In this document: in pieces, positions 1-64,000 of the stretch
Layout of the letters: the number at the start of each line of letters is the position of its first letter
Numbering within the stretch: position 1 is the first letter of the stretch
NCBI GenBank assembly: GCA_037447605.1
Contig: CM074815.1
Span: 310,001-374,000, forward strand
Direction: 5' to 3'
Origin: Zygnema circumcarinatum SAG 698-1b
Taxonomy: Eukaryota > Plantae > Zygnematophyceae
DNA length: 64,000 bases
Program-made: the position numbers and the translations under genes
Notes under the pieces: generated by a model
The model's input: only the letters and a program-made list of their open reading frames with translations
Told to the model about the DNA's origin: nothing
Database searches by the model: none

Positions 1-57
1 AAGTACCGATTCCACGCTCTGCATAGAACGCGCGTTCCATGGAGGCCTGTTAACTCT

Positions 58-2584
58 TAATGAGGGAAAAACTGAAACATGGAACGCGAGATTTTCAAAC
101 ATTTGATAACCAACGAAAGAGCCTGAAAAGCTCATGAGGCTCCACTGGGGAGGAGGGAAGGAGGGAGGGAGGGAGGGAGGGAGGAGAGGAGAGGAGTGAG
201 AGATATGCAGAGAGGAGGGGAGGAGGGAGTAGAGGGAGTAGAGGGAGAGAGGGAGAGAAGAGAGGATGTGAAGCAAGGAGGTGAGAAGAGAGGAGAGAGA
301 GGGGAGTAGAGAGGGCGGAAAGAGATGGAGAGCAGAGGAGAGAAGAGAGAGGAGGGAAGGACGAGAGAGGAGAAAAAGGAGCGAGGAGAGGTAGGGAGGG
401 AGGAGGAGATAGGAGACAGAGAACAGAGAGGGAGGAGAGAGCAGCGAGAGGGAGGAGAGGAGAGAGAGGGAGGTAGGAGAGGAGAGAGGTAGAGGAGGTG
501 ACCTGCAGACATTCCGCTACCGCTTGTGCAGCCTCTCTATGAGCTGAGCAGATTGCCCTTAACTCGGAACGGGAGAGGAGAGAGGCCACGAGGGGAGGGA
601 CCTCCTCTTCTCTCCCACGACCCTGAATCAGAGATAAGACACAAAAAATATTTAAGTAAAGGAAATTTACTATAGAAAAGGAGGGAGGAAAAAGAAGTTT
701 CAATTGCATTTTGAAGTAATATTAAGGTGGGAAAGGTAAGTGGGTAGAGGCCAGAGTGAGTGGGAGAGGGAGGGAGTAAAGAAAGGAGAGGGAGAGGGAG
801 GGAGAGGGTAGGAGGAGGTGGGAGAGGAAGGCAACACCATGGCTGTGAGATTTTTCGCCAAAACTGCGTATGGTGGCGGCCAATTGGGAGCGAGCTGCAA
901 AGCCATATACCCCATTTGTACCCATGAAAAGAAAAAAAGAGCAAAAAAGAATAGTTAGAAGGAGAGAATAGAGGGAGAAGATTTTGAAAGTTTTCTGAAA
1001 TATTCGACCAATGAGAGGCTGTTCTCACCTCGATGGCGCGCCATAAAAATCTTTCTCCGTCTTCCAGCAAACATTTTCGCCCTGCCCGACCGGCGAGCTG
1101 CCCTTTAGGAGCAGTTGCATTGCTGCATTTGCCCGCCTGAAAAGAAAAAAAAAAAAAGAAAAAAAAAGGGGGGGGGAGAAGAGAAAATGGTGCTTTATTC
1201 CCACTTTTCTTTTAAGGCCTACTGAGCATACTCCGCTCTGTATGCTTTCATTGTCTTTCCCTGCACATAAGAATGTGAGAGAGAGGGGAAGGAGTGGGAG
1301 GGAGGGAGGGAGGGAGGGAGGGAGGGAGGGTTTGGGAGGGAGGGAGGGAGGGAGGGAGGGAGGAGGGTTTGGGAGGGAGGGAGGAGGGAGGGAGGGAGGG
1401 AGGGTTTGGGAGGGAGGGAGGGAGGGAGGGAGTGAGGGTTTGGGAGGGAGGGAGGGAGGGGAGGGAGGGAGGGAGGGAGGGAGGAGGGAGGGAGGGAGGG
1501 AGGGAGGGAGGGAGGGAGGGTTTGGGAGGAGGGAGGGAGGAGGGAGGAGGGTTTGGGAGGGAGGAGGGAGGAGGGAGTGAGAGTTTGGGAGGGAGGGAGG
1601 GAGGGAGGGAGGGAGGGAGGGAGGGAGGGAGGGAGGGAGTGAGGGTTTCGGAGGGAGGGAGGGAGGGAGGGCGGGAGGGAGGGAGTGAGAGTTTGGGAGG
1701 GAGGGAGGGAGGCAGGGAGGGAGGCAGGGAGGGAGGGAGGGAGGGAGGGAATGAGGGAGAGAGAGAGAGAGAGAGAGAGACACAGTGAGAGGGAGAGAGA
1801 GAGAGAGAGGCCGCGTCTGTTCACACCTGATAGAAGGCCCAGAAGCTTCTCGGTCGGAGCCCCGCCAATTTCCGCAGTAGAGGAAGAGCCTCATCCCAAC
1901 GCTCCTCTGCGGTTCCATGTGGGAAATAAAATCCGTTCAGTTCAACGTTTCCATGCCCAAACTACCATCAAAACCCAAAACCCAAAACCCAAAACCCAAA
2001 ACCCAAAACCCGAAACCCAAAACCTTGAACCCCAAAAACCTTAAAATTGAAAATTGCTTCCCCACCTTCAAGGAGGTGCCGAGCCCCCGTTTCTAATCTC
2101 CATGCCAAAAGGTCTTTGGGGGCAACGAATGAGCATGGAAAGGGCAGATCTTCCGTTTCCGTTGCAGAAAACGGAGTAACGGAGACATGTGAAGGAGCCC
2201 ATTGTCCCAAAGAGGCCTTCTCCTCCTCCTCCTTCTCCTCCTCCATTCCTTTAATCGGGAGTGTTTTTTCTTTGTAAATCGATGACCGGTTTTTCCACAT
2301 CATATGGAAGAAGTTTGAGCTAGAGAAGAGGGAGCAGAAGGGAATGAAATAGGGGAATGTGAAATAAGGAAAGGGACGTGAGATTCGTAAGAGAAGAGTG
2401 AGAGAGAGAAAGAGAGAGAGAGAGGGAGAGAGAGAGAGGGGAATTTTTGAAGTGATATTTTTGTTGTAAAGATAGGCGCAAAACGAAAACATTCATAATA
2501 AGTATAATATCTAGTGGCTTCGTTTTGGGGATTCAAGATTCGGCCTAACGGATGGAGTGTGGGCGAGAGAAGACGGATGGGAGA

Positions 2585-2639
<55 letters not shown>

Positions 2640-5249
2640 GGGCGAGAGAGGGAGAGAGAAAGAAATAGAAATAGAGAGAGAGAGAAAGAGAGAGAGAGAG
2701 AGGAGGGGAGAGAGAGGGGGTAAAACATACCTCGACGTGGGCACCGGAGGTGAAGGGTCCAATTTGAGAGAAAATAAGATGAAGTTTCCAGAGGTCGGTG
2801 CAGTAATGTTATTTAAATTAAATCCCGTCCAGGGATGCACCAAAACGGCGTCGCCATGTCGAACATTAATCTGCAAAACCCCATTTCTCGAACTAATTTC
2901 ATTTTGGTGCCTGACGAATAGCGAGACGACACGTGTCGAGAAATGGGCACTAAAAAAATGTTCAAGTTCACCTCTAAAGGCGCGGCCGAGGGGACCTCGA
3001 CGGGCAGAGGAAACGTTTTCACGGGCTGCCCGAAAACAGTTTTGCCGGCCCTCAGCCAATCACAGACGAGCCAATGGCTCCGAGGGAACACGCGCAGGCT
3101 CGCTCCACTTCCCTTTGTTGATTCCGTCACTGAAAAAAAAAAAAAAAAAAGAAGAGGGAAAACAAAAAAGGGAAACTGCAAACAGATTTTAACCTAATAA
3201 CAAGTGAGAGAGGGATGATGAGCTTCCCCTCTTATACTCGTCGCCCTCTCTCTCTCCGTCCTCTCTCCCTTCCCTCTCACACTCCCCACTCTCCCTCTAC
3301 ACTTCCTTACCCTACTTGCCGCTCTCCCTCCCCTCCCTCTCCCTTCCTCTGTTTCTCCGCTCTCCCTCCACTCCTTCCCCTCCCCCTCTCTCTCCCCTCT
3401 CACTCTCTCCGCTCTCCCTCCCCTCCCTCTCTCTTCCCTCCCACTCAGTCTCTCCACTCCCCCTCCACTCCTTCCCCCTCCCTCTCTCTCCCCTCTCTCT
3501 CACTCTCTCCGCTCTCCCTCCTCTCCCTCTCCCTCTCCCACACCTTACCCACCCGGAACGATGAGAACCGCCGTCTCTTGTCGCGTAGTAAAATGGACCT
3601 CTTCTCCCGAATGCAAACTTCCAAACTGCACCAAAAGAAAAGAAATCAAACAACAAAACCATTCACAAGAAGCAGAATTTTCCTCCTATTTCTTCTCCCA
3701 GAAAATCTAAAACCCTAGCGCCCTTGTGCTGTAAGAAAAACCCTTAAACCCTATTTAGGGTTAGCCTCGGCCCTTGCCCTTGCGGTCGCACGTGCGACGT
3801 CGCCGGACAGTCGCAGGGCGTGTGCGACGTCGCCCGCGTCCCCTTGAGTCGCGCAGAGGCGAAAATTTGAATTTGAATTTTAATTTTAAGGACGGAACTT
3901 ACTATTTACTCACCTTTTTTGGCTAGATACAGACCTTAAAAAAAAAAAAATCCCAAAACCCTAAAAACCCTAAAGTAGTAAAATTTGACCGGCGAAAAAA
4001 GGTGTGAATCTAGCCAAAAAAGGTGTGTAAATAGACCCTAAGTTTAAGGACACGTAGTAAAACTTTTGAAGGGTCAGGTTTCAGGTTTAGAATTTTGGGC
4101 TGATTAATCTTTAGAGCTCTTCAGAAGGTTTAGGGATACAACTGTAATATTAATATAATGTTTAATCTAATAACGCATCGTACCCTATCAGCCTTCAACG
4201 CTCGTCAAAACCTAAAAACCCTAAATCCTAAACCGCGGGTTTTTTTTTTTTTGACTTGGACCTGCAAAGGGGCGTCAGAGGAGGGTGTCTCTTCACCTTC
4301 TACCATGCAGATTCTGCCCGGAAAAAAATTCTCGGGCAGCTGCGGCAAAATTCCGCGATCAAGTGTTTGTGAAAAACTCATCATCGCCCCCTTGTCTCCA
4401 AACAACTCTCAAACGCTAAAAACTCCCAAAACCCTAACCCTAAAATCACAAAAAATTACTCTAAAAACCCTAAAAGCAGTCTTTTAACTCACTTTGTAGC
4501 CCTATGATTCCCACACAAAATCTGACCCCTGGACCAAAAACCCTAAAAACCCTAAAAACCCTAAAAACCCTAAAAACCCACATTTCTCCCATATATATAT
4601 TTCTCTCTGTTTCACCAAAAGGCGGGTAGGTTCAATGTACCTGCCAGGTGTCAGCTTTGGACGGGTCTGCCAGATGCACCCATCTGTCCAAGCCGCCACG
4701 TGTCGACTTCTGATTGGAGAACTGAATAAATTCGACATGTAAAGCAATTTCTTGGCCGAATGTTTCCCCCAAAATTTCGTTTAATCGCAATTCTAAATTC
4801 TTGAATTTCTCATCTCTCTCCAGGAGTGTCACGTCACGTCCTGTCACGTCACATTTTTTTGAGAAGCTTCCAGGAAGTTCACAGTCTTTCAAAAGGTCCT
4901 TCAAGAGAAGAAAACCTTCTCTATGAAGATCATTTTGCCACGTGGCAGCATGGGATAGGTCGGAAGTAGTCTGAATGGCAGCAGCAGTCCTCTGGTTTCT
5001 AACCCTAAAATGTTCATTTTTTGCATTGCGTGAAAACTTGGAACTGAAAACCGTTGAACGGAAGCATAGACATGGATCGACCCGTGACGTGACATGCAAG
5101 GAAGGAGGTTTTGGCTTCCAGCTTTGGGGGTTTAGGGTTTTGGGGGAAGCTTCTGGGAAGGTACATGGGGTCTGAAGGCCAAAAAGTTGAACCCCAGTTT
5201 TGGAGACTGCGGGGAGGAAAGGGGAAACTGACTGGCGGAGATGTTCCAT
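58..5249 (-). CDS. Multi-exon gene for an unknown protein with C-terminal TPR-like helices; N-terminal part weakly PhyH/2OG-dioxygenase-like
   Basis: Non-repetitive exon islands between repeat-filled introns: about 4650-5000 ([17 protein letters not shown]...[17 protein letters not shown]), 4260-4380, 3550-3640, 2727-2870 ([21 protein letters not shown]), 2060-2260, 1815-1900 ([26 protein letters not shown]), 1028-1138 ([16 protein letters not shown]), about 503-570 ([14 protein letters not shown]) and a last exon [21 protein letters not shown] (stop 58-60). Several exons have clear AG/GT ends, but not all phases could be resolved. Confidence 0.5.
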
Positions 5250-5264
5250 GTGTGATTAGTTCCG

Positions 5265-6782
5265 TTAAACTGGAACACGTAACGGCTTTTCTTCCTGTTT
5301 TTTCTTCAGGTTTTTCGCAGTATTCAAAGTTTCCAGCTGCCCTAAAAGCCCCTTCTTTTGTCCCTCGTTGATGGCGTGCATATGAGGATCGCTGTAAACC
5401 TCTCTCAAGTGCTCAGCCTGCACATGTGACAGTTTCAGTTTACAGTTAAACTGAGCAATATGCTCAAGATGGAATCATGAATCCTCGGTTAAGAGTGATT
5501 GAGAGAGTTATCTGTTCGTGTGAATTTGAGGGAGAGAGGGAAAGGGGCGAGAAGGCGGAGGGGAGAGAGAGGAAGAGGAGAGGGGAGGGAAGGGAATGGG
5601 AAGGAGAGGCAGGTGATAATACTAGAAGGAGGGGGAGAGGGAGAGAGAGTGGGAGGAAGAGATAGAAAGAGGAAGCGAGAGACGAATGAAAGAATTGGGA
5701 GGTGAGAATGAGAGTGAGGGAGAGAGAGAAAGCGAGAAAGATTCCTCTAATGAAATCAAAGCCATCTCAAGTTCACATCCAAAGTAAAGGCCGAACTGAG
5801 TTACAAAATTGACACACCTGCACTGTAAGATTTTCCAATTGGGTTTCGCCAAACTCCACCAGAAACTTTATCTGCAAACACGCGAGGGCCATGTAAAAAG
5901 CTTGCTCAGAAAACTTGAAAAACGTTTCTCAAAAAAGAGAAGGAGAAGGTGAGAAAGGGAGAGACTTGGGGAGAAACGAGTGAGGGGGAGAGGGTAAAGC
6001 GGAGAAAGTGAGAGAGAGGAAAGGGAGAAGGAGAGAGGAAGAATAAGAGTTCAAGCAAATGCTTTTAGTGAACATCGCATACATACATACAATGCAGTAC
6101 ACTACAAACAAAAAAATAAAAAAAAATAAGTCACTACATATATACGCTCATTACCACATACCCTGTCTGTGTCTGCTTCCGCCCTATGAGCTTCAAACTC
6201 CACTCGAGCCTTCTTCCTGCAATCGTCACAACACAAGTATAGGAAGCTGCATCAAGACAGAAGATCAAGACGGAAATATAGATACATATATATAGATGCA
6301 GCGGCCAACTATAGCAGGTTCTGCATCGAATAGGAAATTAGTCATCACTTTTACGTGGGTAACTCAAGTCAAATTTCAGTTTTCTTCCTTCGACTGTTGC
6401 TTCTTCTGACAATATGAAGCGAAGGAAACCATGGCAGAAGCTGCTTACCGAATGTAGTCACACCGGTTGGCAGTGGGCATGCGCGCCGCCTCCTGCTCAG
6501 CCGACATGCAATGCAATTAAGGGCTCTGAGAGAGAGGAGGGAACTGGAACAAGCACAATTGAAAAACAACAATGCGATGAAATGCAAACCCTAAAAGTAG
6601 AATGTAATCCTGAAAGCTCGAAGTTCACATAAATCCTAAATCCTGAACGCTAGATGTTCCACATACCCCAAGTCCTGAACCCTAGATGTTCCATATACCC
6701 CAAGTCCTGAACCCTAAAATGAGGAACATACCCGCCAGAGTGAGCGATAAAGGCGGAGGGCGCGGCGTGGGAGGTCGCTCAT
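5265..6782 (-). CDS. LYR-motif (Complex1_LYR family) protein, about 118 aa, 5 coding exons
   Basis: Phase-consistent GT-AG exons: MSDLPRRALRLYRSLWR | EAARMPTANRCDYIR | KKARVEFEAHRAEADTDR | IKFLVEFGETQLENLTVQ | AEHLREVYSDPH...PLRVPV*. The LYR tripeptide and downstream F (EF) match the family pattern. Confidence 0.8.
6641..6716 (+). repeat. 32-bp tandem repeat, about 2.4 copies, in LYR intron 1
   Basis: tcctgaac(g/c)ctagatgttcca(c/t)ataccccaag at 6641 and 6673, plus a partial third copy. Confidence 0.85.
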
Positions 6783-7618
6783 GTCCTGCGAAAACCCTAA
6801 ATCTCTGAACCCTGAGTCACTTTCAAGCCCTAATTTCTGAACCCTAAACCCTGTAAACACAAAAATTCTAATCGTGAAAGCTTACGACTGTGGAACGCCT
6901 GAACCCTAAAAATCCTAACCCTAAATCCCGGCGCTTAAACCCTAAACCCTGCACCGAAGTGCGCTGCATCCGCCTCACAGCGGCGCGGAGTCTCCGTCCC
7001 AGATTGGGGTTCAGGGCCCCGGAAGCAAGATTTCACATTCAACTTTATCGAGGTTAGGGTTCAGAGTCTTTACGGGTTATTTTGGGAGCGGGATTTGAGG
7101 GTTTAGGGTTCAGGCCCGTGGGGGTGTGAGGGTCTACGGCTTCGTTTTTAGGGTCAGGGTTAGGATGGGGCTGTGCTGCCGAGAGGGCGGGATACCTTGA
7201 ATCACGCCAGGTGTTGGAAACACTAAATTTGTGACAACATAAGGGAGAGAGTGCGAGAGGGAAGGGGAGAGAGAGAGAGAGAGAGGAGGAGAGAGAAGGG
7301 GACTGGCAGAGAGAGAAAGGGAGAGAGAAGGGGAAAGGGGGAGAGAGTGAGGGAGACAGAGAAAGGGAAGGGCAGAGGGTGAGAAAGGGGGGAGACAGTG
7401 GGGGAAAGAGTGAGAGAGAAGTTGAGAGAGGGAGAGAGAAGGGGAGAGAGAGAGCGAGAGAGAGTGAAGGGAAGAGAGGAGAGAAGGAGAGAGAGAAAAG
7501 GGGAGAAAAGGGGAGGGAGGAGGGGGAGAGGGAGAAGGAATAGGGGAGGGAGGAGAGAGAGAAAGAGAGGGAGAGATAGGGAGAGTGAGGGGGAGAAGAA
7601 GAACGAGAGCCACCCAAA

Positions 7619-10600
7619 ATGAGTCCTCCCACAGCAGCTGTGGGCAGCACCCCTCTCTCTCCCTCCTTCTCTCTCACCGACGATGACGACGAGCTCGCCA
7701 TGGATGACCCCTCCCCTTCCCCCTCTGCCCCCATGCATGCCCATGCCCATGCCCATGCCCCTTATCACGACCCATCCCCCGACCCCATGACTCATCGCTT
7801 TGCCGATGATGATGATGATGATGATGTTGATGGTAACAAGGACGATGATGACAATGACCCCACCATGCCCATGCCATGGCATGAGAGGCTATGGCATGCC
7901 ATGTTCTCCGATGGCGTGAAGCCATGGCATGTGAATGCTGTGCTTGTCTTCGCCATTCTTTCGGTCTCCTCCGCGGGAGCAGTAATGAAGGCAATGGACC
8001 ATGCGGCTCCCTTAAGCAGAGCGAGCTGGAGACTGCAAGTCACTTCTATGATTCTTCTTCCCGGATTTTTGTGGCAATGGAGGAGGGCGGAGAAGGATGT
8101 GAGGGAGGATTTTTTGGAGAGTCGAACAGTTGTGCTTTTGCTTACGAGCGGAGTGGCCCTCGCTTTCCATTTCGGGCTTTGGGTGAGTGAAATTTGCTTT
8201 CACGTCCGAAAGGCTTTTTTTTCTAATGTACTTTTGTGTGTTTTTTAGAGGAGGATGTGAATTAGTAGGAACAGGAATTTGGGCTAAGGAGGGAAAGTAG
8301 GCTAGGATTAAATTAACTCTGATATCCGGTCCGTTTTTTTTGCTCACTCCATTTAACTCCTCTCTCCCACTCTCCCTCACGTTGCCCTATCATCCACCCT
8401 CCTCCAACCTAACCGTTATCCATTATCCGCCCTCCTCCCCTCCCCTCTCCCCCCCTCCCACTCCGTCCTTTCTTCTCTCCCTTCCCCCCTCCTCCCCTCC
8501 CTCCCATTTCCCCTCCCTCTCCCCACCTCCCCCGTTCCCTCCCTCCCTCCCTTCCTCCCCACCTCTCTCCCCCCCTCGCTCCCCCTCCCTCCCCCACTCC
8601 CCCGTCCCTCCTTTCCTCCCTCCCTTCCCCTCTCCCTCTCCCTCTCTCCCTTCTTCCCTCCCTCTCTCCCTCCCCGCCTCCCTCTCCCCCTCTCTCCCCT
8701 CCAACCTCCCCCCTCCCCCCTCCCCCCCTCCCTCTTCCACTTCCACTCCCACTCCCTCCCTCCCTCCCTCCCTCCCTCCCTCCCTCCCTCCTTTCCTCCC
8801 TCCCTTCCCTCCCTCCCTCCCTCCCTCCCTCCCTCCCTCCCTCCCTCCTCCCTCCCTCCCTCCCTCCCTCCCTCCCTCCCTCCCTCCCTCCCTCCCTCCC
8901 TCCCTCCCTCCCTCCCTCCCTCCCTCCCTCCCTCCTCCCTCCCTCCCTCCTCCCTCCTTTCCTCCTCCCTCCCTCCCTCCCTCCCTCCCTCCCTCCCTCC
9001 CTCCCTCCTCCCTCCTCCCTCCCTCCCTCCCTCCCTCCCTCCTCCTCCCTCCCTCCCTCCCTCCCTCCCTCCCTCCCTCCCTCCCTCCCTCCTCCCTCCC
9101 TCCTCCTCCCTCACTCCCTCCCTCCCTCCTCCCTCCCTCCCTCCCCCTCTCCCCAGGTGTACTCCCTCGACCTCACGAGCCTCCCCCACTCCCTCCTCTT
9201 CGTGTGCACTCCTCCCCTCATCCTCACCGTTGCTGCCCTCCTTAGAGGGGACTCTCTCTCTCCCGGAGAGATCGGAGGGTTGGGAGTGGGAGCTTTGGGA
9301 GCTCTCGCCATGGCGGGAGGGAGCGCTATGGGGGGGGGGAAGGTAGAGCATGATGCCTCCATTGTTGGGGACTTAAGCGCTTTTTTGGCGGCGGGAGCAT
9401 TCGCAGCATACATCAGCATAGGGGCACACCTTCGAGGTATGTATCGAAAAATCTAAAATCTCTTGTTCTTTATCTGTTTGATTTCAATGAATATTTCAGC
9501 TTGAAAATCTTGTATGGTGCTTTACATCCGCTAGAAATCCTAACTTTGTCAGAAAAAAGTCATAAAGTCACACTGAAATCCCGATTCCCGCCTTCCACAC
9601 TTGTTAGACGTGAAAACTCACATCCCCTCAAGTCCTAAGTTTCCAAAAAACTTCTGATGAAGTAAAAACCAACCAGCAATTGGCTAGAAGCTGCTTGCTT
9701 TCTGGGGTTCAGGTTTTTGCCTTGTTTCTGACTTTTAGGGTTTAGGGTTTTGCCTGATCTCTAAAGTTGAGTCCTAAGTTTCCAAAAAAACTCCTGATGA
9801 AGTAAAAACCAACCAGCAATTGGCTACAATTTGCCTGGTTTCTGGTTTTCAGGTTTTTGCCTTGTTTCTGACTTTTAGGGTTTAGGGTTTTTCCCTGATT
9901 TCTAGGGTTGAGGGTTCAGAGTGGATGCCCCTCTTCCTGTACGTCCTCCCCGTGACTGCCTCCGCCGCCTCTCTCCTCCTCCTCGCGGCGCTGCTCGCGG
10001 AGGGATGGCAGACCGCGCCGGAGGGACGAATCAGCGGCCCCTTCGGATGGATGGGGGGAGGTGGGTCAAGGGTTAGGGTTTAGGGTTTAAGGGTTTAGGG
10101 ATGAGGGGTGAGGGTTTAGGGTTAGGGTTTAGAGTTAGGGTTTAGGGTTAGGGTTGTAGGGTTTAGGGTTTAGGGTTTAGGGATGAGGGGAGAGGGTTTT
10201 AGGGTTTAGGGTTTAGGCTTTTAGGGTTGAGGGTTTAGGGTTTAGGGTTTAGGGTTTAGAGTTTAGGGTTTAGGGGTTAGGGATGAGGGGTGAGGGTTTA
10301 GGGTTTAGGATTTAGGGCTTGGGGTTAAGGGGTTAGGGATGAAGGGTGAGGGTTTAGGGTTTAGGGGTTAGGGATGCGGGGTGAGGGTTTAGGGTTTAGG
10401 GCGTAGGGTTTTAGGGTTTAGGGGTTAGGGATGAAGGGTGAGGGTTTAGGGTTAATGTTTTTCAGGGCTTTTGAGCGCTGGGAGAGAGGGTGGAAAGATT
10501 AGGAGTGGGTGCGATGCATGTGTTGCAGACAACAAGAGAGAAGGAGAGCACGAGAGCGAGAGAGAGAGAGAGAGGTAGTAGAGAGGGAGGCAGAGAGAGT

Positions 10601-10939
10601 GCGGGTCCCCGCGGGTTGCAAGAGTTGCGACTTTTTTCCTTTTCCTTTTGCCCCCCTTTTCTGTTTCATTTTTTTCATCCTTTTTCATCTTTTTCCATCT
10701 TATTTCTTTCCTCTTTTCGTCTTCCCTTTGCGGGGGGGGCGGGCAGAGTTTTTCCTCCCCACTCTGTACCTGGCCCTGTTTTCGGGCGTGGGGGGCCACG
10801 CGGGCCTCGCCTTCGCCGCGCGGTACACTTCGCCGCTCGCCCTTGTGATGGCGCTCACAGTGGAGCCGCTGCTCGGCTCGCTGCTGGGGAGGGCGCTCGG
10901 GGTATCGGGGGCCCCGGGGTACTCTCGCTCTCTCTCTCT

Positions 10940-11036
<97 letters not shown>

Positions 11037-11261
11037 CTCGCTCTCGCTCTCGCTCTCGCTCTCGCTCTCGCTCTCGCTCTCGCTCTCGCTCTCCCTCTCG
11101 CTCTCCCTCTCGCTCTCGCTCTCGCTCTCGCTCTCGCTCTCGCTCTCGCTCTCGCTCTCGCTCTCGCTCTCTCTCTCTCTCGCTCTCGCTCTCGCTCTCG
11201 CTCTCGCTCTCGCTCTCGCTCTCGCTCTCGCTCTCGCTCTCGCTCTCGCTCTCGCTCTCTC

Positions 11262-11308
<47 letters not shown>

Positions 11309-11398
11309 CTCTCTCTCGCTCTCGCTCTCGCTCTCGCTCTCTATATCTCTGTCGCTCTCGCTCTCGCTCTCCCTCGCTTTTTCTCTCGCTCTCTCTCG

Positions 11399-11478
<80 letters not shown>

Positions 11479-12218
11479 CTCGCTCTCTCTCTCTCTCTCG
11501 CTCTCGCTCTCGCTCTCGCTCTCTCTCTCTCTCTCTCTCGCTCTCTCTCGCTNNNNNNNNNNNNNNNNNNNNNNNNNNNNNNNNNNNNNNNNNNNNNNNN
11601 NNNNNNNNNNNNNNNNNNNNNNNNNNNNNNNNNNNNNNNNNNNNNNNNNNNNAAAACTTTTCAAACCCTAAAAAAGTCTAGAATCCTTATTAATCCCCAA
11701 ACCTTAAACCCTAACCCTAAACCTTAAACCCTAAACCGTAAGCCCTAAAACCTTAACCCTAACCCTAAACCCTAACCCTGAATACTTACCCTAAACCCTA
11801 AACCCTAGACCCTAAACCTTATCCCTAAGCCCTAAACCCTAAATCCCAAACCCTATACCCTAACCCTAAACCCTAACCCTAAACCCTAATCCTAAACCCT
11901 GAACCCTAACCCTAAACCCTAAAACCTAAACCCTAAACAACATGACACGAAACAAACAACAAGACAGACCCTGCGCTCTCGGGTTTCGGAAAGGAAATAA
12001 GAGTTCCTTCATCTAGGTTTCTCTCCAAATTTTTTTTTTTTTTTTTTTTCCTAAAGGAGGGAGGTGGCGTCCGAATGTCTCTCTTCACTTTGGACGATGA
12101 CGACGATTGGGATGCATCCTCAGCCGTCGATGTGGAGGGCCTCACCGGGACGCCCAAAAAAGGGAAAAAAAAAACGGAAAATTCGACTGGAACTGAACGG
12201 TCGAGATTGCTCCATTAG
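7619..12218 (+). CDS. EamA/DMT-superfamily membrane transporter with an acidic/His-rich N-terminal extension; one exon probably lost in an N gap
   Basis: Exon 1 ...[17 protein letters not shown]...[11 protein letters not shown] (donor about 8183); exon 2 from 9157 [20 protein letters not shown]...[23 protein letters not shown]; exon 3 about 9920 [11 protein letters not shown]...; exon 4 about 10747 [41 protein letters not shown]. These match the two EamA halves. The last TM helix is not visible (gap near 11553-11652), so the 3' end is tentative. Confidence 0.75.
9631..9910 (+). repeat. About 139-bp tandem duplication in EamA intron 2
   Basis: agtcctaagtttccaaaaaa...tgatgaagtaaaaaccaaccagcaattggct...ttttagggtttaggg occurs at 9631 and again at 9770. 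Confidence 0.85.
10070..10452 (+). repeat. Intronic telomere-like (TTTAGGG-degenerate) array
   Basis: Dozens of ggtttaggg/ggttaggg units interspersed with ggatgaggggtgagg. Confidence 0.9.
10925..11552 (+). repeat. Compound (CT)n/(CGCTCT)n microsatellite ending at an N gap
   Basis: Directly visible; it produces the spurious SL/RS/AL-repeat ORFs in the track. Confidence 0.95.
11665..11936 (-). repeat. Telomere-like (CCCTAAA-degenerate) array
   Basis: Repeated aaccctaa/aaaccctaa units. Confidence 0.9.
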
Positions 12219-12469
12219 TGGCTCGGATCTGAGAAACCCTAAAATTTGGTGGCTCAATAAGCGGGAGTTTGAAAACATGGGGGCGCAAATGTAAATAATA
12301 AAAGGAGAGGATCAATGTTGAAGGTCTGACGGGACCGTCTATTGGACCCCCTTTAAAGTCGCCATAGGTCAGTCAGTAGGGCTTTTAGGGTTTCAGGATT
12401 TTCAACGTAAAGCTTGGTTTCAGAGTTTTTTTGTGGGAGGAGCGCTGGAAAGGCCTGAGAGCCATGTGC

Positions 12470-12690
12470 AGCATGTGACTACATGTATGTCCATACATAA
12501 ATGCATGCAGCATACATACATCCATACATCCATACAGAAATACATACATACAGACATACATACAAACATGGACAAACATGCATGCAGCATTACATCCATA
12601 CATACATACATACAGACATACATACATGCATGCATAGCCATGCAAGCACATGGGTACACATCATATGGCAGACACATGCATGCATGCATA
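12470..12690 (+). repeat. (CATA)n/CATG-rich simple repeat
   Basis: catacatacatc/catgcatg runs. Confidence 0.8.
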
Positions 12691-13544
12691 CTGAATCCAT
12701 TCGATACATGTTAAGCTCATGCAGGCACCAACACAGTACTGAAAGTCATACAAGCACATACATAAAGATCAAAGGAAAATGCGCAAAAAAACCAACACCC
12801 AAAAGCCAGAAAACACAAGAAGAACACAATCAATCGATACATATCCAATACGGATGTTGATACCTTTAGTGTTAATTTATTAGTTGAACAGCTAATTATT
12901 AATTAAGTACACGGATACTAACCAGTACGGAAGTATTGGAATACATCCTTGATACGGACAATACATCGTCAAGATTTTATTGTCAACAGACCTGGGAGTT
13001 CTTCACTTTTGACCGTTGGCTTTGTGGAAAACACTATATACTTGAATTCGAATATTCGATTCTATGCCCAGTTTGAATTCATGAGTCCTACGTGCCCTCT
13101 GAATAGGCTACTGTGATTTCAATGCACTGCTGAAATCGACTTTCCGTTCAGGAGCGAACGGAGTGCAGGAGAGTGGGAGGGAGAGTGCGGGGAAGTAGAC
13201 GGGAGAGAGGGAGAGAGCGAGGGGAGAGAGATATAGGGGGGGAGTGTGAGAGAGATGGGGTGAATGGAGATAGTTGAGAGGTCAGTGGGACGATGAGAGG
13301 ATTGGGAGGCGGTGAGAGAGAGGAGTGAGGTGAGAGAGAGAGTGAGCAAGAGAGAGAAGAGGAGCAATGGGGAGAGAGGAGATGCGAGGGGGACAGAGGG
13401 CGAGTGAAGCGAGCAAATGTGAGAGGTGGGGATGTAGGGATGAAGAAGGCAGGGGATAAGACAGGAGAAGGTCTATACACTGAGATTGAGAGAGAGAGGG
13501 AGAAAAAGGAACTTTATGCATTTACACAGAGAAGGAGAGAATAA

Positions 13545-13725
13545 ACTTGTACTTACAGAGAGAGAGAAAGGAAGTTTATGTACTTACACAGGAAGAGAGG
13601 AAGAGAGCGAGGAACTCTATGTACTTACAGAGGGAGAGAGGGAGAGAGGAAGAGAGCACGGAACTCTATATACTTACAGAGGGAGAGAGGGAGAGAGGAG
13701 GAGAGCACGGAACTCTATATACTTG
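13545..13725 (+). repeat. About 49-bp degenerate tandem repeat downstream of the desulfurase-like gene
   Basis: Units of tacttacagagggagagagggagagaggaagagagcacggaactctata, 3-4 copies. Confidence 0.75.
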
Positions 13726-13761
13726 GGAAGAGGAGAGTAAGTGCGAGAGAGAGAGAGAGAG

Positions 13762-13800
<39 letters not shown>

Positions 13801-13821
13801 CTCCGGTGAGCAAGTGATGCT

Positions 13822-15026
13822 TCAGAGAATGTTCTCCAATGCCTGAATGAGTCCGTCCACCTCTTCGGGCGTGTTGTAGTGCAGCATGGAAACGCGAACC
13901 ACTCCGTCGTGTTCCGTGTTCACACCAAACTGGTTCGCCAAAACGGAGGCCAAACGGAACGAGTACATGTGTCCGTGCCGCACCGCAAATCCCGCCTCTT
14001 GCATGGCTTTGCTAACTTCCGCCGATTTTTTTGCAAGGTGAACGAAACTTATGGTGGGAACACGCAGTTTCACATCCGTATTTAGAGGTCCAATAACTAT
14101 GACTCCCTCCTTAGAAGCTAAGTATTCCACCAGCTTCTCTTGCAGAGGGCGTTCCATGCTCGTAAACAGTTCAAACGCCCGTTCAATAGAAGCTCGACTG
14201 ACATGTGAAATCTCACCCTCTCCCTTCTCCTCCCTCTCCCCCTCCCTCTCTCCTTCCCTCTCTCCCTCCCTCTCTCCCGACATCAGTTCCAAGTACTTTC
14301 CAACTGCTAGCAGGCCTGCACAGCCTTCATGTGAAACCCCTCCGAGCTCAAACTTGTATGCAAAATCGTCCCCACTAATCCAATAGTGATTGGGACCCTC
14401 CTCCTTTAATTCATCAAATGCGGAATTTGTTCCGAAAAGAGCCGCCATGTGGGGTCCAAACACTTTGTATGTGCTAAAAACGTACCAATCAACACCCCAT
14501 TTTTTGACGTCAATTGCGCGATGGGGTGCAAATGCGACTCCGTCGACTATCACGCGAGCATTTGGACCAGCTTTTTCCTTCACAAGCTGCGAAAAATCGC
14601 AGAAGTGAAAGGCACAGAGAAGGGAGACGCAGAGGGAAAAAAAAAAGGAAAAAAATTAAGTGAAGGATGAGGGAGGGGATCGTTGAACCTGAATAGCGGT
14701 AGTTTTGTGCTTTCAGGGTTGTAAGATGAGTTTTGACAAACATTGGAGGGGAGGGGGGAGAGAGTGAGAGAGAGAGAGAGAAAGAGAGAGAGCACTGGAG
14801 AACAGGAATTGCGGTGAAAGACAGGGGAGGGGAGGAAGATGGATAGAGAGAGTGAGAGGGGAGGGTTGTGGGAGGGAACGAGAGAACGAAGATGGTGGTG
14901 AAAGAACGAGGGAGAGAGGGAGAGAGAGGGAGGAAGATGGATAGAGAGAGAGAGAGGAGGAACGGGAGAACGAAGATGGTGGTGAAAGAGAGAGGGAGAG
15001 AACGAGAGAGAGGGAGGAAAATGGAT

Positions 15027-15075
<49 letters not shown>

Positions 15076-16396
15076 AAGAGCCTCTAATCCTTACATGTCG
15101 CGAAAAGGCTCACCTTCACTACAGCCTCCACATCCGTTATTTCTCCCAAAAGGTTCGACACGTGTGCAAGAGCCACAATTTTGGTCTTTTCTGAGAGCAA
15201 GTTCAACAGTCCGGTCAACGGTGCCTGTTCAAAAGTCTCCGGATCCACCTTCCACAGTTTCAAAGTGGATCCGGCCCTCTTGGCGGCTCGCTCCCACGGC
15301 CCAACATTGGCCTCGTGGGCGGATTCGTGGATGATTACTTCGTCGGAGGGAGTCAATATTCGTGAGTAGCAGTCGGCGATCGTAGCAACCAATTGAGAGG
15401 TAGAGGGGCCTGCAAGAGAGAGAGCGAGAGAGAGAGAGAGAGGGGGAGAGGGAGAGAGAGAGAGGAAGGGAAACTGGAAGGTTGATTTTGGGTTCGAATT
15501 CGGGTCCAAAATTGAAATTACAATTGAATTTAACATTCAAACGTAAGTTTTGAAAAGTTTGGAATTCTGAATTCCGACTCTGAATTGAGAGGTATAGAGA
15601 GAGAGCGAGAGAGTCCGGCGAGACGGTGATAGAGGGAGATCTGAAAATGATCTGAATTTGTGTATAAAATCGAATAAAAAAGCGGAATCTGTGAACGAAA
15701 CCGAACTCACATTCAGATCAAGGCTTGGATTTAGAGTGCATTTTCCAGATCGGAGGTATTAAATGAGCTCAGGATTTCCAGGGTCTTAACGTTTCCAGAA
15801 AACTAAGAGTTTTTTACTTAAAACTTAAACTTTTTAAGGTAGGGATTTTCGGCTTTCAAGATAGTGTTTTTCTACTTTTGAGATCTGCTTGCCAAGATTG
15901 CTTTTAGTATCCAAAATTCCCTTCTTTTTTTTTTTAGGTTTTACAGGGCTACTGGCGGTTTCAAGCCTCCTGAAGCTCTGCAGGAGCTCAAGGATTTTAG
16001 GGTCTAAGCCCTCCAGTGTCCAGGGTTCAGGGTTCAGAGCTCAATTCTCAGTTTCCAGTTTCCAGAGTTCCAGGGTTCAGGGTTTAGAGCCTCGCCTAGA
16101 ACCACCTCCCCCCGGTCCCCCGCGTTCATGAAGACCTTGATAAAGTCATGTGCCGCCTCCACCGTTTCCGTTGCACGGACCGACATCGCGTAGCCCGCGC
16201 CCAACTGAGCGTACGACTGCAGCATGTAGCGCCGCACCGCCTCCGCGACCGCCAGAGGGACCTGGCTGCCACCCGCGTTCTCGAAAAAGGCCAAATTTTG
16301 GGAAATTTTTGGAGACCCATTGAGCGGATTAGAGGCAGAAAAGTAAGGGAATTGCTGGCGGGCTTTTTCGTAAAGGAGGGGGTCGGGGAGGGCCAT
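13822..16396 (-). CDS. Cysteine-desulfurase-like aminotransferase class V (PLP) enzyme, 3 exons
   Basis: Exon 1 16396-16096 (ARQQFP...AFFENAGGSQVP...YAQLGAGY...VVLG); exon 2 15409-15114 (PSTSQL...HESAHEANVGPW...VALAHVSNLLGEITDV); exon 3 14586-13822 (VIVDGVAFAPHRAIDV...DWYVFSTYKVFGPH [PLP lysine]...RVPTISF...GHMYS...VVRVSMLHYNTPEEVD). The motifs resemble the bacterial VC1184-type subfamily. Confidence 0.88.
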
Positions 16397-16408
16397 TGGA
16401 AGGGACCG

Positions 16409-16439
<31 letters not shown>

Positions 16440-16721
16440 NNNNNNNNNNGGGGGGGGTTCAGGTCCGTACATGGGACGGGATTAGGGTTCAGGGAAATTG
16501 AGTTTAGGAACAGGGAGAGTTTCTGACAGGAAAAAACGCAGTCAGCGAAGGATTGGACAAAGGTCATTATTTTGTAAGTTTATCACTTTTGTATCGCGCG
16601 GGAAAATATTTCAGTGACGGCGAATGTGTCGACAGCAGTTGCGTAGGCCGATCTATGGCTTGACTGCCGCAGTCTCACTGGAACGTAACAGAACTGGCAA
16701 ACTGAGGTAGTAGTTTCCATG

Positions 16722-17791
16722 GCAAACTATTGGTTCGTACAGTTTCTCTCCGCTCACTTTATTGGTCGGTACAGTTTCTCTCCGGTCACCCTATTGGTCA
16801 GTACAGTTTCTCTCCGCGCACCCTATTGGTCGGTACAGTTCCTCTTCGCTCACCCTATTGGTCCGTGCAGTTTCTCTCCGCTCACCCTATTGGTCTGTAC
16901 AGTTTCTCTCAGCTCACCCTATTGATCTGTACAGTTTGTCTTCGCTCACCCTATTGGTCCGTGCAGTTTCTCTCCGCTCATCCTACAGTGGGGGGTCCTC
17001 ATATTTTCCACCCTGTACAGTGCGCTCCCAAGAAATTCGCCCCGATTTTGCCGAAACCACCTTTTTGTACGGTAAGTCAATGTTAGCCGTACTGTTCGTA
17101 CTGTTCGTACTGTTCGTACTAGCCGTACGAGTTGTAGAATCGTCCCACAGGTGTCCGCCGTAAGAGGCGCTCGCTCCTCTCCTCGTCTGCTCCATATACC
17201 ATCCACATCAACCATCTACACGGCAAGCATATTGACTTTAAGAGGTGTTTTGGTATTGAGCGTCTTCCAAGTCGCACAAGGCACCCGTTTTGTTTCATTG
17301 CCGTGGAAGCCCGTCAACCCCCAGCCTAATATTAACTAACTCATTTATTTTATCATGGGTGTGCTCTTCCACTATTGATAATTATAGCATCATCAATGAG
17401 ACGAACAACGCGAAGAGCGGAAAACTACGTGTATGCGATACGATACGGCACGGTACGATAGATACGGTACGATATGGTACGATATGGTACGATATGATAC
17501 GATATTGGACGATACGATACGGAACAGTACGATAGATATTGAACGATACGGTACGATACGATACGATATTAGACGATACGATACGTACGGACAAACATGA
17601 ACTCTAACATGGTACCGAAAGCCTATTGGTAACACGGACCTTATATTTGCAAAATCAATATTTTCGCCCCTTTTTGGCCAATACCATGGCGAAAATATGA
17701 GGACCCCCCACTGTATTGGTCTGTACAATTTCTCTCAGCCCACCCTATTGGTCTGTACATTTTCTCTCCGCTCACCCTATTCGTCCGTACA
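16722..17791 (+). repeat. 32-bp tandem minisatellite, about 11 units, interrupted by a MITE
   Basis: Consensus ctcaccctattggtc(c/g/t)gtacagtttctctccg. Eight units precede the interrupted ninth, which resumes after 17713 and is followed by two more. Confidence 0.9.
16986..17713. mobile_element. Tc1/mariner-type non-autonomous element (MITE), 728 bp
   Basis: Perfect 22-bp TIR CAGTGGGGGGTCCTCATATTTT at both ends, flanked by TA (16984-85 and 17714-15). Removing it restores an intact repeat unit (ctcatccTAttggtctgtac). It has an internal (GATAC)n-like tract and no transposase ORF. Confidence 0.88.
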
Positions 17792-17867
17792 ATTTCACTC
17801 GCACGCCGAGGTCAACCACTAATGATTGGCACACACAACTTGGCAACTAACTTCGTGCCTTTTTCAA

Positions 17868-18816
17868 GGGTAGTGATATTTCCACCCCTTTTTTGGATCC
17901 AAACACCCCTTCCCGGCCGGGCAGATTTCAAAAGGGATCAAAAACGGAAAATGCTTTTTTCACACCTTTTTGGAATCGATACCCACCTTCTTCCGTCGGC
18001 TGATTCTATTTTTGCTAACCAAGGAAAATGATACCCCGTCACCGCATTTTGAATACTGTATCCCGCCTCCCTGAATTTTTTTTTTTGAGGGAAAAAAATA
18101 TCTGCCTGCCCGAATCCGCTCGGAGCGGAAGATCCGTCCGCAACGAGATCGTTCGCGGGTGTCCGTCCTTCACACGTGTGTGTCAATCGCAGCTGTCGAT
18201 TCCCTCGCAGATCGCACAACTGCAAAACACCGTTCGATCTGCAGCCGGGATCAATCTCAGCGAATGGAAAGCACCCACGAGTCCCGCCAAAACCGGACCG
18301 CAAGTGCGAATGCGCGCGTCCCTCGGCCCGAGACCTCGTCATCGTCAGCTCTCAGCCAATCAACATCTGCCACGTGTTAAATTTTTGACGTGGGAAGTTT
18401 TGATTGGTCCAAGCTCTCAATGTACGAAATATTGGGTTCCTCAAAGTTGCGACCGTACGCGACATGTGTACGGACAAACTTTTGAGACGAGTTTGGCGGG
18501 ATACGTGGGCACGTGCCATTCGCTGTGACCGAGCCTGGCTGCAGATCAAATACTGATCTGCCGTGTTGCGATCTGCGAGGGAATCGACGGCTGCGATTGA
18601 CCGCACGCGTGAAAATAAATCAGGTAGGCGGGATATTCAAAATGGGGTGACGGGTTGTCATTTTCCTTGTCGCAAAAATATGATCTGTCGATGGAGGGTG
18701 GGTATCGATTCCAAAAAGGTGTGAAAAAAGCATTTTCCGTTTTTAATTCTTTTTGAAATCTGCCCGGCCGGGAAGGGGTGTTTGGATCCAAAAAAGGGGT
18801 GGAAATATCACTACCC
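17868..18816. mobile_element. Foldback/Mutator-like non-autonomous DNA transposon, about 950 bp, with long TIRs
   Basis: The arms start GGGTAGTGATATTTCCACCCCTTTTTTGGATCCAAACACCCCTTCCCGGCCGGGCAGATTTCAAAA and are inverted over about 210 bp, then again over a second block (about 18170-18290 vs 18490-18610). There is an 8-bp direct repeat TTTTTCAA on both sides (17860-67, 18817-24). Confidence 0.85.
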
Positions 18817-19377
18817 TTTTTCAAACGTTAGTTAGTACCGGTAAAGCTGTTGGCATCGACAAAAAATGTCGAGAAGTCAATTTTTTTGCAAGGTGCTTTC
18901 TCATTTTCTATCGCAACATATCACCAAACGACTCCACATGCACTTTTGCACCACACAATCCCTCCAAACTATTTCGCTCAGTTCGTGGCATCATACGAAT
19001 TCTCAAACCAAGAAGAAATTTGGCATTGGTCTCACGCATGGCAGCCATGAAAGGTGCATGTTCAACAACAACCACAGCAACATGGGGACCTCTTCTGCTC
19101 CTAGCCCCACCAACACCAAAGCTTCCCAACTTCAACATTTCATTGGACCATGCGAAACTATCATGCCTCACACCAAAAGATTGTAACAATTCCCTCCATC
19201 CGCATCATCGCATCATGGCCCCATCGTAACATCCCACCAATTCATCCAAGTATATCATCCCATCATCCATCAAACATTGCAGCGCAGCCATCCCATCATG
19301 CTATGCTGCCAGACCATCCCATCCATGCCATGCCGTTCGTTCCTCCATGTCACCTTCATGGTCACCAGTCCTTACCA

Positions 19378-19808
19378 AGGGAAGGATTAGGGTTTAGGAT
19401 TCAAGGGACGGATTTGGGTTTCGGGTGCAAGGGAAGGATTAGGGTTCAGGGTTCAGGAGATGGATTAGGGTTTTAGGGTTGAAGGTAAGGATTAGGGTTC
19501 AGGATTCCAGGGAAGGATTAGGGTTTAAGGTTCACGGGAGGGATTAGGGTTTTAGGGCTGAAGAGAAGGGTTAGGGTTCAGGATTCCAACGAAGGATTAG
19601 GGTTTAAGGTTCAGGGGAGGGATTAGGGTCTTAGGGTTGAAGGGAAGGATTAGGGCTTCGGGTTCAGGGGAAGGATTAGGGTTTTAGAGTTGATGAGAAG
19701 GATAAGGGTTCAGGGTTCAGGGTTCAGGGGAAGGATTAGGGTTCAGGGTTCCAGGGCAGGATCAGGGTTTAAGGGTTTAGGGTTCAGGGGAGGAATTAGG
19801 GTTTAGGG
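19378..19808 (+). repeat. Degenerate telomere-like array directly upstream of the APE2 ATG
   Basis: Units such as ggaaggattagggttcagg/ggtttaggg. Confidence 0.85.
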
Positions 19809-19825
19809 TCCCAGGAGCCCCCGCC

Positions 19826-26708
<6,883 letters not shown>

Positions 26709-26744
26709 AGGGAGAGGGAGTGGAAGAGATAGAGGGAGAGGTAG

Positions 26745-27001
26745 AGGTAGAGAGAGGGAGAGGTAGAGGTAGCGGTAGAGGTAGAGGTAGGGGTAGAGGT
26801 AGAGGTAGAGGTAGAGGTAGAGGTAGAGGTAGAGGTAGAGGTAGAGGTAGAGGTAGAGGTAGAGGTAGAGGTAGAGGTAGAGGTAGAGGTAGAGGTAGAG
26901 GTAGAGGTAGAGGTAGAGGTAGAGGTAGAGGTAGAGGTAGAGGTAAAGGTAGAGGTAGAGGTAGAGGTAGAGATAGAGGTAGGGGTAGAGGTAGAGGTAG
27001 A
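26745..27001 (+). repeat. (AGAGGT)n hexamer array, about 40 units
   Basis: Directly visible, near-perfect in the centre. Confidence 0.95.
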
Positions 27002-28726
27002 GGAAGGGTTAGAAGTGAACAGCCTACTTTGTTACAAGAGGAACACAAGATGAGGGAAGAGGATAGGGGAGAGGAAATAGGGCCGGGACAGAAAAAGATG
27101 AGATGGAGGAAGAAAGAGAGAGAGAGGTAGAGGGAGGGGAGGAGAGAGTGAGAGAGAGAGAGAGAGGAATGGTGGAGGTACCCCTTCACCTGATTCCATT
27201 ATTGGAAGTGATTTGTAGGTAATTGGAGCCACATTTTATTTTGAATACAAATCCGGGCACCACAACTGTTGCCAGCCACAGAGAGAGAGTGGGAGAGGGA
27301 GAGGGAGAGACTGGTTCATTTGTCCGTACGAGATCACGCCACAAATCTGACAATGACTACAGCCACGTGGCACAAGTCTGGTCCTGATAGGTTCTCCGGA
27401 ATCGTCGCTGGTCAAATTAGTCCTTGTCGGTGCGCACGTGGCGATATTCTACTGGCTCCGTCTCCCACGTTGCCGTACATTGGGATCTTGACCCGCCTGC
27501 GGCAGGGTGAATTGTACGAACGGTGCCGGGCGGACAGATTTGGTCGGCAATTACGACAAATTAAACCGACAGAGCGAGGACCGCTACGCGCACACCCGTC
27601 GAGCCAAAAGCCAATGCGAATCCACCACGTCAACTTTTATGTACACGTGGCACGTCACCATTGGGTACCTGGACGTTTTCGCGGTTGACTTTAGGGACCG
27701 TTGAGAGCCGGAGGGTGACCGTTTTGGGGACCCGCTGGTCCCCAAAAGCTCCCCCCAAAGGATTTAGGGTTCAGAGCGGTCCGCCACGTGTCGTCCTCTC
27801 ATTGGTGGGGCGGTGGGTTTTGGATTATGGGAGAGCGGGAGAGAGAGGGGAAGGTCTATATGCAGAAAAAAAACGAAATTTTTGGTAAGTTTTTTTGGGT
27901 TTTAGATGGGGCAATTGGAAAGGACTGAGGACCCATTTGTATTATTAATATTTTAAAGCTACTACTAAAGCTTTTAGGGTTTTGTAGGGTTTAGGATTTT
28001 AGGGGATCCAGGGTTTAAGAGTTTGAAGGGGTATCAGCATCCAAAGTGGGTGCTTTGAAAACACTTGAAATGCTCTGCATTGTAAATCTTCACTTTTTTT
28101 AAAGTTTGCGTTTTGAAGGGGAGGCCATCCAATAGACTCTAAAAACCCTAAACCCTAAAACCCATAGTCATACTCATCGCCTGCATAGCCCCCCCCTCTC
28201 ATATTTTCACTTCGTGTTGATGCAGACTAAAACCTATCGATCCAATCAAAAACCACCTCCTGACTCTCCTTTTCATCAACAACAACATCTCTCTCTCTCT
28301 CTCTTTCTCTTTGTCTCTCACGCACTCTCTCTCTCCCTCTCTTTCTGTCACTCTCTCTCTCTCTGTCTCTCCCTCTCTGCCTGTCTCTCCCTCTCTGCCT
28401 GTCTCTCACTCTGTCTCTCTCGCTCTCACTATCCGTGTCCCTCTACATTTCTCTAGTCCTCTCCCATCTTATGAACCTCTCTCTCACTCGCTCCTCTTTC
28501 ACTCCCCCGCTCCCGGTACAAGTTTCTTCCTCCCCCCTCCCTCTCTCTCTCCCTCTCCCTCCCCCTCCCTCCCTCCCCCCCTCCCTCTCCCCCTCCCCCT
28601 CCCTCTCCCCCTCCCCCTCTCTCTCCCTCTCCCCCTCATTAGCGATACCGACATCATCACTCCCATCCTCCTCCTGATCATCCTCTCCTTCCGAACATCA
28701 CCATNNNNNNNNNNCCCTCCCTCCCA

Positions 28727-31700
28727 ATGGGCCTCATCTTCTGGAAGGACCACGAGAGCAAGCTCCACTCCAACTCCTCCAATGTGAACAGGGCCTGCCA
28801 CCTCATCACGGACTGCTCCTATCCATGGAGCCCCCCCTCCCTGGACCTTCCAAGACTCAGACTCTGCTCCCTCCCCCCCCAACTAAGCTCCATTGCCAGA
28901 ATAAAAAGACTAACTGTAGAGCACAACTGCCTCAGATCTCTCCCTCCAGGCATCAAAGATCTCTCTCTCCTCGAACATCTCTCTCTCAGAGGCAACATTA
29001 TAAGCAGATGGCCAGAAGTTTTGAGCCATCTTTCGAGCTTACAACATCTGGATTTGAGCAAAAATCGCTTATCTTCAGTGCATAAATCTATTGGAGAGTT
29101 ATCAAAGTTGCAGGTTCTGGCTCTTGATGGGAACCAGCTTTCTCACTTACCTCCGGAAATTGGGAACTTAAAGGAGTTGGAAATTCTGTGGCTTCCTTTC
29201 AATCATCTTCAAGAGATTCCCCTTCAAGTGATGACTTTATCGAATGTTCATACTTTATCTCTCGATTTCAATGAGTTGACTTCTCTCCCACTTCAAGTCG
29301 GCGATGCAGATTTTTCCATCCCAAATTTTTCAGCACATGGAAACCGCTCCGAAGATCTGAAATTTCTGTGCACATTTCCGGAAGATGACATTCAGGAGCT
29401 TTTGCAGATATTTTCAGGAGTTGAAGGGTTTGAAGAATTTGGAGCGGTCCAAGATTGCAATAAGAAGATTGAGCGCATGATCAACCTTCGGCTGGCCTCC
29501 ATGCGAGTTTTTTCCGACAAATTTTATTCGAAAATTTCAGGTTTCGATTCCGCTCGAGCGGAACATTTTGCTCAAAAACTTCTTTACTGGTTTCAGGGCT
29601 CCGCAGGGTTCAGGGCCATTCAAAACCTCAGCGATTCGGAGGAGAGAAGATTTGACCTAATTTCTGCATACTCCAAACTGTCAAGTTCGGAAGTTTTTTT
29701 TTCCAAAAAACCTGCAGAAGAAGAAGAAGAAAAGGAAGATAAAGGAGTTTTTCAGGGGGCAGAAAAGGCACTGAAAAGGACAAGTGATGCCATATTTCAT
29801 GCTTTCATGTTCCCCAAACAGCTGCAAGATTTGAACCTTTCTGGGCTCCAACTCTCCTCTTTGAACAGAGCAACTTTTTTGCTGTTCAACATTTCATGCT
29901 TGGACTTGAGAAACAACAATTTGGGGCCCTGGTTTGAAGAATTTCGATGGGTTTTTTCCATCCTTTATATGCCGAATCTCGAGCAGCTTCATTTGAACGC
30001 AAGCGGAATTTCAGATTTTCCGAAAGAGCTTATGATTTTGCCGAAACTTCAGTGGTCCTCTCTGCTTGAAGGAGCCCCCTCTCTCTCTCTCTCAGAACTT
30101 CAAAAGTGGAGAAAAGAAGAAATTGGGCGACTTAAAGATCCGGACCAAAAAAAATCCGTCGATGAAACTGTCTGGAAAATCGCCGATCTTTTCTTTCGGA
30201 ATGTACTGAATCCGAGCTCTGAAACTTTCCAAATTCTAAATTTGAGTCGTGCGAATTTTCTAAATTCTCTCCCTCCCTTACTCGGAAAATTCGATTTTGT
30301 GAGCGAGCTCAGACTCTCGGGCGGCAGACTGAAAAATTTGGAAAATGTGATTGAAAAAATGGATTTTTTGAAGACTATTTTTGTGGACGATGTGGGGTTC
30401 GAAGCCTGGCCGGAATCTCTGCAGAAAATTTCGCAGCTCGAAATTTTGGATATTTCCGAAAACCGGATTAAGAGTGTTTCGGGAAACCCGGTTTTTCCGC
30501 TTCTGGTTCGATTTCAAGCCAGTAAAAACCAGTTTACGGAAATTCCGGAGGCAATTTTTGCGTGGGAAAAGCTCCAATTTCTGGATTTAGGGTTCAATTT
30601 GATCGGTCGAGTTCCAGAAAACATTTCTTATTCGAAGGAGATTCGGGAGCTTTATTTAAATAACAATAATTTGCGTTCAATTCCGGCGGTTTTAAGCGAA
30701 TTAGAGGAGCTGGAAATTTTGAGACTTGATCACAACCAGTTAAGCTCGCTTCCTTATCAACTCGGAAATTTGAAGAAGCTGAAACTTCTGAACGTGTACG
30801 ACAACCATCTCCTCGTGGTTCCCAAGATTCCGAATCTGGACCGGATTTCAGACCAGATACGTCCGGGTCACACCGTTTCAAAGGGCTTCATTGTGGGGAA
30901 GAACCACTTGCTTTATAAACCTTCTTTGGAAGCATCTCTGCAGAAACCTATTTTTTGGGATTTTTTAACCGGAGAAGATATTGGGGTTTCTCCTATACAT
31001 CACAAATTTGTGAAGCTTTTTGCAGCAGCCCAGGCTTCTAATTCAGCTGAAAACCTCAATAAAGTCATGGATTACTATAACAAATTTCTCGCTGAAAATC
31101 TTACTGTTGAAGAAGCTGCTCTTCAGTTTTTGGCTAGTTCTTTGGTCTATTTGGAAGACAAATTCGGAGAATTTTCCAAGGGAATCGTTTTCAATGTGAA
31201 GGAAGACCTGCAGGGCAATGAAGTAAATTATTACGCTTCAAGGTACAAAATTCTGAATTCAATTAAAAGTGGAGGGACCTGCAACGGGTTCTATTTGGTC
31301 CCCCAAAGCAGCTCAGAAAGTCATAAGGCAAAAATTATCGTTTTCTGTGGGACGAAATTTAACGCTATTCAGTTCCCAAAAAAGATCCCAAAATCGGAGA
31401 GCAAGAGCAAAGCCCTTGTTCTTCCTTCCTCCTTTCTCGCAGAAATTATAAAAAGTGGTGAAAAAATTGGAGTTTCTGAGAAGGAGCAGGAGGAGGAGAT
31501 TAAGCTGGTGATTACAGGACATAGCTATGGAGGATTTTTGGCAGTTCAGAGTTTTGCCAACATTGAAAATTCGATCCATCGTCAGAAAAATGCAAAACTT
31601 GTAACCTTCAACGCTCCGGGAGTGGAAGCGCAGACAATCGATAAAATGTGTGCAGGAATTTCTGAAGATTTTTCCTGGAAAAATAGTCGAATTATTCGGC

Positions 31701-32955
31701 ACGAATTCGATATTGCTCATTTAGCAGGAGAGGTTCATTGTCCCGGAATTGTGCTTTATACAAATGACTTAATCGAGGCTCCAATGGAGTCGGTAGAGAG
31801 TGAAATTTTGAGCACATCGCCGGACCTTGCAGCTGCATGCAAAATGCTGACCGTTTACGCGGGGTTCTATGCAAGAAAAATTGCTCGTGGTTCCCTATCC
31901 CAGGTTGAGATGACATCGCTTGGAAGCTCCTTTTTAGAATGTATGGGGAATTTGGCCTATGCCCATACAGTTCCTTCCTTTGCTTTGAGGCAAATGCATG
32001 GACTGAAGCCCTTAATATCGAGGGCAGATCACCATTCTGCGGCGCATATGGGAGTGGAGGGAGGGGGGTTTGGGAGGGAGGGGGAGCGGGTGCAGGCGCT
32101 GGCAGAGGAGTGGGTGAGCTACTTCAGGGTGAAGGGGGAGAAGGGGGGGGAGGGGGGAGGAGGGAAGTAGGGAGGGAGGGAGGGAGGGGAGAGGAGGGGA
32201 GGAGGAGAGGAGGGAGGAGGGAGGGGGAAGGTGGGAAGAGGAAAAGAGGAGGGGAGGGAGGGGAAGGAAAGAGGGGGAGGGGAAGGAGGGAGGAGCAAGA
32301 AGGAGGGACGAGGAGGGAGTAGGAGCAGGAGGACGGAGGAAGAGGGAGGAGGTAATGAGCGGAGTGCCGCAGACTCGCACACGGAGAGAGGGAGGAAATG
32401 GGGGAAAGGGGGTGGGGGGAAGAAGGCAGGAAAGAGGGAGGATTGGAATAGAATCCGCAGAAATTTCCAGATTCTGTCTACGACTGTTGAAGCTTTTAGG
32501 GCTTCCCTTCTGCCTTTAAAAAGACATGTCTACAACTTTTCTTCCATAGTGCTGCAACGACGGATGGTTGGATAACGTAATTTTTTTCCTTCTTGGGCGT
32601 TTACATTCTGAAGACGATGTTTCCAGTGAGTTGGAGGAAATTTACAGCTCAAACGCACAGGCTTGTCAGGCAGGAGGTGAGTGGAGGCTAAGGACTGCTC
32701 TCTCTTTCCCTCCCTCTCTCTCCCTCTCTCTCCCTCTCTCTCCCACTCTATGCCACGTCTGTTGTCATTCTGCAACTCTCTCTATATTTAAGCTCCCGTC
32801 TTGCTTTTTATACCGCAAATTTATGCCACTCTCTCTCTCTCTCACTCCCTCTCTGTAGCTCACGCCCCCCTCTCTCCTCTCACCTTCTCTCATCATTTCT
32901 TTCCGTTTTACTTTATGATTCCTTCACAGGTGGTGGAGGCAGTCCTGCAAGTTGA
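28727..32955 (+). CDS. Large LRR protein (three LRR blocks) with a C-terminal class-3-lipase-like alpha/beta hydrolase
   Basis: 3.4-kb ORF (28727-32170) with LxxLxLxxNxLxxLP repeats, then IIVFCGT...LVITGHSYGG (31517-34)...LVTFNAPG...RHEFDIAH...AHT. A probable donor GG|GTGAGC at 32113 joins in frame to small exons 32550-32676 (CCNDGWLDNVIFFLLGRL...) and 32930-32955 (stop). These 3' exons are tentative. Confidence 0.8.
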
Positions 32956-34574
32956 CCTGTTCACTATTTATCTCTTTCTACTTGTTGCAAAATGCAGAAA
33001 ACCCTGAAATAGATGCAGGATTCTTTGGCAGCATAACTGCTATTTAAAAACTTCGATTTTTTCATGATTTTTAATTGGGTTCTTTAGCCCTTATTAGGGT
33101 CTGATGGCTTTACTTAGACTTATGATAAAATCGCTCGCTTGCAGTGGTCCTGTTGTTGGCAGGTTCCATGTCAGTAATGAAGTTAGTTCAAGAGATGAAA
33201 ATTATAGGCGACTCTGACTTACAATATTCGAGACGATTTTGACCCGAACCTGATATAGCTTATGGGGGACAATTTTTCCACACATAGCGAGTCATTTACA
33301 GTAATTACAAAAGTAATTAATCTTCCCATATCAACCAAATGCCATAAGTTTTCACATGGCTGCATGTTGGCATTTCTACATGCATGGGAAGACCATGCAT
33401 GCCACCCATGCATGCGCATGTAGTCATACTTTTTTCTGAACAATGTATTCTCTGTTTAAGATGTGATTCCATGTCATTCAAATGCGTTCCTTGGTCACCT
33501 GAATGCATCTTGTAATACTTGTTGCATCAGTTCAGTTTAACGGAACCTGCGTTCCATGAGTTCATTTGATGGGCAATTGCGGCGTCTGTCCAACATTGAT
33601 CCGTAGATGTCCTTGTTCCGTAAGCCAATAACAATTCTGCTGCAAATATAAGTGGCATTGAGTGTGAGAGAGCGAGAGAGAGGGGGGAGGAAAGAGAGGA
33701 AGAGAGTGGGAAGGGAGTGTGGACGACGAGAAGAGGAGAGAAGAGGGAGGGAGAGAAGGGGGCGGGGGGGAAGTGTGGGAATTAGAAGTGGGGGGAGAGA
33801 GAGGTAGAGAAAGAGGGAGACGAGAGTGAGAGGCAGATAGAGGAGAGAGAGAGGATGAAGGTGAGAGGGGGGGGGGAAAGGTTTAGAGGTCTAAAGGTCT
33901 GAAGCTGAACTTCTAGGTATGGCACAATACACGGTACCCCTTTGGGATGGTATGGCTGACTATACTGTGGCGTCTACACTATATCTATGTATACATCTCC
34001 CTCTCCCCCCCTCTCTCTCTCTCTCCTACCTACCTGTCTCTGCACTGTCTATACACCTCACACACTCTCTCGCACTCTCTCGCTCTAGCTCTCACTCACT
34101 TCCTCTTTCTCTCCTCTCTGCACGCCAATCGCCAAGCCCCCTTACTCCACACCTCTCCCCACCTTTTCCTCCCGTCCCTATATTTTCCTCTCGCTGTCCT
34201 ATCCCTCCCTCCCTCCCACCTTTTCCCCACTTCCATCTTCCCCCCACTCCCCTCTCTCCCTCTCTCCCTCCCTTCCTCCCTCTCCCTCTCCATCTCCCTC
34301 TCTCCCTCTCTCTCCCCCTCCCTCCCTCTCTCTCTCTCCCACTCCCTCCCTCCCTCTCTCTCTCTCTCTCCCCCTCCCTCCCTCTCTCTCTCTCCCCCCC
34401 TCCCTCCCTCTCCCTCCCTCNNNNNNNNNNCTCTCCCCCTCCCTCCCTCTCTCTCTCTCCCCCCCTCCCTCCCTCTCCCTCCCTCCCCCTCCCTCCCTCT
34501 CTCTCTCTCTCTCTCCCTTCCTCCCTCTTCCTGCCCCTCTCTCCCCCTCTCTCCCTCCCTCTCTCTCTCCCCCT

Positions 34575-34613
<39 letters not shown>

Positions 34614-34620
34614 TCTCTCC

Positions 34621-35922
34621 CTACAAGTTCCCGAGGCTGGGCGTCTCCCGGCCCACAAGGCGGTGCACGAGCTGCGCCCCTTTGGGCGAGAGCGGTTCGA
34701 AGAGGTCCGTACGAGTCACGATGCCGACCACCACCCCCTCGTGGTCCACCACGGGCAGCCGGTGGACCTGCCCGAAAAAAAAAAATGGGTCAATCAAAGA
34801 AAACTAGGAGACAGCCACAACACCATCATCATCAACAACAGGTGATTTCCAAGGGGAGGGCATAAACCCTAATTAAGGTTTTAGGAATTAGGGTTTTAGG
34901 TCACCTTGTGCTTCAACATCAACGCCGCCGCGTAAGCGACAGGGGCGCCGGAGACGATGACGAAAGCAGGTGACGTCATCACTTCACTGAAAATCAACAT
35001 AGAAACCGGCAAGGAACAGTGAAAAAGAGAGGCTTATACCCCATTTGGATCCATTCTTTATGGAATTTAGGCCCACACGCCTTTAGATTCAATACCAGAG
35101 AGTGTTCGAGCTTCCTAAGGCTCTAGAGCATTATGATTTTAAAAATATCAACCTATAAGGTCGATATTTATCCATTCACATTGAAACATGACTGACATGT
35201 TAAGTTTTTTTTTTTTTTACCACACCTGACCGTGGTGGCGGGCAGGCTGCCTGCCCTCCCCCTCGCATAGCGCGCCACGTCAATATTGGAAATGATGCCC
35301 ACGCAGCGCCCGGCGGAGTCCACCACGGGCAGCCCCGTGAAATGTTCGAACTGCCCGAGAATGCTCTCGAGGGTGCTGTCCTCCGTCGTCGTCAGCGCCT
35401 GCACTCCCTCAAAACCCTAAAAACCCTAAAAACCCCAGAGCCCAGAGGACCTCCAAAACCAAAATTTATTATTATTTACTTATTTATTTTAAATTAACAT
35501 CATAATCCATGCATTATGACCACTTCACAAGTATGCAATCTTTTATTTATTTTTTTTCAAAATTTAATAACCTTAATTTAATCTAATTTATTTTTTCCTC
35601 TCACCGGCCGACTCATGACGCTATCCACCGGTCCGTACGGATCCTCTTGAAGCGTCTCCGACTTGTCAATGGCGCGCCTGTCCTCCTCCGCCGCCGCCAC
35701 AACGCCGCCAGCCAATGCGGGGGCGCCACGTGTCCCCCTCCCCTTCCAGAACTCCGCGCCCTTAAACCCTCCCCTCGTCCTCTCCCTCGCAGAAAGGACA
35801 AAAGCGGAGGGGCCTTGCTCGGATGGGCGGCCGTTCCATGTGGCTCCGTTAGCGTTTCCGTTGGGCGCAACGGCGCAGCGGGCGGGCATGGAGAGGGCCA
35901 CGCTGTGGAGGGAGAGAGCCAT
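34621..35922 (-). CDS. CBS-pair protein with a transit-peptide-like N-terminus (CBSX-like), 4 exons
   Basis: MALSLHSVALS...DSVMSRP | ALTTTEDSTLESILGQFEHFTGLPVVDSAGRCVGIISNIDV...TTVS | EVMTSPAFVIVSGAPVAYAAALMLKHK | VHRLPVVDHEGVVVGIVTRTDL...GNL*; splice phases consistent. Confidence 0.88.
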
Positions 35923-36759
35923 TGAAAAGGCGCCACGTGGCACTGTTCGATTGGATCCCGAAGCTGCGCATGCAAGATAAGGGAGGGAGAGGGGTTTAGA
36001 ATGTATTTTCTCTCTCTCCCGCTTTTTCACTCTCTCCCTCCCACTCTCTCCCTCTCCCCCTCTCTCTCATGCTCACTCCCTCCTCTCTCGCTCACTCTCC
36101 CTCTCCCCACTCTCCCTCTCCCTCTCTCTCTCACGCTCTCCCCCTCTCTCTCACTCTCTCTCTGCCCCCTCTCCCTCTTCCCCTCTCTCTCTCACGCTTT
36201 CTCCCCTCTTCTCTCGCTTACTCTCTCGCTCCCCCCCTCCCTCTCACTCTCTCTCCCCCTCCTGTCTCCCACTCACTCTCTCCCCCCCTATCTCTCACCC
36301 TTCTTCCTTCTACCGCTCTGCTCCTCCTTGTACCCCTCAAATTCTCTCCCTCCCTCTCCCTCTCCCTCCCTCTCCTTCTCCTCCCTCCCTCCCTCACTCG
36401 CCATGCAATCGAAAATGGCGGCGCCAAATGTGTGAATTCTTCATTAATTTTTTAAATATCTCTTAATTCTAGAAATTCAAAATTCCTCAAACGCATATCT
36501 TCCCATCTCCTCCTCATGGCTGGCTCTGGTTCTCACCTTCTCACCTCCCTCTCCCTCTCTCCCTCTCTCAAGCACCCTCTCCCGTCCACGTATCTGCCCA
36601 CGAATCAGATCCTCGAAACGTGTCACCTAATTCGCCAGCGCGGCTAAACGAGTGTGGGGGTGAGAGAGAGAGAAAGAGAGAGAGAGTGAGAGAGAGAGGC
36701 CCGCCCCTCTCTCCTTTCGGCGTCACCTAATATCTGCCCAATGGATTACGCAAAAGGTA

Positions 36760-37560
36760 CAGTCCGTACACGAGCAGTTGCCGTACATAAAGTACCGGCC
36801 CGCCAAGCACATCACCGTACACGTATACATACAGTATGTAGATATGGCCAAGTGCAAATCGCACATCACTGTTCGTACAGATGTCAACATACCGCTTCAT
36901 TGAATCGACGGTCCAAATCGACGCCCATAATACCTTCTGGCTGTTCCTATCCGTCGATTCGGACAAAATAATTTCCATCCTGTGTAAAACCATATGTCTT
37001 CAATGTATTCACATACGTGATTTCCCATCTGTACGGACATACTCCTACAAAGTTGTACGGAATAAGCTCCAAGATAGGGCCCCGCAGGAGAGGGGGCGGT
37101 ACGCCACGTGGTGGGGGGCGGCCAGTAGGGGGATGTCACGTGGCGAAAGGCTACCAACAGTGGAATGCCACGTTACAGAGGGCTGACCACGTCGGACGGA
37201 GGGCTGGCCGGATTCTGCGCCGCGAAGGTGGGCTGCCGCGGGCGGTGACATGTGCGAGGCGGCACTCTGATTGGTCGAGAGCTGGCGGGTGGTCCGGGTT
37301 TGACGGCCTGAGTCAGCAGCAGAGAGCACCTGACTTGCCACGTGGACGGATACCATGCTGACACGTGTCAGGACATCCTGTACGGCCTCAAAATTGTCGG
37401 TACAGTACTGAGAAATACGATATATCGTATCATGCGACGATATCCAGTGCAAATCATTAGTATCGGAAAACTATGTCGATACGATATGAACGATACGGAC
37501 AATACCATACGATGCGATATCTTTTCAATGCGGTACGATACGATACGAAGCGACATTGGC
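36760..37560. repeat. GTAC/GATAC-rich element with a CACGTG cluster; probable TE remnant
   Basis: Many ccgtac/gtac motifs, cgatacgat tracts like the MITE interior at 17430-17590, and several ccacgtgg. No clear TIR or TSD found. Confidence 0.45.
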
Positions 37561-38276
37561 TGGGACCCTCACCAATTCATCAGTCACATGATGCAAAAAC
37601 CCGTTGCAGCCGACGATAACGGTAAACGGAACAGCAAAGAAACATCCATCGCACTCGGAGAGGTGGGTCCCACAAAGTAAATAATGAATGCCAAATTGGC
37701 TTTATTTCATTTCCATTGTTCCGACCGAGCCCTGTGAGCGCACGAGGCGAGGGATTGCGCCACAAACCCTCTCAGCGGAGAAATAGAGACGAGAAGAGAT
37801 GCCTACCGAGAGAGAGGGGGAGAGAGAGAGAGAGGGAGGGAGAGAGAGAGAGGGAGAGGGAGAGAGAAAGAGGAGAGGGAGAGGGGAGAGAGAAAGGGAG
37901 AGAGAGAGTGGAAGGAGGGAGAAGAGAGATAGAGCAGAGAGAATGGGAGTGAGAGATAGAGTGGAGGGAGAGAGGAGAGAGAGAGAGGGAGAGAGTGAGT
38001 GGAGAGAGAAAGGGGGGAGAAAAAGGGGGAGAGAGGGGGAGAGAGGGGGAGAGGGGGAGCAAGAGGGGGTGGAGCGAGTGGGAGAGAGAGAGAGAGGGAG
38101 AGAAAGAGAGAGCTAGAGAGAAAAAGGAAAGACCCCTAAAAAACGAATCCTAAAAGTGAGAAGACTGAAAGCGACTTCTACAAATTCAAGTCTCCCCCTC
38201 GTCGCAAGTTCCCAATTCCTAAAAAAAAAAAAAAAAAAAGGGGAGGGGAAAGAAAAAGAATCTTATATTCTGCTTT

Positions 38277-44700
<6,424 letters not shown>

Positions 44701-45999
44701 CAAACAGAAAGAAAGAAAAAGAAATTAGCTGTGTTTAACAAAGAGAAAGGACGATAAGCGCACACATAGGTCGATCCACCNNNNNNNNNNNNNNNNNNNN
44801 NNNNNNNNNNNNNNNNNNNNNNNNNNNNNNNNNNNNNNNNNNNNNNNNNNNNNNNNNNNNNNNNNNNNNNNNNNNNNNNNACTCTCCCCCTCCCCTCTCT
44901 CTCCCCTCTCCCCCTCTCTCTCCCCCTCTTTCTCTCCCCCTCTCTCTCTCCCTCTCTCTCTCTCGCCCTCTCCCTCTCTCTCTCACCCTCTCTCTCTCTC
45001 CCCCTCTCCCTCTCTCTCTCCCCTTCTCTCCCTCACTCTCGCCCTCTCCCCCTCTCTCCTCGCCCTCCCTCTCTCTCTCTCCCTCCTCTCTCCCTCTCCC
45101 CCTCTCTCTCCCCCTCTCTCTCTCCCCCCTATCTCTCTCTCCCTCTCTCTCTCTCGCCCTCTCCCTCCTCCTCCTGCCCCTCTCCTGCTCCCCTCTCGCT
45201 CCTCTTCTCTCCCCTTCCTCTCTCTCTCTCTCCCCCTCTCCCTCTCACCCTCTCCCTCTCTCCCTCTCTCTCTCCCCTCTCTCTCTGCACGCCCTCTCCC
45301 TCTCTCCTCACCTCCTCTCTCACCCCCCCCTCTCCCTCTCTCTCTCCTTCTCTTCCTCCTCTCGCCCTCTCCCTCTCTCTCTCTCCCTCACTCTCTCCCT
45401 CTCCCCCTCTCTCTCCCCCTCTCTCTCTCCCCCTATCTCTCTCTCCCTCTCTCTCTCTCGCCCTCTCCCTCTCTCTCACCCTCTCTCTCCCCCTCTCTCG
45501 CTCCTCTTCTCTCCCCCTTTCTCTCTCTCTCTCTCCCTCTCCCTCTCTCCCTCTCCCCCTCTCTCCCCTCTCTCTCCTCCCCCTCTCTCTCATCCTCTCC
45601 CTCTCTCACCCTCTCTCCTCTCCCCTCTCCTCTCTCTCTCCCTTCTCTCCCTCACTCTCGCCCTCTCCTCTCTCTCTCCCTCTCCCTCTCTCCTCCCTCT
45701 CTCCCTCTCCCTCTCTCCCCTCTCTCTCTCTCTCCCTCTCTCTCTCCCCCTCTCCCTCTCTCTCTCCCCTTCTCTCCCCCTCTCTCTCACCCTCTCTCTC
45801 TCTCCCGCTCTCTCTCTCTCTCCCTCTCTCTCTCCCCTCTCTCTCTCTCTCCCTCGCTCTCTCTCTCTCCCTCTCTCTCTCTCTCCCTCTCTCTCTCTCT
45901 CCCTCTCTCTCTCTCCCTCTCTCTCTCTCCCTCGCTCTCTCTCTCTCTCTCCCTCTCTCTCTCTCCCTCTCTCTCTCTCTCCCTCTCTCTCTCTCCCTC

Positions 46000-46031
<32 letters not shown>

Positions 46032-46052
46032 TGGGTAAGTTTAGGGGTGTGC

Positions 46053-49002
<2,950 letters not shown>

Positions 49003-49124
49003 ATCTTTAAAATGCCTCCTAACCCTAATTCTCTGAACCCTGATTGAGGGAATGGTGGCTTTTGACTGCTGATTTTCTTTGCTTTTTTCCAGTTCTTTTT
49101 ATTTATATTTATATATTTTCTTTT

Positions 49125-50195
49125 TTAAAGAACCGAGAAATCTCTCTCATGACAGTCCGCGGCTGCACTGCTCCAGTCGAGCGTGGTGACGTGGCGAAGG
49201 GGTGGAAGGACACGCACATACGACAAAACATCGCGTGTCGGTATCGAGGAAGCTTCGGCGAAGGGAGCAGGATTAGTCAAGGATGTCGCAGTGGATGACG
49301 TCGTCACCATGTTTGGACGAAACTTCGTGGAAAGTGCAACGAGCATTCGAGGAAACTAGCTTGCAGCCGATCTAGCGCTCCTTGTCCCTTCTCTCCCACC
49401 TCTCACTGTCTCTCTCACTCCATCCCTCTCCCACTCTCTCTCTCTCCTCACCCTCTCCCTCACTCTCCCACTTTTCTCTCTCTCCTCACTCTCTCCCTCA
49501 CTCTCCCACCCCTCTCTCTTTCTCTCTCTCTCCTCACCCTCTCTCTCTCGCTCTCCCACCACTCTCTCTCTCTCCCCTCACTCTCTCCCTCACTCTCCAA
49601 CTTCTCTCTCTCTCTCCCTCTGCGGCTCTGGGCCTCTCCCTCCCCATCGCAGCTCCCCTGTCCCTCTGACAAGATGTGGCCTTCCAAAAAATTGCTAAAT
49701 TGGCCCAGTGGGTATCTCAGAAAGGGCTTCAAGGGGTTCAGGGTTCAAGGTTTATAGTTTCAGGGTTCAGGATTAGGGTTGAACGTTCAGCATTTGGGGT
49801 TCAGTATTTTGTCAATTCGTTCAATACAAACCCCAAAAAAGAGAAAAGTTCACTGTTGGAGGTTTGGGTTTCAGAGTTTAGGGTTCAAAAATTAAGCGAC
49901 GTTCAGGGTTCCAGTTTCAGAACTCAAGGGTCCAGAATTTCGAGTTCAAGGCTTAGGGTTGAGGGTTTAAGAGACAGAGCTTGAAATAAAACTTTCTCAT
50001 TGATGCCGTCAATCGCCGACTTACAATCCGAGAGGATGAGTAGTACACACGAACAGGCCAAACACCTCAAAACCCTAAAAACTCTACAAGCCCTACAAAC
50101 CCTAATTTTCACACAACCAGAACCCTAACTCCCCTGAACCCCTGTAACTGAATAGGCCTCAAAATTCACCTCAGAAGACGATCTTCTTCTGACAT
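49125..50195 (-). CDS. Possible small multi-exon gene of unknown function
   Basis: Non-repetitive islands: MSEEDRLLR followed by a GT donor (50195-50170), CLACSCVLLILSDCKSAIDGINEK (about 50060-49990), about 49650-49720, and an ORF ending at 49125 (...IPTRDVLSYVRVLPPLRHVTTLDWSS...). No family recognised. Confidence 0.25.
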
Positions 50196-50333
50196 ATTGA
50201 CCCTCGTTCTCTCACTTCCTCTCCCTCCCCCCCCCCCATCCTTCCCCTGCCCTCCCCTCCCCTCCCCTCCCATTTGACCACAATATTTCAACATGTATAG
50301 AGCGTTTCTACGCAATTCCGTATTCCGTTATCC

Positions 50334-53300
50334 TCAGAGGTCCTTTGCTTTCCTTCGCAGCTCATTCAGTTCTGCCTCAATTTCCAAATCCTTTACGGAA
50401 ATCCCCGAGCTAACGGCGGGGCTGCTTCTGCCAGGTGGCAGTTCGCCGGATGTCTGCAGACGGCACATATATTGCAAAGCTCGACACAATATCAGACTGA
50501 ATTCAAAAAGGAAAAACAAAAAAACATAATGTAATAGTTCAACCTCATCTTTTAGATAACTTGAACGTGAACAGGTCGTGTTGAAAAAAAGCTATGGGAG
50601 GCGAACAAAGGTAACTGCCCTTCATCTTGCCCCCCCTCCACTCTCTCTCGCTCCCTCTCTCCCTCCCTCGTTCCCTCTCCCTCTCTCTCGTTCCCTCTCT
50701 CCCTCCCTTGTTCCCTCTCCCTCTCCCTCTCCATCTCTCCCTCCCTTTCCTTCTTCCTTTCTCCCTCTCTCCCTCTCCCTGCCGTCTCCCTCTCCCTCTC
50801 TCTTGCTGATCTAGTTCACTTCTTTGCACTGAAACGCAGTTCTATGAGGATCATTTCCCTGTCGAGCAGTTTCAGTTCCGTGAGACTGTACCCTTGATGA
50901 GCCGAGCATGTCTCGCTTCAGAGCAGCCAAATCGTCGTCGACATCACCACTCTCCAATAAGGCGAACTGTGTAAGCCTCCCAACATCACTTTTTTCACTC
51001 AGAACATCATCGGAATTATATAGAGACCTTTCATAACTAACATCATTTCTCGCTGACCTACAACATCACACTTTTGAGGGTTCACACATTGACCTAGAGC
51101 TGAAAAGAGAGCGATGTAAACATCACATATCTGGCAATCCCTGCATCATCTTGGTGTGATGTATGCATGAAGCAGAGGTGATGTCGCACCTTGCTGGCTA
51201 AGTCATCCTTAGTCAGTTCGTTGACTGCCTCGGACTGAGCTTCCAAAGCCAATACTGCAACGAGGCGAGAACAGCAGAGAACAAATCAAATCAATAATAG
51301 AGAACAAGTTTAAGGGAAGGAGAGGGCAAAAGGGAGAGGGAGGAGACTGAGGGAGGAGGGGAGGAAGTAGGCAGAGGGAGAGACTGGAGAGGGAGGCAGG
51401 GGGCGACTGAGGGAGAGAGAAAGGGGAAAGAGAGAGAGAGAGAGATTGAGAGAAGAAGAAGGGGAGGAGTATGAAAGCAATATAGTAGTTTAGTAGTGTA
51501 GTAATATACTAGTAGTAGTAGTGTAGTAGTATTGTGTGTAGTATTAGTTGGTTACAACTTCGTAAGAAACGTACATGGTATTAAACGACCTCAAAAGAGA
51601 AAATAAGGGGAGATGAATATGGGGAATTGAGGTAAACCTTTCTCCTCCATCCTCTCAAAGGCGGCGAGAGAGCTGCTTGTGTTGATGCCGCCCAACATCT
51701 CGTTCACCTTTTGTGCGGTCCTGCAGTCCGACGTGCTTACACGTGTGTGAGGGGGAGTGAGGAGAGGGGCGAGGGAACAGAAAAAACGGGCGAGAAGGAC
51801 GAGAGGAACGAGGAGAGAAATAGAGAAGAACAAAGAGAGAAAGAGAGGGGAATGAGGAGAGAAAGAGAGAAGAACGAAGAGAGAAAGAGAGAGGAACGAG
51901 AAGAGAAAGAGAGAAGAACGAAGAGAGAAAGAGAGGGGAACGAGAAAAGAAAGAAAGAGGAAGGGGTAGGCGGACTGGAGAGAGAGAAGTGTGGCGATAG
52001 CCGTATAGAGAGGAAAATATGGACAGCTGGCATGGAGCATACTTAGCAGACTGTGCCCGGGCTTTGAGCGTATCTTTCTTTGACTTCGCCTCCTGAATCT
52101 TGCTTTCCAAGAGCTGCAAAAATCACCACAGGTAGAAAGGCCTTCTTTCAGTTTATTTCTTACCCTCCCATTTATCTGATAGACGTTCGTTTAGGAAAAT
52201 GCTTATGTCCAAACCTGCCTTTCCTGGAGTCAGAGCTGACAAAATAGAAACTAAAAACCGAATCTAAATGCAGGTAGAGGAGGTAAACTAAAATCTATAG
52301 GTTTCGATACTCATTAAGATCATAATCCTTGACTATTTAATAGCCTTGATGCATCAGAATAGACAAACCGACAAGGCACACTAACTTGGCGTGTCCCCTA
52401 CATTTCTCCCTTCCCACCTTCCATCCTCTCTCTCTCCCTATTCTCGATTTCTCTTCCCCCTTTCTCTAGTCTCTCTGCCATTACACATCCCCCCCCTCCT
52501 TCCACTCTTCCCAAGTCCCTCTCCCTCCTTCCGAGCCCCTCTCTCTCAACCTTCCAAAAACAAGGAGACGAGCTCACCCTTGTATTGGATATCAGCTTCT
52601 CCACAACAGACTTCTGCTGCTCAAGCTGCGAGCCCAAAGCCTTTGCATTATCCTGCTCCCCAAACCGAACACACATAGCCGGCTCAGCTGAGAGAGAGAG
52701 AGAGAGAGGCAGAGAGAGAAAAAGAGTGAGAGAGTAGATTCAAATTGTCCGCACCTCAAAGTCCTTCCTCCTCTTGAGCGCCTCCTTTGCCAAAAGTTCG
52801 TCTCCCTTCTCAAGGGCGAGCTTTGCTCTCCGATACCTGCCCAGAACAGAAGAAATCGGATATATTAGAGAAATCTGAATAAAATAGAAAACTAAAATAT
52901 TGGACTGGTGGCATTAAAAGGACAAGTTCGTTCAGAGACTGATCACATTAGACTCTGCACTGACGGTTGATCAGCTGAAGAACACTCAGGTCAACTAACT
53001 GACTATCCTTCGTCTCTGACTTCCTTCACCCCTCGACTCTCAATATTAAGGGTGGAGTAAAAACTTTCCAATTCCGGTTTGTGGCATAACCCCAGCCCGC
53101 AGAGAGTAAAAGTGAGAGAGAGAGGGTAAGTAGGGGAGACCGAGAGAAAGGGAAAGAGAGAGAGGAATCTGCCTCTACTGTATTTCTTGATAACTTCTTT
53201 TTTTCTTTTTCTTTCAACGACTTTAACTTCCAAAGCTTTACCAGTCATCAGCATTTTGCTGCGCCTGCTTGCATCGGTTCTCCAACTGCTTCTGTGATGC

Positions 53301-53679
53301 CAGGACCTGAAAATAGACACAATCGTTCAAATCGATCAACATTCAATTCTCAAATCCCGAGAATAAAAATCACCTTCTTCTCAGTTGGCCAACTTCATCA
53401 ATCGCATCGATAGGTGGTATTGAATGTTGACATGCTTACTCAAGCCTAACCTGCTGTCCTTCTTTCAAAAGGGCACTTCTGCATGCTTGTCTTCTCTCAA
53501 TTGTCTTTCTGCTAAACATGAAGCCCTCTTGCACTCACTTAATTTCTGTGTGTAATTGATCCCTCCCCCTCCCCCCTAACCCCTACCCCCTACCCCCTCT
53601 CTACCCCGCTCCCTCTCTCCCACACTCCCTCCCCCATCCCGCCCCCTCCCTCCCCTTCTCTCTCCTCCCTCGCTCCCCC

Positions 53680-53733
<54 letters not shown>

Positions 53734-55045
53734 TACATGTGTATGTACCTGGGCTGAGGTCTGGCGAAGTTTGATCAAGTCCTCATTCATCTCCTCCACC
53801 GTCTGGTCGAGAAGCTTCTCCGGGTCCTCTGCAGCAGTCACTGCTGCATTTGCGTATGACTGCAAAAACAGGTCATAAAATCGGTGACCACATACACGAG
53901 TTAAACAACCATTACAACAGTCTTCCAAGGAAATTTGTCAAATTCAAACAGAATAATATCAGATTATGTACCCATTACATACATGTAAAACATGTCAGCC
54001 TTACCTTCACAATGCGAACGACCCGGTCAAAAAGGTTCATTTGTGAAGCCAAAGCCCCTCCTCCAGGTGCCGCTCCCTCCCAAAAGGAGGCAGCCAATGA
54101 CCGGCTGCTCTCTGCTACAAGCCAACGAAGGCACCAAGGCAAACAAAATAAACAAATTAAAAACAAGGGGAAGATCAAATTTAAATGCTTGATTGCTCGA
54201 AATTTACCGGAAAAAATGTAGTTTTCAATACTTGCAGAGAAAGAAAAAGCGAAGATTGACTTCGCAATTTGGAAGAAAAGTTGAAGAGAGGAAGGATAAC
54301 GGAAGCAGCGGAGGCCGAATTAAAAAAACAACAGAGAGAGAGGGGGAAAGAGAGAGAGAGAAAAAGAAAGAGAGGGAGACCTGCCTCGTACCATAGCCAT
54401 TCACTTCACAGGAAACAAGGATGCGATAACTCATACAAGCTTCAGGCGAATTTAAAGACCTAATACAGCTTCAAGCATACAGAGAGAGAGGGAGAGAGAG
54501 AAAGAGAAGAAGAGAGATAAAGCGAGAGAGCACAGCACTTCATGCCCTCTACACAGCTCCCACAGTTCATCAAGCAGCAAAATTCAAGCTCAATTCCGCC
54601 AAGTTGTGCTGCATCCACTAATCCATCCATCGCCGTTCGTCATAGACCCGCTTTTAGTTTCCAGTTCCAGTTCCAGTTCCACTTTCAGTTCACATCCACT
54701 TTAACTTCCACATCCACATCCAGTTCCAATTCCAGTTCCAACTTCAGCTTTAGGTTCATGCCTGCCACGTTTCATTGTATTCATTCGTTCAAGTGCCTGA
54801 GCGAACCCTGCTTGAGCCAGCTCACCTCCGCCATCAAAGAATCCCGAATGCAGGGACCGCCTGCAAAAGCTGCTCAAGGAAGCGCCAACCGCCGCTTGGG
54901 GGCTGGAGGCCCTGAACCCTAATCCCTGGCCAGGGCTCCTGCAAGTGTTTGCCGCGCTCCGGTCATGGCTGCCCTTGGAGAGCGCCTTCTGCAGAGAGCT
55001 CGGAGCAGTTATCGCGCCAGCGGCGGCGAAGCTGGTGGCAGCCAT
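50334..55045 (-). CDS. VIPP1: Vesicle-inducing protein in plastids 1 (PspA/IM30, ESCRT-III-like), 11 exons
   Basis: Transit peptide, then [12 protein letters not shown] | SYANA...[27 protein letters not shown] | [10 protein letters not shown]...ADDW | [24 protein letters not shown] | ...KLISNTR | [24 protein letters not shown] | [27 protein letters not shown] | [10 protein letters not shown] | [17 protein letters not shown] | GELPPGR...[15 protein letters not shown] (VIPP1-specific C-terminal helix). All introns GT-AG. Confidence 0.96.
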
Positions 55046-56157
55046 GGCTGGCAAGCTTCCAAAAATCAATACAGTTTTCGATGTCTTGAGTTTCTCTCCC
55101 TCTTTCTCCCTCTCTTTATCTCTCTCCTTTCACCCCTCTCTCTCTCTCCCCCTGCCTTTCTCTCTCTCTGTCCCTCAACCCTCGTCCCCTCTTCCTCTCG
55201 CTTTCTCTTCCCCTCTCTCTCCCTCTCTCGTTCCTCTCTCTGTCTCCCTCTCCACACTTCGAAAGCCTGAACGAAGCCTTGCAAGCGGAGCAGTGACTTT
55301 ACCAAGGCCCTCCCTCGCCGACTATCCTCCAATCGAAATTTGCCACGTGTACAAAAGCGTCAACGTGGCAGTTTCCCACTGGTTCCTGTCCCGCAGTGGC
55401 GCCCTTTGCTTGGCCCGCGGGGAAGGGGGAGGGAGGGAGATGGCGTGTCGAGAAAGCAGGGCAGGGGGGGGCTTCGCACGTGTGAACACAAAACTCAGCG
55501 TCGACATCGTCGTTGTTCAAAAAACAAAGGAAATCGTGCGGTACCGTTGGCAGTGTGAACGGGTCGAGAAGTGTCCAGAAGGTTCCAGGGTTTGGCCTCA
55601 TTGCTGCCTTTCTTAGCAATGTTGGGCCAAGAGCTAACAACATGTGAACCATGTTTTTGTTGCGCATGCATTGTGGTAATGGAAAGGATTTGGCATCCAG
55701 AAGCAGAGTTCAGCTCATGGCTCTTTCCTTTCGTCCCTAGGTCCGTTGTGAGCGGTTGGTTCCTCATGGTTCATTTCCCCATGTTTGTGTTGTGCATGTG
55801 CATTCCATGGTATCGCCATCATGAAATCATCGTGAGATCATCATCATAATATGAACAATAGTAATAGTGATAGTTTTGTTGCCACTTCAACATAGCTCCT
55901 TCCATATGTCCGTGAACTTTGAAAGCGTTGGCTGACAGTGATCGCCTCATAGTCAGTCAGGCCAATTGAGCTTTACCAATTCTCGTCGGTTTGTTTTATT
56001 CCACTATTAGATTATCGCATTTTGGCTTCACAATTCTCATAGGTTCGTTCCTTGTGCACTGAGACCTTCGGACATGTTCCAAAGATGAAGTTTAGATGTA
56101 GAAAGAGATTGCTTTTGACTACGGGGACGTGGGAATAGGGCAGGTGAAAAAATGAAG

Positions 56158-56230
56158 TGGAGACGCGGGGCATCGATCCCCGTACCTCTCGCATGCAAAG
56201 CGAGCGCTCTACCATATGAGCTACACCCCC
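56158..56230 (-). tRNA. tRNA-Ala(UGC)
   Basis: GGGGGTGTAGCTCATATGGTAGAGCGCTCGCTTTGCATGCGAGAGGTACGGGGATCGATGCCCCGCGTCTCCA: 73 nt, anticodon TGC, G3:U70 alanine determinant, followed by a T6 Pol III terminator. Confidence 0.95.
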
Positions 56231-58206
56231 GAACGACACACACATACTTTCAATGCAATTTAAAATATAAAATTTTCCAAGATATTACTTCATAAGATAG
56301 ATACATTTTCCCGCTTTGAGAGAAGCCTTGAACAAAGTAACAAGATGCTCCATAAACAATTCCCTATACAACTTCTCAAAGAGAATCCTAACGACCTTCT
56401 CTGCCTAGCGCAGAGTTTAAAATTAAAAAATGCCTTGTCAAATTTTGGTGCCAAGCTTTCTGCTCAGCCTTGTACAGATTAATGAGATACTCCACATACA
56501 ATCACTGCATCTCACAACTTTACCTAAAAAGAAACTAACCGTAAAACCTTTCTTTGCAGGGCAGACACTCGCTAGTGCCAAGCTTTTTATTCATCTTTTC
56601 GGTCCTCCTCACCTGTCACTATTCAAGAACTTATAAGCCATACCTCAATTTTATAAAACAGGAGTTACGAGCATGGACAAATAGAAAACGTCCTTTTGTA
56701 AATCAGGGGGGGAGGGATTTTACACATCAAACTACCGGAATGTGTAGGACCGATAGTCGTGCATTGGAGGGTTTTGCTTATTTTTACCATTGCAAATACC
56801 CTCCTCAACTTGGTAACTTTCACACAGGTGTGGTACAAAGAAAATGGCATTCAGTGATACACCGGAGAAGCGCAAACGTCAACCTCAACTTCGGCCTATT
56901 CGGGTTGTGGGTTTATGGTTTATTGAAACCTATAGAGTCGTTAGGGTTTAGCTGAATGTACAAAGGTTCTTAACATCTACCGAGAATGGGAACACGATTC
57001 ATCCACGAGAGCGACTGAACGACACACCTCCACATTAGGGTTTCTATCTAAGAAATTCGCAAAAGAACCATTCGGGAGAGCTCTCGTTCAGAACCAAAGA
57101 AAGCGAGTCAGAACCCCCTTTCTATGCATTGAGCCCTTCTTTCAATCATCGAGGAAACCCCGTAACGTAGTGCCCATAGAGACGCATTCACGATCCAAGC
57201 ATTCAGTTCTAGTTTGGCGAGCAGTTGGATTCGATGTCATGTCACCTTTCCTAAACTGACCATCTCTGCCCACACCCTGCTTTCGCATCGCTGGGTTTCC
57301 TGCTGTTACTCGTTTTGCTGCTACTCGGTGACTCGGTCGTCCCTAACGGAGTCGATGCCGACAGGATCCGAGGAGAACAGATTCCAACAGAACTGCTCGC
57401 GCCATGGATCCTCTGCGAATGTAACCTACAAACCGTGGCGGTATCGAAGGGATCTTGTTCGCATTTCGAATACTTTGGCTGCCCTAACCGAGGCCAGAGT
57501 CACTTCCAGACCTGCGGGAAGAGCAAAAACATTTCACGATGCAGCACCTTCTTCTTCTCCTGCACGGTAAAACCCCTCATGAGAGCCCTGCTCGCTGTAC
57601 ATAGAAAACCATGAGGAGGTCATATGACAGGGACGCTGCTCTGGCACTACGGAAAGGTGGAAATCGGGAGGGGGGGGGGGGGTGGGCGGGGAGGAGAGGA
57701 AGAGGGAAGAGGGGGCCGGAAACGGAGAAAGAACGGGATAGGAGTAGAAATCCCTAAGGAGATCATTTCCAAGTGGTTTCCACAGAATCAAGGTGATTCT
57801 GCAGGCCCTGACATTGACAGCACAGCCCTCTCTCTCTACTACTCGCTCCTACTCGAAACAGGAGAGACGCCAGCCTTTGACGTATACTGAGACAGAGCAC
57901 GCTTAAAGATTGCCACGTGACTGGAAGGCCTCAAGTAGCATCATAATCCCAGAGAGAATCTTCGCCGAGCTGTCACAGCTCAGGCTTTTGGCAAATGCTT
58001 CGCTCCGGTGCTAACCAAGGAAGGGAAGGACGAGAGAGAGGGGGAGGGAGAGAAAAAAAGGGAGAGGGAGAGGGAGAAAGAGAAAATGGAGTGAAAAAAG
58101 GGGTTTGCAGTGAAGTTTGACGTCTCCTGCGAGTGCCGAAACTCTGTGTAGGGGAAACAACACGACGACGATCGCATGGAAACGTATGGAAACGGGCGCA
58201 TACCCT

Positions 58207-58744
58207 TTAACGCCGGCGGCCTCGATAGTCATCATCACGATAGTCGCTGCGATAGCCGCTGCGATATCCGTCCTCACGAGAAGAGGGGCCTCGAGGGCCG
58301 GGATTGCGGGCAAAGGTGAGACGGAGAGCGGGTGAATCACGCTCGAGCTCATCAAAGCGATATCCTGACCACTCGTAAAGTGGCACGTGTTAGGGCATGG
58401 AGAGAGGAGCCAGGTCAGACCTTCCAGGCCGTCCTCATCAGCGGCGGAGAGGAAGTACGTCCGACACGTTCTTCCCAAAAGCGTAAAATCTGAGCACGCT
58501 TTAGGCAGCAATACCTGCCCGCCTCATACCTTGTAGAGCTTCTAGCGCCGTTGCTGCGCAGCGCGCATCTGCAAACTCAACAAAGCACAACACCACTTTT
58601 TCGCCTGCAGCCTGCAACAGGCTGCCGTTGAGGTCAGCACGTGTAAGAAGTGGAGAACAGAGAGAAACAGAGGGAGAGGTAGAGTGAAAAGAGAGAGCCG
58701 GAAAGAGACACAAGAGGGAGAGATCTGAAAGAACTTGGACACAG

Positions 58745-58840
<96 letters not shown>

Positions 58841-60810
58841 GAGAGTAACAAGAAATGTGAGCTAGGACACCATACGAAAGACCAAAGCAAATATAGATTG
58901 CAACCAAACAACAAGTAGAAAATTGCTAGTAGCCAACAGGAAAACAGAACAATTGACTTACCCTCTTTGCTTCCTTGTGAACAAGTCGCACCTCCTTGTA
59001 TCCAATGAATGGCCGGAATATGTCTGGCAAGCTGAAAGTCAAGGTGAACAGCAACCCAACCAAGCAACAAACTAAATCTTGCACAGAAAGCTGCATCGGC
59101 CGCATGAATGTCACATTTCCCACTATAACCGGCAAACTCTTCACGTCATTCACTGATTCCAACACAAACTTCAAAGACACACTACCTCACGACTTTTGTG
59201 CAAGAGCCACAAAAGTCAACGAACAAAAGCAAAATAGCATCCCCAGTGAAGGATAAAACATAAAAGTGGGGGGAGAGGGGGATACGCGCTGCTTCACGCT
59301 TGCTGCAGTCTACTGGAAGCCCATCGACGAACAAAGTTGCAGAGGCGTCGGGAGGAAGAAGGTCCAAAGCGCTTCTTTCTTGCTCTACCGCACCTCCATT
59401 TATCACTAAGGTTCGAGCGTCCATTTGAGCCAACGCTCGTCCTCCCGCAGGCCCAAGAAACATGTCTTCCGGCAAAGCCAGTGGCAGTCCTCCTACTCCG
59501 CCTGCTTGAAGGCCTAGCTGGCTGGCCAATCCGGGCGTTAAATTTGTACTGTAAACCTGCAGTAAGGATCCAAACATATAAATAGAAGATATTGAGTCAA
59601 ATAACAACGTCAGATCAAGGATAGCATTGCAGCAGGGCCACCACTGCGACTTTGATACCTCAAGGGTTCTCCGAGGGGAACGACAAGGAAGACACCTGGA
59701 CGCGAATAAAGCTTAACCTATAGACTTCGGAAAAGGAAAAAGGGAACGAAGAATTATTCAGAGCTTTCCGCAAATTGAGCAATACTTATCTTGAAAAATA
59801 AAGGTAGCGATATTCTTTAGAAAAATAAAAAAGGGTAGCATTTGCTAAATTTAGACATGCACATGCACATGAGGAGAGCAAGATCCGAATGATCGTTGTG
59901 TTTGATTTGTAGGAGGAACTCACCAATTCAGACGCAGGAAGAGGCTCCTGGTCCCTCCAAGTGTTGCGAGGAGCGTTCCTGTCCTCATAGCCGCGGTCTG
60001 CTCTCGGCGCATATCCGACCTCCCGTTCAGTTGCTCGTGGCGCGTAGGGAGTGCCTCTTGCAGAGGGAAGCTCGTCTGCATCATCTTTTGAGGATAATAC
60101 GCCACTTCAAGGTAACGTTACATTCAAGAAAAACAAGCCAATTTTCAAAAAAGTGACAAAACATCAGGAGAGCACCTTCAGCAGTTAGGGCTATTGCAGG
60201 AAATTGAACTGATACGGTCACTGAACTGAACTGAAACTGTTGCTTACAATCCAAGTCTAAAACATTTCGACAATCGTAAGTGTTTCCGTCCAGGCAGGGA
60301 GGAGGATAGGATGCAACTTTCCAGACCATCAGCCTCGACATCGACGTCAACATCAGCATCACAAACCTGGACATGATGTATTCATGGCCCATGTCGTCAC
60401 CACAAAAGTCCAAAACATAATCGCCAAAATCATAGCATGACTATCCAGCTTAGCTTAGCTTTGCTTTGCAAAGTTAATAGTAAACGAGCAAGAAAGTACC
60501 AAAGAAAAAGATTTCGATAGAAAAATTGCATAGAAACAAGGGCAAACAGCAAGAAATACAGACAAGGCAAACCAGCAAGAACATAGCAAAAATTGCAGCA
60601 AAACAGGATCTCCCTGAGCTGCAAGTGAGTACCATAAGCATCTCCATACTCGCGGCGAGGCCGCTTGGACACGGGCGAAGGAACAGTTCTGCGCTGCTCC
60701 GGCGCGTACCGCTCTCCTCCATTCGGATAACGCTCGCCTCCTGCATAGCGCGTCTCAGCCGCGGCAGCATAGCGAGGCTCAGTCGCCTGTCTGTACTGCC
60801 ACTCCGCCAT
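58207..60810 (-). CDS. Plant nuclear-speckle RNA-binding protein (NSR)-like RRM protein
   Basis: LPPDASATLFVDGLPVDCSKREAAH | IFRPFIGYKEVRLVHKEAKR | AAGEKVVLCFVEFADARCAATALEALQG | YRFDELERDSPALRLTFARNPGPR...RRR*. The N-terminal exons (MAEWQYRQ...; ...TEREVGYAPRADRGY...) are less certain. Confidence 0.8.
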
Positions 60811-60835
60811 AGCCGCCGCCGTGGCCTTCTCCAGA

Positions 60836-61011
60836 GCGAAAGGATGCGGTTACAAGGGAGAGATATTTGCTTGCAAGAAGCGAAAGGATGCAGTTACAAT
60901 AGAGAGATATCTGCTTGCAAGAAGCGAAAGGATGCAGTTACAATAGAGAGATATCTGCTTGCAGGAAGCGACAGGATGCAGTTACAATAGAGAGATATCT
61001 GCTTGCTTGCG
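60836..61011 (+). repeat. 44-bp tandem repeat x4 just upstream of the NSR-like ATG
   Basis: gcgaaaggatgcagttacaatagagagatatctgcttgcaagaa at 60836, 60880, 60924 and 60968. Confidence 0.9.
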
Positions 61012-61873
61012 AAGCGGAATCTGAATGCTCTATTCCCTGCTTCCTCCTTCCAAGGCTCCGCCAAGCAGGCACTTGCCCTGCTATCCTGCACCGCCCTGCA
61101 GGGGAGCTAGCTCAGGGGTGAAGTGACGGTGGTGGCTCAAATTTGTAAAATGTTTCAGCCAAAATTTGTAAAAAGAAAAAGATGCATGGGACGTACGGTT
61201 CTGGGTCTACTGGAGCCCTTTTAGGGTTCAAGGGCTTTGGGCTCAGGGAGGGTCCAGGGAGGGTTCAGGGCCTGGAGCGAGGGTTCAGGGAGGGTTCAAG
61301 GCCCTCCTAGGATTTGGGAATCGCTTTGGTTCCATAGTCATTGGTGGGCGGTTGGTTCCTCGTGGTTCTCCATGTTGATGTTGTTGTGCATGTGCCTTTC
61401 ATGGCATCGCCATGCGCGAGACCAATGCCAACATCAATTCCCGATAAAGAAAAGAACGAAAGCAGAAAATGCGGGGGTGAATTGGCATTGGCATCCAAGG
61501 ATGAAGGATGGATTGCCATGAAAGGTGCATGTTCAACAGCGACAACAACATGCGGACACACGAAGAACTGCTCACTCACAAAGGCCCTAGGGACAAAAGG
61601 AATGAGCTATGTGACCATACTTGCTTCGCGACCCGACAACAACACGGCTCTAGGAGCAGCCGGGAAGGGCGCCGATGTGGGCCACGTGGCGCTAAGGAAG
61701 AATGTGGATTGTTGGCATTGATCCCACGATGGCGGCATGCACATGTTCAACCAAAACATGGGAACATTCATGGGAACTAAAGCCTTATCCAAAAACTTGA
61801 CTAGCTATGGTAAGTCACATTGGTTACTTAACTAGGGTCCCATAACTGGACTTGGTAACTAAAAATCTTCCAA

Positions 61874-62172
61874 ATACCGTACCGTACAAAAATAAAATTT
61901 GTAAATTACCGCATTTCCTGCTAGGGAAATATTATTACTTTCTAGGCTCCCAACCGCTCGCGAATTACCGTACACATTAACAATACGAAATGGTACGACC
62001 ACAGTTTTACCGTACACAAGATGGTACAAAAACCCGACCGTACCGTACGAATAAGTCGGTTCACCACCTGCGCGCCCATCTCCGTACAAATGTACTATAC
62101 GACATGGTACGAATCAGTGTACTGTAACCGTACATTATATGGTACAGTACGGTCAATCGAGCGTACCGTACG
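61874..62172. repeat. CCGTAC/GTAC-dense element
   Basis: About 15 or more GTAC cores in 300 bp, counted by eye. Confidence 0.65.
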
Positions 62173-62349
62173 TTTTATGTCGGTGGCTCCGCCCTCATCT
62201 TGAGTCGGTCGGTCCGGCCGAGAGCGGAGCCGTCCGTCGGCCTGTGCGGCGGCGACGGCCGGCGGCCCTTGCAGGCTGCGATGCGACCCACGCCGACTGG
62301 CCCGACCGCCAGAGGGGCGGCCCCCGCCGACTGCGAGCGACTCCTGGCT

Positions 62350-63230
62350 GTGCTCTCCATCTCCTCTCCCTCTCCCTCTCCCTCTCCCTCTGCTTCTCCC
62401 CAATTTCCCCTCTCTCCCTTTCCCCCATTTGTCCCTCCCCCTTCCTCTTCCTCTCCCTCTCCCGCTCCCTCTCCCTCTGCTTCTCCCCATTTCCCCCTCT
62501 CCCTTTCCCCCATTTCTCCCTCCCTCTTCCTCTTCCTCTCCATCTCCCTCTCCCCCTCTCCCCCATTTCCCCCCCTCCCTTTCCCCCATTTCTCCCTCCC
62601 TCTTACTCTTCCTCTCCCTCTCCCTCTCCCTCTGCTTCTCCCCCATTTCCCCCTCCCCCTTTCCCCCATTACTCCCTCCCTCTTCCTCTTCCTCTCTATC
62701 TCCCTCTCCCCCATTTCCCCCCCTCCCTTTCCCCCATTTCTCCCTCCCTCTTGCTCTTCCTCTCCCTCTCCCTCTGCTTCCTCCCCCATTCCCCCCCTCC
62801 CTTTCCCCCATTTCTCCCTCCCTCTTCCTCTTCCTCTCCCTCTCCCTCTCCCTCTACTTCTTCCCCATTTCCCCCTTTCCCTTTCCCCCATTTCTCCCTC
62901 CCTCTTCCTCTTCCTCTTCCTCTCCCTCTCCCTCTGCTACTCCCCCATTTGCCCTCTCTCCCTTTCCCCCATTTCTCCCTCCCTCTTCCTCTTCCTCTCC
63001 CTCTCCCTCTCCCTCTGCTTCTCCCCCATTTCCCCCTCTCCCTTTCCCCCATTTCTCCCTCCCTCTTCCTCTTCCTCTCCCTCTCCCTCTCCCTCTCCCT
63101 CTGCTTCTCCCCCATTGCCCCCTCTCCCTTTCCCCCATTTCTCCCTCTCCCTTTCCCTCTCTCTCTCCCTCTCCCTCTCCCTCTCCCTTTCCCTCTCTCT
63201 CTTCCTCTCCCTCTCTCCCCCACTCGCCCA
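62350..63230 (+). repeat. Compound pyrimidine-rich minisatellite (ctgcttctcccccatttccccc...ctttcccccatttctccctccctcttcctcttc units)
   Basis: Recurrent higher-order units directly upstream of the SLC4-like ATG. Confidence 0.85.
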
Positions 63231-63241
63231 CTGCCCTGAAA

Positions 63242-63992
63242 ATGTCGACTAGGACAAGCTCCCCTATAGTCACCTACGACGAAGCAGCTCCAAGTGACAA
63301 CGACCAGCCCTCTCCCTGCTGCTGCACCACCCTCTTCTCACACGTGCAGGAAGACATAGAACAGATCTGGGTCAACCGAACTCGGCAATGGGAAATCTCA
63401 AATACCACCGTCTACATGTCTCCGTTGCTTGCTGCTTACTGCGTAATCTTAACCCTAATCTTTGGACTTGACATGGAAACCGCCACAATGGGGCAGATTG
63501 GACCAACTGAGACCCTACTAGCCACAGCTATTGGGGGCGCAGTCTACTCCCTTTTTGGGTCCATCCCTTCCGCCATCATAGGCTTGAACGGTTCCATGGC
63601 TCTGTTTCTGGTTGCGGTTCACAGAACGGCGCAGCATGTGAAGATCCCCTTTCTGCCGTGGTTAGGTTGGATAGGAATATGGTGCTCAGTGTTCTTATTT
63701 TGTGCAGGAGCAGCTAATTTGGGACGCTTCTTTAGAGAGATTCGGAGGTTTGGATTTGAGGTTCAGACCATCCTTACATGGATGGCTTTAATATGGGACG
63801 CCGGGTCTCTTCTTAAAGATGTGATTGGGGAGTATCCATTGGCTACAGGGTTGGCTGCCCTTTGGTTGGCTACTATGGCATTGGTAGTAGGGGGGCTGCT
63901 CTCCCGCACTAAGGGAGGGGGCTTTTTCAGTGACTCGTGGAGCACCTTCTTTGCGGAAAATAGCTTGGTGATAGCTTTTCTGCTGCTTACTG
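63242..63992 (+). CDS. First exon of a divergent SLC4/BOR (HCO3-/borate) transporter-like protein; continues beyond the window
   Basis: Open from ATG 63242 to a GTAAG donor at 63993; absent from the track because there is no stop in the window. Translation: ...LTLIFGLDMETATMGQIGPTETLLATAIGGAVYSLFGSIPSAIIGLNGSMALF...FLPWLGWIGIWCSVFLF...RRFGFE..., which parallels the SLC4/BOR pattern FG.L...T.G.LG..ETL.STA..G...S..GGQP..I.G..GP...W..W...W. Confidence 0.7.
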
Positions 63993-64000
63993 GTAAGGAG

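Follow-up and report, generated by a model that had tools for sequence, protein, structure and literature searches.

A predicted class-3 lipase of bacterial type fused to leucine-rich repeats in a green-lineage alga

Described systems closest to the LRR-lipase

Class-3 lipases and leucine-rich repeats (LRRs) are each ordinary. What appears to be new in the gene reported here, which lies in a 64-kb window (the whole stretch of DNA that was analysed), is their direct fusion, with an enzyme half that resembles a toxin. The only detectable sequence relatives of this half are the Tle-like, class-3 ‘Phospholipase-like’ toxins (PF26363/PF01764), one example being a T6SS lipase effector from Enterobacter cloacae (9cys/7ubz). 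Both the algal lipase and these bacterial relatives possess a helical extension with the motif EEAALQxLA, together with FxGT, GHSxGG, TFNAPG, an Asp and a His. Several differences exist. The bacterial proteins stand alone or are fused to eCIS_core or Pkinase domains, none of them with LRRs, whereas the algal lipase is LRR-fused, carries an extra insertion of ~60 residues before the His, and is at most 30% identical to any of them. Further, unlike the toxins, the algal protein is nuclear-encoded and, as predicted, cytosolic, with neither a secretion context nor an immunity-gene partner; its neighbours are ordinary split eukaryotic genes and not a toxin-delivery context.

The same fold and catalytic apparatus occur in plant DAD1-like PLA1 (2yij, 7x0c, 7x0d) and in fungal lipases and FaeA (3tgl, 1tia, 2ix9), which match the algal domain with Z-scores of 12–13 and profile E-values of 4.5e-8 to 5e-5. 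However, beyond superfamily motifs these enzymes show no sequence relationship to the algal lipase, and they are single-domain proteins, secreted or plastid-targeted, that lack both LRRs and the EEAALQ extension. EDS1, PAD4 and SAG101 provide the example of a class-3 lipase-like fold in an immune context. They differ from the LRR-lipase in that the algal protein has no EP domain and keeps an intact triad; in addition, EDS1 proteins are without LRRs, work with separate NLRs, and are a more distant match than the true lipases.

Receptors that combine a repeat sensor with an effector domain form another point of comparison. Fungal NLRs with lipase or patatin N-termini are known. The combination is also seen in the liverwort alpha/beta-hydrolase-NB-LRR proteins (PMC7145615), and brown-algal LRR-ROCO proteins are candidate repeat-sensor receptors (PMC3341825, PMC11378527). 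The LRR-lipase has the LRR sensor and follows the logic common to NLR/STAND and ROCO receptors. In the liverwort HNL, however, the hydrolase is N-terminal and part of an NB-ARC protein, whereas the algal lipase is C-terminal with no NB-ARC. With no NTPase of any sort to act as a switch, the LRR-lipase could be gated only directly, if it is gated at all. A possible precedent for a toxin-type enzyme gene being taken into a eukaryotic genome and reused is offered by the tick and mite ‘dae’ genes, which Chou et al. 2015 reportedly traced to T6SS amidase effectors. Unlike the algal LRR-lipase, the Dae proteins are secreted single-domain amidases and not LRR fusions. The sequence-only reading of this DNA had put forward the combination of three LRR blocks with Lipase_3 as a candidate undescribed protein. 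In agreement, no description of the layout was found in the literature searched, and no protein joining LRRs with this lipase was found among 1.84 billion protein representatives or in word searches.

The gene, its host and the LRR part

The LRR-lipase gene is an uninterrupted single-exon ORF of 1147 codons and the sole long ORF of the window that is not of low complexity (Table 1). It sits on a 5.7-kb piece (28715–34420) that is closed at its far end by a second 10-N gap (34421–34430). Because the first gap lies only 12 nt upstream of the ATG, the 5′ end is unanchored and rests on the first ATG only. At the other end, from about residue 1110, the frame enters a G/A-rich microsatellite (ending ...GGEGGGGK), and in-frame donor-like sites occur in this tail at 32054, 32114 (TGG/GTGAGC) and 32129 (AGG/GTGAAG). 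Read-through into an intron or UTR is the probable origin of this tail, which would then not be part of the protein. Enumeration of splice sites further 3′ gave dozens of open combinations, among which sequence alone does not decide. No second copy was found in the window by tblastn, and no exact match to the 1147-residue product is on record in public assemblies.

Table 1. Features of the LRR-lipase locus (positions in the 64-kb window)
Feature	Position	Strand	Remarks
10-N assembly gap	28705..28714		upstream of first ATG of the ORF
LRR-lipase ORF	28727..32170	+	informative coding part ends ~32053
LRR block 1	28832..29314	+	aa ~36-196; ~7 repeats, 23-residue period
Spacer 1	29315..29818	+	aa 197-364; charged, EEEEEKEDK run
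LRR block 2	29819..30061	+	aa ~365-445; 3-4 irregular repeats
Spacer 2	30062..30226	+	aa 446-500; charged
LRR block 3	30227..30847	+	aa 501-707; ~9 repeats
Predicted class-3 lipase domain with family-specific N-terminal helical extension	30947..32053	+	aa 741-1109; unit common to bacterial relatives
Motif EEAALQFLASSLVY in helical extension	31109..31150	+	aa 795-808; bacterial relatives' consensus EEAALQxLAxxLAY
IIVFCGT strand	31334..31354	+	aa 870-876; Gly875 invariant
Nucleophile elbow GHSYGG	31517..31534	+	aa 931-936; Ser933 codon 31523-31525
TFNAPG	31604..31621	+	aa 960-965; same as bacterial relatives' consensus; Pro964 invariant
Asp995 in HEFD (HEFDI at 992)	31709..31711	+	invariant in family
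Alga-specific insertion, ~60 aa	31760..31951	+	aa ~1012-1075; between Asp strand and His
His1080 in AYAH-T (AYAHT at 1077)	31964..31966	+	invariant in alignment A1
G/E-rich ORF tail	32054..32170	+	read through purine microsatellite
Possible small 3′ exons	~32550/32614/32631-32677 and 32930-32955 (span 32550..32955)	+	many splice combinations possible

The LRR-lipase is best explained as an intact gene in the nucleus of an alga of the green lineage. Three facts lead to this assignment: the CT/GA microsatellites on its piece are the same as those filling the whole window, the neighbouring genes are split, and 88–94% of the gene's words are present in sequencing runs that come from two different studies and bear a single organism label. 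An origin in bacterial contamination, or in an assembly that is chimeric, could be argued from the gap-bounded piece and from the bacterial relatives of the lipase. We consider it scarcely credible, however, as host-type GA/CT microsatellites directly follow the ORF on the same piece, the LRR part is of a eukaryotic cytosolic type, none of the 1.84 billion representatives is a bacterial protein more than 30% identical, and the gene recurs in the runs of both studies. The split exons around the gene belong to Aminotran_5, CBS and PspA/IM30 families, and they point to a green-lineage alga as the host and not to a land plant.

The gene has no introns in an intron-bearing genome, and its GC3 of 0.45 (0.40 in the lipase half) is at the low end of the 0.43–0.84 range given by four neighbouring exon segments, which are small samples. 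These two features could be explained if the gene were a recent acquisition or duplicate, still open but unexpressed and functionless. Such a silent or decaying copy is improbable in our view: a 3.3-kb stop-free frame in which every catalytic motif is intact is unexpected for neutral sequence.

The three LRR blocks proposed for this ORF were recovered by Pfam (LRR_8, 4e-23; LRR_4, 6.5e-21; LRR_14, 1.2e-19) and by a motif scan, which gave ~19–20 repeats in total. In block 1, the cores (aa 59–174) are spaced by exactly 23 residues, with an additional degenerate repeat near aa 36. Its consensus, LxxLxLxxNxLxxLPxxIxxLxx, is of the cytosolic SHOC2/Rsu1/ROCO type, and its feature neighbours in the Atlas are SHOC-2/Rsu1-like LRR proteins. 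Block 2 has cores at aa 389 and 418 and one near 366; in block 3 they run from aa 501 to 685, the final four (616–685) being regular 23-mers. Spacer 1 is presumably helical. It matches no Pfam family, and for aa 195–365 neither solved structures nor the Atlas offered more than LRR context effects; spacer 2 is also without a Pfam family match. A word search with the full-length protein returned 124 matches, all through the LRRs and none with Lipase_3. The top match, P0020, is an LRR-Roc/COR-TIR protein, and P0029 and P0053 also contain Roc/COR.

The remainder of the protein is defined largely by what is absent. Pfam gave no match to NB-ARC, NACHT, AAA, kinase, TIR or death-fold domains, to Roc or COR, to an EP domain (E<=1), or to a toxin-delivery domain. 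There is no Walker A/P-loop in the motif scan and neither a TM segment nor a signal-peptide-like core, the top 19-residue hydropathy mean being 1.01. These searches bear out the proposal that NB-ARC, P-loop, kinase, signal peptide and TM segments are all missing. No PADLOC-DB family matched either the whole protein or its lipase half, and the protein ends ~30 residues past the catalytic His, before the low-complexity tail. Three identities were thus rejected. A secreted or membrane-bound protein would need a hydrophobic segment, an NLR or ROCO protein an NTPase, and a member of the EDS1 family an EP domain, and the LRR-lipase shows none of these.

Fold, triad and relatives of the lipase half

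Pfam places Lipase_3 (PF01764, alpha/beta-hydrolase clan) at aa 919–981 with an E-value of 8.3e-6 and 26.2 bits, a small margin over the gathering cut-off of 22. A profile of the family (LRR-lipase plus relatives) matches the solved structures 1tia/5ch8 at 4.5e-8 and feruloyl esterase A at 1.2e-7. With the family alignment, AF2 modelled the lipase half at pTM 0.70 with residues 14–274 of the core confident; without the alignment, the pLDDT was 35. Foldseek matched the model with probability 1.00 to FaeA, the Rhizomucor and Thermomyces lipases, a T6SS lipase effector (9cys) and plant PLA1. In VIA-align, Z-scores were 11–12.8 over 180–213 residues, with 69 chains at Z of at least 8. The best were 12.8 to 2ix9 (rmsd 3.6 over 182 residues), 12.6 to 7x0d and 12.4 to 3tgl; plant PLA1 structures (7x0d, 2yij, 7x0c) scored 12.3–12.6, compared with 10.9 for the T6SS effector. 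The Atlas shape neighbours, for their part, are bacterial Tle-like phospholipase clusters (PF26363). As modelled, the C-terminal domain has a class-3 lipase fold, as the sequence-only reading had claimed.

The catalytic residues were assigned by alignment. All motifs quoted in that reading are present at the residues listed in Table 1. GHSYG (931–935) is the only GxSxG in the protein, and in the family profile Ser933 aligns with GHSLG, and Asp995 with the Asp of NDPVPK, in the Penicillium lipase 1tia. The IIVFCGT strand is the counterpart of the FRG[ST] strand that forms the oxyanion hole in class-3 lipases. Seven residues are invariant in the 13-sequence alignment A1 (G875, G931, S933, G935, P964, D995 and H1080), with S933 and D995 remaining so when 19 sequences are aligned. 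Following His1080, VPSFALRQMHG matches VPQLAIRQLRG of the bacterial P0002. The AF2 pLDDT falls below 50 in the His1080 region and in the alga-specific insertion, so that the spatial geometry of the triad is a putative one; the insertion holds a moderately hydrophobic helix (ILSTSPDLAAACKMLTVYA), likewise modelled at low confidence. Ser933, Asp995 and His1080 are predicted from these alignments to be a complete, conserved triad in the canonical Ser-Asp-His order. Of the candidates put forward earlier, the Asp of HEFDI and the His of AHT are therefore kept, as both are invariant, whereas DHH (1101–1102) is ruled out because the conserved His in A1 is H1080. The absence of a hydrolase fold or of a triad had been named as grounds for dropping the proposal; the fold was modelled and Ser-Asp-His is conserved in the alignment.

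This outcome bears on the idea that the domain might be a lipase-like adaptor in the style of EDS1/PAD4/SAG101, in which the class-3 fold is a binding platform without catalysis and the LRRs add interaction surfaces. EDS1-family structures are indeed recognisable fold neighbours (VIA-align Z 8.3–8.9; profile E 1.1e-5 to 8b28), and the fact that EDS1 catalysis is dispensable was counted in its favour. Nevertheless, we judge the adaptor highly improbable. Nucleophile Ser, Asp, His and oxyanion strand have each been kept and are conserved with the bacterial relatives, the EP domain is missing, and in Foldseek, VIA-align and profile searches alike true lipases match better than the EDS1 family does.

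An exhaustive phmmer search of the 1.84 billion representatives returned 16 relatives of the lipase half at E<=1e-3, the best at 2.6e-12 and the nearest 30% identical. All 16 are 308–596 residues long, and none has LRRs. This alga's own proteins are evidently missing from the searched libraries (there is no self-match), and relatives in other unannotated algae could go unseen. Among the ten best, most are singleton clusters from metagenomes and none has a eukaryotic name, and each of the six gene neighbourhoods inspected is bacterial. P0002 is encoded 3 kb from DotU and IcmF-related genes (tssL/tssM-like neighbours), P0014 is a fusion of eCIS_core with Phospholipase-like, P0009 is a fusion of Pkinase with Lipase_3, and the P0016 gene adjoins an ankyrin protein; P0006 and P0014 carry PF26363 in precomputed annotation. 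By sequence and gene context, several of these relatives look like secreted toxins or effectors in their build or placement.

Other searches were negative. P0002 and the AcrB-like neighbour of P0001 have no relative in 185,579 species genomes, and no environmental algal relatives were found in metagenome contigs. The lipase part gave no match in a word search in full-length context, and when a profile of A1 served as the query, a single sequence came back, itself a member of A1. No orthologue of the LRR-lipase was found in annotated plants by phmmer or full-length word search. On this evidence the lipase half is of neither EDS1/PAD4 nor plant PLA1 lineage; by sequence, its only relatives are rare proteins of bacteria. 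The family tree has a star-like shape and very long branches, and no supported bacterial clade includes the sequence from the alga; thus, the tree supports neither a transfer between bacteria and alga nor a direction for it.

Possible functions

For the structural and mechanistic core, we consider it rather probable that the locus is a real gene for a predicted active, LRR-tethered lipase of bacterial-type ancestry. The product would be a soluble, cytosolic multi-LRR protein with a predicted catalytically competent class-3 (Tle-like) serine lipase. The lipase module may have been exchanged with bacteria, most simply from bacterium to alga, and joined afterwards, within the lineage of the alga, to cytosolic LRRs of eukaryotic type. 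By binding a protein or ligand, the LRR arcs would either bring the lipase to the place where it acts or restrain it until ligand is bound. The lipase would then act as a phospholipase A or lipase on the acyl esters in membrane lipids, with a lipid signal or membrane damage as the result.

What such an enzyme might do for the cell is a matter for more caution. Our preferred functional guess, and a tentative one, is a putative defence role in which sensor and executioner are one protein. A possible alternative, though we think it unlikely, is a non-immune, LRR-scaffolded enzyme of lipid signalling or remodelling, whose SHOC2/Rsu1/PIRL-like LRRs place a PLA1-like activity at a complex or membrane. 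Such an enzyme might release fatty acids or oxylipins, turn over lipids under stress, or contribute to conjugation or development. LRRs of this type occur in Ras-group and scaffold proteins of the cytosol, plant PLA1 matches the fold (Z 12.3–12.6) as well as any toxin does (10.9 for 9cys), and the sequence bears no mark of immunity, with TIR, NB-ARC, death-fold and PADLOC families all absent. Against this scaffolded enzyme, the sequence relatives are rare bacterial toxin-type lipases and not plant PLA1s, and annotated plants have yielded no orthologue.

The defence reading can be extended to a lipase joined straight to LRR arcs as sensors, without an NTPase as a switch between them, which would have expanded into a family of one-protein immune receptors where ligand binding by the LRRs frees a membrane-attacking lipase. 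This extension is doubtful. If true, it would be an innate-immune design apart from NLRs and EDS1-type signalling, and the tick ‘dae’ genes would have a counterpart among lipases. If the gene family is expressed and defensive, a lineage of algae close to the emergence of land plants would have tried sensor-executioner proteins without the NLR NTPase switch, the lipase fold would have been recruited to immunity there independently of EDS1/PAD4, and a bacterial weapon would be reusable by a photosynthetic eukaryote. Even as a scaffolded lipid-signalling enzyme, the LRR-lipase would offer a testable case of direct enzyme control by LRRs.

The lipase domain and its catalytic residues

LRR-lipase, the protein in which three LRR blocks precede a C-terminal lipase, is encoded by a single plus-strand frame of 1147 aa, as the sequence-only reading had it, and this frame is the sole long ORF in the 64-kb window other than translations of CT/GA microsatellites. 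The analysis shows what is predicted to be a soluble multi-LRR protein with a class-3 lipase domain, the catalytic motifs of which are complete. Every hydrolase motif quoted in that reading was found, and GxSxG occurs once. The reported lack of a P-loop, kinase, signal peptide and TM segment also holds; thus, a whole-protein scan gave no Walker A motif, and mean hydropathy in 19-residue windows peaks at 1.01.

A PDB search with the hydrolase sequence alone returned a best E of only 0.08, and AF2 run on the hydrolase half without an alignment reached a pLDDT of 35; both were uninformative because the sequence is too divergent. The family profile matched solved class-3 lipases (1tia/5ch8, 4.5e-8; feruloyl esterase A, 1.2e-7), with the Ser and Asp of the family aligned to theirs. 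Supplied with the family alignment, AF2 yielded a model with a pTM of 0.70 and a confident core, which Foldseek assigned to class-3 lipases with a probability of 1.00. The VIA-align Z values were 12.8 for 2ix9, 12.6 for the plant PLA1 7x0d, 12.4 for Rhizomucor lipase, 10.9 for the T6SS lipase effector 9cys and 8.3–8.9 for EDS1/PAD4. Shape neighbours in the ESM Atlas were bacterial clusters of ‘Tle-like phospholipase’, the toxin-type lipases of PF26363. The above-threshold Pfam score, the nucleophile elbow, the Asp/His and the fold together place LRR-lipase in the class-3 lipase superfamily. The model is of low confidence from its residue 275 onwards, a region that includes the alga-specific insertion and the His.

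In alignments of LRR-lipase with its phmmer relatives, the invariant residues are Gly875 of the FxGT strand, Gly931, Ser933 and Gly935 of GHSYGG, Pro964 of TFNAPG and Asp995 of HEFD, together with His1080 of AYAH in a 13-sequence alignment. Two His candidates had been put forward; the one in AYAH stands, whereas DHH (1101–1102) is not conserved among the relatives and was ruled out as the catalytic His. Directly after His1080 comes VPSFALRQMHG, the counterpart of which in the bacterial relative P0002 is VPQLAIRQLRG. A helical N-terminal extension carrying EEAALQxLAxxLxY is common to LRR-lipase and its relatives and, at the sequence level, marks a distinct lipase subfamily. The stretch from the catalytic Asp to the His carries an insertion of ~60 aa that none of the bacterial relatives has. 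One helix in this insertion is moderately hydrophobic, and the insertion could act as a lid or a membrane-contact element.

The LRR blocks and their fusion to the lipase

The motif scan agrees with the three LRR blocks and intervening spacers described before, with about 7, 3–4 and 9 repeats, respectively. Pfam matches include LRR_8 (4e-23), LRR_4 (6.5e-21), LRR_14 (1.2e-19) and LRR_1, and the repeats are of the 23-residue cytosolic type seen in SHOC2, Rsu1 and ROCO proteins. The charged spacers matched nothing in Pfam, and solved-structure and Atlas searches with the first spacer gave no lead beyond its LRR context.

An LRR-Roc/COR-TIR protein is the top full-length match, with 31% identity across 30% of the query. 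Lipase_3 is absent from all 124 full-length matches, a word search limited to the lipase region gave no match, and no description of the layout was found in the searchable literature. The earlier claim that no characterised LRR-Lipase_3 protein is known in plants is therefore upheld, and the fusion is, as far as searchable, undescribed. The searches gave no self-match, so the alga’s own proteins are evidently not in the protein libraries, and all absences given here apply outside other unannotated algae. NLR and ROCO proteins were ruled out for lack of an NTPase, and membership of the EDS1 family for lack of an EP domain. PADLOC models gave no match to LRR-lipase.

Features of LRR-lipase, its surroundings and its bacterial relatives (nucleotide positions are those of the window unless a bacterial stretch, L, is named)
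Feature	Position	Strand	Remarks
LRR-lipase ORF	28727-32170	+	
LRR block 1 cores	aa 59, 82, 105, 128, 151, 174		exact 23-residue period; degenerate repeat ahead
LRR block 2 cores	aa 389, 418		another near 366
LRR block 3 cores	aa 501, 525, 571, 616, 639, 662, 685		weaker ones between
Charged spacers	aa 197-364, 446-500		
Lipase_3	aa 919-981		26.2 bits (Pfam gathering score 22)
Alga-specific insertion	31760-31951	+	
Donor sites	32054, 32114, 32129		in-frame, consensus-like
Class-V aminotransferase (cysteine desulfurase-like)	13825-15536	-	at least 2 exons, intron between; Aminotran_5 2.7e-19, 1.8e-16
CBS-domain exon	35171-35416	-	6.3e-8
PspA/IM30 (VIPP1-like) exon	53593-53937	-	2.6e-10
Repeated ORF pieces	16689-18030	+	
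CT/GA (and GAG/CTC-type) microsatellites	25569-27190, 28214-28700, 32050-32450, 33919-34845		dense; many more places
P0002	L003 6001-7086		
P0009	L004 5001-6791		Pkinase 2.1e-20
P0014	L006 1772-3394		

Bacterial relatives and possible function

An exhaustive phmmer search with aa 741–1109 against 1.84 billion representatives (E<=1e-3) gave just 16 matches, the best at 2.6e-12 with 30% identity. All are 308–596 aa long and without LRRs; the best 10 belong to tiny clusters, for the most part metagenome singletons, and none of these ten has a eukaryotic name. Gene neighbourhoods were compact and bacterial in all six relatives inspected. P0001 neighbours an efflux pump and an amino-acid permease; P0006, a PF26363 carrier, has RecG and GreA close by; and P0016 adjoins an ankyrin-repeat protein. 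For P0002, a Ser/Thr kinase lies upstream and DotU and IcmF-related genes 3 kb downstream, and P0014 fuses eCIS_core (toxin-cargo) to Phospholipase-like and adjoins ParAB. Judging by gene content, several of the relatives have the layout of delivered toxins or effectors, and the make-up of P0014 and the setting of P0002 point to such delivered-toxin roles. In P0009, surrounded by permeases, an N-terminal eukaryote-like Ser/Thr kinase is fused to Lipase_3; therefore, the rare lipase module has been joined to different front ends across lineages.

The maximum-likelihood tree of the family is star-like, with the algal sequence inside no supported clade. Kinship shows the algal lipase half to be of bacterial type, and acquisition from bacteria would be the simplest inference. 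The nearest proteins, the bacterial Tle-like phospholipases, are alike in predicted working but have a delivery context, which LRR-lipase lacks.

As to mechanism, the LRR arcs would bind a partner and then localise or restrain the lipase, which would deacylate membrane lipids, resulting in signalling or membrane damage. The triad appears intact, which makes an inactive adaptor of the EDS1 kind unlikely. We also regard a silent gene copy as improbable. We lean, in part because the enzyme module is related to toxin-like proteins, towards a role in defence, albeit tentatively; a scaffolded lipase with a non-immune function is nearly as likely.

Gene model and genomic setting

A gap of 10 N lies 12 nt 5′ of the ATG, and beyond about aa 1110 the frame reads through a purine microsatellite. 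Small exons may lie 3′ of the donor sites, where splice enumeration allows dozens of combinations; the catalytic domain is unbroken under every alternative. LRR-lipase has no intron across 3.3 kb, whereas neighbouring genes, such as that for the aminotransferase, bear introns. The split Aminotran_5, CBS and PspA/IM30 exons fit what would be an intron-containing nuclear genome of a plastid-bearing green lineage. GC3, here weak evidence, is 0.45 for LRR-lipase and 0.40 for its lipase half, against 0.43–0.84 in four neighbouring exon segments.

That LRR-lipase is a contaminant is very unlikely, because it shares a gap-bounded contig with host-type microsatellites and 88–94% of its words are present in runs from two studies that share one organism label.

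Microsatellites also generate spurious long ORFs on both strands (PLPLPL, GRGRGR or EGEGE translations), and assembly gaps of 10 to 100 N often fall inside them. Elsewhere in the window, peptides such as SPYWSVQFLSAHPIG recur in the repeated ORF pieces, which points to a repeat element, either tandem or dispersed.
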